Assembly: GCF_021869535.1 (NCBI RefSeq)
Contig: NW_026262659.1
Location: forward strand, 2,418,001 to 2,482,000
Origin: Mytilus californianus
Taxonomy: Eukaryota
Reading direction: 5' to 3'
DNA length: 64,000 nt
Shown here: one piece after another, positions 1-64,000 of the stretch
How the letters are laid out: the number at the start of each line of letters is the position of its first letter
Position numbering within the stretch: the stretch's first letter is position 1
Position numbers and translations under genes: made by a program
Notes under the pieces: model-generated
The model's input: only the letters and a program-made list of their open reading frames with translations
The model's database searches: none
Told to the model about the DNA's origin: nothing

Positions 1-330
1 AGTTTTGTTAAAATAAACTCTTAAACATCGCTGATGTATTATTGACTTGCAAGTTAATAAGTCAACCTCATTTGAATCTGTATTCATACAACCTTCAATT
101 TAACTCTTAGCTGGAGATTGCTTATGCATGTGCTAGGCATGTTCAGTTATAAAAAGGAAAAGAATGTTAACATTGAAAAGTGAAACAAAGGAGCTACAAT
201 AAAGAAACATTTGGTTGACTTCTGCACACACAGAAATCATTCTCATACAGGTAAAATGATGACTTGCATATTTTTGTCATCAATTACATGAAATCAAACA
301 GACATAGAAAAATTGTTATATGATTGCATT
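1..330 (+). mobile_element. Diverged internal fragment of the Kolobok-like MITE family (see 14101-14781)
   Basis: Colinear similarity to ~14230-14510 (cttgcaag..aataa..tcaacctcatt..gaatc; acattgaaaagtgaaacaaagg); no termini in view. Confidence 0.5.
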
Positions 331-989
331 GTCTTGTCTATTTAAGAAATAACTCATGGGGACTTGAATTTATATTGATTTTACCATGTGTTGGCCCTTT
401 ATGCTAAATATTTTATCTCTAGGGGTAAAATATAGACATAAAGGGCCAACCCGCGGTAAAATCAATATAAATTCAAACTGTCATGAATTATTTTTATTCT
501 AATAGGACAAAGACAGCAATTCTTTGGAATCATAGCACTATAGGTGAAGACATATTTGCTGTTCCCATAATTAAACACACTATTAATACTGACGTAAAAG
601 ATGAAGAAACCTGAATTAGTGATATGCATAAATACTTTAATTTTGGATGTAACATGTCTTCTGATTGGCTGAGACACAATTTTGTCATGTGACCGTGACA
701 TCATCAATTTTTTTTCATGATTTGCTCCTTAAAAATGGAATTTAGAATTAAATTCTGAGGAAGGAATGTAATATTTTTTCTGTCTATTCGAAATACACCA
801 TATTTTTGATGCCATTTCTTCATAGACAGGAAAAGTATTAGTCATTATGTTGATATGTTATGTCACTCCCCAGGTTGGAGAGGGTTGAGTGTTTGCAAAC
901 ATAATTAACGATGGTGATGATAAGAATTTGTTGAAAGCAAATTTTCTTAAAAAAAAAAGTAAGATCCAAACCAGCTGTCTAAGTATGTT

Positions 990-1420
990 ATTGTAAATTA
1001 CTTATTAAAGGAAGAAAAATTTATAAAACTCTGTTGAAAAGGGCTTAACTCATCAAAAACAAATATGATAGACTGCCACAAACAATACCCACTGAATAAC
1101 TGGCTCTGAATTTGGTGTAGGCTCATGCAGAACCTGCCATGGGTACTCAACCGTCACCAACCTAGGACTGGTGTAACAACACAAAATAAGAACAAGTTAT
1201 AGAACTCAGTTGAAAAGGGCATAACTCATCAAAAACTAATATGATAGACTGCCACAAACAACACCCACTGAATCACAGGATCTAAAGTGGGGTAGGTTCA
1301 TGCAGAATGGAGCATGGTTGCAAGCACTCAACACTCCCCAACCTGTAGCGTAACAGTACAATATAGGAACAAGCTTTAAAATTTGAAAAGGGCTTAACTC
1401 ATCTGATCGACACAAAGCAC
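990..1420. repeat. Degenerate ~175-bp tandem repeat (about 2.5 units) of a dispersed repeat module
   Basis: gaaaagggc(t/a)taactcatc recurs at 1036, 1212 and 1385, with similar downstream sequence in the first two units. Confidence 0.55.
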
Positions 1421-1647
1421 TAAAAACAACTAACAAAAAGATTAAAGATGCAAAGTACTGATCTAAGAGAACTCTCCGTTACTGACAGCTAGTTCAAAGT
1501 CAATAACAACTAATAAATCAATCATGTTTCAAAAATCAATCAGTACACATACAATTAATGGATTAAGTGTAAAGACATCTTAAACCGCATGAAAAAACAT
1601 GACCTTGTGAAATGCCAAAATATAAGTATCCACAGGCTGTAGGTCTG

Positions 1648-3600
1648 ATAAACAAATCAATATTGGTCCAAGAATCAAACCAATGAACCACAACATACAT
1701 AAACAAATCAATATTGGTCAAAGAATCAAACCAATGCACCACAACATACATAAATAAATCTATATTGGTCCAAGAATCAAACCAATGAACCACAACATAC
1801 ATAAACAAATCTATATTGGTCCAAGAATCAAACCAAATACAACATACATAAACAAATCTATATTGGTCTAAGAATCAATATTGGTCCAAGAATGAAACCA
1901 ATGCACCACAACATACATAAACAAATCTATATTGGTCCAAGAATCAAACCAATGCATCACAACATACATAAACAAATCTATATTGGTCCAAGAATCAAAC
2001 CAAATACAACATACATAAACAAATCTATATTGGTCCAAGAATCAAACCAATGAACCACAACATACATAAACAAATCTATATTGGTCCAAGAATCAAACCA
2101 ATGCATCACAACATACATAAACAAATCTAGATTGGTCCAAGAATCAAACCAAATACAACATACATAAACAAATCTATATTGGTCCAAGAATCAAACCAAT
2201 GAACCACAACATACATAAACAAATCTATATTGGTCCAAGAATCAAACCAATTAAACACAACATACATAAACAAATCAATATTGGTCCAAGAATCAAACCA
2301 ATGCACCACAACATACATAAATAAATCTATATTGGTCCAAGAATCAAACCAATTAAACACAACATACATAAACAAATCTATATTGGTCCAAGAATCAAAC
2401 CAATTAAACACAACATACATAAACAAATCTATATTGGTCCAAGAATCAAACCAATTAAACACAACATACATAAACAAATCTATATTGGTCCAAGAATCAT
2501 TCCAATGCACCACAACATACATAAACAAATCAATATTGGTCCAAGAATCAAACCAATTAAACACAACATACATAAACAAATCTTTATTGGTCCAAGAATC
2601 AAACCAATGAACCACAACATACATAAACAAATCTATATTGGTCCAAGAATCAAACCAATTAAACACAACATACATAAACAAATCTATATTGGTCCAAGAA
2701 TCAAACCAATTAAACACAACATACATAAACAAATCTATATTGGTCCAAGAATCAAACCAATTAAACACAACATACATAAACAAATCTATATTGGTCCAAG
2801 AATCAAACCAATTAAACACAACATACATAAACAAATCTATATTGGTCCAAGAATCATTACAATGCACCACAACATACATAAACAAATCTATATTGGTCCA
2901 AGAATCAAACCAATTAAACACAACATACATAAACAAATCTATATTGGTCCAAGAATCAAACCAATTAAACACAACATACATAAACAAATCTATATTGGTC
3001 CAAGAATCAAACCAATTAAACACAACATACATAAACAAATCAATATTGGTCCAAGAATCAAACCAATTAAACACAACATACATAAACAAATCTTTATTGG
3101 TCCAAGAATCAAACCAATGAACCACAACATACATAAACAAATCTATATTGGTCCAAGAATCAAACCAATTAAACACAACATACATAAACAAATCTATATT
3201 GGTCCAAGAATCAAACCAATTAAACACAACATACATAAACAAATCTATATTGGTCCAAGAATCAAACCAATTAAACACAACATACATAAACAAATCTATA
3301 TTGGTCCAAGAATCAAACCAATTAAACACAACATACATAAACAAATCTATATTGGTCCAAGAATCATTACAATGCACCACAACATACATAAACAAATCAA
3401 TATTGGTCCAAGAATCAAACCAATTAAACACAACATACATAAACAAATCAATATTGGTCCAAGAATCAAACCAATTAAACACAACATACATAAACAAATC
3501 TATATTGGTCCAAGAATCAAACCAATGAACCACAACATACATAAACAAATCTATATTGGTCCAAGAATCAAACCAATTAAACACAACATACATAAACAAA
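1648..3600. repeat. 51-bp minisatellite, about 38 copies
   Basis: Unit aaacaaatctatattggtccaagaatcaaaccaattaaacacaacatacat read directly; a few shorter variants at the left end. Confidence 0.97.
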
Positions 3601-3696
3601 TGACAGTTTTCATCAAACTTTTCTTGGCTTCTATGAAAGGGAATGATTTTATATTTGGTCTACAGCTTGAAAATGATGAGTTTTAGGGTGTATAGA

Positions 3697-3962
3697 TATA
3701 GGAAGATGTGGTATGAGTGCCAATGAGACAACTCTCCATCCAAGTAACAATTTATAAAAGTAAACCATTATAGGTCAAGGTACGGCCTTCAACACAGAGC
3801 ATTGGCTCACCCCGAACAGAAAGCTATAAAGGGCCCCAAAAAATTACTAGTGTAAAACCATTCAAACGGGGAAAACCAACGGTCTAATCTATATAAAAAC
3901 TAGAAACGAGAAACACATATGAACTACATAAACAGACGACAACTACTGTACATCAGATTCCT
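3697..3962 (+). repeat. Dispersed SINE-like repeat (gatgtggtatgagtgccaatgagacaactc family), near-identical to 20180-20440
   Basis: Both copies share ~260 bp and end at cagattcct. Related copies lie at ~12570-12870(-), 21465-21570, 34700-35095(-), 36930-37290 and 58900-59670(-). Confidence 0.8.
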
Positions 3963-4345
3963 AGGCTATTTGAACATCGTGCCATGCTTCCATTTCCTGT
4001 TTACCAATAGTTGAAATTTTACAACACTCATTATACAAGGAAAATTTTTGTAAATGTTTTCGAGGCTTCAATGAAAAAAAAGGATCAGTTATGCTTTAGT
4101 TTTCATGAAACCTCTATCAATTGCATGCATCCACTCAGGTCCAGACCTGGTTTTGGTTGTGTAAAATTAAGTGATTTTTGAATAATTAGCTCTTGACCTG
4201 AATATGCTTTAACAATTTATCTTACTTTACGACATATTTGAAGTAAACTAGTTACATCTTAGCATCTTCACAAAAGTTTGAACTAATTTCATCTATGTTG
4301 CCTTTTTTTAATTTAATTTTTATAAAAATTAGTTAGAACTTTCCT

Positions 4346-7300
4346 CTATCTGTGATTTAGCTTGTCAGAATTATAAGAATTAGGTAAAGCTTTCCTCCAT
4401 CCTTTGAGCAACTTGTCAGACAGGTCAGCTACCACATCTATATAATCCCATAGTCCAGCTACATTGTTATCTTCATCAGGATCTATGTCATGTACATATA
4501 ACTCTCTAGCATGTAAATCTGTCCAATTAGTTTTCAAAGTCAAAGGGTCAAAACCTACCCATTCAGTATACCGGTACTTATCAGTTCTCATGGTATATCC
4601 CATAATTTTAATATCTTTCAATTTCGGCTGATCGCTATTTTCCTGGGGTAAATCTGACGGTCGAGGATACTGACTGAAAGCGGCAGATTTCCATTTCAGG
4701 TCTGAAGCACCATTATTGAAAACAGTATCTTTAATCAAGGGAAGAAAACTAGTTCCTTCAGTGCATAGTTCTATATCGGAATCATTATCAGGACATAATT
4801 CAGGAACCTTAATGCCACTTAGTTCAGATATCGTTGGAAAGACATCAACAAGTTCAACCAAGGCATTTGTTACTCTATAATTATCTTTGTTTATGAAATT
4901 GCGATCAAAGATAAACTTTCTGTGTAAATTTTGTCCTTTATTGGTCAGACCAGGCACATAAACAATCAATGGCACTCTGGTTGCTACCTCAAAATTACTG
5001 TACTTAGACCATTCCTGGTGTTCTCCTAGAGACCAGCCTGGAAATAATATTCAAAATTAGATGTTTTGTCCAGTGTAGTAAGGAATCTCACTGACATATT
5101 CATAGTATTCAATAGCTTTAATTAGCAATTCTTAAAATAATGCATTTTCGATATATTTCCAATAAGATATGATGTTACAATAAGTCTTTTACACTTGCCG
5201 ACCAATTGGGTGGCCACTCATCCCTAATTTTACAACACTCTGTAAGTATTGTAAAAAGTATCTTTCAAGTTTAGCTGTTCTCAAGAAAAGACTATTCTAT
5301 TATTGTTTCCCAAAGTAAGGCTGAGACAGTTGAAAGCTGAGTTATATTTAAAAAGAGAGGCAAAAGATACCAAAGGGACATTCAAACTCATAAATCGAAA
5401 ACAAACTGACAATGCCATGGCAATTAAGGAAAAACAATGAAAAGAAAAACAACAGTACACAAAACACAATATAGAATACTAAAACCTGAGCAAACACAAA
5501 CCCAATCAAAAACTGGGGGTGATCTCAGATGCTCAGGAATGGTAAGCAGCTCCTGCTCCATATGTGGCACCTGTCGTGTTGCTCATGTAAGTTCAAACCC
5601 CAGTGATAATTCTAATTCTACCTTACTAACAATACTGACAAAGATATCTGCACGGTTGGCACTCATTTACATCCCCCTAAGAGGGGTGGCTGCAGGATTC
5701 CCCAAAAAATAAAGCATTCTATATTAGATCTAGAAAAATTAATCATTAATTCCCAAGTCCAGATAAGGGTAAATCCAGAATTCCTGTGAAAATAAAGGCC
5801 CAACCCCGAATTCCCCCATAAATAAAGGTATAATACTGATGTCCAGAAAAAGGTCCTTCGGCCTCTCCCCCAAGGGTCTTTCTGGAGACAATATTCAAAT
5901 TGTTTATGATAGATGTATAGAAGATGAGTGTTAACAAAATATCACATGATAAATGTTTGCCTTAAGTTACAAATAAGTAATAAAATTGTGACTGCAAACC
6001 TTGGTTTGTAATGATCAATACAGATAGATTAGCACTGAAATAAGCTAGAAAAGTGTACAGAAATGCATTTTTTTTTGCATGAATGTTCAATTAAAGCAAG
6101 ATATTCATGTCTGATTTTTTTTAAATACCGGTATATACAGAAAAACTTCTAATTAAAAAATTTAAGATTTTGCTTTTTAACTACTTTCTTCAATTTGCCA
6201 TTGAACTCATTGTGTGATAATTTTCCATCTCAAGCTATTCAACTGAGAAGGGTTTTTTATCAGTCAAATAAATTGAGAATGTCATAATGTCATAAGCCTA
6301 ACATCATTGGCGGTGCCTATGAAATAGCTATCAACAGATTATCTTGGTCTTTTAAACCAGATCTCATCTCAGGATTCGCTTCCACCAGCCCAGTAGTCAG
6401 CACTTCTATGTTAACATGGCATATCATTGATATGGTCAATTTTTAAAATAACTGTTTAAAAAATTTTAAATTGTTCGAAATACTCAGGATTTTCTACCCC
6501 ATGAATAGATTACCTTACTGGTAGCTGAATTTGTCAAAACCTTTCAGATTTTTGGGTCCTCAATGCTCTTCAACTTTGTACTTTATTTGGCATTTTAAAT
6601 TTTTTGATTTGAGCATCACTGATGAGTCTTTTGTAAATGAAATGTGTGTCTGGCGTACAAAGTTAAAAGCCTGGTATCTTTGATGAGGTTTTTTTTCACT
6701 ATCTCAATGAAATTGAAGCAGAGAATTTAACTCCCTTATTTTCATATTCATGAATAATTTTTAATAATATGAGGAATTGTTAAGCAACTAAAATGAAAGC
6801 AAACATCATTAACCAAATACATTTTTAGATTTTAAAGGAATATTTTTTTCCCACTGAATACTAACCATGATCCCCCATAAATACTATAACAGTATTACTT
6901 GACAGGTTGTACTTTTCTAATCCCTTCAGTAACTGTCCCACTTGGTCATCCATATAGGAGGTAGCTGCATAGTAACTTTGTCTCACTAACAGCTACGAAC
7001 ATAAAAACAAAAGCAACCATTGCCAGTTTGCAAGATCTTCTTACTCTTAAATTATCAGTGCAGAATAGTACATTTTAATTACAGTATTTTTAAAAGAGTT
7101 TGGCTGGATTTCAGTATTGTGTCAGATTTTACATTACATACAATAGGGAACAGACAGATCTAGAATATTTGATGTACTACAAAATACAGTAAAAGAACAC
7201 AATCTTTTTACTGTCACTCTTCATCTTCATCTTAACAATTGCAGTATAAAAGAAGCAAAAAATAAATTGCTTGTTTAAATTATAAAAAATCAATAGTTTA

Positions 7301-10300
7301 TTATCCACAAATAATTGATTATGTTTTTAATATTCAAAATTATATAAAAAATGATGTATATATGTAGCAGAGTGATTTTTTATGCTTCATAAATTATGTA
7401 ATTTGCACTTTGGAAATCATTGATTTATATTAAAAATCTACTTATCAAATTCCTATTGGAGTCTTAGTTTTATTATTTCACTCTTGCAAAGTATTGTAAT
7501 TAAAGGATATTTATCCTTTAAGATTTGATTTAGTATATAATTTACATATTGAGTAATGTTACTCATACATATTCATGGGGGTTAAAATTGAACTCTTGTT
7601 TTGATTGGTTCTTAGTTATTGGCGGTTAAGTTGAGTTTTTCCTTTGTGATCTTTGTGAAGAATTTAACTGGACATTGGTCAGTGAAAGACGTCCATTTAT
7701 TTATCCAGATGTTATAACTCAGAAACCATATTTACAGATTGTATATTACTAGATTCAGCTTTATAGTTTTCTAGACATGACTAGTAAGTTTCACATTCCT
7801 CTTTATTAACATTTTGACACAAATTAATAGATTTGGTTAACTTTCCTATTTTAGAGTAATTACTCTTTAGATCGCATGTTTATAACACCGGAATGAAAGA
7901 TTTGAATGAGCGTATTTTGGTAAAGAAGCTAGTTCATATTTTTATAGAGTAATGTAATATTTGCCGCTGGTCATAGCGTTGTTATGTAATGTTTAGAGAT
8001 ATCGTAATAACAGTATTTTACGAATACTGCATGTAGAAAAATGGCGTCATGTATGATAAATTAGAGTATATTGTGAAAAGAATATTTGAGTTACATGTTT
8101 GCGTAATGCTATTTTTATATAGACGAATTGAATACAATTGTCATGTGTTTAGTATTTTATATAATTACTAAGAGTCCGTTTTTTTTATTGTATTTTGGTT
8201 TTCAGGACTCTGATGTAGATTACTTGTTTATACTTTGTACCAAGTTCCTAATTTACTGGAGAACTCACTCCACAAGTGGTAAGCGCATAATTTGTAGTTT
8301 TTGTACTATTTTATACTATAGAAATAATAGTAAGTCATGGATTATTTCCTTTGACGATTTGCGCATTTTTAGCAAATCAGTTGTATAGAATTTATATGTC
8401 GATATTCAGACATAGTAAATACTTTTTGAATGTTGTAATATTTGTAAAGTTTAATTGTAAACTTTCATGTACTTGCGAGAAGTAATTTTAAGGATACATC
8501 TAATTCTATTTGGTTGTAAACACGGTGAAACTGATTAGCGTTATATTTAAATGTCGGTCACAGAAACCGGTTTATTAAAGTACATGTGACATGTGATGTA
8601 CATTTCACTACACAATTGAATGAATGAACATTCCATAGTAAATGTGTATCTAATGTTTATAGTAACACTATTATATTAGAAATTGTTTAAACTGAATTAA
8701 AATTGTCTGTGATATAATATGTGTATAATATATTCTATGTTACATGAACTATCATTAATGTTTATAATTTTGTTATTTCAGAGTTTTTATTCTCTGGTAA
8801 TAAACCATCCGAAATCTAGAAAGTCTTCTGTTATTTATACCGGAAGAGACCCCTTTCACATATACTGTAAACAAACTTATTTTTGAGGATTCTGTATTTT
8901 GTGTTTAAAAGATACAACCTATGGAATCCTGTCTTTGAGGCAATCAAGCTTCCAAGAGACCACTGGGTTGTTTTTTTTCATTGCCTAACACAAATCACAA
9001 CCTGTGCTGCTAAAGAGACGATAATATCAAGTTCTTTTAAGTTCCATCTTACCTGGTAATGTTTTGGTAAGGGTCCATAAGGGAAACTGACATGTAACAT
9101 TTTAACATCATCTCTTTCTCTGAGATCTGCCCAAGGATTCCAGGCAACTAATGGCAGTTTTGGAGGTAGACTAGGATCTGGGGCTAAATGTACTTTATCT
9201 AATGGGTATAAATCTGAAATAATTAGATATCAAAAAATGTATATAAAGCAATTTAATATGAGGACAAATTAGGTACTAAGGACATCTAACTCATTGAAAG
9301 GTACTGGTAGTTGTATAATGGATAGATACCAGTAGTAAATCTGAAAATAACATACAATTTAATCTTCACTACAATCCATACATTTTCCATCAAAATCCAA
9401 TGATATCCTTTCCCACTAAAACTTTCCATTCTTTCAAATGCTTGCATCTAAAAAAACATGCACACAACCCTCACAAAACTTTTCATAATATTGATGTATC
9501 ATTCATGTAATTTCTGTTAAAAAGAGGACTCCTCAGCTTGTGTGATAATGGTGTTATCTTATTGAACAATGTTTTGATTGTTTTGTTGGGTGGCTGTCTT
9601 GTAGATGTATACTTCATCTTTCCTTATAATCATATTTAAAAATACAAACTGAGATATTCTTTAGGATACTTCAGCGGAATGTGAGGCTTATGATATCCAA
9701 CAGCCAGGAAAAATGGTTGCCCTGAAAACCTAGAAACATTCTGCATGATCTGTAATGCATGCTGGGTACTTTGTAGATCAGGTAGAGTCTTCTCTGGCAT
9801 GGCTGTCACATCAACAGGACAAACTATATTCATATAGAGCTTTCCATCAGGCCCTGGACATACCTATAACAGAACAGGTTATGTTTATGTAGTGTAACCA
9901 TCCGGTTTGCCAAAAACTGTAACAGACCATATACAAATGAAAGAAACACATGCCTGTATATCATAGGACTCTTCTATATGTACCACTTTCAAATGAACTG
10001 CAAAGGAGAAGGTCCGGTAAGGGCTAGTTTTGGCCTATTATGCGAAGTACATCTAATGAAAGTTTTTTGACATTTGTTAAACATTTAAGTGTCTACCTCA
10101 GTCGATTCAATTAGTTTATGTAAAAGATTTGGACTGAATTGGTCATTAAAGATGCTCAAATTCAAGCTTAATTATGAAAAATCTATCAAATATGCCTTAA
10201 AACGTCACTTTTCAGATGGTTTTTGTCTAAAATGTAAGTGGTCGCATTCGTGTTCAGTCTTAACCTTTATATATGTTATGTATTATCATCAAATACAACA

Positions 10301-13297
10301 TATATTTAAATATTAAGACTGAACACAAATGCAGCCACTTCCATTTTGGACAAAAACCGTCATAAAATTAGCACAAATGCTAAAATTGTGAAGATTTCAG
10401 TAATATTGCATGAATTTATGATGCTATTGCCTGATGCATGTGCATTTTATTGTCAAAAACAGCCCATAATTATGGAACAGAAGTACTCTTCTTTCCAATA
10501 AATAGCTAAACGTTTACACTTTAAAAAATTGGTAAAAATGCTATATTTTGGGGCCAAAAAGGGGTCGTACCGGACCTACTCCTTTGACGAAAGATATCAA
10601 AATAAAATCAGGGTTTGTAATTAAATCATGTAAATGTTTTCTAAAAAAAAAAGTACACCACTAAATTCATTATCTTGTATTCTTGTACGTACATCAATTA
10701 CATTTTGGAATACAAAAAGGATGGTAGGGTGGGACAGACCTTAGCCATCTTATATTGCTGAGTGGAAGGATAGTAGGGTGGAACTGACATTAGCCATCTT
10801 ATATTGCTGAGTTGAAGGGTGGTAGGGTGGTACTGACCTTAGCCATCTTATATTGCTGAGTTGAAGGGTGGTAGGGTGGAACTGACCTTAGCCATCTTAT
10901 ATTGCTGAGTTGAAGGGTGGTAGGGTGGGACAGACCTTAGCCATCTTATATTGCTGAGTTGATGGATGGTAGCGTGGGACTGACCTTAGCCATCTTATAT
11001 TGCTGAGTTGATGGATGGTAGCGTGGGACTGACCTTAGCCATCTTATATTGCTGAGTTGAAGGGTGGTAGGGTGGAACTGACCTTAGCCATCTTATATTG
11101 CTGAGTTGAAGGATGGTAGAGTAGTATTGACCTTAGCCATCTTATATTGCTGAGTTGATGGATGGTAGGGTGGAACTGACCTTAGCCATCTTATATTGCT
11201 GAGTTGAAGGATGGTAGAGTAGTATTGACCTTAGCCATCTTATATTGCTGAGTTGAAGGATGGTAGGGTGGGACTGACATTAGCCATCTTATATTGCTGA
11301 GTTGAAGGGTGGTAGGGTGGGACTGACCTTAACCATCTTATATTGCTGAGTTGAAGGGTGGTAGGGTGGGACTGACATTAGCCATCTTATAGTGCTGAGT
11401 TGAAGGGTGGTAGGACGGGACTGACCTTAACCATCTTATATTGCTGAGTTGAAGGGTGGTAGGGTGGGACTGACCTTAACCATCTTATATTGCTGAGTTG
11501 AAGGATGGTAGGGTGGGACTGACCTTAACCATCTTATATTGCTGAGTTGATGGATGGTAGGGTGGGACTGACCTTAGCCATCTTATATTGCTGAGTTGAT
11601 AGATGGTACAGTGGGACTGACCTTAGCCATCTTATATTGCTGAGTTGAAGGATGGTAGGGTGGGACTGACCTTAGCCATCTTATATTTCTGAGTTGATGG
11701 ATGGTACGGTGGGAATGACCAGCTGTATGGATAATCATCTGTTTTTCCTGAAGCTGCACCTAAAATCAAAATTTATCAACATCAAGGATATGGAATATAA
11801 CAATATTATTTTATGGTTCAATGATAAGTTTATTGGCTGTTATCATGTACCATTGAACAAAGGTCAGCATTTTTGTTCCTACACTGTTTTTTTGTGGAGT
11901 ATTATTAACTGGAAATTTGTCAATCTTTTGCACTTTTTTAATTCATTGCTTTCTTTGTTTTGTACTAAAGTGGCTTAAATCTATTTTGTGTCAGCTATAT
12001 TTACAGAGTTACTTCCCATTAAACACATTACCTGGGTGGAAGATTTTGCCAACAGAGAATGTGACATATCCATTGTTTTTGAAGTGTTGTGGTAATGTTG
12101 TAAAGTTGCCTCCCTTTTTACGCCAATATGTATGCTGGTCATACACATGTGTTGTATTAGGACGTCTACTTGTCAGAAAGGAAGCTCTACTAGGTCCACA
12201 TATAGCTTGCTGAAAAGAAGAATATAAGAAATTATCTCCCCTTCTAGAGCAATCCATAGTCTGTAGTGCTTGTTGTGTTTGTTTATCATGGTTATATTAT
12301 AAATGATGTCATATTAAGTAATCTATATAAAAACAAGTTACTTGCTCATTGATAAAAATGGACAAACAAATTACCAACCTTTTTACTTTGCAATTTCTCA
12401 ACTACTGGGGTACCACTGATCCAGGGAACAATTCTTTTTAAAATTTCATAACTACTATCTCTCAACCAACATTCACTTAGAAAAGTTTTGTAAATTTAAA
12501 CGGTTGATTTCTAGTTCACATTTTCTCTATCAATACAAATATAATAGATGAACTAACATGTTTAACCCTACCACATTCTGTATGTATGTGCCTGTTCCAA
12601 GTGAGGATCCTGTAATTCAGTGGTTGTCGTTTGTTTAAGTGTTACATATTTGTTTTTTTTTCATTTTTTGTACATGAATTAGGCCGTTAGTTTTCTCGTT
12701 TGAATTGTTTTACATGGTTATTTTGGGGCCTTTTAAAGCTGACTGTGCAGTATGGGCTTTGCTCATTGTTGAAGGCTGTACGGTGACCTATAGTTGTTAA
12801 TTTCTGTGTCATTTGGTCTCTTGTGGAGAGTTGTCTCATTGGCAATCATAAACATCTTCTTTTTTATATTTTCCTGTTTTGTAACCATTGTTTCCATGAA
12901 AAATACACAAAATAATCAGCAAAATTCAGAAAATGTCTGTACCAAGTCAGGAATATGACAACTGTTTTCCAGTCATTTCGTTGGTTGATACAGTTTAGCT
13001 TTTAGTTTTTGTAAGTTTTTTTTACTTCCCCTATTTTGAATTTACCTTAGAGTTCGGTATTTTGGTTAATACATTTTTAAGAACTATTATTACTAGGAAA
13101 AGTCAAAGCAACAAACTTATAAATACACGAAGAGCTCATACCATACCATAGACAAATTACCTGTGCATATGTTCTGTTAAATACTACTGATTGACTTGCA
13201 AGGAGGTCAATATTTGGAGTGATCAAAGGTTCATATCCATAGCAACCAAGAGATGGTCTAAGATCATCTGCCACTATCAACAGAACATTCAGTTTCC
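4346..13297 (-). CDS. IDS: Iduronate 2-sulfatase, coding exons join(13297-13161,12209-12032,11759-11671,9863-9650,9213-9053,6992-6866,5037-4346); first (signal peptide) exon not firmly located
   Basis: All junctions are GT-AG and phase-compatible. Translation gives [20 protein letters not shown]..., the sulfatase CGPSR formylglycine motif, [34 protein letters not shown] and [17 protein letters not shown], colinear with vertebrate IDS. Exon sizes 137/178/89/127 match the human exons as I recall them. Confidence 0.95.
5348..5590 (-). mobile_element. Solo 3' tail fragment of the Penelope-like element
   Basis: Reverse complement of the 27490-27720 tail (aaaagagaggcaaaagataccaaagggaca...gggggtgatctcag...gcagctcctgctcc). 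Similar fragments at 19617-19812(-), 53680-53960(-), 39760-39830, 40280-40380 and 59875-60065(+). Confidence 0.75.
6385..6690 (+). mobile_element. Hammerhead-bearing short repeat module, decayed copy, antisense in the last IDS intron
   Basis: Matches 27255-27466. Core CTGATGA at ~6619 is retained, but stem II (GTC..AAT) and the ACGCGCGT palindrome (ATGTGTGT) show CpG-type decay. Confidence 0.7.
10001..10586. mobile_element. MITE with ~19-bp terminal inverted repeats
   Basis: CAAAGGAGAAGGTCCGGTA at the left end and TACCGGACCTACTCCTTTG at the right; no clean TSD seen. Confidence 0.7.
10719..11720 (-). repeat. 49-bp minisatellite = last 43 nt of IDS exon 4 plus GTCAGT donor, 20 copies including the real exon end
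   Basis: Minus-strand unit GTCAGT-CCCACCCTACCATCCTTCAACTCAGCAATATAAGATGGCTAAG. The exon-end motif recurs every 49 bp from 10740 to 11671. Confidence 0.95.
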
Positions 13298-14100
13298 CTA
13301 AAAGAGGTTTACAAACAAAATTTTTTTTTTTACTTCATTATAATTCAATAATTTTCATAATTAAACTTGATAATTTTATCTCCTCAAGTCATCACCAAAT
13401 ACAAATCTATTACAAAACTTCACTAGACACAAAGCATGCTAAGGGGTACTGACAGAAGGTGCTAATATTTTATATGAAATGCCTTATCAGGACTTACCAA
13501 ATATTCTCTAGCAGTACTAAAATACCTTTCTGGATTGTTTCTTTTCTTATTCAAAGTAAATTAAAATATCACTTAACTTCATCAGGAACGATAAAAACCA
13601 AAAATAATTTAATGATCAAGGATACAATAATCTCCTTCATCATCCCACCTTATCTTTGTTTTTTCATTGTTCCTCTATAATATTGGTACAAGAGGGCCTT
13701 ACCAATCCTCAACACTATGCTTCTGCACTGTAATTATAGGTTATGTAGTGCAGTGTTGAGTTGATCTTTACCGGTACACATTCTCCAATTGGTCAGCAAT
13801 CTTGTATCTGCCACAATAGGCAACTATCTTCACTACTACACAATCTCCTTTGGTTTCAGATCATAACTTGCATTTTGCTTCATCTTTTCTGAAGTAGCTG
13901 CCATTTAATTGAAGTTGGTGGCAGATATTTGGTTGTCACTTTTTAATTTTTTTATAACTTCAGTATGATTTAGAATTTGACATAAACTGTGCACACACAA
14001 GTCTTGTTTACTGCTGAAGACTTTGCTCACATTAGATGTATTTTTGTTATGTTTTGTTGGGTTATTCTCTCATTTACACATATACCCACACCCCATTTAA

Positions 14101-14781
14101 AGGGGCACTAGCTACGAGATATATAAAAAATCTAAAGTATGATTTTTTTTGTTCAATCATTTATAAAAGTGAAATAGTGAAATAATAATTCGCTTTTAGC
14201 AGCCAGTATGGTTCAATTTTGTCAAATTAGGCTAAGAAACATTGATTATGAATTATTCACTTGCAAGTGAATAATTCGACCTCATTGAATCCATATTCAT
14301 GTGAACTTCAATTTAACGCCTAACCTAGAGATGGATAACGCATTAAGCTTGCGTGTTAGGTAATTTAAAGGGAAAGAATGTAAACATTGAAAGTGAAACA
14401 AAGGTAAATCATTTGATTGACTGATTCGATCCACAAAAAATCATTCTTGTACAGGTGAAAACGATGATTAACATATATTTTTAATCTATAATATGAAAAT
14501 AAACAGACCTAGAAAAACCCAATTGCACGAGTTTGGTTTCTATTTATATCTATATTTATGTTTATATCGCTTATATGACTATCTGAGGTCTTCGGAGGTC
14601 AACTCGATAGTTAATTAGATGGTGTCAAGACAAAAATACACACGAAACGAAGCTACATATTATCTAGCCCATGCCCTGTAAATTGTTTATTTTAGACTTT
14701 TTATAATTTGGATTTGGTTATAAATCAAATATGAGAATTTGGGTCAAATCGGTGAACATGAATTTGACAGTTAGTGCCCCT
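14101..14781. mobile_element. Non-autonomous Kolobok-like DNA transposon, copy 1
   Basis: TTAA|AGGGGCACTA...TAGTGCCCCT|TTAA. A TTAA TSD with RR..YY termini fits Kolobok. Confidence 0.8.
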
Positions 14782-15416
14782 TTAACTAATATATATGTGT
14801 ACTATAATTTCTCAATAAAGACTAATCACCTTCAGAAATAGTCACTAGAACCAACAATAACAGTCTTCTATGCCATAGGTTCATCATTCAAAATTTAACA
14901 ACTGTCATGACTTTAAATCTTCTTTATACCTACAAATACACATCAATAATAATATAAACACATAAATATTAGCTTTATAAATATTTATAGTCTAAGAGCA
15001 CAAAAATCAAAGAATTCGTTTATCTCCCCTACAATTAAGAATATTTTGCTATGATTATTCTCATGACTGTACATAATCTGTAGACACATCACAATTTCAA
15101 GAAGCAAGAAAAGTTTGTTTATTTATGACAATGTTTTGTTCTTGTGACTCATTGTTTTTAAATGTATAAATGGTAGCAATGATCAGCGCCCCTCATGGGC
15201 CTTGATTTGTGAATAGAAAATATATCTATCTTTTCGTCTATCTAACTATGATGACTATAGCTATAACATAGGCTAAGAAAACAGTCAAAGAAAAGTGAAC
15301 ATTTGACTGAAGTCAAATTGATTTTAGATTAATAAACAGTCATTAACAGTTTGAGTGAAGTATTTTTTTATTGTATGATGGCTGTCACATTCAACCATTT
15401 GTCTTGTCACCAATAA

Positions 15417-15621
15417 TGAGGGTGGTAAAGGGTTATTTTCGTGCAACATGTTTTGCCATTTTTATTTCACGTGCAGCTGTGAAAAAGGTTCGTTATTCAC
15501 CGTGTTTCGTGAAATCGTTAAAAAGATCAACGTGCAAGATATTTTTAATTGTTCGTTCATCGTGAAATGGCAATTTTATTTCGCGTTCTTCCGTGCAGAT
15601 ACCCCCCCTTTACACCCCTCA
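15417..15621. mobile_element. Small MITE (TGAGGG...CCCTCA TIRs)
   Basis: TIRs TGAGGGTGGTAAAGGG and CCCTTTACACCCCTCA, flanked by duplicated ATAA (or AATAAT if the termini are GAG..CTC). An internally deleted inverted copy lies at 36554-36666. Confidence 0.75.
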
Positions 15622-15834
15622 ATAATATATATGTGTTGTTTATTGCTTTATATTTATGTTACTACTCTAGGTTTTCTATTTTTATTTGTTTTTTTCTTAA
15701 ATAATCATGATAATTGTCCTATGATATATGATACTTGAATTGGAGAAAATAAAATTGAATTTGAATATACTGTATTTATTATCATGCATCTGATTCTAAT
15801 TTCTTGGGTATTTCCTGAGAGAAATTTAAGTTAA

Positions 15835-16532
15835 AGGGGCAATAGCTGTCAAATTCATGTTCACCGATTTGACTCAAATTCTCATATTTGAATTATAACA
15901 ATGTAAAACATTTATCCAAACTATTAAAAGTCTAAAATAAACAGTTAACAGGACATGTGCATGATAACACGTAGCTTCGTTTCGTGTGTATTTTAGTCTA
16001 GACGCCATCTAATTAACTATCGAGGTGACCTCCAAAGTCATCAGATGACCATATAAGCGATGTAAACATAAATAAAGATATAAATAGATTTTAAGCGAAC
16101 TCATGCTATTGGATTTTTCTAGGTCTGTTTAATTTCATATTATAGATTAAAAATATATGTTTATCATCTTTTTTACCTGTATAAGAATGATTTTTTGTGG
16201 ATCGGATAGTCAATCAAATGATTTACCTTTGTTTCACTTTCAATAATGACATTCTTTTCCTTTAAATAACTTTACACATACAATTCACGTATTATCCATC
16301 TCTAGCAAAGGGGTTAAATTGAAGTTCACATGAAAACAGATTCAATGAGGTTGAATTATTCATTTGCAAGTGAATAATTCATCATCAATGTTTCTTAGCT
16401 TATTTTGACAAAATTGAACCATACTGATGGCTAAAAGCGAATAATTGTTTCACTATTTCACTTTCATTAATGATTGAACAAAAAAAAATCATAAGTATTA
16501 GATTTTTTATATATCTCGTAGCTAGTGCCCCT
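15835..16532. mobile_element. Non-autonomous Kolobok-like DNA transposon, copy 2, inverted relative to copy 1
   Basis: TTAA|AGGGGCAATAG...CTAGTGCCCCT|TTAA; the interior is the reverse complement of 14101-14781. Confidence 0.8.
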
Positions 16533-16999
16533 TTAAGTTTAAAATTGGAATATTAGTGTTCAATGAAATACATTTTCAAATTGCTATGTTAGCTAATGTT
16601 TGTAGATTTTGTCAATCAGGTATGATACCATTCTAATAGAATAATTAACTTTTTTAAATGTTCAAGTTGTATATTGTGTCAAACTTTCAATTTGAATTAT
16701 AGATTTTTCCACAACATTTTCTATATTTATAGCAGCTCTATTTCTCTGTTTTGCTTACAAGGATCTGACAACACTCCGTTTTACTTTCAGTTCTAGTAAT
16801 TATTACATCAGCCAATGCACATAAGCTCTTTGAGCTTTTATAACCGACAAATACATACATTTACACAATAAATATACACAATACTGATATTAAAGCATAA
16901 AAGACATAAAACATATATATTTCATGCAAGTTAGGCAAGACTGAACTAATTTATATACTACTATATTACATGCATACATGAGCACTAAGCTAAAAGCAG

Positions 17000-18560
17000 C
17001 AACATAAAACACTAAAGCTCAGCAATCATAAATTAAAAGAGACTAAGAAAATAAAATACAAAAAGAGTGGAAGTATATAATAAGCAGCACTACTATGTTT
17101 CAAAGCTGTAACATAAAACATAAAAATAAATAAATAGCACATGTATTGCAATGGCATGAGTTGCCATTCCATGAGTTTATTAGACTCTTGAATTGAGTAA
17201 AAGATGTTTCAGTTCTAAAGTGGTTTGGCAACTCATTCCATGGTTTGGCTGCAAAATACCTGAATGATTTCAAGCCATACCTTGTAGTTCTAACTGCAGG
17301 CATTTCAGCTAAGTTTTGATATCTGAAATAAAATTGAGAATGGAAATTGGGAATGTGTCAAAGAGACAACAACCCGACAAAAGGGCAGAAAAAGCCTAAG
17401 GCCACCAATTGGTCTTCAACACAGCGAGAAAATCCCGCACCCAGAGGCCGGCTTCAGCCCAGGCCCCTAAACAAAATGTGTACTAGTTCAGTGAAAATGG
17501 ACGTCACACTAAACTCCAAAACGTATAAATGAACTAAAATTAAAAAACATACAAGACTAACAAAGGCCAGAGTCTCCTGACTTGGGACAGGCGCAAAAAT
17601 GTGGCAGGGTTAAAAGAATATTTTCTTTAATATGTATAAGATCATGTAGGTATAATGGATTTTCTTTATTTACTGTTCTAAATACCTCTATTGCCATGAG
17701 TCTTGGGCATCTTACTTTAAGAGATAGCATTTTTTATTTCAAAAGTACATTTTTTTTTTGTAAATCATCATATGTGTTGTTCTGAGTAATCCTTGTATAT
17801 GAAGCTAAGTGCTCTTTCTTCTATTTTTTTCAATTTTAGTAGTGTTTGCCTGGCTGCAGAAATGCAAGGATAATGAGCAGAAATTAAAGTTGGACATAAT
17901 AAGGAGTGATAAATTGTTAATTTTCCCAGTTTGTTCAAGTATTTGCCAAGTCTTTTTTTAAAGACATTAAGTTGTCTAGATGCTTTTATGCAGATGTTGG
18001 AGATATGTGTGTTAAAATTTAGTTCAAAGTCAATAGTGAGATCGATGCCTAATTATAGTTTGACCTCTTTCTCACATTTTATTTTGTTAAATGTAATGTT
18101 TTTGTCCATTGTTTTTTGGCCAATTGCCGAAGCTTGAAATTTTTCAGGGTTTGCCTTCATAAAATTGATTGGAAAAGAACCAGTCTATCAGACATGTCAG
18201 AGCCATACTGCCTTTTTCAAGTTTAGAATAAACTAATTTTGATCAAGTGCTATTTTCCAGTCCTAAATGATTCGGAGTAGAGTAGTTTGACATCCGTATT
18301 TTGGTCAAAAAGCAGATAAGTATGGGTGAAAGTGTGTATTGAAGTATTCAACTAGCTGGTTGTGAAATGTTCTTTTGAAAAATAGTGAAGTATAATAATT
18401 ACTGGTCTCTAGTTGCCTACGTACATCAAGTACATTTTTCTTTTTGTGCAATGGTACAACTTGTGCCTGTTTTTGTTGGTCTAGAAAAGCAGCTGATTTT
18501 ATAGTCTGTTTTGTTAAGTTGTTAATAAAAAAAAGCTTAATTATAATAATAAAATACATG
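17000..18560 (-). mobile_element. Decayed non-LTR retrotransposon (CR1/L2-like RT 3' half) interrupted by a dispersed repeat at ~17330-17612
   Basis: RT-like fragments AAFLDQQKQAQVVPLHKK..NY..QLVEYFNTHFHPYLSAF and the typical C-terminal VRTTRYGLKSFRYFAAKPWNELP..FKSLINSW..CHC; many stops and frameshifts. Confidence 0.75.
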
Positions 18561-18990
18561 AACTTTAAGTCCAAATGTTTATGAGGTCTTAAAAGCCTAA
18601 TATAATGTTTTGCTGAGACGCATAGATCTATTATTTGCAAGAATTCTGATAGTGTTAAATCAAATTAATAAAATTTACTTTTACCCGCCTGTGGCAATAC
18701 ACATCCTGAAATATTATGTCAGTTAGAAAAGATATTATGACAGTGAAAATAAGACTAAATTTAAACTTCTATGACCTTTGGTGTCTTAAACTTGTGCAGT
18801 GCACATGTTGAAGCTGTCCTATTAAACTTATATAATATCAATATATTATGTCTCACTCTCATCCAGGTTGAAGCAACTGTAAAAGCAGTGTGTAAAACAG
18901 AGGTAGTTTGAAAGTGAAAGTAGAAATCCGTATTTGTTTCTAAAATTAGATTTTTTAACCGGAAAAGTGTAGTTTCGTTTTGTGTGCAGC

Positions 18991-21900
18991 ATGTCTAAGA
19001 AGGAAAAAGATACCACGAAAATAACTCCTGCTGAAGTCGGTAGTCATCGTCTTGAAGTTGTAAGCTATTTTCTTAAGCACTCAACCAGCCGTTTTTCTTT
19101 CTTCTATAATCAAATAACAAAAGCTACATCGAATGTATGAGTTCAGAAAATTCAAAAAAGCACTGTCGATACGCTCTTAAAATGCTGTATTTTGATTTTG
19201 AATATGTCACTTGAGAGTCCTTTGGATCATTCAAATTTTAAATCTTGTGTGACCGGTTTCTTGTGTTAAAATCATATTGTCTCCTCGGGGACTTGAACCC
19301 GGGATCTTCATAACTCAGCAGCGCAGCAAGTAACGGAGGTCCCGGGTTCGAGCCGCTCTAACCGACTAGATTTTTCTCATTGTTGAAGGCCGAACGGTTG
19401 CATTTAATTGATAACATCAACTTCATTTGAACTTTTGTGGATAGTTATCTCATAGGCTTAATCATACCACATCTCCTTAATTTTACATAGAGCTAAACTT
19501 TTATATAAAAATAAGGAGATGTGGTATGATTCAACTTCATTTTCAACATCTTCATACGTTATAAAAAGTATATATATACATATATTGTACATTTCTTTTA
19601 ATATTCATTTATTTGTAAAAGAGGGACGAAAGATACCAGAGGGACAGTCAAACTCATAGATCGAAAACAAACTGATAACGCCATGGCCAAAAATAAAAAG
19701 ACAAACAGACAAATAATAGTACAGATGACACAACATAGAAAACTAAAGACTAAGCAACACGAACCCCACCAAAAACTGGGGGTGATCTCAGGTGCTTCAG
19801 GAGGGTAAGCAGTAAATGTGCATGTACTGGAGAAGACATTTTTAAGTTGTAAAACTTGTGTCTCATCCATTTGTTTAGTTTCTGAACAATAAAATATGTT
19901 CAAAATAGATAATTCTATTTTAAATTACTTTAGATAGAAACACCAGGAGAAGAAGACGAAACATGTAAAACATTTGTATTCCATAATGAAGACCACACAC
20001 TGGGAAATTCTCTGCGTTATATTATAATGAAAAAGTGAGTACTCTGAGAAATAATGAAGATTATAATAAAAACAAAACCAAATAGATGTACATTGTACAA
20101 TTGGTAAAGCTTTTTAGTTTATCTTTACAAAAATTTTTGTTACAGTGATGATGACTGATTTATTGATGTAAATAGATAAAGGAAGATGTGGTATGAGTGC
20201 CAATGAGACAACTCTCCATCCAAGTTACAGTTTATAAAAGTAAACCATTATAGGTCAAGGTACGGCCTTCAACACGGAACATTGGCTCACACCGAACAGC
20301 AAGCTGTAAAGGGCCCCAAAAAATTACTAGTGTAAAACCATTCAAACGGAAAAACCAACGGTCTAATCTATATAAAAACGAGAAACGAGAAACATGTATG
20401 AACTACATAAACAGACGACAACTACTGTAATCAGATTCCTATTTCTCCATTTTATCATACCTAATAATGCAAGCAAGTTTTATTAAAGGATGAAAACCTA
20501 AAAGCAAAACATATTATTATGGTAAGCAGGTAAGATCACAAGTGTATACTGTTATTGTTGTTATTCACCTTAAAAGTTGTCTGAGGGTCAACATAAAAAA
20601 GTCAGACATCAAGAAAAATTTCATTATCATTTTCTTTTAAGCTGATAGCATTTACTAGTCTTAATATTTAGACATCATTTTTGTTTCACTTAATATGCTT
20701 GATAATGGCATGTTGTTTTTTTTGCAGTCCTGATGTAAAGTTTTGTGGATACAGTGTCCCGCATCCCTCAGAACATAAAATCAATTTCCGTGTTCAGACC
20801 TACGGTGAGTATCATCATATGTAATAAAGTATGTGAAATATCAACTATGATAAAGATTTGATGCATATTTTCTCAACTCATTTTAATCATTGTTTTTCGT
20901 ATATGTTAACCACAGATTTCCCCACGTCATATTTTTGCTTCTTATGCAGTTTTAATTGGAGAGCTACATCAGCCCTCACATGCAAAATTCGTGTTTACCT
21001 ACTGGTACTTCTGCTGTGGCAAGACTTACTTGATCTGAAACTAACCTTACCCTTTATAAATCAGCACAGCTTTCAGACGAAATAAACCCATTTTAACATT
21101 AAAATGACGTCCTATATAATGACATCTTTTGCTAGAAACAATACTTCTTGGTTGACTAGATGGGTTAACAGGAATTATTGGAACTTTTAAAAAATGCCAA
21201 AATAAACCAACCAAGAACAAACAAACAAAAACAAAAGATGAATCAATAAAATTTAATGAATAAATAGTTTTCATTCCATTTTTATTCCATTTCCTCGTAA
21301 CAATTTCATAAGCTTAATATTTGATAAATAGATCATTACGTAGCATTTTCCATATCAACCCTAGTATCATCCATTGACCCATGTCAGGACCATAGGTTAA
21401 AGCCCTCAGTCCAGTATGGGAGTCTTAGGCTGATATGGAAAATGCCATGTAATAATCTATAATATAAAAATAAGGAGATGAGATATGATTGCCAATGAGA
21501 CAACTATCCACCAAGTTCCAAATTATGTGGATGTAAGCAATTATAGGCAACCGTACGGCCTTCAACAATAAGAAAAAGTATGGTTATCTGTTGCAATTTT
21601 TTGAAATAAACATGGATCAATGATAATGGAATTCTAGTATCTATTCAGTTATAATGGACATGAGGAAAAGTTTTTGTTTTTGACATCTTTATTTCCTTTA
21701 TATTTCACAGGGAAACCAGCAGTAGATATTCTAAAGAAAGGTTTAAAAGATTTAAATGGTGCATGTGAACATGTGTTACGGACTTTTGAGGTAAGATACT
21801 TTCTTGGGAACAAGTATTTACTTACAAATTAGATAATGTTGTCATCATCTTAAACTAAACTTAACTGCATTACATAGATAAAAGTGGTTTGATTCCTGTT

Positions 21901-23685
21901 ATTTATAGACCAATTATTTCTTATGTACAGATATCTAAGGGGCTTGTAATTTTTTAGATGTATAGATACCTCAACAGACAAGTTATTGCCTTATGTAAAT
22001 ATACCGCAATAATAGAAATGAATACATGTATTGAAAATCAATTATCTTGAAACTTTACCAAACTAAATCTCTTAACCAATCGAAGTATTCCATCTCCTGT
22101 ATAAATTGTAAGTCACAATTAAGCCTTAAGATAAACTCTTCCAATTTCCTAATGTCTGGTATTTTTGTATTTAATAAACCATTTGCCAAGTTTATACTGA
22201 TACTGCTTCAAGGTATAAAGAGTAGTCTATTCACATATTGCGTTCTCACTGATTTTATACCCACATCTCTTTGTTCGTATGTATGAATCTATAACCTAGA
22301 TTGAATAGTAAACCTACAAGAAATAAGATGAATGAAAATATTTAGTACTAGCTAAACATTTTAAATCTAACAATTCTAATGTATATTTACAAAATAAATT
22401 GCATGGAAAAACATGGAAAAATTGGGGACTAACAGCTGTTTGACGATTTGAAATTGAGTTATCTCCCTTTTCATATCAATATAAAAATTAAAACTTGAGG
22501 GAGGGATAAGATACAAAGACTAATGTGTAGAATTTGTATTGAATCATGCAAAGCAGCTGTAGCCCCAAGGGGGTGAACCTTTGTTGCCAGTACAAATTAA
22601 ACCTTAAGCTAAACTTCTGTCTGTCTATCTCTGCTAATTGTGTTTGAGCATCCTTAAGAACATTAAAAGTATGAAATTATCTTGTTTAACAATGTGAAGA
22701 AATAAAAGTGGTTTGATTCCTGTTACAAAAAACGCATTTACTGGACATGTAAAGAAATTATTAAAGCCATTAGTATTTTTGTTTGTATAAGATACACCCA
22801 TAAGGATGTTGGGAGATATTTTAGCTTATCTTATGGTAAAGCATGATAAAAGCAGGATATCCAACTACATTTAATAACATCATGATGTATGATATTATTC
22901 ATTCACTTTAATAACATTTGAAAATTACGCAATAACTAGAATTTCAGACTAGGAACAATAAAGTCTGTTTTCAAGAATAATACATTGTACTAAACTTTAT
23001 TTATTTTTGATTTGGAAATAACTTATTGAAAAAAAATATAAGCTATTATGTTGATGCCTTTAACACAACATTAAAAAACATTAAAGAAAATCTATGAAGG
23101 GCCCTGGTGCACTACTCAAAATCATAACTGTTATTGCATTGTCCTTATAAATTCAACAAATTCATATTACCTTCAATAAAGCTATGCCAACCATAGTATA
23201 CATAGACATGAAAGACAGCCACTGTTTTGATAGCACAGAGTAAATAAGTCATGACTTTATTTTTAGGCTAACACAGTTGGCATAAAATGTATCTTCCCTT
23301 AGGTGCTCTGACAAATACAATATATTCAAATGTTATGAGATATATAAAACACATCAGTATTATACAATAATATTAGTCTTATTTTGCTAACTTTAGAGAA
23401 ATAGAGTCAATAGTTGTAGTTAAAGTTACTTTGACAGCTCCATGTTGTACACTTTTGATTGATCAGTTCAAAAAAAAAAGAAACAAAGGATAAAAAAGAA
23501 TCTACAAATGAATCATTATTTCATGGAAATTTTCAGCTTCATTTTAAAAGATTTTACTGTTGTGCAGCCATGTTTGTTTAAAGTTTTCTTTTTCCATTGA
23601 CAATTCCATTTATTTGTTTTTTTTTCAGAATAGTGTGTCTGAGTTTAAGAACAGGAATACATCTTCTGAGATGGACACAAGCTGA
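18991..23685 (+). CDS. POLR1D: DNA-directed RNA polymerases I and III subunit RPAC2 (AC19), join(18991-19059,19934-20034,20728-20804,21711-21790,23629-23685)
   Basis: Five GT-AG exons in phase give [103 protein letters not shown], containing the RPB11/AC19 signature EDHTLGN. AATAAA at ~23742. Confidence 0.96.
19268..19367 (-). ncRNA. tRNA-derived element with A/B-box-like motifs in POLR1D intron 1; not a canonical tRNA gene
   Basis: Minus strand: AGTCGGTTAGAGC (A-box-like, 19367-19355), GGTTCAAGTCC (B box, 19299-19289) and TTTT at 19271-19268. A second B box GGTTCGAGCC lies on the plus strand at 19345-19354. No complete cloverleaf can be folded. Confidence 0.5.
20180..20440 (+). repeat. Dispersed SINE-like repeat in POLR1D intron 2
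   Basis: Near-identical to 3697-3962. Confidence 0.8.
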
Positions 23686-24467
23686 GAAATGGATTGTTTA
23701 AAAAAAATCCTAGCAGATTCATGTGTGTATAAAGTTACACAATAAATATGGGTGTCTTTCTTAACAGTATTGAAGAATATAATGACAGATACATAGCATG
23801 TGCCACATAAATTTAATGTGAAATTGTTAGGAAAGTCAGATAACTCTGTTCATGGTGTTATATGTTTATGTATGTATACATTCATATGATGGAGTTGTCA
23901 TTAAATTGTTTTAAAGAAAAACTAAAAAATTTAGATTCACCACATGTTTATGTTTCATTTGATTTGCCTAATTAATGTATTGTCATCTGTAGTTATAATT
24001 TTTCATTGGATTACCATTGCAGTCCATCCAGTGAATTTTTGACTATTGAAACAACTACAAGATTGTCAGTCAGAGCTCAGACATGAATAAATCAAATTTT
24101 TCTTTTGACTCGATATTGGTCTAAATTTGCATGTTTCATGGGTTGTCTCTCTTTGTTTAAAATAAAACAAAAATGATATCAACAAGTCAATTAATGTCAA
24201 TAGGTTAATTAGAAATTAACTGATATTCCTTTTACATTAAAGTTAGATAGAAGATGAAAGGGAAGTGATTGGGACAATTTATGTGTTTCTTATTGTATTT
24301 CATTTCCACTTGTTCTTTCCAGAGAAGTACTGTGACTTCATTCATAGCCAGGGGTCTCTGTGTTGTTGGTAATTGGTTGATATAGATTCAAATAAAAATC
24401 ATAATGTCTAGTTATGTTACTATTACTGTCACATAACGAAAATTCTGTTATTCACAAAGAACAGTTG

Positions 24468-24512
24468 CACTGTTGACAAGCGGATGTTACCATCATCCGC
24501 TTGTCAACAGTG
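24468..24512. mobile_element. 45-bp perfect hairpin with CAC..GTG termini and a 5-bp TSD (minimal Transib-type footprint?)
   Basis: AGTTG|CACTGTTGACAAGCGGATG-ttaccat-CATCCGCTTGTCAACAGTG|AGTTG: 19-bp perfect stem with identical 5-bp flanks. Confidence 0.55.
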
Positions 24513-25239
24513 AGTTGCCTGATATGGTTATAGAACACCATCATCTAGCAATGCTATATTGTGAGTTTTTGAATATGCTTTTGAAATCTGTTAGGATAAA
24601 GATGTAAACTAGGGATGTCTGGATTTTTTTTCATTAAAGTCTGCAGGATGAGATTCATCTTGTGGTATTTGATTGATTCTTCTCCTGAACAGCTCTACTA
24701 CGCAAAGAAAATGTTACAAACATTTTATTTAATTACTCCTCATAACAAAGATAGATCTTACAAAGTGTTGTGAAAATAAAGGACACCGGTTGTATAGAAT
24801 GTGTAGTCATTTTATCACTGACTGCTATGGAGGGTACAAGTTTTGTCGTTGAACAGGTTTCATAAGGTGTTGGTCCATATTTGTATGTTCAATGGTTTAC
24901 AACATTAATTAAAACTTTGCACAGTAATTTCACACATATTCAAGATGTGCACCTTCTATTTTAGACTTAAACAGATTTTTAACCGGATTTCCAAAGGAAA
25001 AATCTGTTATTGATTTGGGGATGTACCAAGGGCAGGGATCTGGGTGGGCAGCTGCCAAACAGTGTCCGTGCATTTACTCATGAACCTTTTCAAATTTTAA
25101 TATGTTGTTACTGATGACAAAATGAAGGTCAAAAATAATATTGACGATTTTCACTTTCATTGTTCAGGAGTTATGGTTCTTGAATGATTGAAAAATTGTG
25201 TTTCCAGTCATGTCTATGCTTTAAGTCACAGACTTTTCA

Positions 25240-27720
25240 ATCCAGTTCGCATTGGAAAAGATCTTTTCTTAAACTTTCCTTTGCCAACAAAGGTCTCAAT
25301 GGCTTCATCTTTGGCAATATCCGTCATCATAAATTAGTTCAGTCGAAAATACCTCCTAATTTTAAAGATCAGTCTGTACTAATATTTTCTTATACCTATA
25401 TCAAACTAATTGCAACTAAAATTTTCAATTACAAACACGTTTTGCAGAGTCTAAACCTCCTGATGGCACCTGTGCTAGTTCCCAATTCACATATAATCCG
25501 GCTGGCCACGTTATTACCGGAGACCGTAACATTGTCAATAACACTTCCATGCGGAATGTGTTGTCCTAAGGTCCGAAATATCGTGAGCCTCAATCCATCA
25601 ATTGGAAATACAACTTCAAAATACTGATGGATTCAGTCGAGGATTATGCCAGGCAGTGGGCTAAACGTGAGAAAGAAGACATAGATACTCTTTCCGAATG
25701 GATTAAGGCTGTAAGGTTGTTTATACAAATCAGAATTAAGAAACTAAATAACTAAATGGGTCACATGGGTCTATCAATACCCATGCTACATGTAAGTCAA
25801 TCTTTAGAGACCCAAATGTTGCAAAACACTTGACCTACCTCCATTACAAATATGTCGTTGTCCCGGCAGATAAAGCCCATAACAACATCGTTTTTGTGTG
25901 TAAATCTCATTACATAATTTGCTTGATAAATGAATTGGGTATTGCCAATTCACTAGGAAACTCAACATATACCCTCACGACACTTACCAAAGAGGAAATC
26001 CTGGATAATCATAGGTTTGTTCTAATATGTTCCTTTGGTATTTCAACTAAAGATGAAGAACTGCATCTTCCATCACTGTATTGGATACCTAAACTACATA
26101 AGTGTCCTTACAAACAACGGTATATTGCTGTGTCTTCCAAGTGCTCCAAGAAACCTCTATCTAAATTATTAACATCTATTTTATCAGCAATCAAAGCTGG
26201 GCTTCAAAGTTATTGTGAAACTGCCTATTCTAGAGGTGGCGTGAATCAGATGTGGATACTAAAAGATTCTAAATATCTTTTAGAGTACATACAATTTAAG
26301 ACTCTCTCATCTTACAATAGTATTAAAACATTTGACTTTTCTACACTTAACACAAGTATTCCCCATTCCAAACTAAAAGACAAATTGAAAGAGTTGTTAT
26401 TTCTTTGTTTCATAAAAAAGAATGGCGAACGTAGATACAAGTATCTTGTCTTGAGGAGCGACGATAAATCCTACTTCGTAAAGAATCATTCTGATTCAAA
26501 CAAAAAATTCTCTGAAACTGACATTATCAAGATGCTTGATTTCTTGATTGACAACATATTTGTTACGTTTGGAGGACGTGTTTTTCAATAGACTGTCGGT
26601 ATTTCAATGGGAACCAAATGTGCCCCTCTTCTTGCCGACTAGTTTCTTCATTATTATGAGGCTGACTTCATACAGGAACTTCTTAGGAAAAAAGATAAGA
26701 AGTTAGCAATATCCTTTAACTTTACTTTCCGCTATATAGATGATGTTCTCTCACTAAATAATTCAAAATTTGGTGACTATGTTGAACGCATCTACCCCAT
26801 CGAACGAGAGATAAAGGATACAATATACAGTTAAGTCGGCCTCATATCTTGACCTACATCTAGACATTGACAATGGGGGTCGGTTGAAAACAAAACTTTT
26901 AGACAAAAGAGATGATTTCAGCTCCAATTGTGAACTTTCCATTTCTATGTAGCAACATTCCAGCAGCGCGTGCATACGGAGTATTTATCTCCCAATTGAA
27001 CCGATATTCCCGGGCTGGTATTTCCTATCATGATTTCCTAGATAGAGAGTTGCTGCTCACAAGGAAGCTATTAAACCAAGAGTTCCAAATGGTGAAATTG
27101 AAATCATCCCTTCGTAAATTGTACGGACGCCATCACGAGTTGGTTGACCGTTATGGAATAACCGTTTCACAGATGATATCGGATATGTTCCTTATGTCGT
27201 AACTAAAATCCACTTCCCTTTTCACCACGAATTTGAACTACCGCATTAGACTATAATAATTTAATACTAAGGCTTTTCTACCTCAGGAATAGATTACCTT
27301 AGCTGTATTTGGCAAAACTTTTAGGTCCTCAATGCTCTTCAACTTCGTACTTTATTTGGCCTTTTTAATATTTTTTGATTCGAGCGTCACTGATGAGTCT
27401 TTTGTAGACGAAACGCGCGTCTGGCGTAAATATAAAATTTCAATCCTGGTATCTATGATGAGTTTATTTACCGGGTTTGGAATAATATGACCAATACGGC
27501 GGGTGCCCCAGGTGTAGCAGGATCTGCTTACCCTTCCGGAGTATCTGAGATCACCCCCAGTTATTGGTGGGGATCGTGTTGCTTAGTCTTAAGTATTCTA
27601 TGTTGTGTCTTGTGTACTATTATGTGTCTGTTTGTCTTTTTATTTATTAGCCATGGCGTTGTCAGTTTATTTTCGATCTATGAGTTTGACTGTCCCTCTG
27701 GTATCTTTCGCCCCTCTTTA
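25240..27720 (+). mobile_element. 5'-truncated, decayed Penelope-like retroelement (RT; Naiad-like by recall)
   Basis: Broken frames give GHVITGD..KYREP, VPADKAHNN, LPSLYWIPKLHK, GVNQMWILK, FDFSTL, GISMGTKCAP and YIDD (26733-26744), followed by a non-coding 3' tail. No endonuclease is visible. Stops such as the TAG at 26589. Confidence 0.88.
27385..27426 (+). ncRNA. Minimal type I hammerhead ribozyme
   Basis: CGUCA (stem I) CUGAUGA GUC-uuuugua-GAC (stem II) GAA ACGCGCGU (palindromic stem III) C^ UGGCG (stem I); GUC cleavage triplet after 27421. Confidence 0.85.
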
Positions 27721-30410
27721 AGTAATTGGCCGTTCAATCAGAGCTTTTCAAATTTTGATATGTTATTACTAATGACAAAATGGATATAAATTCAATCTTG
27801 ATGATTGTCACTTTTACCGTCCCGCAGTTATAGTCCTTGTGATCTTGAAAAATGTCAGGACACAAATAAAAATAAAAAAAACTAGTTTGCTATCACTCTG
27901 TATATAATCTATTTTAGGTATTCGATGTTAATGATGTTTGTTAGTTTGGAACTTAATAATATTTCCTTTAATGCTATAAATAGATTGATATTTGCCTAAC
28001 TTTTATTAGCAAATAGTTTATGCATGCTTGTCTTTGACGAAAAACAAATGCACCCCTTAATCCAATATATATAGTAGGATATGTAAGGCAGTGTTGACTG
28101 GTTTGATGGGCGGGAAATAGACTGTCACTGAGAAAGGAAAGTATGTTGGAAAAGCACAGTAATAATGTCTTGCAACAGGCAACTTACAACCCATCAAAAG
28201 AGTTGTATCGGCTTGGTGATATAGTGAATGATAATAACACTTTCTTAATGTCGTGTGTCGCACTGTTCATACCTGTCACTATTTGCGGGGGATTTCCCCC
28301 ATGGAGGCTCCCAAATGGAAATTTTGAAAGAGCAATTTTGTCCACAATTTTAAACAAAACAACTAATTTTACAATGGCTATAGACTTGTAAAAGTATGAA
28401 GAAGCCAAAAAAAAAATATTAAAATGTATTTGAAGGCCCCCTTGAAAGTTTTGTAAGTCTATGAGAGCCAACTTATACGTAAAACCCCCATGGGCATTCT
28501 GAAAAGTCGGCAGGTATGACTGTTCTGGGTTTAACTTTATTTGAACGCTCAAACCAAACATTTGTACATCGATGTTTTATTGTTCCAAATGACAAAAGGA
28601 TAATAAACAGATTTTACATCTAAGGAAGGTCTTTTCCAAAATGACTAAACTAGCATTGGTTAATTAATATTTAAATAACACATGACAAAAATATAGAATT
28701 ACCAAAATTAGAACGCTGACATCACGTACGGTTGTATATTGCACTATCAGACTATGATATTTAATAGGTTATCGATAATGTATCACCCCACACAAGTAGC
28801 CGTCAATGATTTAGATATTCTTTAACTCTTGTGAACTGTTTAAGATTTCAAAGTGTTTTCTCAAATTAGTATTATATCATAAAATAAACAAATGATTATA
28901 AATGAATTGTTGAATATCCAAAAACATTTGATTTCATCAAGTGGTCGATACACATGTTGAAATCGACTCTATTTTTAAAAGAAATACAAACACTATTGTT
29001 ACTGCTTGTTTGAAATTTTGAATTATCGCTTCCTTTTCAGTTATGATGGTTTTTTAAATTGTGTCATACAACCCCAAAGGTTTTCTAATTTGACTGGCAT
29101 CGTTACTTATGCCAATAAATTAGAAATCTGATAACAAATTCAATTAATTAAACAAAGTTGTTGTAGTCGTTTGTTGTTAACAAAATGTTTGATATTTCAA
29201 ACAGTCTGGAACATGACAGTGAATGCAGATAAAATAAAATCGGTAAATAGCAAAGATTTGTGCTAGTGATCATGGTCATCATATAAATTTAAAGGATACA
29301 CGAATCGTAATATCAAACTGAAATCTTTAGCCGTAAAAAAAGGAGTAGTTATATATAAAAGAGAATTTAAAAAAAAATCGAACATATAGATTGTTATCTA
29401 ACAAAATAGAAAAAAATGTAACATCCGTTTGAAGTTCTTCTTGATAACCCCAGCTTCTAACAAACAACAGACTTCAACTGTTACTGAAAATAACCGAGCC
29501 TTCTGTTATTACATGTTTCAAGTGGTTCCAACTCTCCTATTTATATAGGAATTTAATGTGCCCAAATTATAATAGTTAAAGTATTGTTTTCTTGTTAAAT
29601 TAGGATGCCACATAGGAACTCTGTGATAAAGGCTACTTAAAACACACAAATGAGCTTGAATATACCTACGAAATTCATTAATATTGAAAAACTCTTATTA
29701 TAAAATACTGTTTAGGCTGTCGTAGGTTTGTAACATTCTGTAATAAATACTTTGAATAGAAGCTTTGATTTGATAGATCTCAAAATCAAAATGTAAATAC
29801 TATATGTATATTATTTACTATCAAAAGGTTTATTTTCTTAATTTTTATATTTGATAGAGAAAGGCAACATCAGTGTAGCGATGTTCTGTAGTCATAAATC
29901 GATTAAGCGAAAACAAATCTTGGTCACAAACAAAAGCTTCCTTAAATGACACAGACAAAAATGTAAACTGAGAAAAATACACAGATGGTATGATATCAAG
30001 ACATCAGAATTTACATAGTTATTGTTAGAACCTCTATAGAATTACGTTCCGTTCATTAAGTTTCAGATTGTTAGTATAAAGCTAAGCAAAAAAATCTACG
30101 TAACTTATTATATCAATGACAAACATCATTATAATGAAAATAACATAAAAGTTTATTATTATTATTATTATTTATATTATTATTATCATTATTTACGGCC
30201 TCTACCATAATTGTGTAGACCGATATGGGAAATCTATGTCTCAGATGAATTCAGATATGTTCCATTGGTCGTAACTTCAATAAATGTCTCTTTACCTTGA
30301 ATCACTTATTTTTTCAAATCGATAAACAAGTTCCTCACGTTGAGCTCTCGATGGGGTGCTTGTTTCTCTGTAATTTTTGTTTATGTCCTTTAGTCGTTTT
30401 AATTTTTGGG

Positions 30411-30414
<4 letters not shown>

Positions 30415-30468
<54 letters not shown>
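30415..30468. repeat. (CT)27 microsatellite
   Basis: Read directly. Confidence 0.95.
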
Positions 30469-30472
<4 letters not shown>

Positions 30473-30720
30473 AAACTATTCCTTCCAATTACCAAAGTAC
30501 TTATAACTTATTGTTTTATCAGTTTGTTAATCATTAGTTATGATATTAGTTTGTTAATCAAAAATGCTTATATACATTTAAAAAAAGAAAATGTGTTATG
30601 GTATCCAATGAGACAACTCTTTACAAGAGACCAAATGACACAAATACATTCAGTGTTCATTGTGGTCTATACATGTTGATAGACACACGATCCTTGTTTA
30701 AAACTAGTAGTTCTTTTGTT

Positions 30721-32440
30721 TCATTGTGGTCTATAGATGTTGATAGACACACGATCGTTGTTTAAAACTAACAGTTCTTTTGTTTCATTGTTGAACGACA
30801 AACTTATCGGTCGGTAAACACCATCATCTACAGTCATGACAATACCCGGTTTTTGGTTATTGTTGAACAGTTTATGTATGTTGTTTGATGTTTTCTCAGC
30901 TACATATACATCCCCACGATCGTCTACGGCAATCCCTTCAATACCTTTCAAGTCAGGACTCTTGCTTATCTCACGTTCTTTTCCATCTGACGTTATAACG
31001 TGGACCTTTTCTCCGTCGGTATAATATACATCACCTTCTTTATTAGCACATATTTCCAAAGGATCTAATGTTGTCTTTATTGTAGTAAGAATTGTACCAT
31101 TGATATCAACTTTGATTAGAGTCCTGCGTTGATTTTTTATCCAGATATACTCCTTTGCACTAGCTATTCCACTACAAATTCCCTTGAGTGGGATTTTCTT
31201 TCCAGGTCTTAATGATGTAAGGTCGATGACCTGGATACCGTCGTTTCCAACAGAAACTAAAGCTTGATTATTGTCGTACAACGTAATACGTTTTGGTATA
31301 TAATCCAAAGTAATGGCCTTGGAGTTGGATCCATCAAGTTTACAGACAAACAGTTTTTTATCCATGTTGTGACAAAGGAGTATCCTGTCATTTGGAATGA
31401 AGCAACCTCCTGAAATTTCAAGGCAATAATCTAATTTCCTGGTCAGGAATGAGTTGGTCAACATCAACTTTCTCTGGTCTCTGACAACAAACTGACCTCC
31501 TTGATCGCTATTCGGTCTAGTCGTTGGTACTGGTACATTTTCTCCTTTTTGTGATACGGATTTGCGACTAAGATACTGGGCTTCTTGATCAATGTTTAGT
31601 TCAGGCATTGGAACTGAAACCTCCTCTATGTTGATGGTACCTAAGTCTGGTAGCATTTTATCCATTTTTGACTCTAGCACTGAAGGCAGAAACTTTATGG
31701 TTGGAAAAGTTTCCTTTTGCAATTTTCTGATTTCGGAATCTGTCTCATTAGTTTCCTTTTCAATAAATTTTACCGACTGAAATAAATGGATTTCAGATGT
31801 GTTTTGTTTCAGAGACTTAAGATCGCGTTTCCATGAAGTCATTGAGGTAGCACTAGCTTGAAGGCTCGTTCATTTTGTTGTCAACGTATCGTTGCATTGT
31901 TCATACTTAGAATCAATATCTTTGTGTATATCTGCTTCTAAATTATTCAAACGATCTACCAATTTCTGTTTGATTTCCGACACTCTATTTTTGAATTTAA
32001 TTTGACTTTCTTTTAAGGTTTTTTGTTTTTCCTCAATTTGACTTAGCATCTTTTCAGAAACTTGATTCAGGTTGTTCATTCTTATCTCTAGGCCAGACAT
32101 GGCTGTTCCATCTTTAACGCCATTTGCAGCTTTTATTGATGATGTAATAGATTTGCAATTCTGATGCGATTCAATTTGACATGAATCGCAAATCATCTTG
32201 TCATGTTGACCACAGAACAGTACTAGACTCTCAGAAGGATGCTGCTTGCAGTTCTTTGACATTTTAAAAAAAGAAGAACTGACTTGTCGTATCGTTGCCA
32301 TTGGTAAAACCGTATGAGGTGGGAGCATCTTTTTGTGAGATTTTGAACATGTCTTACACAAAAATTGTCTGCATTCAAAGTTGCTGCACCAGGATTGTGC
32401 TTCATTCTCACAACTCTCACAATATTCACCGTCTGACTTC
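30721..32440 (-). pseudogene. B-box / coiled-coil / NHL-like beta-propeller TRIM-related gene (RING-less) with one in-frame TGA at 31872-31870
   Basis: B-box1 CESC..WC..C..LCKTC..SH, B-box2 CKQH..LFCGQHDKMICDSC..SH..C, a heptad-rich region, then propeller repeats (EICANKEGDVYYTD, GIAVDDRGDVYVAE). ORFs 31870-32544 and 30721-31842 share one frame. Acceptor ttccag lies at 32442-32441. Confidence 0.8.
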
Positions 32441-32508
32441 CTGGAATTAAAATAAATATAAAACCCAATTAGTAAAAAGAGTTGGAAAGTTTGTTCTCTA
32501 ACAGCTAC

Positions 32509-32640
32509 ATCTTTCGAATTTTTAAGTATCCACATCTGATTCACGCAGAACCTAGGGTATGTAGTTTCACAATAACTTTGAAGCCCGGCTTTGATCGCCG
32601 ATCAATTTGGTGTTAATAATTAAGAAAGGGGTTTCGGACG
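32509..32640 (-). mobile_element. Internal RT fragment of the Penelope-like element just upstream of the TRIM-like exon
   Basis: Matches 26150-26275 (atcaaagc.gggcttcaaagttattgtgaaact..gtgaatcagatgtggatact). Confidence 0.8.
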
Positions 32641-35600
32641 CATGCATTTTATAGACTGACAAGTTTTACCATTTCAACGTATTAAGCATTGCTTTGATCT
32701 CGTTTTGTTCATCCTCTTTCCGTATTATGAAGGCTGCCGTGCATTTTCTTGTCAGTCTTTCACAATGTCGGGATCTGGAGGTGGACGTTAAGTACCACTT
32801 TGAAACTTATAACAGTTTCTACTGATGTTATTTTGTATACCACTTCATCAACGACGATGAATCGTGTGCAGCTCAAATAAGTATTGCATGATCTACAGAT
32901 TATGTTCTGCATTGGACCCGTATAGTGATTGAAGTTACTAACTCGATCACATTGCAAGGATGGTGCCCATGAGTTTGTTAGATGGGTTCGACAAACTCCT
33001 GATGTGGTTTAAATTGTGGATGCGAAAACTATTTTGCTAGAATGTCAATTATTTTCTTACTTATCTGAGAATGAAATGGTATGTAAAAAATATTATATTT
33101 TCCCTTTTAAATATAATCTTACTCTAAAACATTTGAAAATTTTGATTGTAAACTCGTCTCGTGAAAAACCTTACTGAAAAAGAGAGGCGAAAGATACCAA
33201 ATGGACATGGAACGTCTACAAACAAGACAACTTATAATTAAATCTGGTCAGTTGCTTTGTTCTTAAAATTTCCCTTTAGTATCGGCCGCCTCTTTTTTTA
33301 AACCATTTCTAAGAAATAATTCACATACCAAATTATAGTGTCCGTATTAAATAATTACTTCATTTCCTGAACGATAATAAAGAATTTGAATCAGGGATGA
33401 CCCAAACAGATTAAGATTTAAAACAAAAAAGAAACAAATGTATTCAAGTTTAGATTTAATCTATGGTTTGCTATTTTACTGGCTATAAAACACAATAACT
33501 AAAATCCCTTAAAGTATATAATTGTTTCGTTATTCAAGGAACAACATTTTTCACGTTAACTGATTTCTTTATATGTTGTGAATTATTTTTTTTCATTTGA
33601 GAATGTTCTGGTAGACACCATTTAATGATATTGTAATTAACAAATAAAGGCCTCAACTTTCTGAGAGATTTCGACAGGCCATACCATCTTTCTGTTGAAT
33701 GTAACATTATTTTGCAGATATGTTTGTTAAAAAAAGTAATAACAAAAATACCGAACTCCAAGGAAAATTCAAAACAGAAAGTCCCTTATCAAATGGCAAA
33801 ATTAAAAGCTCAAACACATCAAACGAATGAAAAACAACTGTCATATTCCTGACTTGTTACAGGCATTTCTTTATGTAGGAAATGGTGGATTGAACCTGGT
33901 TTTAAAGATATAGCTAAACCTCTCACTTGTATGACAGTCGCACAAAATTCCATTATATTGACAACAATGTGTAAACAAAACAAACAGACATACTTCAGGG
34001 TGTTAAAATATCCATATCTATGGATATGAACGTAGATAACTTATAATATATTCTTTGCTGTATTGCTCATTTCTTACTGCAAGGTTAATTAAGGTCAAGT
34101 TTTTTTCTGACTGTTTATGACGTCTTTACACTAAATCCATTGGATGTTAGATGTGTAATGATTGATAATTTAGTCTTAGATGCATGATTTTTTTATTAGT
34201 TGTTATTGGCTTTGAACTAGCTGTCAGTAACTGCGAGTACTCTCAGATCTGTGCTAATTGTTGAAGGCCGTACGGTGACCTATAGTTGTCAATTTCTGTG
34301 TCATTTGGTCTCTTGTGAAGAGTTGTCTCATTAGCAATCATACCACATATTCTTTTTTATATATAATAGATAAAAATGCCACAAAAGGGGTTACAGCTGT
34401 TAACATTGTATTATAATCTTAACCACCACAAAACAAGCAAATATGCCAACAACAAAAAACAAAACAAAATGGCATATAGAATAAGCACACAAACAAAAAG
34501 AAATTGATATTTTAGTCTTAGATGCATGATTGTTTTTTAATAGTTGTTATTGGCTTTGAACTAGCTGTCAGTAACTGCGAGTACTCTCAGATCTGTACTT
34601 GGTGTCTTTTTGTTGTGGGAATGTATAAGTACCCTGCCACGTCAACTCTTTGTTTTTGTTAGATGTATTTCTGCTTTGTATCAATCTGATGAGTTAAGCC
34701 CTTTTCAAATGATTTTTATAATTTGTTCTTATATTGTACTGTTATACCACTGTCCCGAGTAAGGGGAGGGTGGACGCGCCTTCAAACTAGTTTAACCCCA
34801 CCACATTCTGTATGTGCCTGTCCCAAGTCAGAAGCCTGTAATTCAGTGATTGTTGTATGTTGATGTATATCATATTTATTTTTCATTCATTATTTTGTAC
34901 ATAAATCAGGGCGTTAGTTTTATCGTTTTAATTGTTTTACATTTGTCATTTCGCGGCCTTTTCAAGTATAGCTGACTATGCGGTATGGGTTTTACTCATT
35001 GTTGAAGGCCGTACGGTGACCTATAGTTGTTAATTTCTGTGTCGTTTGGTCTCTTGTGGAGAGTTGTCTCATTATAGCAATCATACAACATCTTTTTAAT
35101 TTTATAGCACAATAACACAATGGCGGGATGTATAAGTACCTAGCCACGTCAAAAGGATATTACCAAAAATGGAAATTTTATATCTTCAGCTTCAAGTAAT
35201 TTTAACATAAAATCCTCCTAAATTTATATTTGTTTGAATAAACACAAATATGGTTAGCCATACCGAAATCAAATGATATAATAATGAAATTCGAATTAAG
35301 GTTCATAATGCACAGCTATTACAATAGTGGGACAAGAAGGGTTGATCTGATTAGATGAAATTTGTAGCAGGTTTGACTGTTATTAAGTATATATATATAT
35401 ATATATATAAAATAATTGTCAAGCTGTAGTCAACACAATTAGCGTCATTTTTGTTGTTAAATAAAATAATAAATGTCTCAATGTCTGATAATAAAAGAAG
35501 GTTCATTATAACGTAGAGCTTCTTTTAACCATAATATGTTTGAGATCTGCATACAAAGACCATGGCATTATAAATGATATGAAGTTCACCTTACTTGAGA

Positions 35601-36553
35601 CCAGTGTTAGTTAAAACATGTTCTATTGTAAATTTCCTTAAAGTAGATCAGTGCTTTTAAAATATATCTCAAATATATTCTACGTCTGTCCATACCGAAC
35701 ATATCGGACATTATTTATATATGAGATTGACACACAGCTTATTTATTTTTCAATATATCAATTTTTTTTATCTTTAATTGTATTTGTGTTTTTACATGTA
35801 GTAATGACCAGTAATATTTTGGACCGTCAGCTACTTTATACAAATATGGTTGCTCCTAGTGTACACCTGCTTAGACAATAATATATTCTATTAATCTTTT
35901 AAATTCAAAGAATAATCTGGATGCATATAAACGTTGAACGAGAGATAAATGTAGCGGTTTGAATATAAAAATTACAAAATGATCAGAAACCTCTAACTGT
36001 GAAAGATATAAGAAATGAAGAACTAGTGTTGTAAATTGATAAATTAGAATTGAAAAAAAATGAATAAGAAAACGTACCAAAACTTTGGACATATTTTTCT
36101 CATCATTGTTCTCCGATTTTATAAATTTGAGATCGAAAAAGTGAGACGCTTTTTATCGTCGTTGCCATGTTTCAAATGGTAGATTTAGGTTAAAATAATA
36201 CACTTAAACAATTATATAAAAAGAAAGGTGTATAATTATATAATTGTTCCTATCATTTGTTAAAGTTCGGATATAGAAAATTCTGAAATAATGATATATT
36301 GTACATGTCGAGAATAAATGAACAACTCTCGATTAACAGTAAATTTAAAGTATAACATATAAAGTTAGCTCTAACTGATGCTACTTACACTCTCTGCTTT
36401 TTTAACCCTTTCAACATTTTCAGTATTGATGATAATCAGATTTAGTTTCCTATTTAAGTTTCGGTGGGTTTTTCCATTGATTAAAGGGAGATTATCGAGG
36501 TCTTCTAAAAGTAATTGTGGTATCTCGAACCTAAATTATACCAAATATATATA

Positions 36554-36666
36554 TGAGGGGCGTAAAGGGGAGAGGGGGGGGGGGGGGGTATCTGCACGGA
36601 AGAACGCTGCACGTGAAATAAAAATGGCAAAACACGTTGCACGAAAATAACCCTTTACCACCCTCA
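36554..36666. mobile_element. Internally deleted copy of the 15417-15621 MITE, inverted
   Basis: TGAGGGG..CCCTCA termini flanked by TATA; the interior matches the reverse complement of both ends of the 15.4-kb copy. Confidence 0.75.
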
Positions 36667-36833
36667 TATATATTTTCTTTGACTTAATTAAGCGAGGATT
36701 TTTTTATAAAACATACGACGTTTATACATCAGAGACACTCATAGTAGATCCAATTTTTTTCAAGTTACGCTGAAACTCTGTCAGTAAAATTTCTACATGA
36801 TCGTAGCTTATTTCAAAGAAGTTAGCAGTATAT

Positions 36834-37955
36834 GATGTTCTCTCACTAAATAATTCAAAATTTGGTGACTATGTTGAACGCATCTATCCCATCGAACTTG
36901 AGATAAAGGATACAACAGATACAATTGATGTAAGAATAAGAAGATGTGGTATGAATGCCAATGAGACAAATCTCAACAAGAGACCAAATGACACAGAAAT
37001 TAACAACAATAGGTCACCGTACGGCCTTCAACAATGAGTGAAACCCATACCACATAGTCAGCTATAAAAGGCTCCGAAATGACAAATGTAAAACAATTCA
37101 AACGAGAAAACTAACGGCCTGATTTATGTACAAAATAATGAACGAAAAACAAATATGATATACAGCAACACACCACAACCACTGAATTACAGGCTCTTGA
37201 CTTGGGGCAGGCACATACAGAATGTGGTGGGGTTAAACTAGTTTTTAAGCGCGCCAACCCTCCCCTAACCTGGGACAGTGGTGTAACAGTACAGTAAGTC
37301 TGCCTCATATCTTGACTTACATCTAGAAATTGACAACGAGGGTCGTTTGAAAACAAAACTTTACCACAAAAGAGATAAATTGTGAACTTTCCATTTTGAT
37401 GTAGCAACAGTCCAACAATTTACAGCGCCTGCATACGGAGTATATATCTCTCAGTTGATACGACATTCCAGGGCTTGTATTTCCTATCATGATTTCCTTG
37501 ATAGAGAGTTGCTGCTGACAAGAAAGCTATTAAACCAAGAGTTCCAGGTGGTGAAAATGAGATCATCACTTCGTAAATTTTACGGACGCCATCACGAGTT
37601 GGTTGACCATTATAGAAAATCCGTTTCACAGATGACAGCAGATATGTTCCGACTGTCTTAACTTCAATCCCGTCCCTTTTCCCCGAATGAGACCTACCGA
37701 ACTAGACTTATTATAGGGTTTGTACTAACACAAGCAACACGACGGGTGCCACATGTGGAGCAGGATCTGCTTACCCTTCCGGGGAACATGAGATCACCAC
37801 CAGTTTTTGGTGGGGTTCGTGTTGCTCAGTCTTTAGGTTTCTATGTTGTGTTTTGTGTACTATTGTTTGTCTGTTGGTCTTTTACATTTTTAGCCATGGC
37901 GTTGTCAGTTTATTTTCTACTTATGAGTTTGAATGTCCCTTTAGTATCTTTTGCC
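36834..37955 (+). mobile_element. Second, shorter Penelope-like 3' fragment, split by a ~360-bp SINE-like insertion (~36930-37290)
   Basis: Matches 26744-26830, resumes at the equivalent of ~26830 after the insert, then continues through the RT C-terminus and 3' tail. Confidence 0.85.
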
Positions 37956-39884
37956 TCTCTTTCACCTTACTTAATGTGTTCTGTCTCATTTCCGTACAAA
38001 CTTACTGTTACAGTAGCTTCAACTTTATCAAGTACATTGAGCTTGCTTTCAGGAACATCGAAAATTACGATATTACTTTAGATTGATACCTTTGTACTTA
38101 TGTGTTGTCTTCTTTTATAGCTGTATTAGGGATTTCTAAACGCAAAACTAAATAAATATTTTCAGGCAAAGCTTCATGTGTTCAATATCCGTCATTGTAC
38201 GTTATAATCCTTTATATCATGAACATAAACATTATATTTAATAACAAAAAATATTCTTGCATATTTGATTATTTATAGGAATAATAGTAAATGCGATTTG
38301 CAGCGCATTTTCCGAATCTATTTAAAGAAAAACAATCCAATATTGATGTCTACTACACATTTTCCCGTCATCTCAATTGTGACACCAGCACCAACTTTAT
38401 ACTCACCATAAGCAACAGGACCGATGCCACATTTAGGCCGGTATGCCTAGCCTTCCGGAGAACCTGATATAACCCCGCTTTTTCGTTTGTTTTGTGTTGC
38501 TCAGTCTTAAGTTTTTTTTTAAAGAGGTGTTTTGAAGACTATTTATTGTATTTTCCACGTTATTATATACTTTATGTAATGTTTTTATCGGTTTGTCTTC
38601 CTCTCATATGGGTTGGTTCTATCTTTGGTATTTTCTGATTCCTTTCAGTTAAAAATCAGGTGGATGTTTAATAGAAGCAGACAAATGAAATCTAGAAAAA
38701 TAAAATCTATTAGTTGTATTGAAAGTTTGGACATCAAGATGTCCCAGTATTAGAAATTACTGAGTTTAGGTGAAGTAGACCATACATTCACTGACTGGAA
38801 ATTTCAAACCGTAAATGTGACCTTTATTACTTTTTTCCTCGAAGTTAGATTAACGATGAATTCGTTTAAGTGTCTATTAAATCTATTTGATGTTTAATCT
38901 CACGAAGCATGTGTTAATACAATTCGTATGGCAAGGCGTTGCATTGATTTTAAATGTTGAAACACCATTAATATCAATATTAAATTCATTTCTTAATAAT
39001 GGGACATAAAGAATATATATTTTTTACCAGCTTAATATTAAAACTTCGTTTATTCATATGAAAATCATGACTTCATATGAGATCATTTTCAATCTATTTT
39101 CTTTTTCATAATTTTGCTATTGATCATCACTAAATTGATTTGAACTGGTCGATATCTGCCAAAAGTTAAATATATTTTTTATCCATTTTATTATTTGGAA
39201 CTGTAGTTAACAGTCCATTCCATCTCAATAATGAAACTCTTTGATTTTGCATGAATGATCACAATATAATGGTATTTGTTAAGGTGTTTAGAATTAAAAA
39301 AATGATATAATAAGTACAAATCAAACCGACATCTTTTGGTTATTTTTGTCCTTGGGTTCTGTATTATTGACGTATTCCAAACATCAAATTATTCTTAGGA
39401 AGAACATTTTGCTTGCAATATCTTCATTTCTTTGTACAAATGTACTTACAACAACCTCAGTGGTCTCGTGGCAGCGTGTTCGCTTCTAGTGTAAGAGGTC
39501 GCGGGTTGGATAACATTAGGCAAACAGTTGTAAGGAACTTTTATTTAACTCTTGCATGTCTTGTGGACTTAATATTCTATTTAAGTTCCTTCAAAATGGT
39601 AAGAAAACCCAAAATGAATAACATTACAAAATATGATAGAAATGTCAAATAAATATAGAAACTTAAATATCAGCCTTGCTTTATATAATTATGAGTGCTT
39701 GATTAAATAAAGCAAATGTAAATAAAATGATATCAAGCAAATAAATTAACAGCCTGAAATAAAAGAGAGGCGAAAGATAACAAAGGGACATTCAAACTCA
39801 GTCGAAACTGAACTGACAACAAAGAAAATGAAAGACTGAGCAGCACGAACTAATTTAGTAACGAAAGGGAAATAATCCATACCT

Positions 39885-40080
39885 ATTACATTTATTTATT
39901 TTTCTGAATAGTGTGTCTTAATTCAAGAACTGAAATACATCTGCTGAAATGCACACAAGCTGAGAAATAGATTGGTCGAAACCACCAGAAAATTCATGTG
40001 TCTGGACTACTGCAATGCATAGGTACGTCTTTCAGAATCGATTTATGGAGAGAAATGATTATAATGGAACATGAGATATT
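39885..40080 (+). pseudogene. Degenerate duplicate of POLR1D last exon with flanking intron and 3' UTR
   Basis: 39907-39963 aligns without gaps to 23629-23685 (AATAGTGTGTCT..CACAAGCTGA). The acceptor CAG has become CTG and a TAA replaces GAG. Confidence 0.8.
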
Positions 40081-41004
40081 CCATGTGAAGTATGAAAATT
40101 CATAAAAGAGTAAACAAAATAACCCATAATTAGAAATAAGAAGATGTTATACTTTATTTCAAAATTTTGTTTTGGGTCAGTTGCCACAAACTCTGAGGAG
40201 ATGTCTTTAGTTTATCTGGGTTTATGTAAAAACAATATTCAAAAGCTCAGTAACTTGGGAGTAGAGTTGGTCGATTGATCTTAAAGAGAGGCGAAAGATA
40301 CCGTAGAGATATGCAAACTCATAAGTCGAAAACAAATTACAATGCCATGTCAAAAAATGAAAAACAGCATACAAAAAAACACAATATAGAAAATGAAGTC
40401 AGGACCCTTGTCAGTAGTAGTGATATCATATATCTTAATGGTTCTCATATTATATAGAAAATTGGGTGTTACTTACAGATCTTTGATTGTATTTGTTAAA
40501 TTTATTCACAACTTTTACATAGACTTGGGATGATTTAGAACTTAACATATTGTATGGACACCATTTTTGTTGTTTTATTTTATTATTTCTGTTATTGGGA
40601 TGCTGGATCATTTGTGTATATCTCAAATCTTTTTATTCCTTTTTAGGTCAGTTTAATTGCAATTCAACATTGATAAGATGATATGACTTCATAACAATGT
40701 TAATTTTGATGCACTTAAAAAAATAAATATGACCACCGTTTTGTCAAATATCTAAAAACATGCAGTTGTCTTCAGACTCGGTTAAAGGTGATTTTCCTTT
40801 TCTTTTCATTTATTACATATTTAAAGCCATTTAAGTATTTTCTATCTTGGGTTTTAATTTAATATATGGCGGGAAGAATTATGGAAAAATTATTTTCTTT
40901 AAAGCAGACACATCACTAATTGTTATCAAGATTTTGTCGTGTAGCTCATTCTTTGTTTACCTTTATTCACAAATTTGCTAATACATATGATTTACAGATT
41001 TATT

Positions 41005-44000
41005 TCATGTTTCATAGCCAATATCATTTTCTGCCAAAGAATCAAAGGAATTTCTATGATGATGTCTTGTTTCATATTCATGAGTATTTAAATTTTCGAT
41101 TACTGGTTGATAAGGATTCAAATATTCCTCACTTTTGTGTGAAGTATTACTGCCACTTTCGGAAAATCTTTCTCTTTGTTCATACATCACATTAATAACA
41201 TTTGTGTCATTATATTCACGGACAACTGGTTGATTCGGTTCAATGTAACCGTCATCACGGACTACCGGCTGGTGTGGTTCAAGATAACCATCTTCCAGGT
41301 CAACTATATTGTCAGATTCTGAAGAGGACTTTGAAATTCTGTTGACATTTCTCAATACCATGGGAGTATTACGCATGTTATCCTCGTCAACTCTGTCATA
41401 GTAATGTTCATCTTGTTGGTTTCGATTGTCACTATGGTTACCAACATTATACATCATACAACGATCTTTAATGCTCTCTTTATAACACAGGCACATTGTA
41501 CAAATGGTAACCACAATGACAAACGATCCACCACCAACAGTATATATGATCATTTCTCGCGGTAGTATACCTAAAATATATATAAAACTTGACAATAAGA
41601 ACAGCTACAAAAAGACAACCAAATCAGTAACTTATTGTACATATCAAACATTAGACATGAATTTCAAACCTAAGGATCTCACACTTCGTATGTTATTTTT
41701 GTATATTAACAAGAGACAGAAAAAACAATGAGACAGACATAAAACATTTTCCAGTTGATTAACGTAATAATCCATTATAGTTATAATTAATAATTAATCA
41801 GAATAATGGCCTTTGCATTATATTAACTGAGCCTGAGAATATGTACCAGTAATATAAATTTTGTATTCAGTGGCTAATTGTTGGAACCCACTTGGTGGTC
41901 TCGTGGTAGCGTGCTTGCCTTGCGTGTGTGTGGTCATAGGTTTGACCCCGATCCGGATCGATCTAAAGACTCTTAAATTGGTATTTGTTTCTTCTCCGCT
42001 ATCCATACGACACTACGGAGTAGAGAAGAGACTTGTTGGAGTTAGAATAATGATTCTGGGTAAGGTGTCATGTCTTCCTGAGATATGTTACCTGTGAACT
42101 AGCAAGCTCAGCATGTTGGTCTAGTCCAAAGCAAGGTTCAAATTGATATCACATTAACATGTTCTCGTCCTGAATTTGCATACAATTTACTGTAGTGTAA
42201 TTGCCCTGTAGTTCTAGGGGGTTTCCCCAGCCTGTCACGAGGGTACTGGTACAGCACCGAGGGACCCGAAGGGACACATGACACAAGGGTCACAGTTGGG
42301 TACTTCCAGACTCTACTTCGAGGGCAACTCTCTTTTACTGCGGAACGAGCAAGGCAAGGCGCCTGATATCTGGGACCTGACGAGGTTAGCTGGGACTGAC
42401 ACCTAGTAGGAAGGTAAGGGCACTCTTACACTAAGCATAGCTTGTATTTTCCGCTTGGGTAACCGTAGAGCCCAGCGAGACAGGCCAAATAACACTTTAC
42501 TGGTAGTTGCGGGTGGTTTTAAATTTTGGTCCTGCAGGGGCTTGGACGCCATTTTGGGCATCACTCCAAAATTTTGAGTGCCTTCGGTCAACCCTGAGAA
42601 TTGGTATTTCGTCCTAGAGAGTCATACCAGGTCCCGTGTTGTACTTTCTGGGTGAAAGTAGGGAAAATTACATCGTAATTGAATAGTTTTTGGGCCCGGG
42701 AAAACTTTTTGAAAGTTGTATAGTTTGATAGCGAGGTCACGCGAGGTTTTTGCCGCGAGATTTGGGCGTCATCTTAAATTCCTAATTACGGATGTAAACA
42801 AACACAGTGTTTTTGTGCATATTGTATAACGGTGTATACATTTTTATACTGACTTTTTTATTTTGAATAAAGATTTATTGTTGCTTTAATTACATTGAAT
42901 ATTAATTATTGCTTTGTAATTTATATTGAAATAAAGTAAAATAAATTAAATATTATAAGTCATTATGGAGAGAGGAAGAGGGTACACTATAAAGATAAAC
43001 ACCTGTCCTGAGGTGGTACTGAAGTGTATGCCTGGCATAGGGAATGCCATAGGAAACAGGATAATGAATATCAGGAACAAGGGGATCCACATTGATAGGG
43101 AGGTGTTAGAGCAAATCCCCTATCTGAGAGTAACTGAGGGTCTCCTTGGAATGATTGATTTTGAATCTAGCCCAACCAGGGAGAATGCTGGTGCAGGGCA
43201 CCCCAGTATTCCAGTAGTAGACAAGAACAGGCAGTCGACGCCTATTTTTAGCCCGTTATGTGTGGAGACACATGAGGATAGAGACGCGCCTTTGCGCAGA
43301 GAATGTTCTGACCCACCATCGGTATGTCAGAGGCATATGGCGATTCACCATATTTTAGGCCTATTCCTGCTCATCAACATGAGGAGAACAAGCAAAAGAT
43401 TGCAGAGATGTGCAATTTTGGTAATAAGGTCAGTAATTGGATTGAAGAACACCATGCTAAGAGGGACACCACACACACAGGTTCCTATAAGGTCAAACCA
43501 CACCTGAAATCGATTGAATTGCCTGATTTAAGACAAACAATCTCACCTATTGCAATGCAATCAGTCCTTGAGTCAGAAAAAGAGAAGGTGTCCGGGGAAA
43601 TAGAAAGTTTACTTGGTGACCTGGGACATCTCAGTGATGTGTCGGATAGGGATAGTCTGATACATTCCCCTCGGACCAATATGGTTGTTCAACACCAACA
43701 AGAACAACAACATTTTGCTGACAGCCTACAGCGACAACAAGTTCTAGACCTGAGTACACATAGCCATGATATCAGGCTAGTTGAGAATCAACAAGTACTT
43801 CCTGTGGCTAATTTTCAACAAATAGACCAACAGGGTATCAACAGACCTCAACCAGTCAACAAAAGCCATCAACAAGATATATTACCTGTGACGACTGATG
43901 AAATGCCAAGTAACCATGTTCTCCACTTTCCACCAAGTGTTCAACATGACAACATCTACTGTCAACAAGATCAACAGGTAGCCAGCCACCTTCAACAGGC

Positions 44001-47000
44001 TTCACCGGCATATCACAGGTCGTCAACAAGTGAAAATCCTGTAAAACAACATAGGGATATATACAAACCTGACACGCCAACAGTTGAACGTGTTCAACCA
44101 TTCCCACCGCCTATTCAACATGATGACTACCACCGTCAACCAGAATTCAACAAGCATGTACATCAGACATCTGGTATTCACAGCCCTCCACCAATTTCCA
44201 ACAAATTGGGGGAACATCAACAACCAATTCACCATGTAAGTCAACAACACGACTTCAACAAGTATCAACCGGAAAGGTTACCTTCTGATCATGTTCACTT
44301 CTCACCGAGTGCTCAGCATACAGAATCATACCTCCAACAAGGTTACAACCGTCATCAACAGGATATTTCATCCAATCATTTTCAATCAAGTACACAGGGA
44401 AAATGTCCAACAGCCTTACCTTCAACTAATCAATACCAACTTAGTATTAACAACATACAAAGCGGTGTCAACAGGGTTCAACAACCAACGGTACAATCTC
44501 AGACTTATGTACCGAGTCATCAACATGTACCCCAACATCAGATTGGTTCCACCAACCAACAGCCAAGAGTCAACAAGGTTCAACAACCGATGTTGCCAAT
44601 TCAAAAAGGTGTGCAATTGCAACAACAGGTACAAGGCCTACACCAACGGCTAGCCCAGCTTCAACTAGGGGTCAACAACTATGCACAACCTATACAACAA
44701 CAAAATCCATCTGCTGCGCCGGTTTCCTTTCCTCAACAGCAGCCGAATCAACAACAACCCGTTTATCAACAACCAGGGTACCAACCACCAAGTTTTGTAC
44801 CAAGGACCCAACCACCTATAATGATTGGTCATCCAACTTCTATGTTTCAACCTCCTAGGGTGGACCAACACCACAAGGACCAACACAGTCCTTTCACCAG
44901 CAAAACATGTGTAATGTAACGTACCCAGCCATGGGTCAGTCTACCTTTTCAAGGCCTGCAGATGCAAGTAACTATCAGCCAGAGTCACACACATCACCTA
45001 TGCAACAGCAGCAACCTTAATCATCAGGAGCACCACCAGCACATAACAACCAACCGTCGGCAAGACGAAAGGAGTACGATAGTGATTATCAGGAGAGACA
45101 GCGTAGGCGTGATCCAGGTCGTTATTATACAGCTGATTCGGACACGTCTGATGCTTCACCATACCACCAGACCAGGAATAAACGTAGGTCAGAACCTGCT
45201 TACCTCAGTGATCATTCACACAGAGACTTCTCACCTATAAGAAGTGCAAGGACCTCTCCAGCACATAGTAGACATAGTTCGAGGAGAAGCCTTACTGCTA
45301 GAGAGTCGCAATCAGAATCTGAGACAGACAGTCGACATTCGAGGAGTCAGTCAAAGAAAACCAAAAAGATTGAGAAAAGACAATTTCTGTCCTCAATTCC
45401 TAAAACGCACCGTTATAGTGGGAAAGGCAACTGGAAAGCCTTTTATACCATGTTTTCTGGTTATGCAAAAATTGCCGAGTGGACAGATGAACAAAAAAGG
45501 GAACAGCTCTGCTGGTGTCTAGATGATGCAGCCAGTGAGTATTACACCTTACTACTGGAAAACAACAAAACAGCTAGTTTTACTAATATCATATCTAATA
45601 TGAATAAGAGATTTGGTCATCAAGAACTGCCAGAAACCTCACAGGTTCAGTTCCAGACAAGTGCCCAAGGAGAAAAGGAGACCTTGGAGGAGTGGTCGGA
45701 AAGAGTGTTGACTCTCGCCACTAGAGCCTATAGCAGGTATAGTGAACAACTGATGACTGAACAGGCAATCATGAGATTTTGCCAGGGTTGCAATGATACG
45801 GTTGCTGGAACAAAAGCCTGTATCTCTAAACCTAAGTCTATGGATGCAACCTTGGACATGATAAGATGGTGTCAACACACCAGGAAGGCAGTCAGTGCCA
45901 TTCAAAAACCTGGTAAACCAGCAAATGAGTCTAGTTCAGAGAAGCCAGGTAACTCACCAGTAGTTCTTGGTGTAGGTAGCACCAAGTCCAGTATGGACAA
46001 TCGTCTCTCCCGCATAGAGGAATATATAGAGAAAATGATGTCAACAGTAACCAGTTTGGTTCAAGAACAATCAGCCACACAAGGAACCAGTACCATCTCT
46101 AGGTTACTTAACCAAGACAACAGATCTTCCAATTATTCGCCTAGACGTAATTATGGCCGAGGTCGTGGGCGGAGGAATAATTCGGGTGACAGGAGATATA
46201 CCAGACGTGGTTATTATAATAATGAATGCTTTAATTGTCACAAGCAAGGTCATTATGTCAAAGACTTCCAGACCTATATGTACAAGATACTGGAAGTCGA
46301 CAGTCAGTACAGAAAGAGCCAACATCTCAACAAGTATCTTTTAATGAGAACAAAGATGATTTTTATGAATCTGAAGGAGTAGTATCAGGAGTCAGTACAG
46401 TTAGATCACTAGGAGCAGCCAAACTCTTCAGAGTTGAAGTAGATATAGCTGAAAAGAAAGTACTTGCTCTTGTTGACTCTATCTGAAGTAACTATTCTAA
46501 AGGACACAATTTTTGACACTTTGGAGCCTAATCCCTATGTTATCAAGGAGACCACCATGTATGGTGCTGGTACCAACATGACAATGCCATGCACGCTCAC
46601 TAGTCCTATCAAGTTCAAAATTGGACATATGCAGTTCAATCAACAACTGTATGTAGCTCCAGTTTCATGTGATATGATACTTGGATGTGACTTTATCATA
46701 CAAAACAAATGTATCATGAATATTGGAGAATTACTTATCACTGTACAGAACAGGAACATGCCATTATTTCTAAGGGATAATAATACAGTTCATGAACCGA
46801 TTGTCAACGTTGTTCATGGACTGAACACTGCAGATTCATCATCTGATGAGAAAACCAGTACATAAGGGTCAACACAAAGGGCTGATTTTCATTTTGAAAC
46901 AGTCATTCCTCAAGAGTCTAACCTAGGCATGATGGCCTCGACATCTACACAGGAATCTGACGAAAGAGGAATACAGGATAAGCCTGATCAATGTAGAGAC

Positions 47001-50000
47001 AGTAGAGATCAGTGCTGTATTAACAAGGTAGAATCGAGAGAAAACCTTGGGTTTTATACTTGTCCCAAAAGTGGGGAAAGGGAGAAGACTTGTGTTCAAA
47101 GTCTTACAGACCGTAGATATCCTGTAAAGAACTGCCCAGTAGTGGTAGATAGAAGAGACGTAAAAAAACATTGTTTTGAAGAACATCTTTCTGAAATCTT
47201 TCAGACATATCATTCCAAAAGACTCATGGAGGACAGTAGATTTCACCAACATAGAGCTTATGTGGTTATGCTCATAGCAAAATGGTTAACTGGGCAGGAA
47301 ACAGTGACTGCCAAAGATTTGGTTAATTTCCTGAATGATAAGTCTTTTGTGCCACGTTCTACGCATGTTACAGGGATACAGATGCAAATTCATCGTACAG
47401 TGTGTAAAGAGATGGGGTGGACAGATTATTTCAGATATAGTTTGAGACCAGTAAACAGCCCTGCTTGTTTACTCAACTGGAGAGTCCTAACTTCACTTCT
47501 TAACTTTTTAACCCCTGAACAACAAAATATGGTAGCCGAGGGATTTAACTACAATCCTGGAAATCCTCCAGATCCTGAGGAACTTGCTGAGATGAATGCC
47601 AGTTTCTGGCCAGCGTTTGTTAATAAAACTCAAGTTGAGTCAGCAATCCTTCAAAAAGAAGGGGAGGAAGACAATGTTCAGTCTGAACAAGAAGAACGTA
47701 CCATAGTAATGGACAAAATAGAAGAAATTCACTATGAGAGTGAAAGTTCGAACACTGACACATCTAGCAAAAAGAGGAAATTGCAGTCCAATATTGCTGA
47801 CAATGACACAGATGCACACTATACTCCGGAGAATGAAACCGCAATTCTCCTGGGACGCCAAGTTTCACAACTAGTTAAATCCCAGGTAGAGCCTTCTTCT
47901 TCGCAGCTCAAGCCAATCCAGAGCCCTCAAGTTCCAATACTTGTAGTTATACAGTATGAAGGTTTGCAGTGTATCGCAAGGGTTAGTTCTATGGCAGAAC
48001 TGTACAATGTGGTTACAGAACGGTTCCCTGAAAGTGGGAATGTGTCACTGATCTGTGAAGGAACAGTCTTAGATGATAGTGTATGCTTTGACCTGTTAGG
48101 TCACCGTCCTCACATTGAGGTGAGGCGCCTTCAGTAATAAAATTGTCAAAACAGAACAGTTTTCCCAGCTTGGGATTTACCACCATTGGTATTGTGTTGA
48201 GTGTGAACCATTATTGTATTTTATGTGATTTTTATTAATTATTTACTTCACACTCTCACATGTAAAGTGTACAAATATGTTAAATAGTTGCAACCGATAT
48301 TAAGAGCGGTGTCATGATCCTGATATTATATAAATTGTAGTTATACTAACTATTACAGTAGTAAAATAGTTAAATGTATCCTTATATATAGGTACTATAT
48401 AGGTGGGATTTTAAACAAGAGTCAAATTATTTATGGTCATGTACATCCTTCCCGGTTGTAAATTATGTATTAGGGTATACATCAGACTCGGACTTCTCTT
48501 GAACTGAATTTTAATGTGCGTATTGTTATGCGTTTACTTTTCTACATTGGCTAGAGGTATAGGGGGAGGGTTGAGATCTCATAAACATGTTTAACCCCGC
48601 CGCATTTTTGCGCCTGTCCCAAGTCAGGAGCCTCTAGCCTTTGTTAGTCTTGTATTATTTTTAATTTTAGTTTCTTGTGTACAATTTGGAGTTTAGTATG
48701 GCGTTCATTATCACTGAACTAGTATATATATTTGTTTAGGGGCCAGCTGAAGGACGCCTCCGGGTGCGGGAATTTCTCGCTGCATTGAAGACCTGTTAGT
48801 GACCTTCTGCTGTTGTCTGTTCTATGGTCGGGTTGTTGTCTCTTTGACACATTCCCCATTTCCATTCTCAATTTTATTTTATTAGTTAGTTGCATTTGGA
48901 AATTCAGGGCGGTATTAATGAACTTGTCATTTAGACATTGTGATTGTTTTATATTGTACATTTATATTGTGAAGTATCATGTTTCCGTCAGTTCAGGTCT
49001 GAACAGTTGATACATATACATGCATGTGAACATTACACAGGAGTCAGGGATTTGAGACGTGTTGAGCACGCCGTTTATTGTCTTGTAGTGAGATGTTTCC
49101 AGGACTTGATAAGTTGGAATAGCATATGGCTATGGTCGACATGGAGTTCGGCTGTTATTTGTCCTGAAGAACCTGGTTAGGTTAGCACCCTGTGGCAACT
49201 CTGGTGTGTAAATTGTTGGGAGTTTGGATACTCTATAGCTAGATAGCTGTTCAGTCCTGAATTTTTATTTGTATGTTTAAGTTTACAGGGGTAATAATTT
49301 TTTTTTCTTAGGGAAAGATTAAGTTTGTCCAATTTTCCCTTTATCCAGGATTTAGGGGGGTAGATATTTTAGATACCCTGTGTCATGGTTGAGTTAGAAA
49401 AAGACGCTGCCAGTCTTCCCCTGGGGAGTTTTTGTGATAATACAGTCGTTTTTGTCGGAACTAAAGTTCCTCCTTTTTAAGATGGAGGGGGGTGTAGTGT
49501 AATTGCCCTGTAGTTCTAGGGGGTTTCCCCAGCCTGTCACGAGGGTACTGGTACAGCACCGAAGGATCCGAAGGGACACATGACACAAGGGTAACAGTTG
49601 GGTACTTCCAGACTCTACTTCGAGGGCATCTCTCTCTGACCGCGGAACGAACAAGGCAAGGCGCCTGATATCTGGGACCTGACGAGGTTAGCTGGGACTG
49701 ACACCTAGTAGGAAGGTAAGGGCACTCTAACACTAAGCATAGCTTGTATTTTCCCCTTGGGTAACCGTAGAGCCCAGCGAGACAGGCCAAATAACACTTC
49801 ATTGCCATTGGAAGTTACACATCGATCCAACATCAGCATATCGTTAGTCTCTCTTTCACACGAACTTCCTATAGCTACATCTCTTTATGTAAACTTATAT
49901 GACTTGTAATTTTCATGTCTTTTTTTGTCTAATGTGCACCAGAGACTCTTTGTGTAAGTCTTTTTATAGAGTTTTATGATTTTTGTCGAGCCTGCGACTT

Positions 50001-53000
50001 TTGTCGCAAAAGCGAGACATAGCGATCCTACATTCCGTCGGCGTCGTCGTCGTCGTCGTAGTCGTAGGCGGCGTCCACAAATATTCACTCTGTGGTTAAA
50101 GTTTTTGAAATTTTAATAACTTTCTTAAACTATCCTGCATTTCAACCAAACTTGGACAGAAGCTTGTTTATGATCATAAGATAGTATCCAGAAGTAAATT
50201 TTGTAAAAACAAAAATCCTGTTTATCCGTATTTTACTCATAAATGGACTTAGTTTTTCTGCCAGTTAACATTACATTCACTCTGTGGTGAAAGTTTTTCA
50301 AATTTTGATAACTTTCTTAAACTATTCTAGATTTGTACCAAACTTGGACAGAAGCTGGTTTATAATCAAAAGATAGTATTCAGAAGAAAATTTGGTAAAA
50401 AAAAACCCTGTTTGTCCGTTTTTTACTCACACATGGACTTAGTTTTTCTGCCAGTTAACATAACATTCACTCTGTGGTTAAAGTTTTTCAAATTTTAACA
50501 ACTTTCTTAAACTATCCTGGATTTGTACCACACTTGGACAGAAGCTTGTTTGTGATCATAAGATAGTATTCAAAAGTAAATTTTGTTAAAAAAAAATCCT
50601 GTTTATCCGTATTTTACTTATAAATGGACTTAGTTTTTCTGCCAGTTAACATTACATTCACTCTGTGGTTAAAGCTTTCAAAATTTTAATAACTTTCTTA
50701 AACTATCCTGGATTTGTACCAAACTTGGACAGAAGCTTGTTTATGATCAAAAGCTAGTATCTAGAAGGAAGTTTTTCCGTATATTACTTATAAATGGACT
50801 TATTTTTATTCCAGTTAACATTACGTACGGTCTGCAGTTAAAGTTTTTAAAACATTTATTAGATTCATAAACCTTCTTGGATTTTTACCAAACTTGAACA
50901 GAACTTCTTACAATCAAAAGACAGTATCTAGAGGAAAATTTTTAATATTTTTTCCCCATTTTTGTTGAGCCTGCGACTAACAGCAAAAGTAGGCGAGACA
51001 CTGGGTTCCGCGGAACCCTTACGAATTTTTTAACATGTACTGAACATGTCTGTTTGAACAAGAGCTTATGTAGACTTTTTTTTCTATGTACTGACTTCAT
51101 AAATAAACTGAATGTTCAACACTGCTGACTAACAGAGACATATATAACTGCACTGCTTAGAATTAAAACACACAGAACAGTAAATATTAGGTATGTCAAC
51201 GAGTACTCGAGTACCCGAGTATCGCTCGGTAGTACCGAGTATCGAATCGTTTTCCTGTTAGAATGTTGTTGTCTTCTTAAAGAAAAATGTTTTTGTTAAG
51301 ATCGCATCCCGGGAAATTGAATATTAATCAAAATTAAAATACGTTTCGAATGTTTGCGTGTAATTGTCATTTAAAATTCCCTAGAACAGATGTAAGTTAT
51401 GAACAAGAGCACATTTTCAGTGCTTACACTTTTAGCTAATCTGTATTATTCATTCCACCACCGCTGTGCCGTCAGAGCATACATTTTAATCAGCAGAACT
51501 GTTATATGCGTAACAAAGTCGAGAAGTCCCAGAAAATATTGAAAAGATAATATTTCTAAATAAGAACAAATTCGTTCCACACTATGTCAACTCTCCGAGA
51601 ATAGTTAAAGGCATCAGTAAGTTCTAATTATCACCCCTTTGTTGATCATTAAATATGTTTCTTTACGATTCCCAAATACTGTTGTTTGAGAAGTCATTTT
51701 ATATAGATGTTTATTAATTAATTGATTAGATTATTGCCAGTTTGCATAATTAGTACATGTAGTAAATGAGCTATTAATTATGGTATAAAATTCCTGGGAC
51801 TATTATCTTAACCTAGGTAATAATGTTGAATGTTTTGCGTCCATGAGACAACGTTAAATTGGTATAATTTTGTGTTTTCATTTTTGAAGATGATTTTCCG
51901 AGCGAGTACTCGAGTATCGCTCGGTAAATCCAACGAGTACTCGATTAGTAAATCCTCACCGAGTTGACATCCCTAGTAAATATCAAATGTCTATTGAACC
52001 TACTGCTTTGATCAACCTTACAGAGAATGAATACCTCCATTAAAACTGCCTTTGCTCCCCACTTGTGATGTGTTATTCTGGATAGACAAATAAACTTTTG
52101 TACTATAACTGTCAACAGTGACTCCTGGAAAATAATAACCTAACATGTATATGTGCATGATAGTAAACATATTAATACAATAATTCAATGTCTAGATTTT
52201 AATATCTATGGAGGATTGTGATTTTGAGTACTATCATTCAGCGAGAACTTTTCTTGAATTCATTATTTAAAGCAATTAAATGTATTTGGTGAAAGAAGCG
52301 CCAACAATAGTTCACCACACTTCAAGATATAATCTAAACGTCATGCTCATATGGAAAAAAACATGCCATATAGATTTATTTACCAAATCTTCTAACTCTC
52401 AATTAAATTACAAATTCTTCCGAGCCTACCCTATCCGCAACATTTACTGTTTTCAGTGTTCAATGTGAGAGGTAAGAACTTATTAAAAAAAAAGTAAAAA
52501 GGCTTCATTTGATACTTGCATCAGGATTGTTTTGAGAATTTCACCATAGTACCATTTTGTAGAGTTTTTATTGCTAATCACTAATATAATATATTATATG
52601 TTTGCAGTGTCTGTTCATCCTTTATACCTTACAAGATTAAAGCCAAAAATCCCTCATTTTAAAGAAATAATTCCCACAAGGAGCCAAGTTTCAGTCATTA
52701 TTGATATTTTTGTAGATCTTAAATTGCTGACTGATTTTGCCGATTAATTTATAGTTTTTTTCTATCTATTATAATATTCAAGTTCAAGAAAAAGATCCAT
52801 TACCGACCACAATCGTCATGTAACTCTTAACTTAAACTACATAATTCATGCATGTGCACATAGAGAATAGTCAGATCTTTACATTCTGAGCAATTATCTC
52901 TCGTCAGATGTTTTGTATCTATCATGGTTTCCAAGACCTTTAAAAATGACCTGCAATTACCCTTATGTTTTGTTTTAAGCCATAGAGGTCATGTTAGTTG

Positions 53001-56000
53001 ATGATATGGACCCAGATCAGCATTATCCTTTGTGGCAATCGGATCCATATTTTACTTTCGAATTGCATTAAACAATGTGTAATTGCTCCTCGGGATTTAA
53101 TTTGGATCCCTCTGCAGATTTCGGATAGGGATACCCGGTGTGCATTAGATATCTGATGGTTATGTCTATGTGTTGTTGTCTCACTGACGTATACCACCTG
53201 TCCTCTGTCATTCATATTCAAGTTTTACACAAAATAGCAGTGTGTCTGATTCTTTCACCTTCCGCTTGCGTTGTTGTCGCAGTACTGTTTACACATCCCA
53301 CCACACGATCACATCTGAAAAAATAAATTTGAAAATAACAATAGTTAATAGCTGAGCTGAAGAGTTTGTCATACCCATAAACAACCACGTATTTGCTAAA
53401 ACGGGTAAATGCTATATTTTTTTACTTGCACGTGTTCCTATATGAGTATAGAAAGGACAGTCTTTAACATATTCAAACTTAGGTTATGACAATTAACATA
53501 CCGTTTGATTTAATGTTGAATTTCTGAAGAGAACGTTTTTGAAGCATGGTGAGCATTATCGCCATATCCCTTCTTTTTCCATACCATTACAAATTATTTC
53601 TACATGGTTACACTAAGTTTAGAAATGTAATTATGATTAAAACGCGTGTTTTGATAGATAAAGACGCTAAAAAATGCATTAAAAGAGGGACGAAAGATAC
53701 CAGAGGGACAGTCAAACTCATAGATCGAAAACAAACTGACAACGCAATGGCCAAAAATAAAAAGACAAACAGACAAATAATAGTACAGATGACACAACAT
53801 AGAAAACTTAAGACTAAGCAACACGAACCCCACCAAAACCTGGGGGTGATCTCAGGTGCTCCGGAAGGGTAAGCAGATCCTGCTTCACATGTGGCACCCG
53901 TCGTGTTGCTTATGTTATTACAAATCCGGTAAATAGTCTAATTCGGTAGGTCACATTCGTGAAATGGGAAGGGCATTAGATTATTGCCTCTCATACTTAG
54001 ATTTTATTCCTTGTCTGGGTTTGGCTATTATTTTGGTTCCTTTTGATTTTATTAGCTCTTCAATTGTTCTATTGTTTTATTTTAAATATTTTGACGTCGA
54101 GCGTCACCGAAGAGACATTAATTGTCATATTGCGCATCTAGTGCAGTTAATTTGGTACTGTTAATGTTAGTATGAACACCTACTCTATAAAATAACTCTT
54201 CATTTCAATGACTTTCCAGTCTAAGGTTTAAAAGAGGTATAGCGATAATTTTCACTAAATTTATTCGTACCAGTCCCATTTTTAAAAATCGTTTCAATTC
54301 TACTTAAATTCATGGAAAAAAAGCTCTATGTTTGTACTTCGAGACTACAACAATATTTTTTCTAATTACACAGATCATAGAATTATACACGCTTGGATAG
54401 AGAACTTTTCATTAAAAGTAATTAAAAGTTTGAAGTATAGTGTATAGTAAAGTTTAGTTGCACTTTTCCAGAGTTAAATGGACATGTATAAAATTTGATA
54501 GAACATGTACAAATTTCATACATGTCCAATTAACTCTTGACAAGTGCAACTAAACTATACTATACACTATACTTAAAACTTTAAATTACTTTTAATGAAA
54601 AGTTCTCTATAACAAAAAGCTGTAAACTGCAATTTTGCAGATGTTGGTAAATATTGATTATTTATACAAAATATGTCCACGGAGTACTTCCTTTACCAAA
54701 ACAAAGTTATGTTGGAACTAAAGCTTCACATTCTGTCTTTCGAATACCCATTAATACCGATTGTTTAGCGAAATCCATCGATGAATATTTGAAATATATC
54801 ATATGGACTCTTCAATATTCAACTTTGACATATTTTAGATTTTGATCATATGGGTGAATTAAATAATCTCTTTCCTTAAGCTTTAATGTTAACAATTGTT
54901 CAACCTGGCGGGAACTCAATTGTGATTCCGCTAACACGACAATATTTACAGTACGGTTACAATAAGATATCAGTTCAATTCTATAACCTATTTTGTTTTA
55001 CTTAAAGTTAATCATATTCGTATTTTGTCTTTCCATATTGCTTTTATGGGGCGTTGTAGCTCTCCGTACGGCATTGTCCGATGCAGGTAGTGCCTTATTT
55101 AACAGGAATATTGAGCGACTAAATGATATTTCACTATTACAGCACATTTTACGATTTACATACATAAACGAAAATTTGACCATACATAAACTAAAACATG
55201 ATACATATTTTAGTAAGCATAATACGTGTATTCATAAAACAGTTCATCTTAAAGAAAAAGAACTAGTCAGAAAAAAATCGTCAAACGTGTTTACATGTTG
55301 ACAAAAGCAAAGTCAATTAAGAAAATAGTTTTATAAACAAACCTTTGAATAGAGGTACAGTCAATTAAACAGATTCCTCTGCATTTTCTCCCCCATGTTC
55401 CAGGTGAGCAAGGTTTGCAAGGTAAATCGTCTACAGCCTTGTATCCAACATCACATTCTAGTTACGGATAAAGTATAATATAAAAAAAAACAGACTTAAA
55501 AAGATATGGTTGATTAACAAAGAGGTCATATAGAACTAAGTACAGATTTTTGCTAAAATTTCACATTATATATTATGTCGTATAGTTCAATTCTTCACAG
55601 TGGGGGGCGCTTAAAATGATCAATTGGTGACACTACAAAAGTCAAAAAGTCTGAAAAGACCAGTTATTGGCTGAATTTGCATGAATTTTTACTCGACATT
55701 CTTAATTTGTCTAAATAATTTTTAAAAATTCTTGACATAGTATGAATTTGTCTAAGAAGGTTCTTGATTTTTCTTGACAAGTGTCTTGACAGTATGAACA
55801 TTGTCTTAAAATTTCTCGACACTTCCTGTATCATCTGATAAGAGTCTGGATTAGTCTCGACCAATTCTTGACTGTCTTAAATTTGTCTCGATCTGTCTTG
55901 ACATATTCTTGACATTCTTAATAATGTCTGAATATGTCTCGACATATTCTTGACATTCTAGATAATGTCTGAATATGTCTCGACACATTCTTGACAGTCT

Positions 56001-59000
56001 TAAATATGTCTTGACACTATCTCAACAGTATAAATTTTGCCTGAAATATGAACAGACTTATTCTGCACTGTTTATGACATTCTATTGCTGTTATTTACTC
56101 CTTTTTATTATGGCTAAACTAAACTTTGAAGAATCAAGGATCAATTTGGTATAGTAAGATACCCTTTTGGTGCAACTAAGTTGGAATACCCTGAATAATT
56201 CCCCATGTAGTTTAATTTTGATTTATTTTTATTAAACATTTAATTAATTGTTTTCACTTGGAATATAAGTCAAAGTTACTAACAAACAGCATTTAGATTT
56301 TTGCAGTTCGCAAAACTGCCAGTCAAATTTGCTTTACTAAAATAGGTGTCTTATAGGCAGTTTTAAAATGTGACCATGTCTCTTTTGGACCCCACAATTC
56401 ATCTTTTGGGTTTATGTGGATAAAAAAGGAGGGGGGGGGGGGAGGCTTTCGTTTAGGTCAAAGAATTTGTTCCCATCTTTATTCAAAAACCTTATTCATT
56501 TTTTAGAACAACCCAAAAACATTTTTTATTCAAATTTGAGTGTTGAATTTTATAATTTTTTATCAAAAATAAATATTTGTGATAACTCCTTCCTGAAAAG
56601 AAAAAAATGTTTAGATCTATATTATGCATGTCTGTTTGTGAACCATTTCATAAGACCGATGATTTCTATAGAAATCATTGATGGGACCCATTATAAATAC
56701 ATTTTTTTTATTATTCCTGGAGTAGATAATAATTTTCCTTTAATCTTTGGGAATTATTCAATTTGTTTTTATGTTAAAATAATTAACTTCATAATTTTGA
56801 TGAAAAAAATCCCTTTTAATTCAATTTTTTTTCATCAAAATGATGATTTTCATTTTCATCTATCAACAAATTTTTTAAATTGTAGTGGCATGTTCGGTCA
56901 ACTGATAAGTGGTATGGCTGATTACAGGTAAAGCAGTAATTTCTATTTGACAGTTGCGTGTACTCTTGGGTGTGGAATACCTTAATTTTATGGGGAATAT
57001 CCTGTCCATGTGTAATACTTAATATATATATTCCAACAGATGACATTACACAAATTTTTCTTCTGTTAAATGAATGATTTGTATATCATCATAATTTGCT
57101 ATTTATATAAACCACATTTTGGTATAATAATTATTTACCATATCAACATTGAATATTATGAATGTAGAATTAAATATGTCTACAGTATGATTGGTTTTAA
57201 TCATTTAATTTATAAGATTTAGGAATCAAAATTTGTAATTATTTAAAAACCCACATTCAAATTGTTTTATATCAACACACCCACATTTGAATTATTTTAT
57301 ACTTTAGATTTCATAGCCATATTGGCATTTGTAAAAATATTTATATACCCAAATTTTCAATTATTTTACATGCCCAACTTTTATTTTTGTTGTAAGAAGT
57401 GTAACTTGGAACAACAGTATATCATATAAAGAGAAATAAAGATTAAAGTTATATCATGAATATTGGTCATGATTTGTAAAACTCCTAACTGTCAAGTAAA
57501 TTTAAGACACAATTCAAAATGTTCAGAATATGTCAATCCATACTGAGAAAAAATAAGAATGTCGAGAATATGTCGAGAAATATCAAGACAGTATTCAAAT
57601 ATCAAGAATTTGTCAAGAAATTTTAAGACCATATTCAGAATGTCGAGAATATGTCGAGTAAATTTCATACAAATTTAATATAAATGAGAATTTGTCAAGA
57701 AAAATTAAGACACGAGTCATACTTTTGGAGAATGTCGAGTAAAAGTTCATGCAAATCAAGACAAAAACTGGTCTTTTCAGACTTTTAGACTTTTGTAGTG
57801 TGAAGATCGGTATTTTTTATTCTTTTTCTTCTTCCATTACCTTGTCCATGATATTATTATAATCATCAATCAACATCATCAGCACCATTAATTCATTTCC
57901 TTAAGGCAATTAAGTTTATTCAAATTCCATAGTAGATATAAATACTTGCATGATTGAATATTGTCTCTTACCTGTGCAGATGCCATTCTTTTCTTCGTGA
58001 TTGTTACAACAAAACCATTCCATTTTGCCATTTCTAATTATACACAAAGATAACACTCAATTACAAAATATAAAATGGTAAATTCTATGTGAGCGTTGTA
58101 GAAACATTAGTATATGAAAATGATATAATTTGAAACGTTTACGGGCGCCATCACGACTTGCTTGACAGAAATAATGAGTTTTTTTTTGAATAATGACGCA
58201 CCAGGTCTTAAATTCTGCTTAAATGTTAAAGAAGTCACTGTTACAAAATGCCACCTTTGGGTAAAGTTTTGGTCTGATGCTCGCTCGAATAGCCATATTC
58301 ACAATTTGATTACGAGTGTTATAAAACATTAAAACATAACGAAAAAACTCAAGTAACGACTTATAGACGATATATAGTATTCATAAGACTAATTTTTGAA
58401 TATGCAACTGAGTTTTGGGATAATTAAGGGAAAGAATGTGCTTATAAACTGGAATGTTTGCCATAGGAAGCTGCTAGACTAGTTACTGGTTTAACTATAT
58501 TTCCGCGAACCGAAAGTATGTGTGAAGAAGTTGACTGGGAAACTTAAGCTGACTAGAGGAGAAGACGAAAATTACAAATGTTTTATAATATTCAATATAA
58601 ACAAGCTCCGGATTATCTATGCAATCTTGTTACTCTGTGTACAGAGCACAACTGTATATCCTTTGCGAAATGGCAATGCTATTATTGTTCCTTTTTGTAT
58701 AAAAATCAGGAGATGTGGTATAATTGCCAATGAGATTACTATCCACCAAAATTCATATGAAGTGGATGTAAGCAAATATAGGCAACCGTATGGCCTTCAA
58801 CAATGAAAAAATCCATACCGTATAGTTTATCAATAACTAAATCGGTTATCCAATAAACTATAAGACTATACAATAATAATGATTAGTCCCTTTGAAAAAC
58901 ACGTCCACTTGTATTTGTAGTATTTGTATTTTTATCCATCTGATGAGTTAAGCCTCTTTCATCTGATTTTTATAGTTCGTTCTTATGTTGTACTGTTACA

Positions 59001-61460
59001 CCACTGTCCCATTCTGTATGTATGTGCCTGTCCCAAGTCAGGAGCCTGTAATTCAGTGGTTGTCGTTTGATTATGTGTTACATAAAATTGAGAATGGAAA
59101 TGTGGAATGTGTCAAAGAGACAACAACCCGACCATAGAGCAGACAACAGCCGAAGGCCACCAATGGGTCTTCAATGCAGCGAGAAACTCCCGCACCCGGA
59201 GGTGTCCTTCAGCTGGCCCCTAAACAAATATGTATACTAGTTCAGTGATAATGGACGTCATACTAAACTCCAAATTATACACAAGAAACTAAAATTAAAA
59301 ATGATACAAGACTAACAAAGGCCAGAGGCTCCTGACTTGGGACAGGCGCAAAAATGCGGCGGGGTTAAACATGTTTTTTGAGATCTCAACCCTCCCCCTA
59401 TACCTCTAGCCAATGTAGAAAAACAAACGTACAACAGTACGCACAGTAAAACTATTTGTTTTTCGTTGATTTTTTGTACATAAATTAGGCCGTTAGTTTT
59501 CTCGTTTGAATTGTTTTACATTGTCATTTCGGGGCCTTTTATAGTTGACTGTACGGTGTGGGCTTTGCTCATTGTTGAAGGCCGTACGGTGACCTATAAT
59601 TGTTAATTTCTGTGTCATTTGGTCTCTTGTGGAGAGTTGTCTCATTGGCAATCATACCACATCTTTTTTATATCTATCTCAAAATTTAAACTCCAATTAA
59701 AAGGCTAAATACTATAGATACATAAAGATGTACCTAAGCTCTATTTATATGGACCGAGGACATTCATACATTACGGATATGTTCCTCTAATCTTAGCCAA
59801 AATCTCGCCTTTTTTCAAGTTTTATTTTGACACACAGAATGCATCTTATCATCGAAATTTTACTTGCGATAAGAAGCACGGCGGGTGCCAATAGTTGAGC
59901 AGGAAATGCTTACCTTTCGGATCACCTGACTTCACAGACAGTTCGGGTTGTTCAATTTGGTTTTTATGTATGATGGTTTGTGGATTTGGTTTTCTGTTCG
60001 CCTAAATCTTTAACTGTCTGTTTTTCCTTGCCAGACGTCTTAATTGGTCCTTTCACCTCTTTTTAGAAAGTGCCCGAAACAATTTTATATTGCAATTTGT
60101 AGAAAAAGTTAAGAAAGAAGAAAATAATTAAAACAATTTGTTTTTTTTTATCTGGTTTGTTTGTTTACTATTTCTAGCAAAGAGTAGCATTGGAGTAAAC
60201 AGGTGTGCACGATTACAGGCAATTGAACTTTTATCATGACGTTTGTTCAAACAGGGCCAATTTCTACACAGTTTCCCGTGCAGTATTAAAATTCACAGTA
60301 TGATAGCTTCGTTAATGTACTTTTAGTTTCTAAAAACATTATGGCGTACACACTGGGTAAATTTTGAAAGAATAGTTTAAGTGATAAAGCATGATTTGAT
60401 AGGAAGGACATCTCCAAACAACACAAAAATTAATATTTTTTTGTCTTTTAGATCCATTCATGTCGTTAAGGACTTTCTTCAATGTGCATTTTGCAGAATC
60501 ATGTGAAATTTGTTGTAATGTCTAAACGGTCTTCAACAATAGTAACTAGGGCTGAATACAATTTCAATTTTATGGATGCGTGCAAAATTATTGTTAAATC
60601 TTTAATGTCCCACGACCCAAGAAAGTCATAAAAAATGACCCCAGACGTCAAGGAAACGTTAGACTAGACTCTTCATTGATCATATTCCATGAGGTTATTT
60701 TTTACAACTTTTGGGTTTCGACCCCATCATTGAAACAAATTCAGGTGAAATCGGTCCTACCTCTTTCATTTTCGTTTTAATTTGTCTGCTTGAATTAACA
60801 GAACACCACTAGTGTATGATATTTTCACGCATGAGTACTTTGTGTAACGATAATGCCAAGTTTGCTCATAGAAGGAATTAATAACTCAGAGACATCACAT
60901 TATAACAACGGTATGTATCCCAAAATTGTCCAGGTATTGGGCATGCGATAATCTGACGATACAAAGGGGTCGTCATACTGGTGTTTTCACTTCAATATTA
61001 AGAAACATAAAGGCTGTTGACAATTCACTCAGATAAATGAATACAACGAATCAATCATAGTGCATTGTTATATTTTATGTACAATATTACATTCATGAAT
61101 TGTAATACATTGTTCACCAAGAACACTGCAGGAGATGCTTATTCTGGTGTCTCTTCATTTGATCGTGTGATGCAATCTCTACTCAGTCTCATATTGGTTT
61201 GTACCTTGATATCTGATATCTGAACTGACAAGCGTGTATGGTGCATGCGTAGCAGGATATGCTTAATTTCCCGTATTCAGGACTGCTGTTCATGTGAATC
61301 ATAATATTTCCCACATTAGCTGTTTGCACCTTGAAATATCTTTGTTTTTACATTCTTGTCTACGAAGTGCCGTTTTTGTAAATCATCTTTACCTTGTCCT
61401 GTGACATTGGTCACCGTTCACATGTAAACACATCCACCAAAATAAAATGAAAAATCTCAT
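41005..61460 (-). CDS. 288-aa type I membrane protein: signal peptide, short Cys-rich EGF-like ectodomain, TM helix, Tyr-motif-rich tail (MEGF10/Draper-like miniature); join(61460-61393,58033-57972,55457-55343,53314-53259,41570-41005)
   Basis: Five GT-AG exons (68+62+115+56+566=867 nt) splice in phase: MRFFILFWWMCLHVNG-DQCHRTRNGKMEWFCCNNHEEKNGICTECDVGY..CKPCSPGTWGRKCRGICLIDC..RCDRVVGCV..IIYTVGGGSFVIVVTICTMCLCYK..YYDRV..YLEP..YIEP..YLNPY..YET*. Confidence 0.82.
41893..42190 (+). mobile_element. tRNA-derived SINE with conserved central domain; its 3' tail is split by the LTR element
   Basis: tRNA-like head (ggtggtctcgtggtagcgtg..ggtttgacccc) and central ttaaattggtatttgtttcttctccgct. The tail seems to resume after 49801 (cattggaagttacac). 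Family assignment is by recall. Confidence 0.6.
42965..46865 (+). pseudogene. Disrupted gag-protease: N-terminal helix-hairpin-helix, long Q/H/P-rich and RS-rich region, capsid-like domain, CCHC knuckle, aspartic protease
   Basis: KINTCPEVVLKCMPGIGNAIGNRI (HhH-like); PKTHRYSGKGNWKAF..WTDEQKREQL..RFG..ETLEEWSERVLTLATRAY (gag); CFNCHKQGHYVKD; LALVDS.SEVTI..DMILGCDF. Apparent frameshifts at ~43320, ~44900, ~46266 and ~46481; TAA at 45018 and 46863. Confidence 0.82.
46929..48137 (+). CDS. Intact 402-aa orphan ORF of the LTR element: Cys/His-containing helical domain, acidic linker with KKRK, C-terminal ubiquitin-like fold (predicted by eye)
   Basis: Uninterrupted ORF in the same frame as the protease, separated from it only by TAA 46863-46865 plus 21 open codons. 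No RT/RH/IN motifs. Confidence 0.6.
   Translation: MMASTSTQESDERGIQDKPDQCRDSRDQCCINKVESRENLGFYTCPKSGEREKTCVQSLTDRRYPVKNCPVVVDRRDVKKHCFEEHLSEIFQTYHSKRLMEDSRFHQHRAYVVMLIAKWLTGQETVTAKDLVNFLNDKSFVPRSTHVTGIQMQIHRTVCKEMGWTDYFRYSLRPVNSPACLLNWRVLTSLLNFLTPEQQNMVAEGFNYNPGNPPDPEELAEMNASFWPAFVNKTQVESAILQKEGEEDNVQSEQEERTIVMDKIEEIHYESESSNTDTSSKKRKLQSNIADNDTDAHYTPENETAILLGRQVSQLVKSQVEPSSSQLKPIQSPQVPILVVIQYEGLQCIARVSSMAELYNVVTERFPESGNVSLICEGTVLDDSVCFDLLGHRPHIEVRRLQ
48460..48885 (-). repeat. Dispersed repeat (aaaattgagaatggaaat family) inserted in the 3' region of the LTR element
   Basis: Reverse complement of 17330-17612 and 59085-59450. Confidence 0.8.
49980..51030 (+). mobile_element. Helentron-associated non-autonomous element (DINE-1/pearl-like) with (GTC)n and ~190-bp internal tandem repeats
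   Basis: TTTTGT(C/T)GAGCCTGCGAC at both ends, GTC microsatellite ~50040-50065, cactctgtgg units at 50087/50279/50469/50659, 3' hairpin GGGTTCCGCGGAACCC (51003-51018) followed by a T-run. Confidence 0.75.
51188..51975. mobile_element. hAT-type MITE
   Basis: GTAAATAT|TAGGTATGTCAAC...GTTGACATCCCTA|GTAAATAT: perfect 8-bp TSD and subterminal CGAGTA repeats. Confidence 0.85.
54099..54145 (+). other. Inactivated hammerhead-like motif of a second family
   Basis: gagcgtca-CCGAAGA-gac attaatt gtc-ATAT-tgcgca-tc-tagtg: same layout as 27385-27426 but with both core strands mutated. Confidence 0.45.
54397..54610. repeat. ~210-bp near-perfect palindrome (fold-back MITE-like)
   Basis: atagagaacttttcattaaaagtaatt...aattacttttaatgaaaagttctctat, with pairing continuing to a short central loop. 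Confidence 0.8.
55631..57800. mobile_element. Non-autonomous CACTA (CMC/EnSpm-like) element with long repeat-built inverted arms
   Basis: TGA|CACTACAAAAGTC...GACTTTTGTAGTG|TGA: 3-bp TSD; arms of ~300-420 bp made of TCTYGACA / TGTCRAGA subrepeats; AT-rich non-coding centre. Confidence 0.85.
58900..59672. repeat. Nested dispersed repeats: aaaattgagaatgg family (59085-59450,+) inserted in a gatgtggtatg-family copy (-)
   Basis: The host copy resumes (tatttgtttttcgtt) right after the insert. Confidence 0.75.
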
Positions 61461-62064
61461 GCTTTGAAAACAGCCATTGCTATTATACAAGGAAATATTT
61501 ATAGCATTGAAGTATCATTAAGTGCCGAATTGGTATTTGTTCTCATTTTTTATATTGTATCCGGAGGAAAGAAAACATCCTGTCTGCAGAATTCTACGTT
61601 AAAAATGACGCTATTTGTACAATGAAATTAAATGTTGCCTGGTAACGAAAATTCTTTAGAAAATGAGTTTTGATTTTTACAAATTTTAAATTCAATTTTG
61701 ATTTGAAAAATAAATATAAAAGAATAGAAATCATGACACAAGGTTTAAACGAAGGTACTATATATATAGTTTGTTATGATTATATATTTGGAAAGTTTTC
61801 TATAATTGGTATTAATTACTTGTTTTATTGTAGTGCACTCTTTAAACATATCTACAGGTAAAATGGTGCTATAAATAGATTATTTACATTACCTTATATG
61901 AAAGTAAGTTAAGCATATCACTACCGTAGATGACAGTAGAGACAGATTACTTACCGATATACGTAATATTTTATATATCATGAATAGACACGCAAATGAA
62001 GTAATGTTGTTCTAAAGAAAGTGCATGGACTCAAGTACTCGCTGAATCACGTTCATAATTCATT

Positions 62065-63233
62065 ATGCTGATGTTTATTGATTCCATATGGTTGATTTTT
62101 AATCAGGTATTTAAGAAACATTTTAACTAATGTGAAAATAGAGGAAAAATAAAATTCTACTTTCGTTTTGTTTAAACTCTTTATTTTTTGGATTTCAATT
62201 TGCTGATGATTTGTCAAACATATAACACAGACATTGAAGGAAAAGTGTATTCATGTCACAGTCTACAATTTATCATAACAAACATGCATACATTTCATTT
62301 AATTCCAATAAGTAAACACATTGTAAATCAGTGTTTAAAATGATAAGGTCACTTAGGTCAAAATAATGAGGTATTCGTTTTTTTTGTTATTTTTAATTTT
62401 GGTAATGCTTATTATGAATTACCATCCACATTCTTCACAGCATGCAGCCTTGAACAATATACAGGGGTCAAGCAATCATCCTGAGTATTTGAATGCTGTA
62501 TAACGATAAAAGATCTGCCCCCAAAACCAATTCTCCAAATAACAAAAACATTATTAAGATATGGCATACAACAATTATGGACAAGGTTCCTAACTTGGAA
62601 CAGGTACATGAAAATGTAAATTTGTTAATGTGTTTTTTCCAGTCTCAACCCTTCCCTTTTTCAAAATTATAAGCACACTCACACTTCCCAAAAATACGAG
62701 AGTGAGTTATGGTTATAGTTATAACCATCATCAGAAGCCATCCCCATTAAGAAAAGGAAAACAAACTATAGGAAAGGAAAAAAAAAAACTCTCCTCTTAT
62801 ATTTTTTTGTATGGATATCACCATGTTAAATTCTAATACCAAGGTCTAAACGAGACATCAGGTCAGCTTTAATGTTTGATTTAGTAGTAATGAGTTCAGG
62901 TGGATAAATTGCATTTGTATTTAAAAAATGGTCGTATAATTAATTCACATGTAATTGAAACACGGAAATTCGGAAACTTAAGGACGAATATCTATCAGAT
63001 CTGTTCACAAATTGTACAAATCATATAACTTTGTATTGTATAATTTCAGATATTGGTATTCAGTAGTCTGGTGTATTTATATGACATAAAATGTCCAGAC
63101 TTTTCAGAGAGAAACTTAAGAGCTAAAGGTTTCTGTAGCAAACATACACCTGACCGATATGCTTGTTTGTATGATGTCAATGCATTTATACGTGTTGAAT
63201 CCTGTGATCGTATCGCAGATTATTCTTCTCGAG
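62065..63233 (+). CDS. 5' part of a Cys-rich secreted or membrane protein of a mollusc-expanded family; join(62065-62106,63050-63233), continues beyond what I can trace
   Basis: MLMFIDSIWLIFNQ|ILVFSSLVYLYDIKCPDFSERNLRAKGFCSKHTPDRYACLYDVNAFIRVESCDRIADYSSRG|: phase-0 GT-AG junction giving a signal-peptide-like start. The second exon is well supported, the first less so. Confidence 0.6.
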
Positions 63234-64000
63234 GTAAAACAAGTTAATTAGCATGCAGCTTTAAGTAACCAATGAGGTCAAAATTCTGTAAAACACTAGT
63301 TAAGGTAAAGCAATATTATCATGATCCCTTAACGGCTTTGTGGTATTTGAATAAAATATTTTTTTCGGTATCGTATTGAAATTTAATGACAAATAAAAGA
63401 AAACGCATTCCTATGATTTAAAAAAAAAGTTATTTCCAATTTCTTGTATAATTCGTGGACTCCCTGACAGGTAATGATTGAAGGCAGTTGTAGATCAATA
63501 TTTCGAAAACGGGGGACCACAAAACCAACGAAATGAGTGGGTCTTGTAAAAGTATTAACCACCGTATATGTAGCTGATTAGGGGAAGGCCAAAAACCCCA
63601 TCTGAGAGAGATGAGATTTCCGTGTTATTGTTATTTGAGAAATCTTTCCTCTGTTAAACTGAAATTTATGATTATGACTATGTCAACTGCAGTGTTGAAC
63701 ACTTCGACTCACATCACGTCGTACTTCAAATTAAAAGTGACCGGTAGACACGTATACACAATTTGGAAGTGCAAATCACCAATGGAAATAATTTACACTA
63801 GTATAAGGTTTTGTATTGTCTTAGTTTTATTCCATATTTGAAAATATGTCGATCTTATATAAATAAATGTATTTCTTATGCCTTCACGTATTTAACAATG
63901 TTTCCAAATAATTTTAGGCGAAAAATACGTGATATCTGGTGCGCGTACTACCAAGCCGTGTTCTGTGGATACGTACCAACCTTTTGCACTGTGGGCTAAC

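What the first reader, a model, noticed from the sequence alone, without database searches (positions are those of the whole stretch)
42191..49801. LTR element whose pol is replaced in frame by an orphan domain with a ubiquitin-like tail
Seen: LTRs, PBS-like site, PPT and TSD are all present, but there is no RT, RNase H or integrase. The 402-aa ORF is in the protease frame, separated by a single TAA (46863) and 21 open codons. Correcting four apparent frameshifts and two TAA codons gives one polyprotein of about 1,720 aa (42965-48137): HhH, Q/H/P-rich region, CA, CCHC, PR, orphan domain, Ubl-like. Known: Gypsy polyproteins are cut by their own protease, and pol-less LTR elements move in trans. 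Inference: this may be a dedicated non-autonomous family that makes its own capsid and protease and packages a protease-released cargo protein instead of enzymes, rather than a simple deletion derivative.
Basis: partly seen in the sequence, partly recalled or inferred. Interest (0 to 1): 0.82.

Follow-up and report, generated by a model that had tools for sequence, protein, structure and literature searches.

The report
Pol-deleted mussel LTR retrotransposon family
This is a decayed copy of a mussel retrotransposon family that lost its reverse transcriptase and integrase, kept capsid and protease, and fused the protease in frame to the lineage's own third gene, so it must borrow a related complete element's enzymes to copy itself.

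Summary
There are two 309-bp LTRs (96.7% identical), a PBS-like site, a PPT, gag (CA, CCHC), a protease and a 402-aa ORF in the protease frame. No RT, RNase H or integrase occurs anywhere in the window.

The junction is not a one-off. Seven other insertions in M. coruscus, M. edulis and M. galloprovincialis share it. All seven read through it, with a sense codon where the window has TAA.

The "orphan" domain is not orphan. Complete relatives (L005 in M. coruscus; TARA scaffold L003) encode gag-PR-RT-RH-IN-PHD followed by a separate ORF3 homologous to it. The family is therefore a pol-deletion derivative that joined PR to ORF3 and then amplified.

L005 shares the LTR tips, PBS, leader, PPT and gag. 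The window's 5' 3.8 kb is 93% identical to L005, which points to recombination with that probable helper.

ORF3's two folded domains are under purifying selection (dN/dS 0.24 and 0.14). They are a CCHH zinc-finger/helical domain with no PDB or viral fold match, whose distant kin are mostly fused to TatD DNases, and a ubiquitin-like tail.

The "cargo instead of enzymes" idea remains untested. The window copy itself is dead.

The parts
42187..42190 (+). 5' flank of a putative 4-bp target-site duplication (TTAC)
   Evidence: TTAC upstream and TTGC downstream (3 of 4 match). L005 has a perfect 4-bp ATAG/ATAG.
42191..42499 (+). 5' LTR (309 bp, TG...TA)
   Evidence: 96.7% identical to the 3' LTR. 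The first 17 nt (16/17) and last 33 nt (32/33) match the LTR tips of the autonomous L005; the interior is unalignable.
42501..42516 (+). PBS-like site (begins TGG, one base after the LTR), followed by the leader
   Evidence: identical in L001, L002 and the autonomous L005. The cognate tRNA was not identified; there is no tRNA gene in the window.
42965..43315 (+). Start of the gag polyprotein (ATG 42965) with a weak helix-hairpin-helix-like N-terminal region; frame break near 43316
   Evidence: Pfam HHH_3 E=1.4e-3, below cutoff. No PDB sequence match. Homologous to the start of the continuous 1856-aa ORF of L005.
43312..44916 (+). Q/H/P-rich low-complexity part of gag; frame break near 44858 and TAA at 45018
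   Evidence: Continuous with the flanking parts in L005. 92-98% nucleotide identity to L005.
45021..46255 (+). Capsid (Retrotrans_gag/PNMA-like) and CCHC zinc knuckle; the frame breaks inside the knuckle
   Evidence: Pfam 3e-7 and 9e-7. 45% identity, E=1e-92, to the polyprotein of L003. dN/dS 0.20 among copies.
46307..46862 (+). Aspartic protease, split by a frame break at 46480 inside the D-S-G catalytic motif
   Evidence: 45% identity, E=8e-33, to the L003 protease. Pfam RVP in intact relatives. dN/dS 0.47.
46863..46865 (+). TAA stop private to this copy, at the PR-to-ORF3 junction
   Evidence: All seven other copies have a sense codon here and read through.
46866..47045 (+). Junction and disordered N-terminal part of ORF3 (conserved ATG at 46929)
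   Evidence: collinear in eight copies, and every indel is a multiple of three (30, 21, 12, 9, 3). dN/dS about 0.64. pLDDT below 55.
47046..47615 (+). ORF3 core: CCHH zinc finger plus an eight-helix domain. In this copy the first zinc-ligand position (47118-47120) is Tyr
   Evidence: AF2 pLDDT 92.7, pTM 0.87. No PDB or BFVD fold match. 129 sequence homologues. C, C, H, H invariant or nearly so. dN/dS 0.24. Tyr seen against Cys.
47616..47933 (+). Acidic disordered linker of ORF3
   Evidence: pLDDT below 50. dN/dS 0.56.
47934..48137 (+). Ubiquitin-like beta-grasp tail of ORF3 and its stop codon
   Evidence: pLDDT about 90. Foldseek matches to ubiquitin, SUMO and ISG15, TM 0.6-0.74. Weak CIDE-N sequence hits. 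dN/dS 0.14.
48138..49478 (+). 3' untranslated region, conserved among family copies
   Evidence: 80-93% identity to other copies. No pol remnant.
48458..48881 (.). Nested 424-bp interspersed repeat, present only in this copy of the element
   Evidence: Skipped in alignments to all other copies. Two further copies lie in the window in inverted orientation, at 59082-59451 and 17326-17614.
49479..49492 (+). Polypurine tract
   Evidence: Identical in L005 except for one fewer G.
49493..49801 (+). 3' LTR
49802..49805 (+). 3' flank of the putative target-site duplication (TTGC)

Best explanation
Window 42191-49801 is a dead copy of a non-autonomous Ty3/gypsy-like LTR retrotransposon family of Mytilus.

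Origin. The parent lineage encodes one long gag-PR-RT-RNase H-IN-PHD polyprotein and a separate downstream ORF3. ORF3 consists of a zinc-finger/helical domain, a disordered linker and a ubiquitin-like tail. One internal deletion removed RT to PHD and joined the end of the protease in frame to the 5' end of ORF3. The active form of the family therefore encodes a single gag-PR-ORF3 polyprotein of about 1,700 aa.

Shown here: the family then transposed repeatedly in at least three mussel species.

Inferred: it uses reverse transcriptase and integrase supplied in trans by complete elements of the L005 type. It shares with them the integrase-recognised LTR tips, the PBS, the leader, the PPT and a closely similar gag. 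The window/L006 subfamily has exchanged its whole 5' 3.8 kb with that lineage, as expected from template switching between co-packaged RNAs.

Shown here: the family's own capsid and ORF3 domains are kept by purifying selection, so they matter for its spread.

Inferred, with low certainty: ORF3 is made at gag stoichiometry, enters particles as the tail of the polyprotein and is released by the protease. Its activity is unknown; the zinc finger suggests nucleic-acid binding and the beta-grasp tail suggests partner binding.
For: Anatomy.

No pol anywhere in the window.

Same junction at eight independent loci with their own LTR pairs (86.7-98.4% identical, the lowest over a partial LTR in L009) and no shared flanks.

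Open frame through the junction in all seven other copies:
- L007 has an 854-codon open frame running from CA to the end of ORF3.
- L002 8001-9545 is one ORF, identical to P0001.

Every junction indel is a multiple of three.

Complete relatives with ORF3 after pol:
- L003: Pfam PNMA, CCHC, RVP, RVT_1, RNase H, rve and PHD, followed by P0027.
- L005: LTRs 98.4% identical, 10,991 bp, a continuous 1856-aa ORF, and ORF3 in another frame about 40 nt after the pol stop.

Homology of the window to these relatives:
- gag 45% identity, E=1e-92.
- PR 45% identity, E=8e-33.
- ORF3 29% identity over 418 residues, E=5e-47.

Shared cis signals, and 93% identity over 3813 bp with L005 that stops at the PR start.

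Selection (dN/dS): CA-NC 0.20, ORF3 core 0.24, Ubl 0.14, PR 0.47. For the two ORF3 folded domains together, binomial p ranges from 0.03 to 6e-11.

L005-type protease is also present in M. edulis (P0168? / P0169 are the M. edulis hits at 48-49% identity).
Against: - None of the eight copies examined is fully intact, so current activity is unproven.
- The true parent, a pol-bearing element with this family's own PR and ORF3 (at least 60% identical), was not found. L005's PR and ORF3 are only about 48% and 35-40% identical, so the breakpoints are placed only approximately.
- Helper identity rests on shared cis signals and a recombinant structure, not on an assay. The direction of the 5' exchange is ambiguous.
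- Pairwise dN/dS mixes lineage evolution with post-insertion decay. It could be lowered by recombination with an unseen selected parent.
- With only about 21 codons between PR and the ORF3 ATG, an open in-frame join could arise by chance (roughly 10%). ORF3 might instead be translated from its own conserved ATG.
- No transcript or protein data were available.
Confidence: 0.78

Rival explanations
1. One reading: a dedicated family that replaced pol with an orphan cargo protein, which it packages and releases with its own protease. On this view it is not a deletion derivative.
For: - The in-frame junction is conserved in eight copies, and junction indels are all multiples of three.
- The ORF's folded domains are under selection as strong as on capsid.
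- The protease is retained with a D-S-G motif in other copies.
Against: - The protein is the lineage's ordinary ORF3 and is present after pol in the complete relatives L003 and L005. Nothing was swapped in; pol was deleted.
- It is not orphan: it has 129 homologues.
- Packaging and cleavage are untested.
- The protease is the least constrained coding part (dN/dS 0.47).
Confidence: 0.25
2. A one-off deletion in this single copy, of no wider meaning.
For: Relatives do carry RT-RH-IN between the protease and ORF3.
Against: - Seven further loci in three species have the identical junction, their own LTR pairs and unrelated flanks.
- Annotated proteins carrying X lie on 20 different contigs.
Confidence: 0.02
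3. A domesticated host gene of the PEG10 or PNMA kind (gag-protease plus an added domain), no longer a mobile element.
For: - The capsid matches the Pfam PNMA and Retrotrans_gag families.
- Coding domains are under purifying selection.
- Fragments appear inside RefSeq gene models.
Against: - It has LTRs, a PBS, a PPT and a TSD.
- There are many dispersed copies at non-homologous sites.
- Every copy examined carries frameshifts or stops somewhere.
- LTR pairs are up to 98% identical, which implies recent insertions.
Confidence: 0.03
4. The low dN/dS is imported rather than selected in this family. On this view, copies are repeatedly refreshed by recombination with an unseen autonomous parent that has the same PR and ORF3, and the non-autonomous family's proteins have no role.
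For: - Recombination is evident. The window and L006 carry an L005-type 5' half.
- Window and L006 differ at dS 0.24 in gag but only 0.04 in ORF3.
Against: - No RT-bearing protein with at least 60% PR identity was found in a length-permissive search.
- All copies keep the same deletion junction, so exchange would have to spare it each time.
Confidence: 0.12

Closest known systems
Partly coding non-autonomous LTR retrotransposons (plant TR-GAG elements, BARE2 with BARE1, Dasheng with RIRE2)
   Same: - LTR-bounded and lacking RT and IN.
- Keep gag.
- Share PBS, PPT, LTR tips and gag similarity with an autonomous partner, and recombine with it.
- TR-GAG is described in papers found (for example PMC8704663). 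BARE2 and Dasheng are from my own knowledge.
   Different: - This one is in an animal.
- It also keeps the protease and an accessory ORF3, fused into one reading frame with gag-PR.
- Its LTR interior is unrelated to the partner's.
Ty3/gypsy (Metaviridae) elements with a third ORF after pol (insect errantiviruses with env; plant Athila/Tat)
   Same: The parent lineage (L003, L005) has gag-pol plus a separate downstream ORF in the env position.
   Different: - ORF3 here is not an envelope protein. No Pfam env match was found, and the model is a soluble zinc-finger/helical domain plus a ubiquitin-like tail.
- Its integrase ends in a PHD finger.
PEG10 and PNMA domesticated gag-protease genes
   Same: PNMA-like capsid, a CCHC knuckle and a protease without RT.
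   Different: Those are single-copy, LTR-less host genes. This is a multi-copy mobile family with LTRs, and its copies are decaying.
CIDE-N domains of CAD/ICAD and Drosophila DREP proteins
   Same: - The tail is a beta-grasp of about 70 residues at a protein end.
- The best, though weak, sequence hits are CIDE-N.
- Relatives of the core domain are fused to a DNase (TatD), much as CIDE-N is fused to the CAD nuclease.
   Different: - No hit reaches a curated threshold.
- A tail-only profile found nothing in the PDB.
- Foldseek ranks ubiquitin and SUMO first.
Retroviral accessory enzymes carried in the gag-pro frame (for example betaretroviral dUTPase; own knowledge)
   Same: A non-structural domain is translated as part of the gag-protease polyprotein and so enters particles.
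   Different: There the element is autonomous and the domain is a known enzyme. Here pol is absent and the domain's activity is unknown.

Membership tests
LTR retrotransposon, Ty3/gypsy-like (Metaviridae) | Two direct long terminal repeats bounding the element | tested here: met
   309-bp LTRs, 96.7% identical.
LTR retrotransposon, Ty3/gypsy-like (Metaviridae) | PBS next to the 5' LTR and PPT next to the 3' LTR | tested here: met
   TGG... at 42501-42516 and a purine run at 49479-49492, both conserved in all copies and in L005. The tRNA was not identified.
LTR retrotransposon, Ty3/gypsy-like (Metaviridae) | Target-site duplication of 4-6 bp | tested here: inconclusive
   TTAC against TTGC in the window (3 of 4). 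Perfect ATAG in L005. TATA in L001, but inside a TA repeat. Not evident in L002.
LTR retrotransposon, Ty3/gypsy-like (Metaviridae) | gag with capsid and zinc knuckle, plus an aspartic protease | tested here: met
   Pfam Retrotrans_gag and PNMA above cutoff. CCHC and RVP clear in relatives. 45% identity to the gag and PR of L003.
LTR retrotransposon, Ty3/gypsy-like (Metaviridae) | pol in the order RT, RNase H, integrase | tested here: not met
   Absent from the window and from all seven sister copies. Present in that order in the relatives L003 and L005. The window element is a derivative of the group, not a complete member.
Non-autonomous LTR retrotransposon family | Several independent insertions sharing the same internal deletion | tested here: met
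   Eight loci in three species with the same junction, their own LTR pairs and unrelated flanks.
Non-autonomous LTR retrotransposon family | An autonomous partner in the same genome with matching LTR tips, PBS and PPT | tested here: met
   L005 in M. coruscus. L005-type protease is also found in M. edulis proteins. Mobilisation itself was not assayed.
TR-GAG (terminal repeats with gag only) | gag is the only coding domain | tested here: not met
   The protease and a selected ORF3 are also encoded.
Ubiquitin-like beta-grasp fold (tail) | Beta-grasp topology with structural matches to ubiquitin-family domains | tested here: met
   pLDDT about 90. Foldseek TM 0.6-0.74 to ubiquitin, SUMO and ISG15, E from 2e-3 upward.
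CIDE-N domain (Pfam PF02017) | Sequence match above the Pfam gathering score | tested here: not met
   The window tail has no hit. Homologue P0028 scores 16.5 bits against a cutoff of 23.5. PDB CIDE-N hits have E 0.19-0.93. A tail-only profile found none.
Helix-hairpin-helix domain (Pfam HHH_3) | Sequence match above the Pfam gathering score | tested here: not met
   19.1 bits against a cutoff of 27. No PDB sequence match.
Zinc finger with C-C-H-H ligands (ORF3 core) | Four conserved zinc ligands with finger-like spacing | tested here: met
   Both His are invariant and both Cys at least 90% conserved across 58 distant homologues. The window copy has Tyr at the first Cys position. Metal binding was not tested.
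Domesticated gag-protease host gene (PEG10/PNMA type) | Single syntenic, LTR-less, intact gene | tested here: not met
   LTR-flanked, multi-copy, and every copy is disrupted somewhere.

The most novel reading that the evidence does not exclude
ORF3 may be a retroelement counter-measure or regulator built from the same zinc-finger/helical domain that forms the N-terminal part of a large family of TatD-type DNases in marine invertebrates. In this family it is delivered at capsid stoichiometry as the tail of gag-PR. It could engage or decoy those nucleases, or their targets, much as ICAD holds CAD through a shared beta-grasp domain. That would protect newly made cDNA.

The evidence does not exclude this. 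The domain tree splits cleanly into a nuclease-free ORF3-type clade and a TatD-fused clade. ORF3 is under strong selection even in elements that have lost their enzymes.
Probability: 0.12. Interest if true: 0.8.

Novelty: new variant of a known kind. Interest (0 to 1): 0.5.

Why it matters
Non-autonomous LTR elements that keep part of their coding capacity are well documented in plants and poorly documented in animals.

This case comes with several things in hand. The deletion junction is fixed in a family across three mussel species. A candidate helper has matched cis signals and shows a recombination footprint. And there is evidence that the parasite's own capsid and accessory protein are still selected.

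It also defines a gypsy-like lineage with an unusual gene set: a long N-terminal gag extension, an integrase ending in a PHD finger, and a non-envelope ORF3.

Finally, it assigns a first genomic context to a confidently folding domain that has no structural relative in the PDB or in the viral structure library, and that is otherwise found fused to TatD nucleases.

For genome annotation, it explains a set of Mytilus 'uncharacterized protein' and chimeric gene models.

Tried and rejected
- Pfam on the 402-aa ORF and on 77 core segments gave nothing above threshold, only weak DUF4729 and CIDE-N.
- A profile of ORF3 against PDB sequences gave only sub-threshold CIDE-N and C2H2 hits. A tail-only profile gave none.
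- Foldseek of the core domain against the PDB and BFVD gave best E values of about 1.3. No AlphaFold DB library was available.
- I searched for the family's true pol-bearing parent through its protease, with a query length that admits proteins up to 1806 aa. Hits at 63% identity or more all lacked RT. The search instead surfaced the L005-type lineage at about 48%.
- The Troyka superfamily (PMC12440569) was rejected. It has CG...CG termini and 3-bp TSDs, against TG...(C/T)A termini and 4 bp here.
- Literature searches for CIDE-N with retrotransposon, for DUF4729, and for TatD with bivalve found nothing relevant.
- The direction of domain capture (host to element, or the reverse) could not be decided, because the domain tree is unrooted.
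- The PBS tRNA was not identified; there is no tRNA gene in the window.
Copies were compared only by projecting them onto window coordinates.

Full report
**1. What is in the window**

- Direct repeats of 309 bp lie at 42191-42499 and 49493-49801, 96.7% identical (ends read).
- One base after the 5' LTR there is a TGG-initiated PBS-like site (42501-42516).
- A purine tract (49479-49492) lies immediately before the 3' LTR.
- The 4-bp flanks are TTAC and TTGC, so the target-site duplication is plausible but imperfect.
- Between the LTRs the + strand carries a chain of open segments in changing frames:

| Segment | Frame | Content |
|---|---|---|
| 42959-43504 | 2 | gag N-terminal region |
| 43312-44916 | 1 | Q/H/P-rich region |
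| 45021-46379 | 0 | capsid and zinc knuckle |
| 46235-46483 | 2 | protease, first part |
| 46449-46862 | 0 | protease, rest |
| 46863-46865 | 0 | TAA |
| 46866-48134 | 0 | ORF3 (ATG at 46929 gives the 402-aa ORF) |

- Pfam recognises the capsid (Retrotrans_gag 3e-7, PNMA 9e-7). It sees the protease and the knuckle only weakly and finds nothing in the 402-aa ORF.
- The helix-hairpin-helix call is weak: 19 bits against a cutoff of 27, with no PDB sequence match.
- tblastn with the 2354-aa polyprotein of a complete relative finds only its gag-PR part (residues 414-1087) at 44973-46814. Nothing from RT, RNase H, integrase or PHD appears anywhere in the 64 kb.

**2. The junction is a family feature**

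- The 402-aa ORF has about 20 close protein hits, on 20 different contigs of M. edulis, M. galloprovincialis and M. coruscus. Several of these read from the protease straight into the ORF.
- I fetched seven genomic loci: L001, L002, L006, L007, L008, L009 and L010.
- All seven are collinear with the window across 46800-47000 and have no RT.
- Their flanks are unrelated to the window's, and most have their own LTR pairs. Pair identity is 86.7-98.4%, the lowest value coming from a partial LTR in L009.
- Projected onto window coordinates, all seven have a sense codon where the window has TAA.
- The frame is open through the junction in every one of them. L007 has an 854-codon open frame from the capsid to the end of the ORF. 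L002 8001-9545 is one ORF equal to P0001.
- Every indel in the junction is a multiple of three: 30, 21, 12, 9 and 3.
- No copy is intact over its whole length.

**3. The domain is not orphan and did not replace pol**

- A full HMMER scan of 1.84 billion representative proteins found 129 homologues of the central approximately 190 residues.
- Two of them, P0027 and P0028, share the entire architecture, including the tail.
- P0027 sits on TARA scaffold L003 directly after a 2354-aa ORF. That ORF has PNMA-like capsid, CCHC, RVP, RVT_1, RNase H, rve and a C-terminal PHD finger.
- The window's gag and protease are each 45% identical to that ORF (E=1e-92 and 8e-33).
- In M. coruscus, locus L005 holds a 10,991-bp element with these features:
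  - LTRs 98.4% identical.
  - A continuous 1856-aa ORF that begins with the same N-terminal region as the window, followed by RT, RNase H, IN and PHD. The IN region is split across frames.
  - A separate ORF3 that starts about 40 nt after the pol stop, in another frame.
- The 'orphan domain' is therefore this lineage's normal third ORF. The window's family arose by an internal deletion from just after the protease into, or just before, the 5' end of ORF3.
- The breakpoints can only be bracketed to about 46815-47033. The family's own pol-bearing parent was not found. L005's PR and ORF3 are only about 48% and 35-40% identical.

**4. A likely helper, and recombination with it**

- Window 42464-46255 covers the last 35 bp of U5, the PBS, the leader and all of gag up to the knuckle. 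It is 93% identical to L005 over 3813 bp. Similarity then stops abruptly at the start of the protease.
- Over 42600-45390 the window and L006 are 92-98% identical to L005. They are only 70-83% identical to the other five family copies.
- All copies are 84-96% identical to L005 in the capsid region.
- The LTR interiors are unalignable, but the tips match: 16 of the first 17 nt and 32 of the last 33 nt. The PBS, leader and PPT are essentially identical.
- This is the classic signature of a non-autonomous element matched to the RT and IN of an autonomous partner. It also indicates template switching between co-packaged RNAs.
- The direction of the exchange cannot be told from these data.
- L005-type proteases also occur among M. 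edulis proteins.

**5. Selection**

Nei-Gojobori dN/dS over all pairs of the eight copies (median values):

| Segment | dN/dS |
|---|---|
| Capsid-NC | 0.20 |
| Protease | 0.47 |
| Junction | 0.64 |
| ORF3 core | 0.24 |
| ORF3 linker | 0.56 |
| Ubiquitin-like tail | 0.14 |

- For the two folded ORF3 domains together, nonsynonymous differences are depleted in every pair tested, with p from 0.03 to 6e-11.
- The accessory protein has therefore been as constrained as the capsid within this pol-less family.
- Caveats: pairwise values mix active-lineage change with post-insertion decay, and recombination is evident. Window and L006 differ at dS 0.24 in gag but only 0.04 in ORF3.

**6. What ORF3 is**

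- AlphaFold2 with 65-77 homologues gives a confident core (pLDDT 92.7, pTM 0.87). It has four short strands carrying the zinc ligands, followed by about eight helices. A disordered acidic linker and a confident beta-grasp tail come after it.
- The tail matches ubiquitin, SUMO and ISG15 structures with TM 0.6-0.74.
- The only sequence hints for the tail are sub-threshold CIDE-N matches. A tail-only profile found nothing.
- The core has no fold match in the PDB or BFVD; the best E value is about 1.3.
- Across 58 long distant homologues, the two His are invariant and the two Cys at least 90% conserved. Thirty-five of the 58 carry a C-terminal TatD DNase domain and none carries RT.
- One contig (L011) has such genes in tandem.
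- A tree of the domain separates a nuclease-free clade from a TatD-fused clade, with SH-aLRT 99 on both sides. The nuclease-free clade holds every ORF3 with a confirmed retroelement context, plus rows whose context is unknown. The tree is unrooted, so the direction of capture is open.
- In the window copy the first zinc-ligand position is Tyr (47118-47120). The 'intact' 402-aa ORF is therefore probably inactive here.

**7. State of this copy**

- Read against L005 and the sister copies, there are frame breaks near 43316 and 44858, inside the zinc knuckle (about 46245-46307) and inside the protease D-S-G motif (46480).
- There are stop codons at 45018 and 46863.
- A 424-bp interspersed repeat is nested at 48458-48881.
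- The LTRs differ at about 3% of positions. This is an old, dead insertion.

**8. Mechanism**

Shown:
- The structure of the element.
- Its family status.
- Its descent by pol deletion from an ORF3-bearing lineage.
- The cis signals shared with L005.
- The recombinant 5' half.
- Selection on gag and ORF3.
- Preservation of the reading frame across the junction.

Inferred:
- Trans-mobilisation by L005-type RT and IN.
- Translation as a single gag-PR-ORF3 polyprotein.
- Entry of ORF3 into particles and its release by the protease.

Unknown:
- The biochemical role of ORF3.

**9. Verdict**

- This is a new variant of a known kind: a partly coding non-autonomous LTR retrotransposon. Its closest concepts are plant TR-GAG and BARE2-type elements (and own knowledge).
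- It is unusual in being an animal element, in retaining the protease, and in having the lineage's accessory ORF fused in frame and kept under selection.
- I found no description of this family or of its ORF3 domain in the searchable literature.
The run of N in L009 was left as it is.

Noticed in passing
window 48458-48881; also 59082-59451 and 17326-17614 (inverted): A short interspersed repeat of about 420 bp is nested in this copy's 3' region and is absent from all other copies of the element. Copies of it also lie near or inside other family loci (L007, L010, L002). It may be a SINE or a MITE.
   Followed up: partly
window 50015-50903: A tandem satellite of about 190-bp units starts about 210 bp after the 3' LTR. 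The same satellite (80-84% identical) lies just upstream of the ORF3-like gene P0026 on metagenome contig L004, which suggests that contig is mussel DNA.
   Followed up: partly
L003 residues 2293-2337 of the polyprotein; L005 about 13480-13606: The integrase of the complete relatives ends in a PHD finger (Pfam 2e-8). This is an unusual C-terminal module for an animal gypsy-like element and may serve chromatin targeting.
   Followed up: no
L005 6001-9290 and window 42965-45020: Gag in this lineage has an N-terminal extension of about 700 residues: a weak HhH-like region plus a very long Q/H/P-rich tract. In L005 it is translated as one ORF with the capsid.
   Followed up: partly
L008 6048-19423: This M. 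coruscus copy carries a nested, unrelated gypsy-like insertion (RT and IN about 30% identical to L003). It is followed by a further partial internal region and a third LTR, forming a tandem LTR-internal-LTR-internal-LTR array.
   Followed up: no
L011 1573-4041, 7453-9954 and 12886 onward: Three tandem, apparently intronless genes pair the ORF3-core-like domain with a TatD DNase. Thirty-five of 58 long homologues have this fusion. It is an undescribed nuclease family in marine invertebrates.
   Followed up: partly
Proteins P0014, P0018, P0020 and P0085: Fragments of the element's ORF3 are embedded in annotated Mytilus gene models named actin, DZIP3-like HEPN, mucin-2-like and an EF-hand protein. 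These are probably chimeric predictions caused by the repeat.
   Followed up: no
window 41005-41595 (- strand): A 196-aa ORF just upstream of the element has a hydrophobic N-terminal stretch and repeated 'GY(L/I)EP(H/N)QPVVR' motifs. It may be an exon of a host membrane protein.
   Followed up: no
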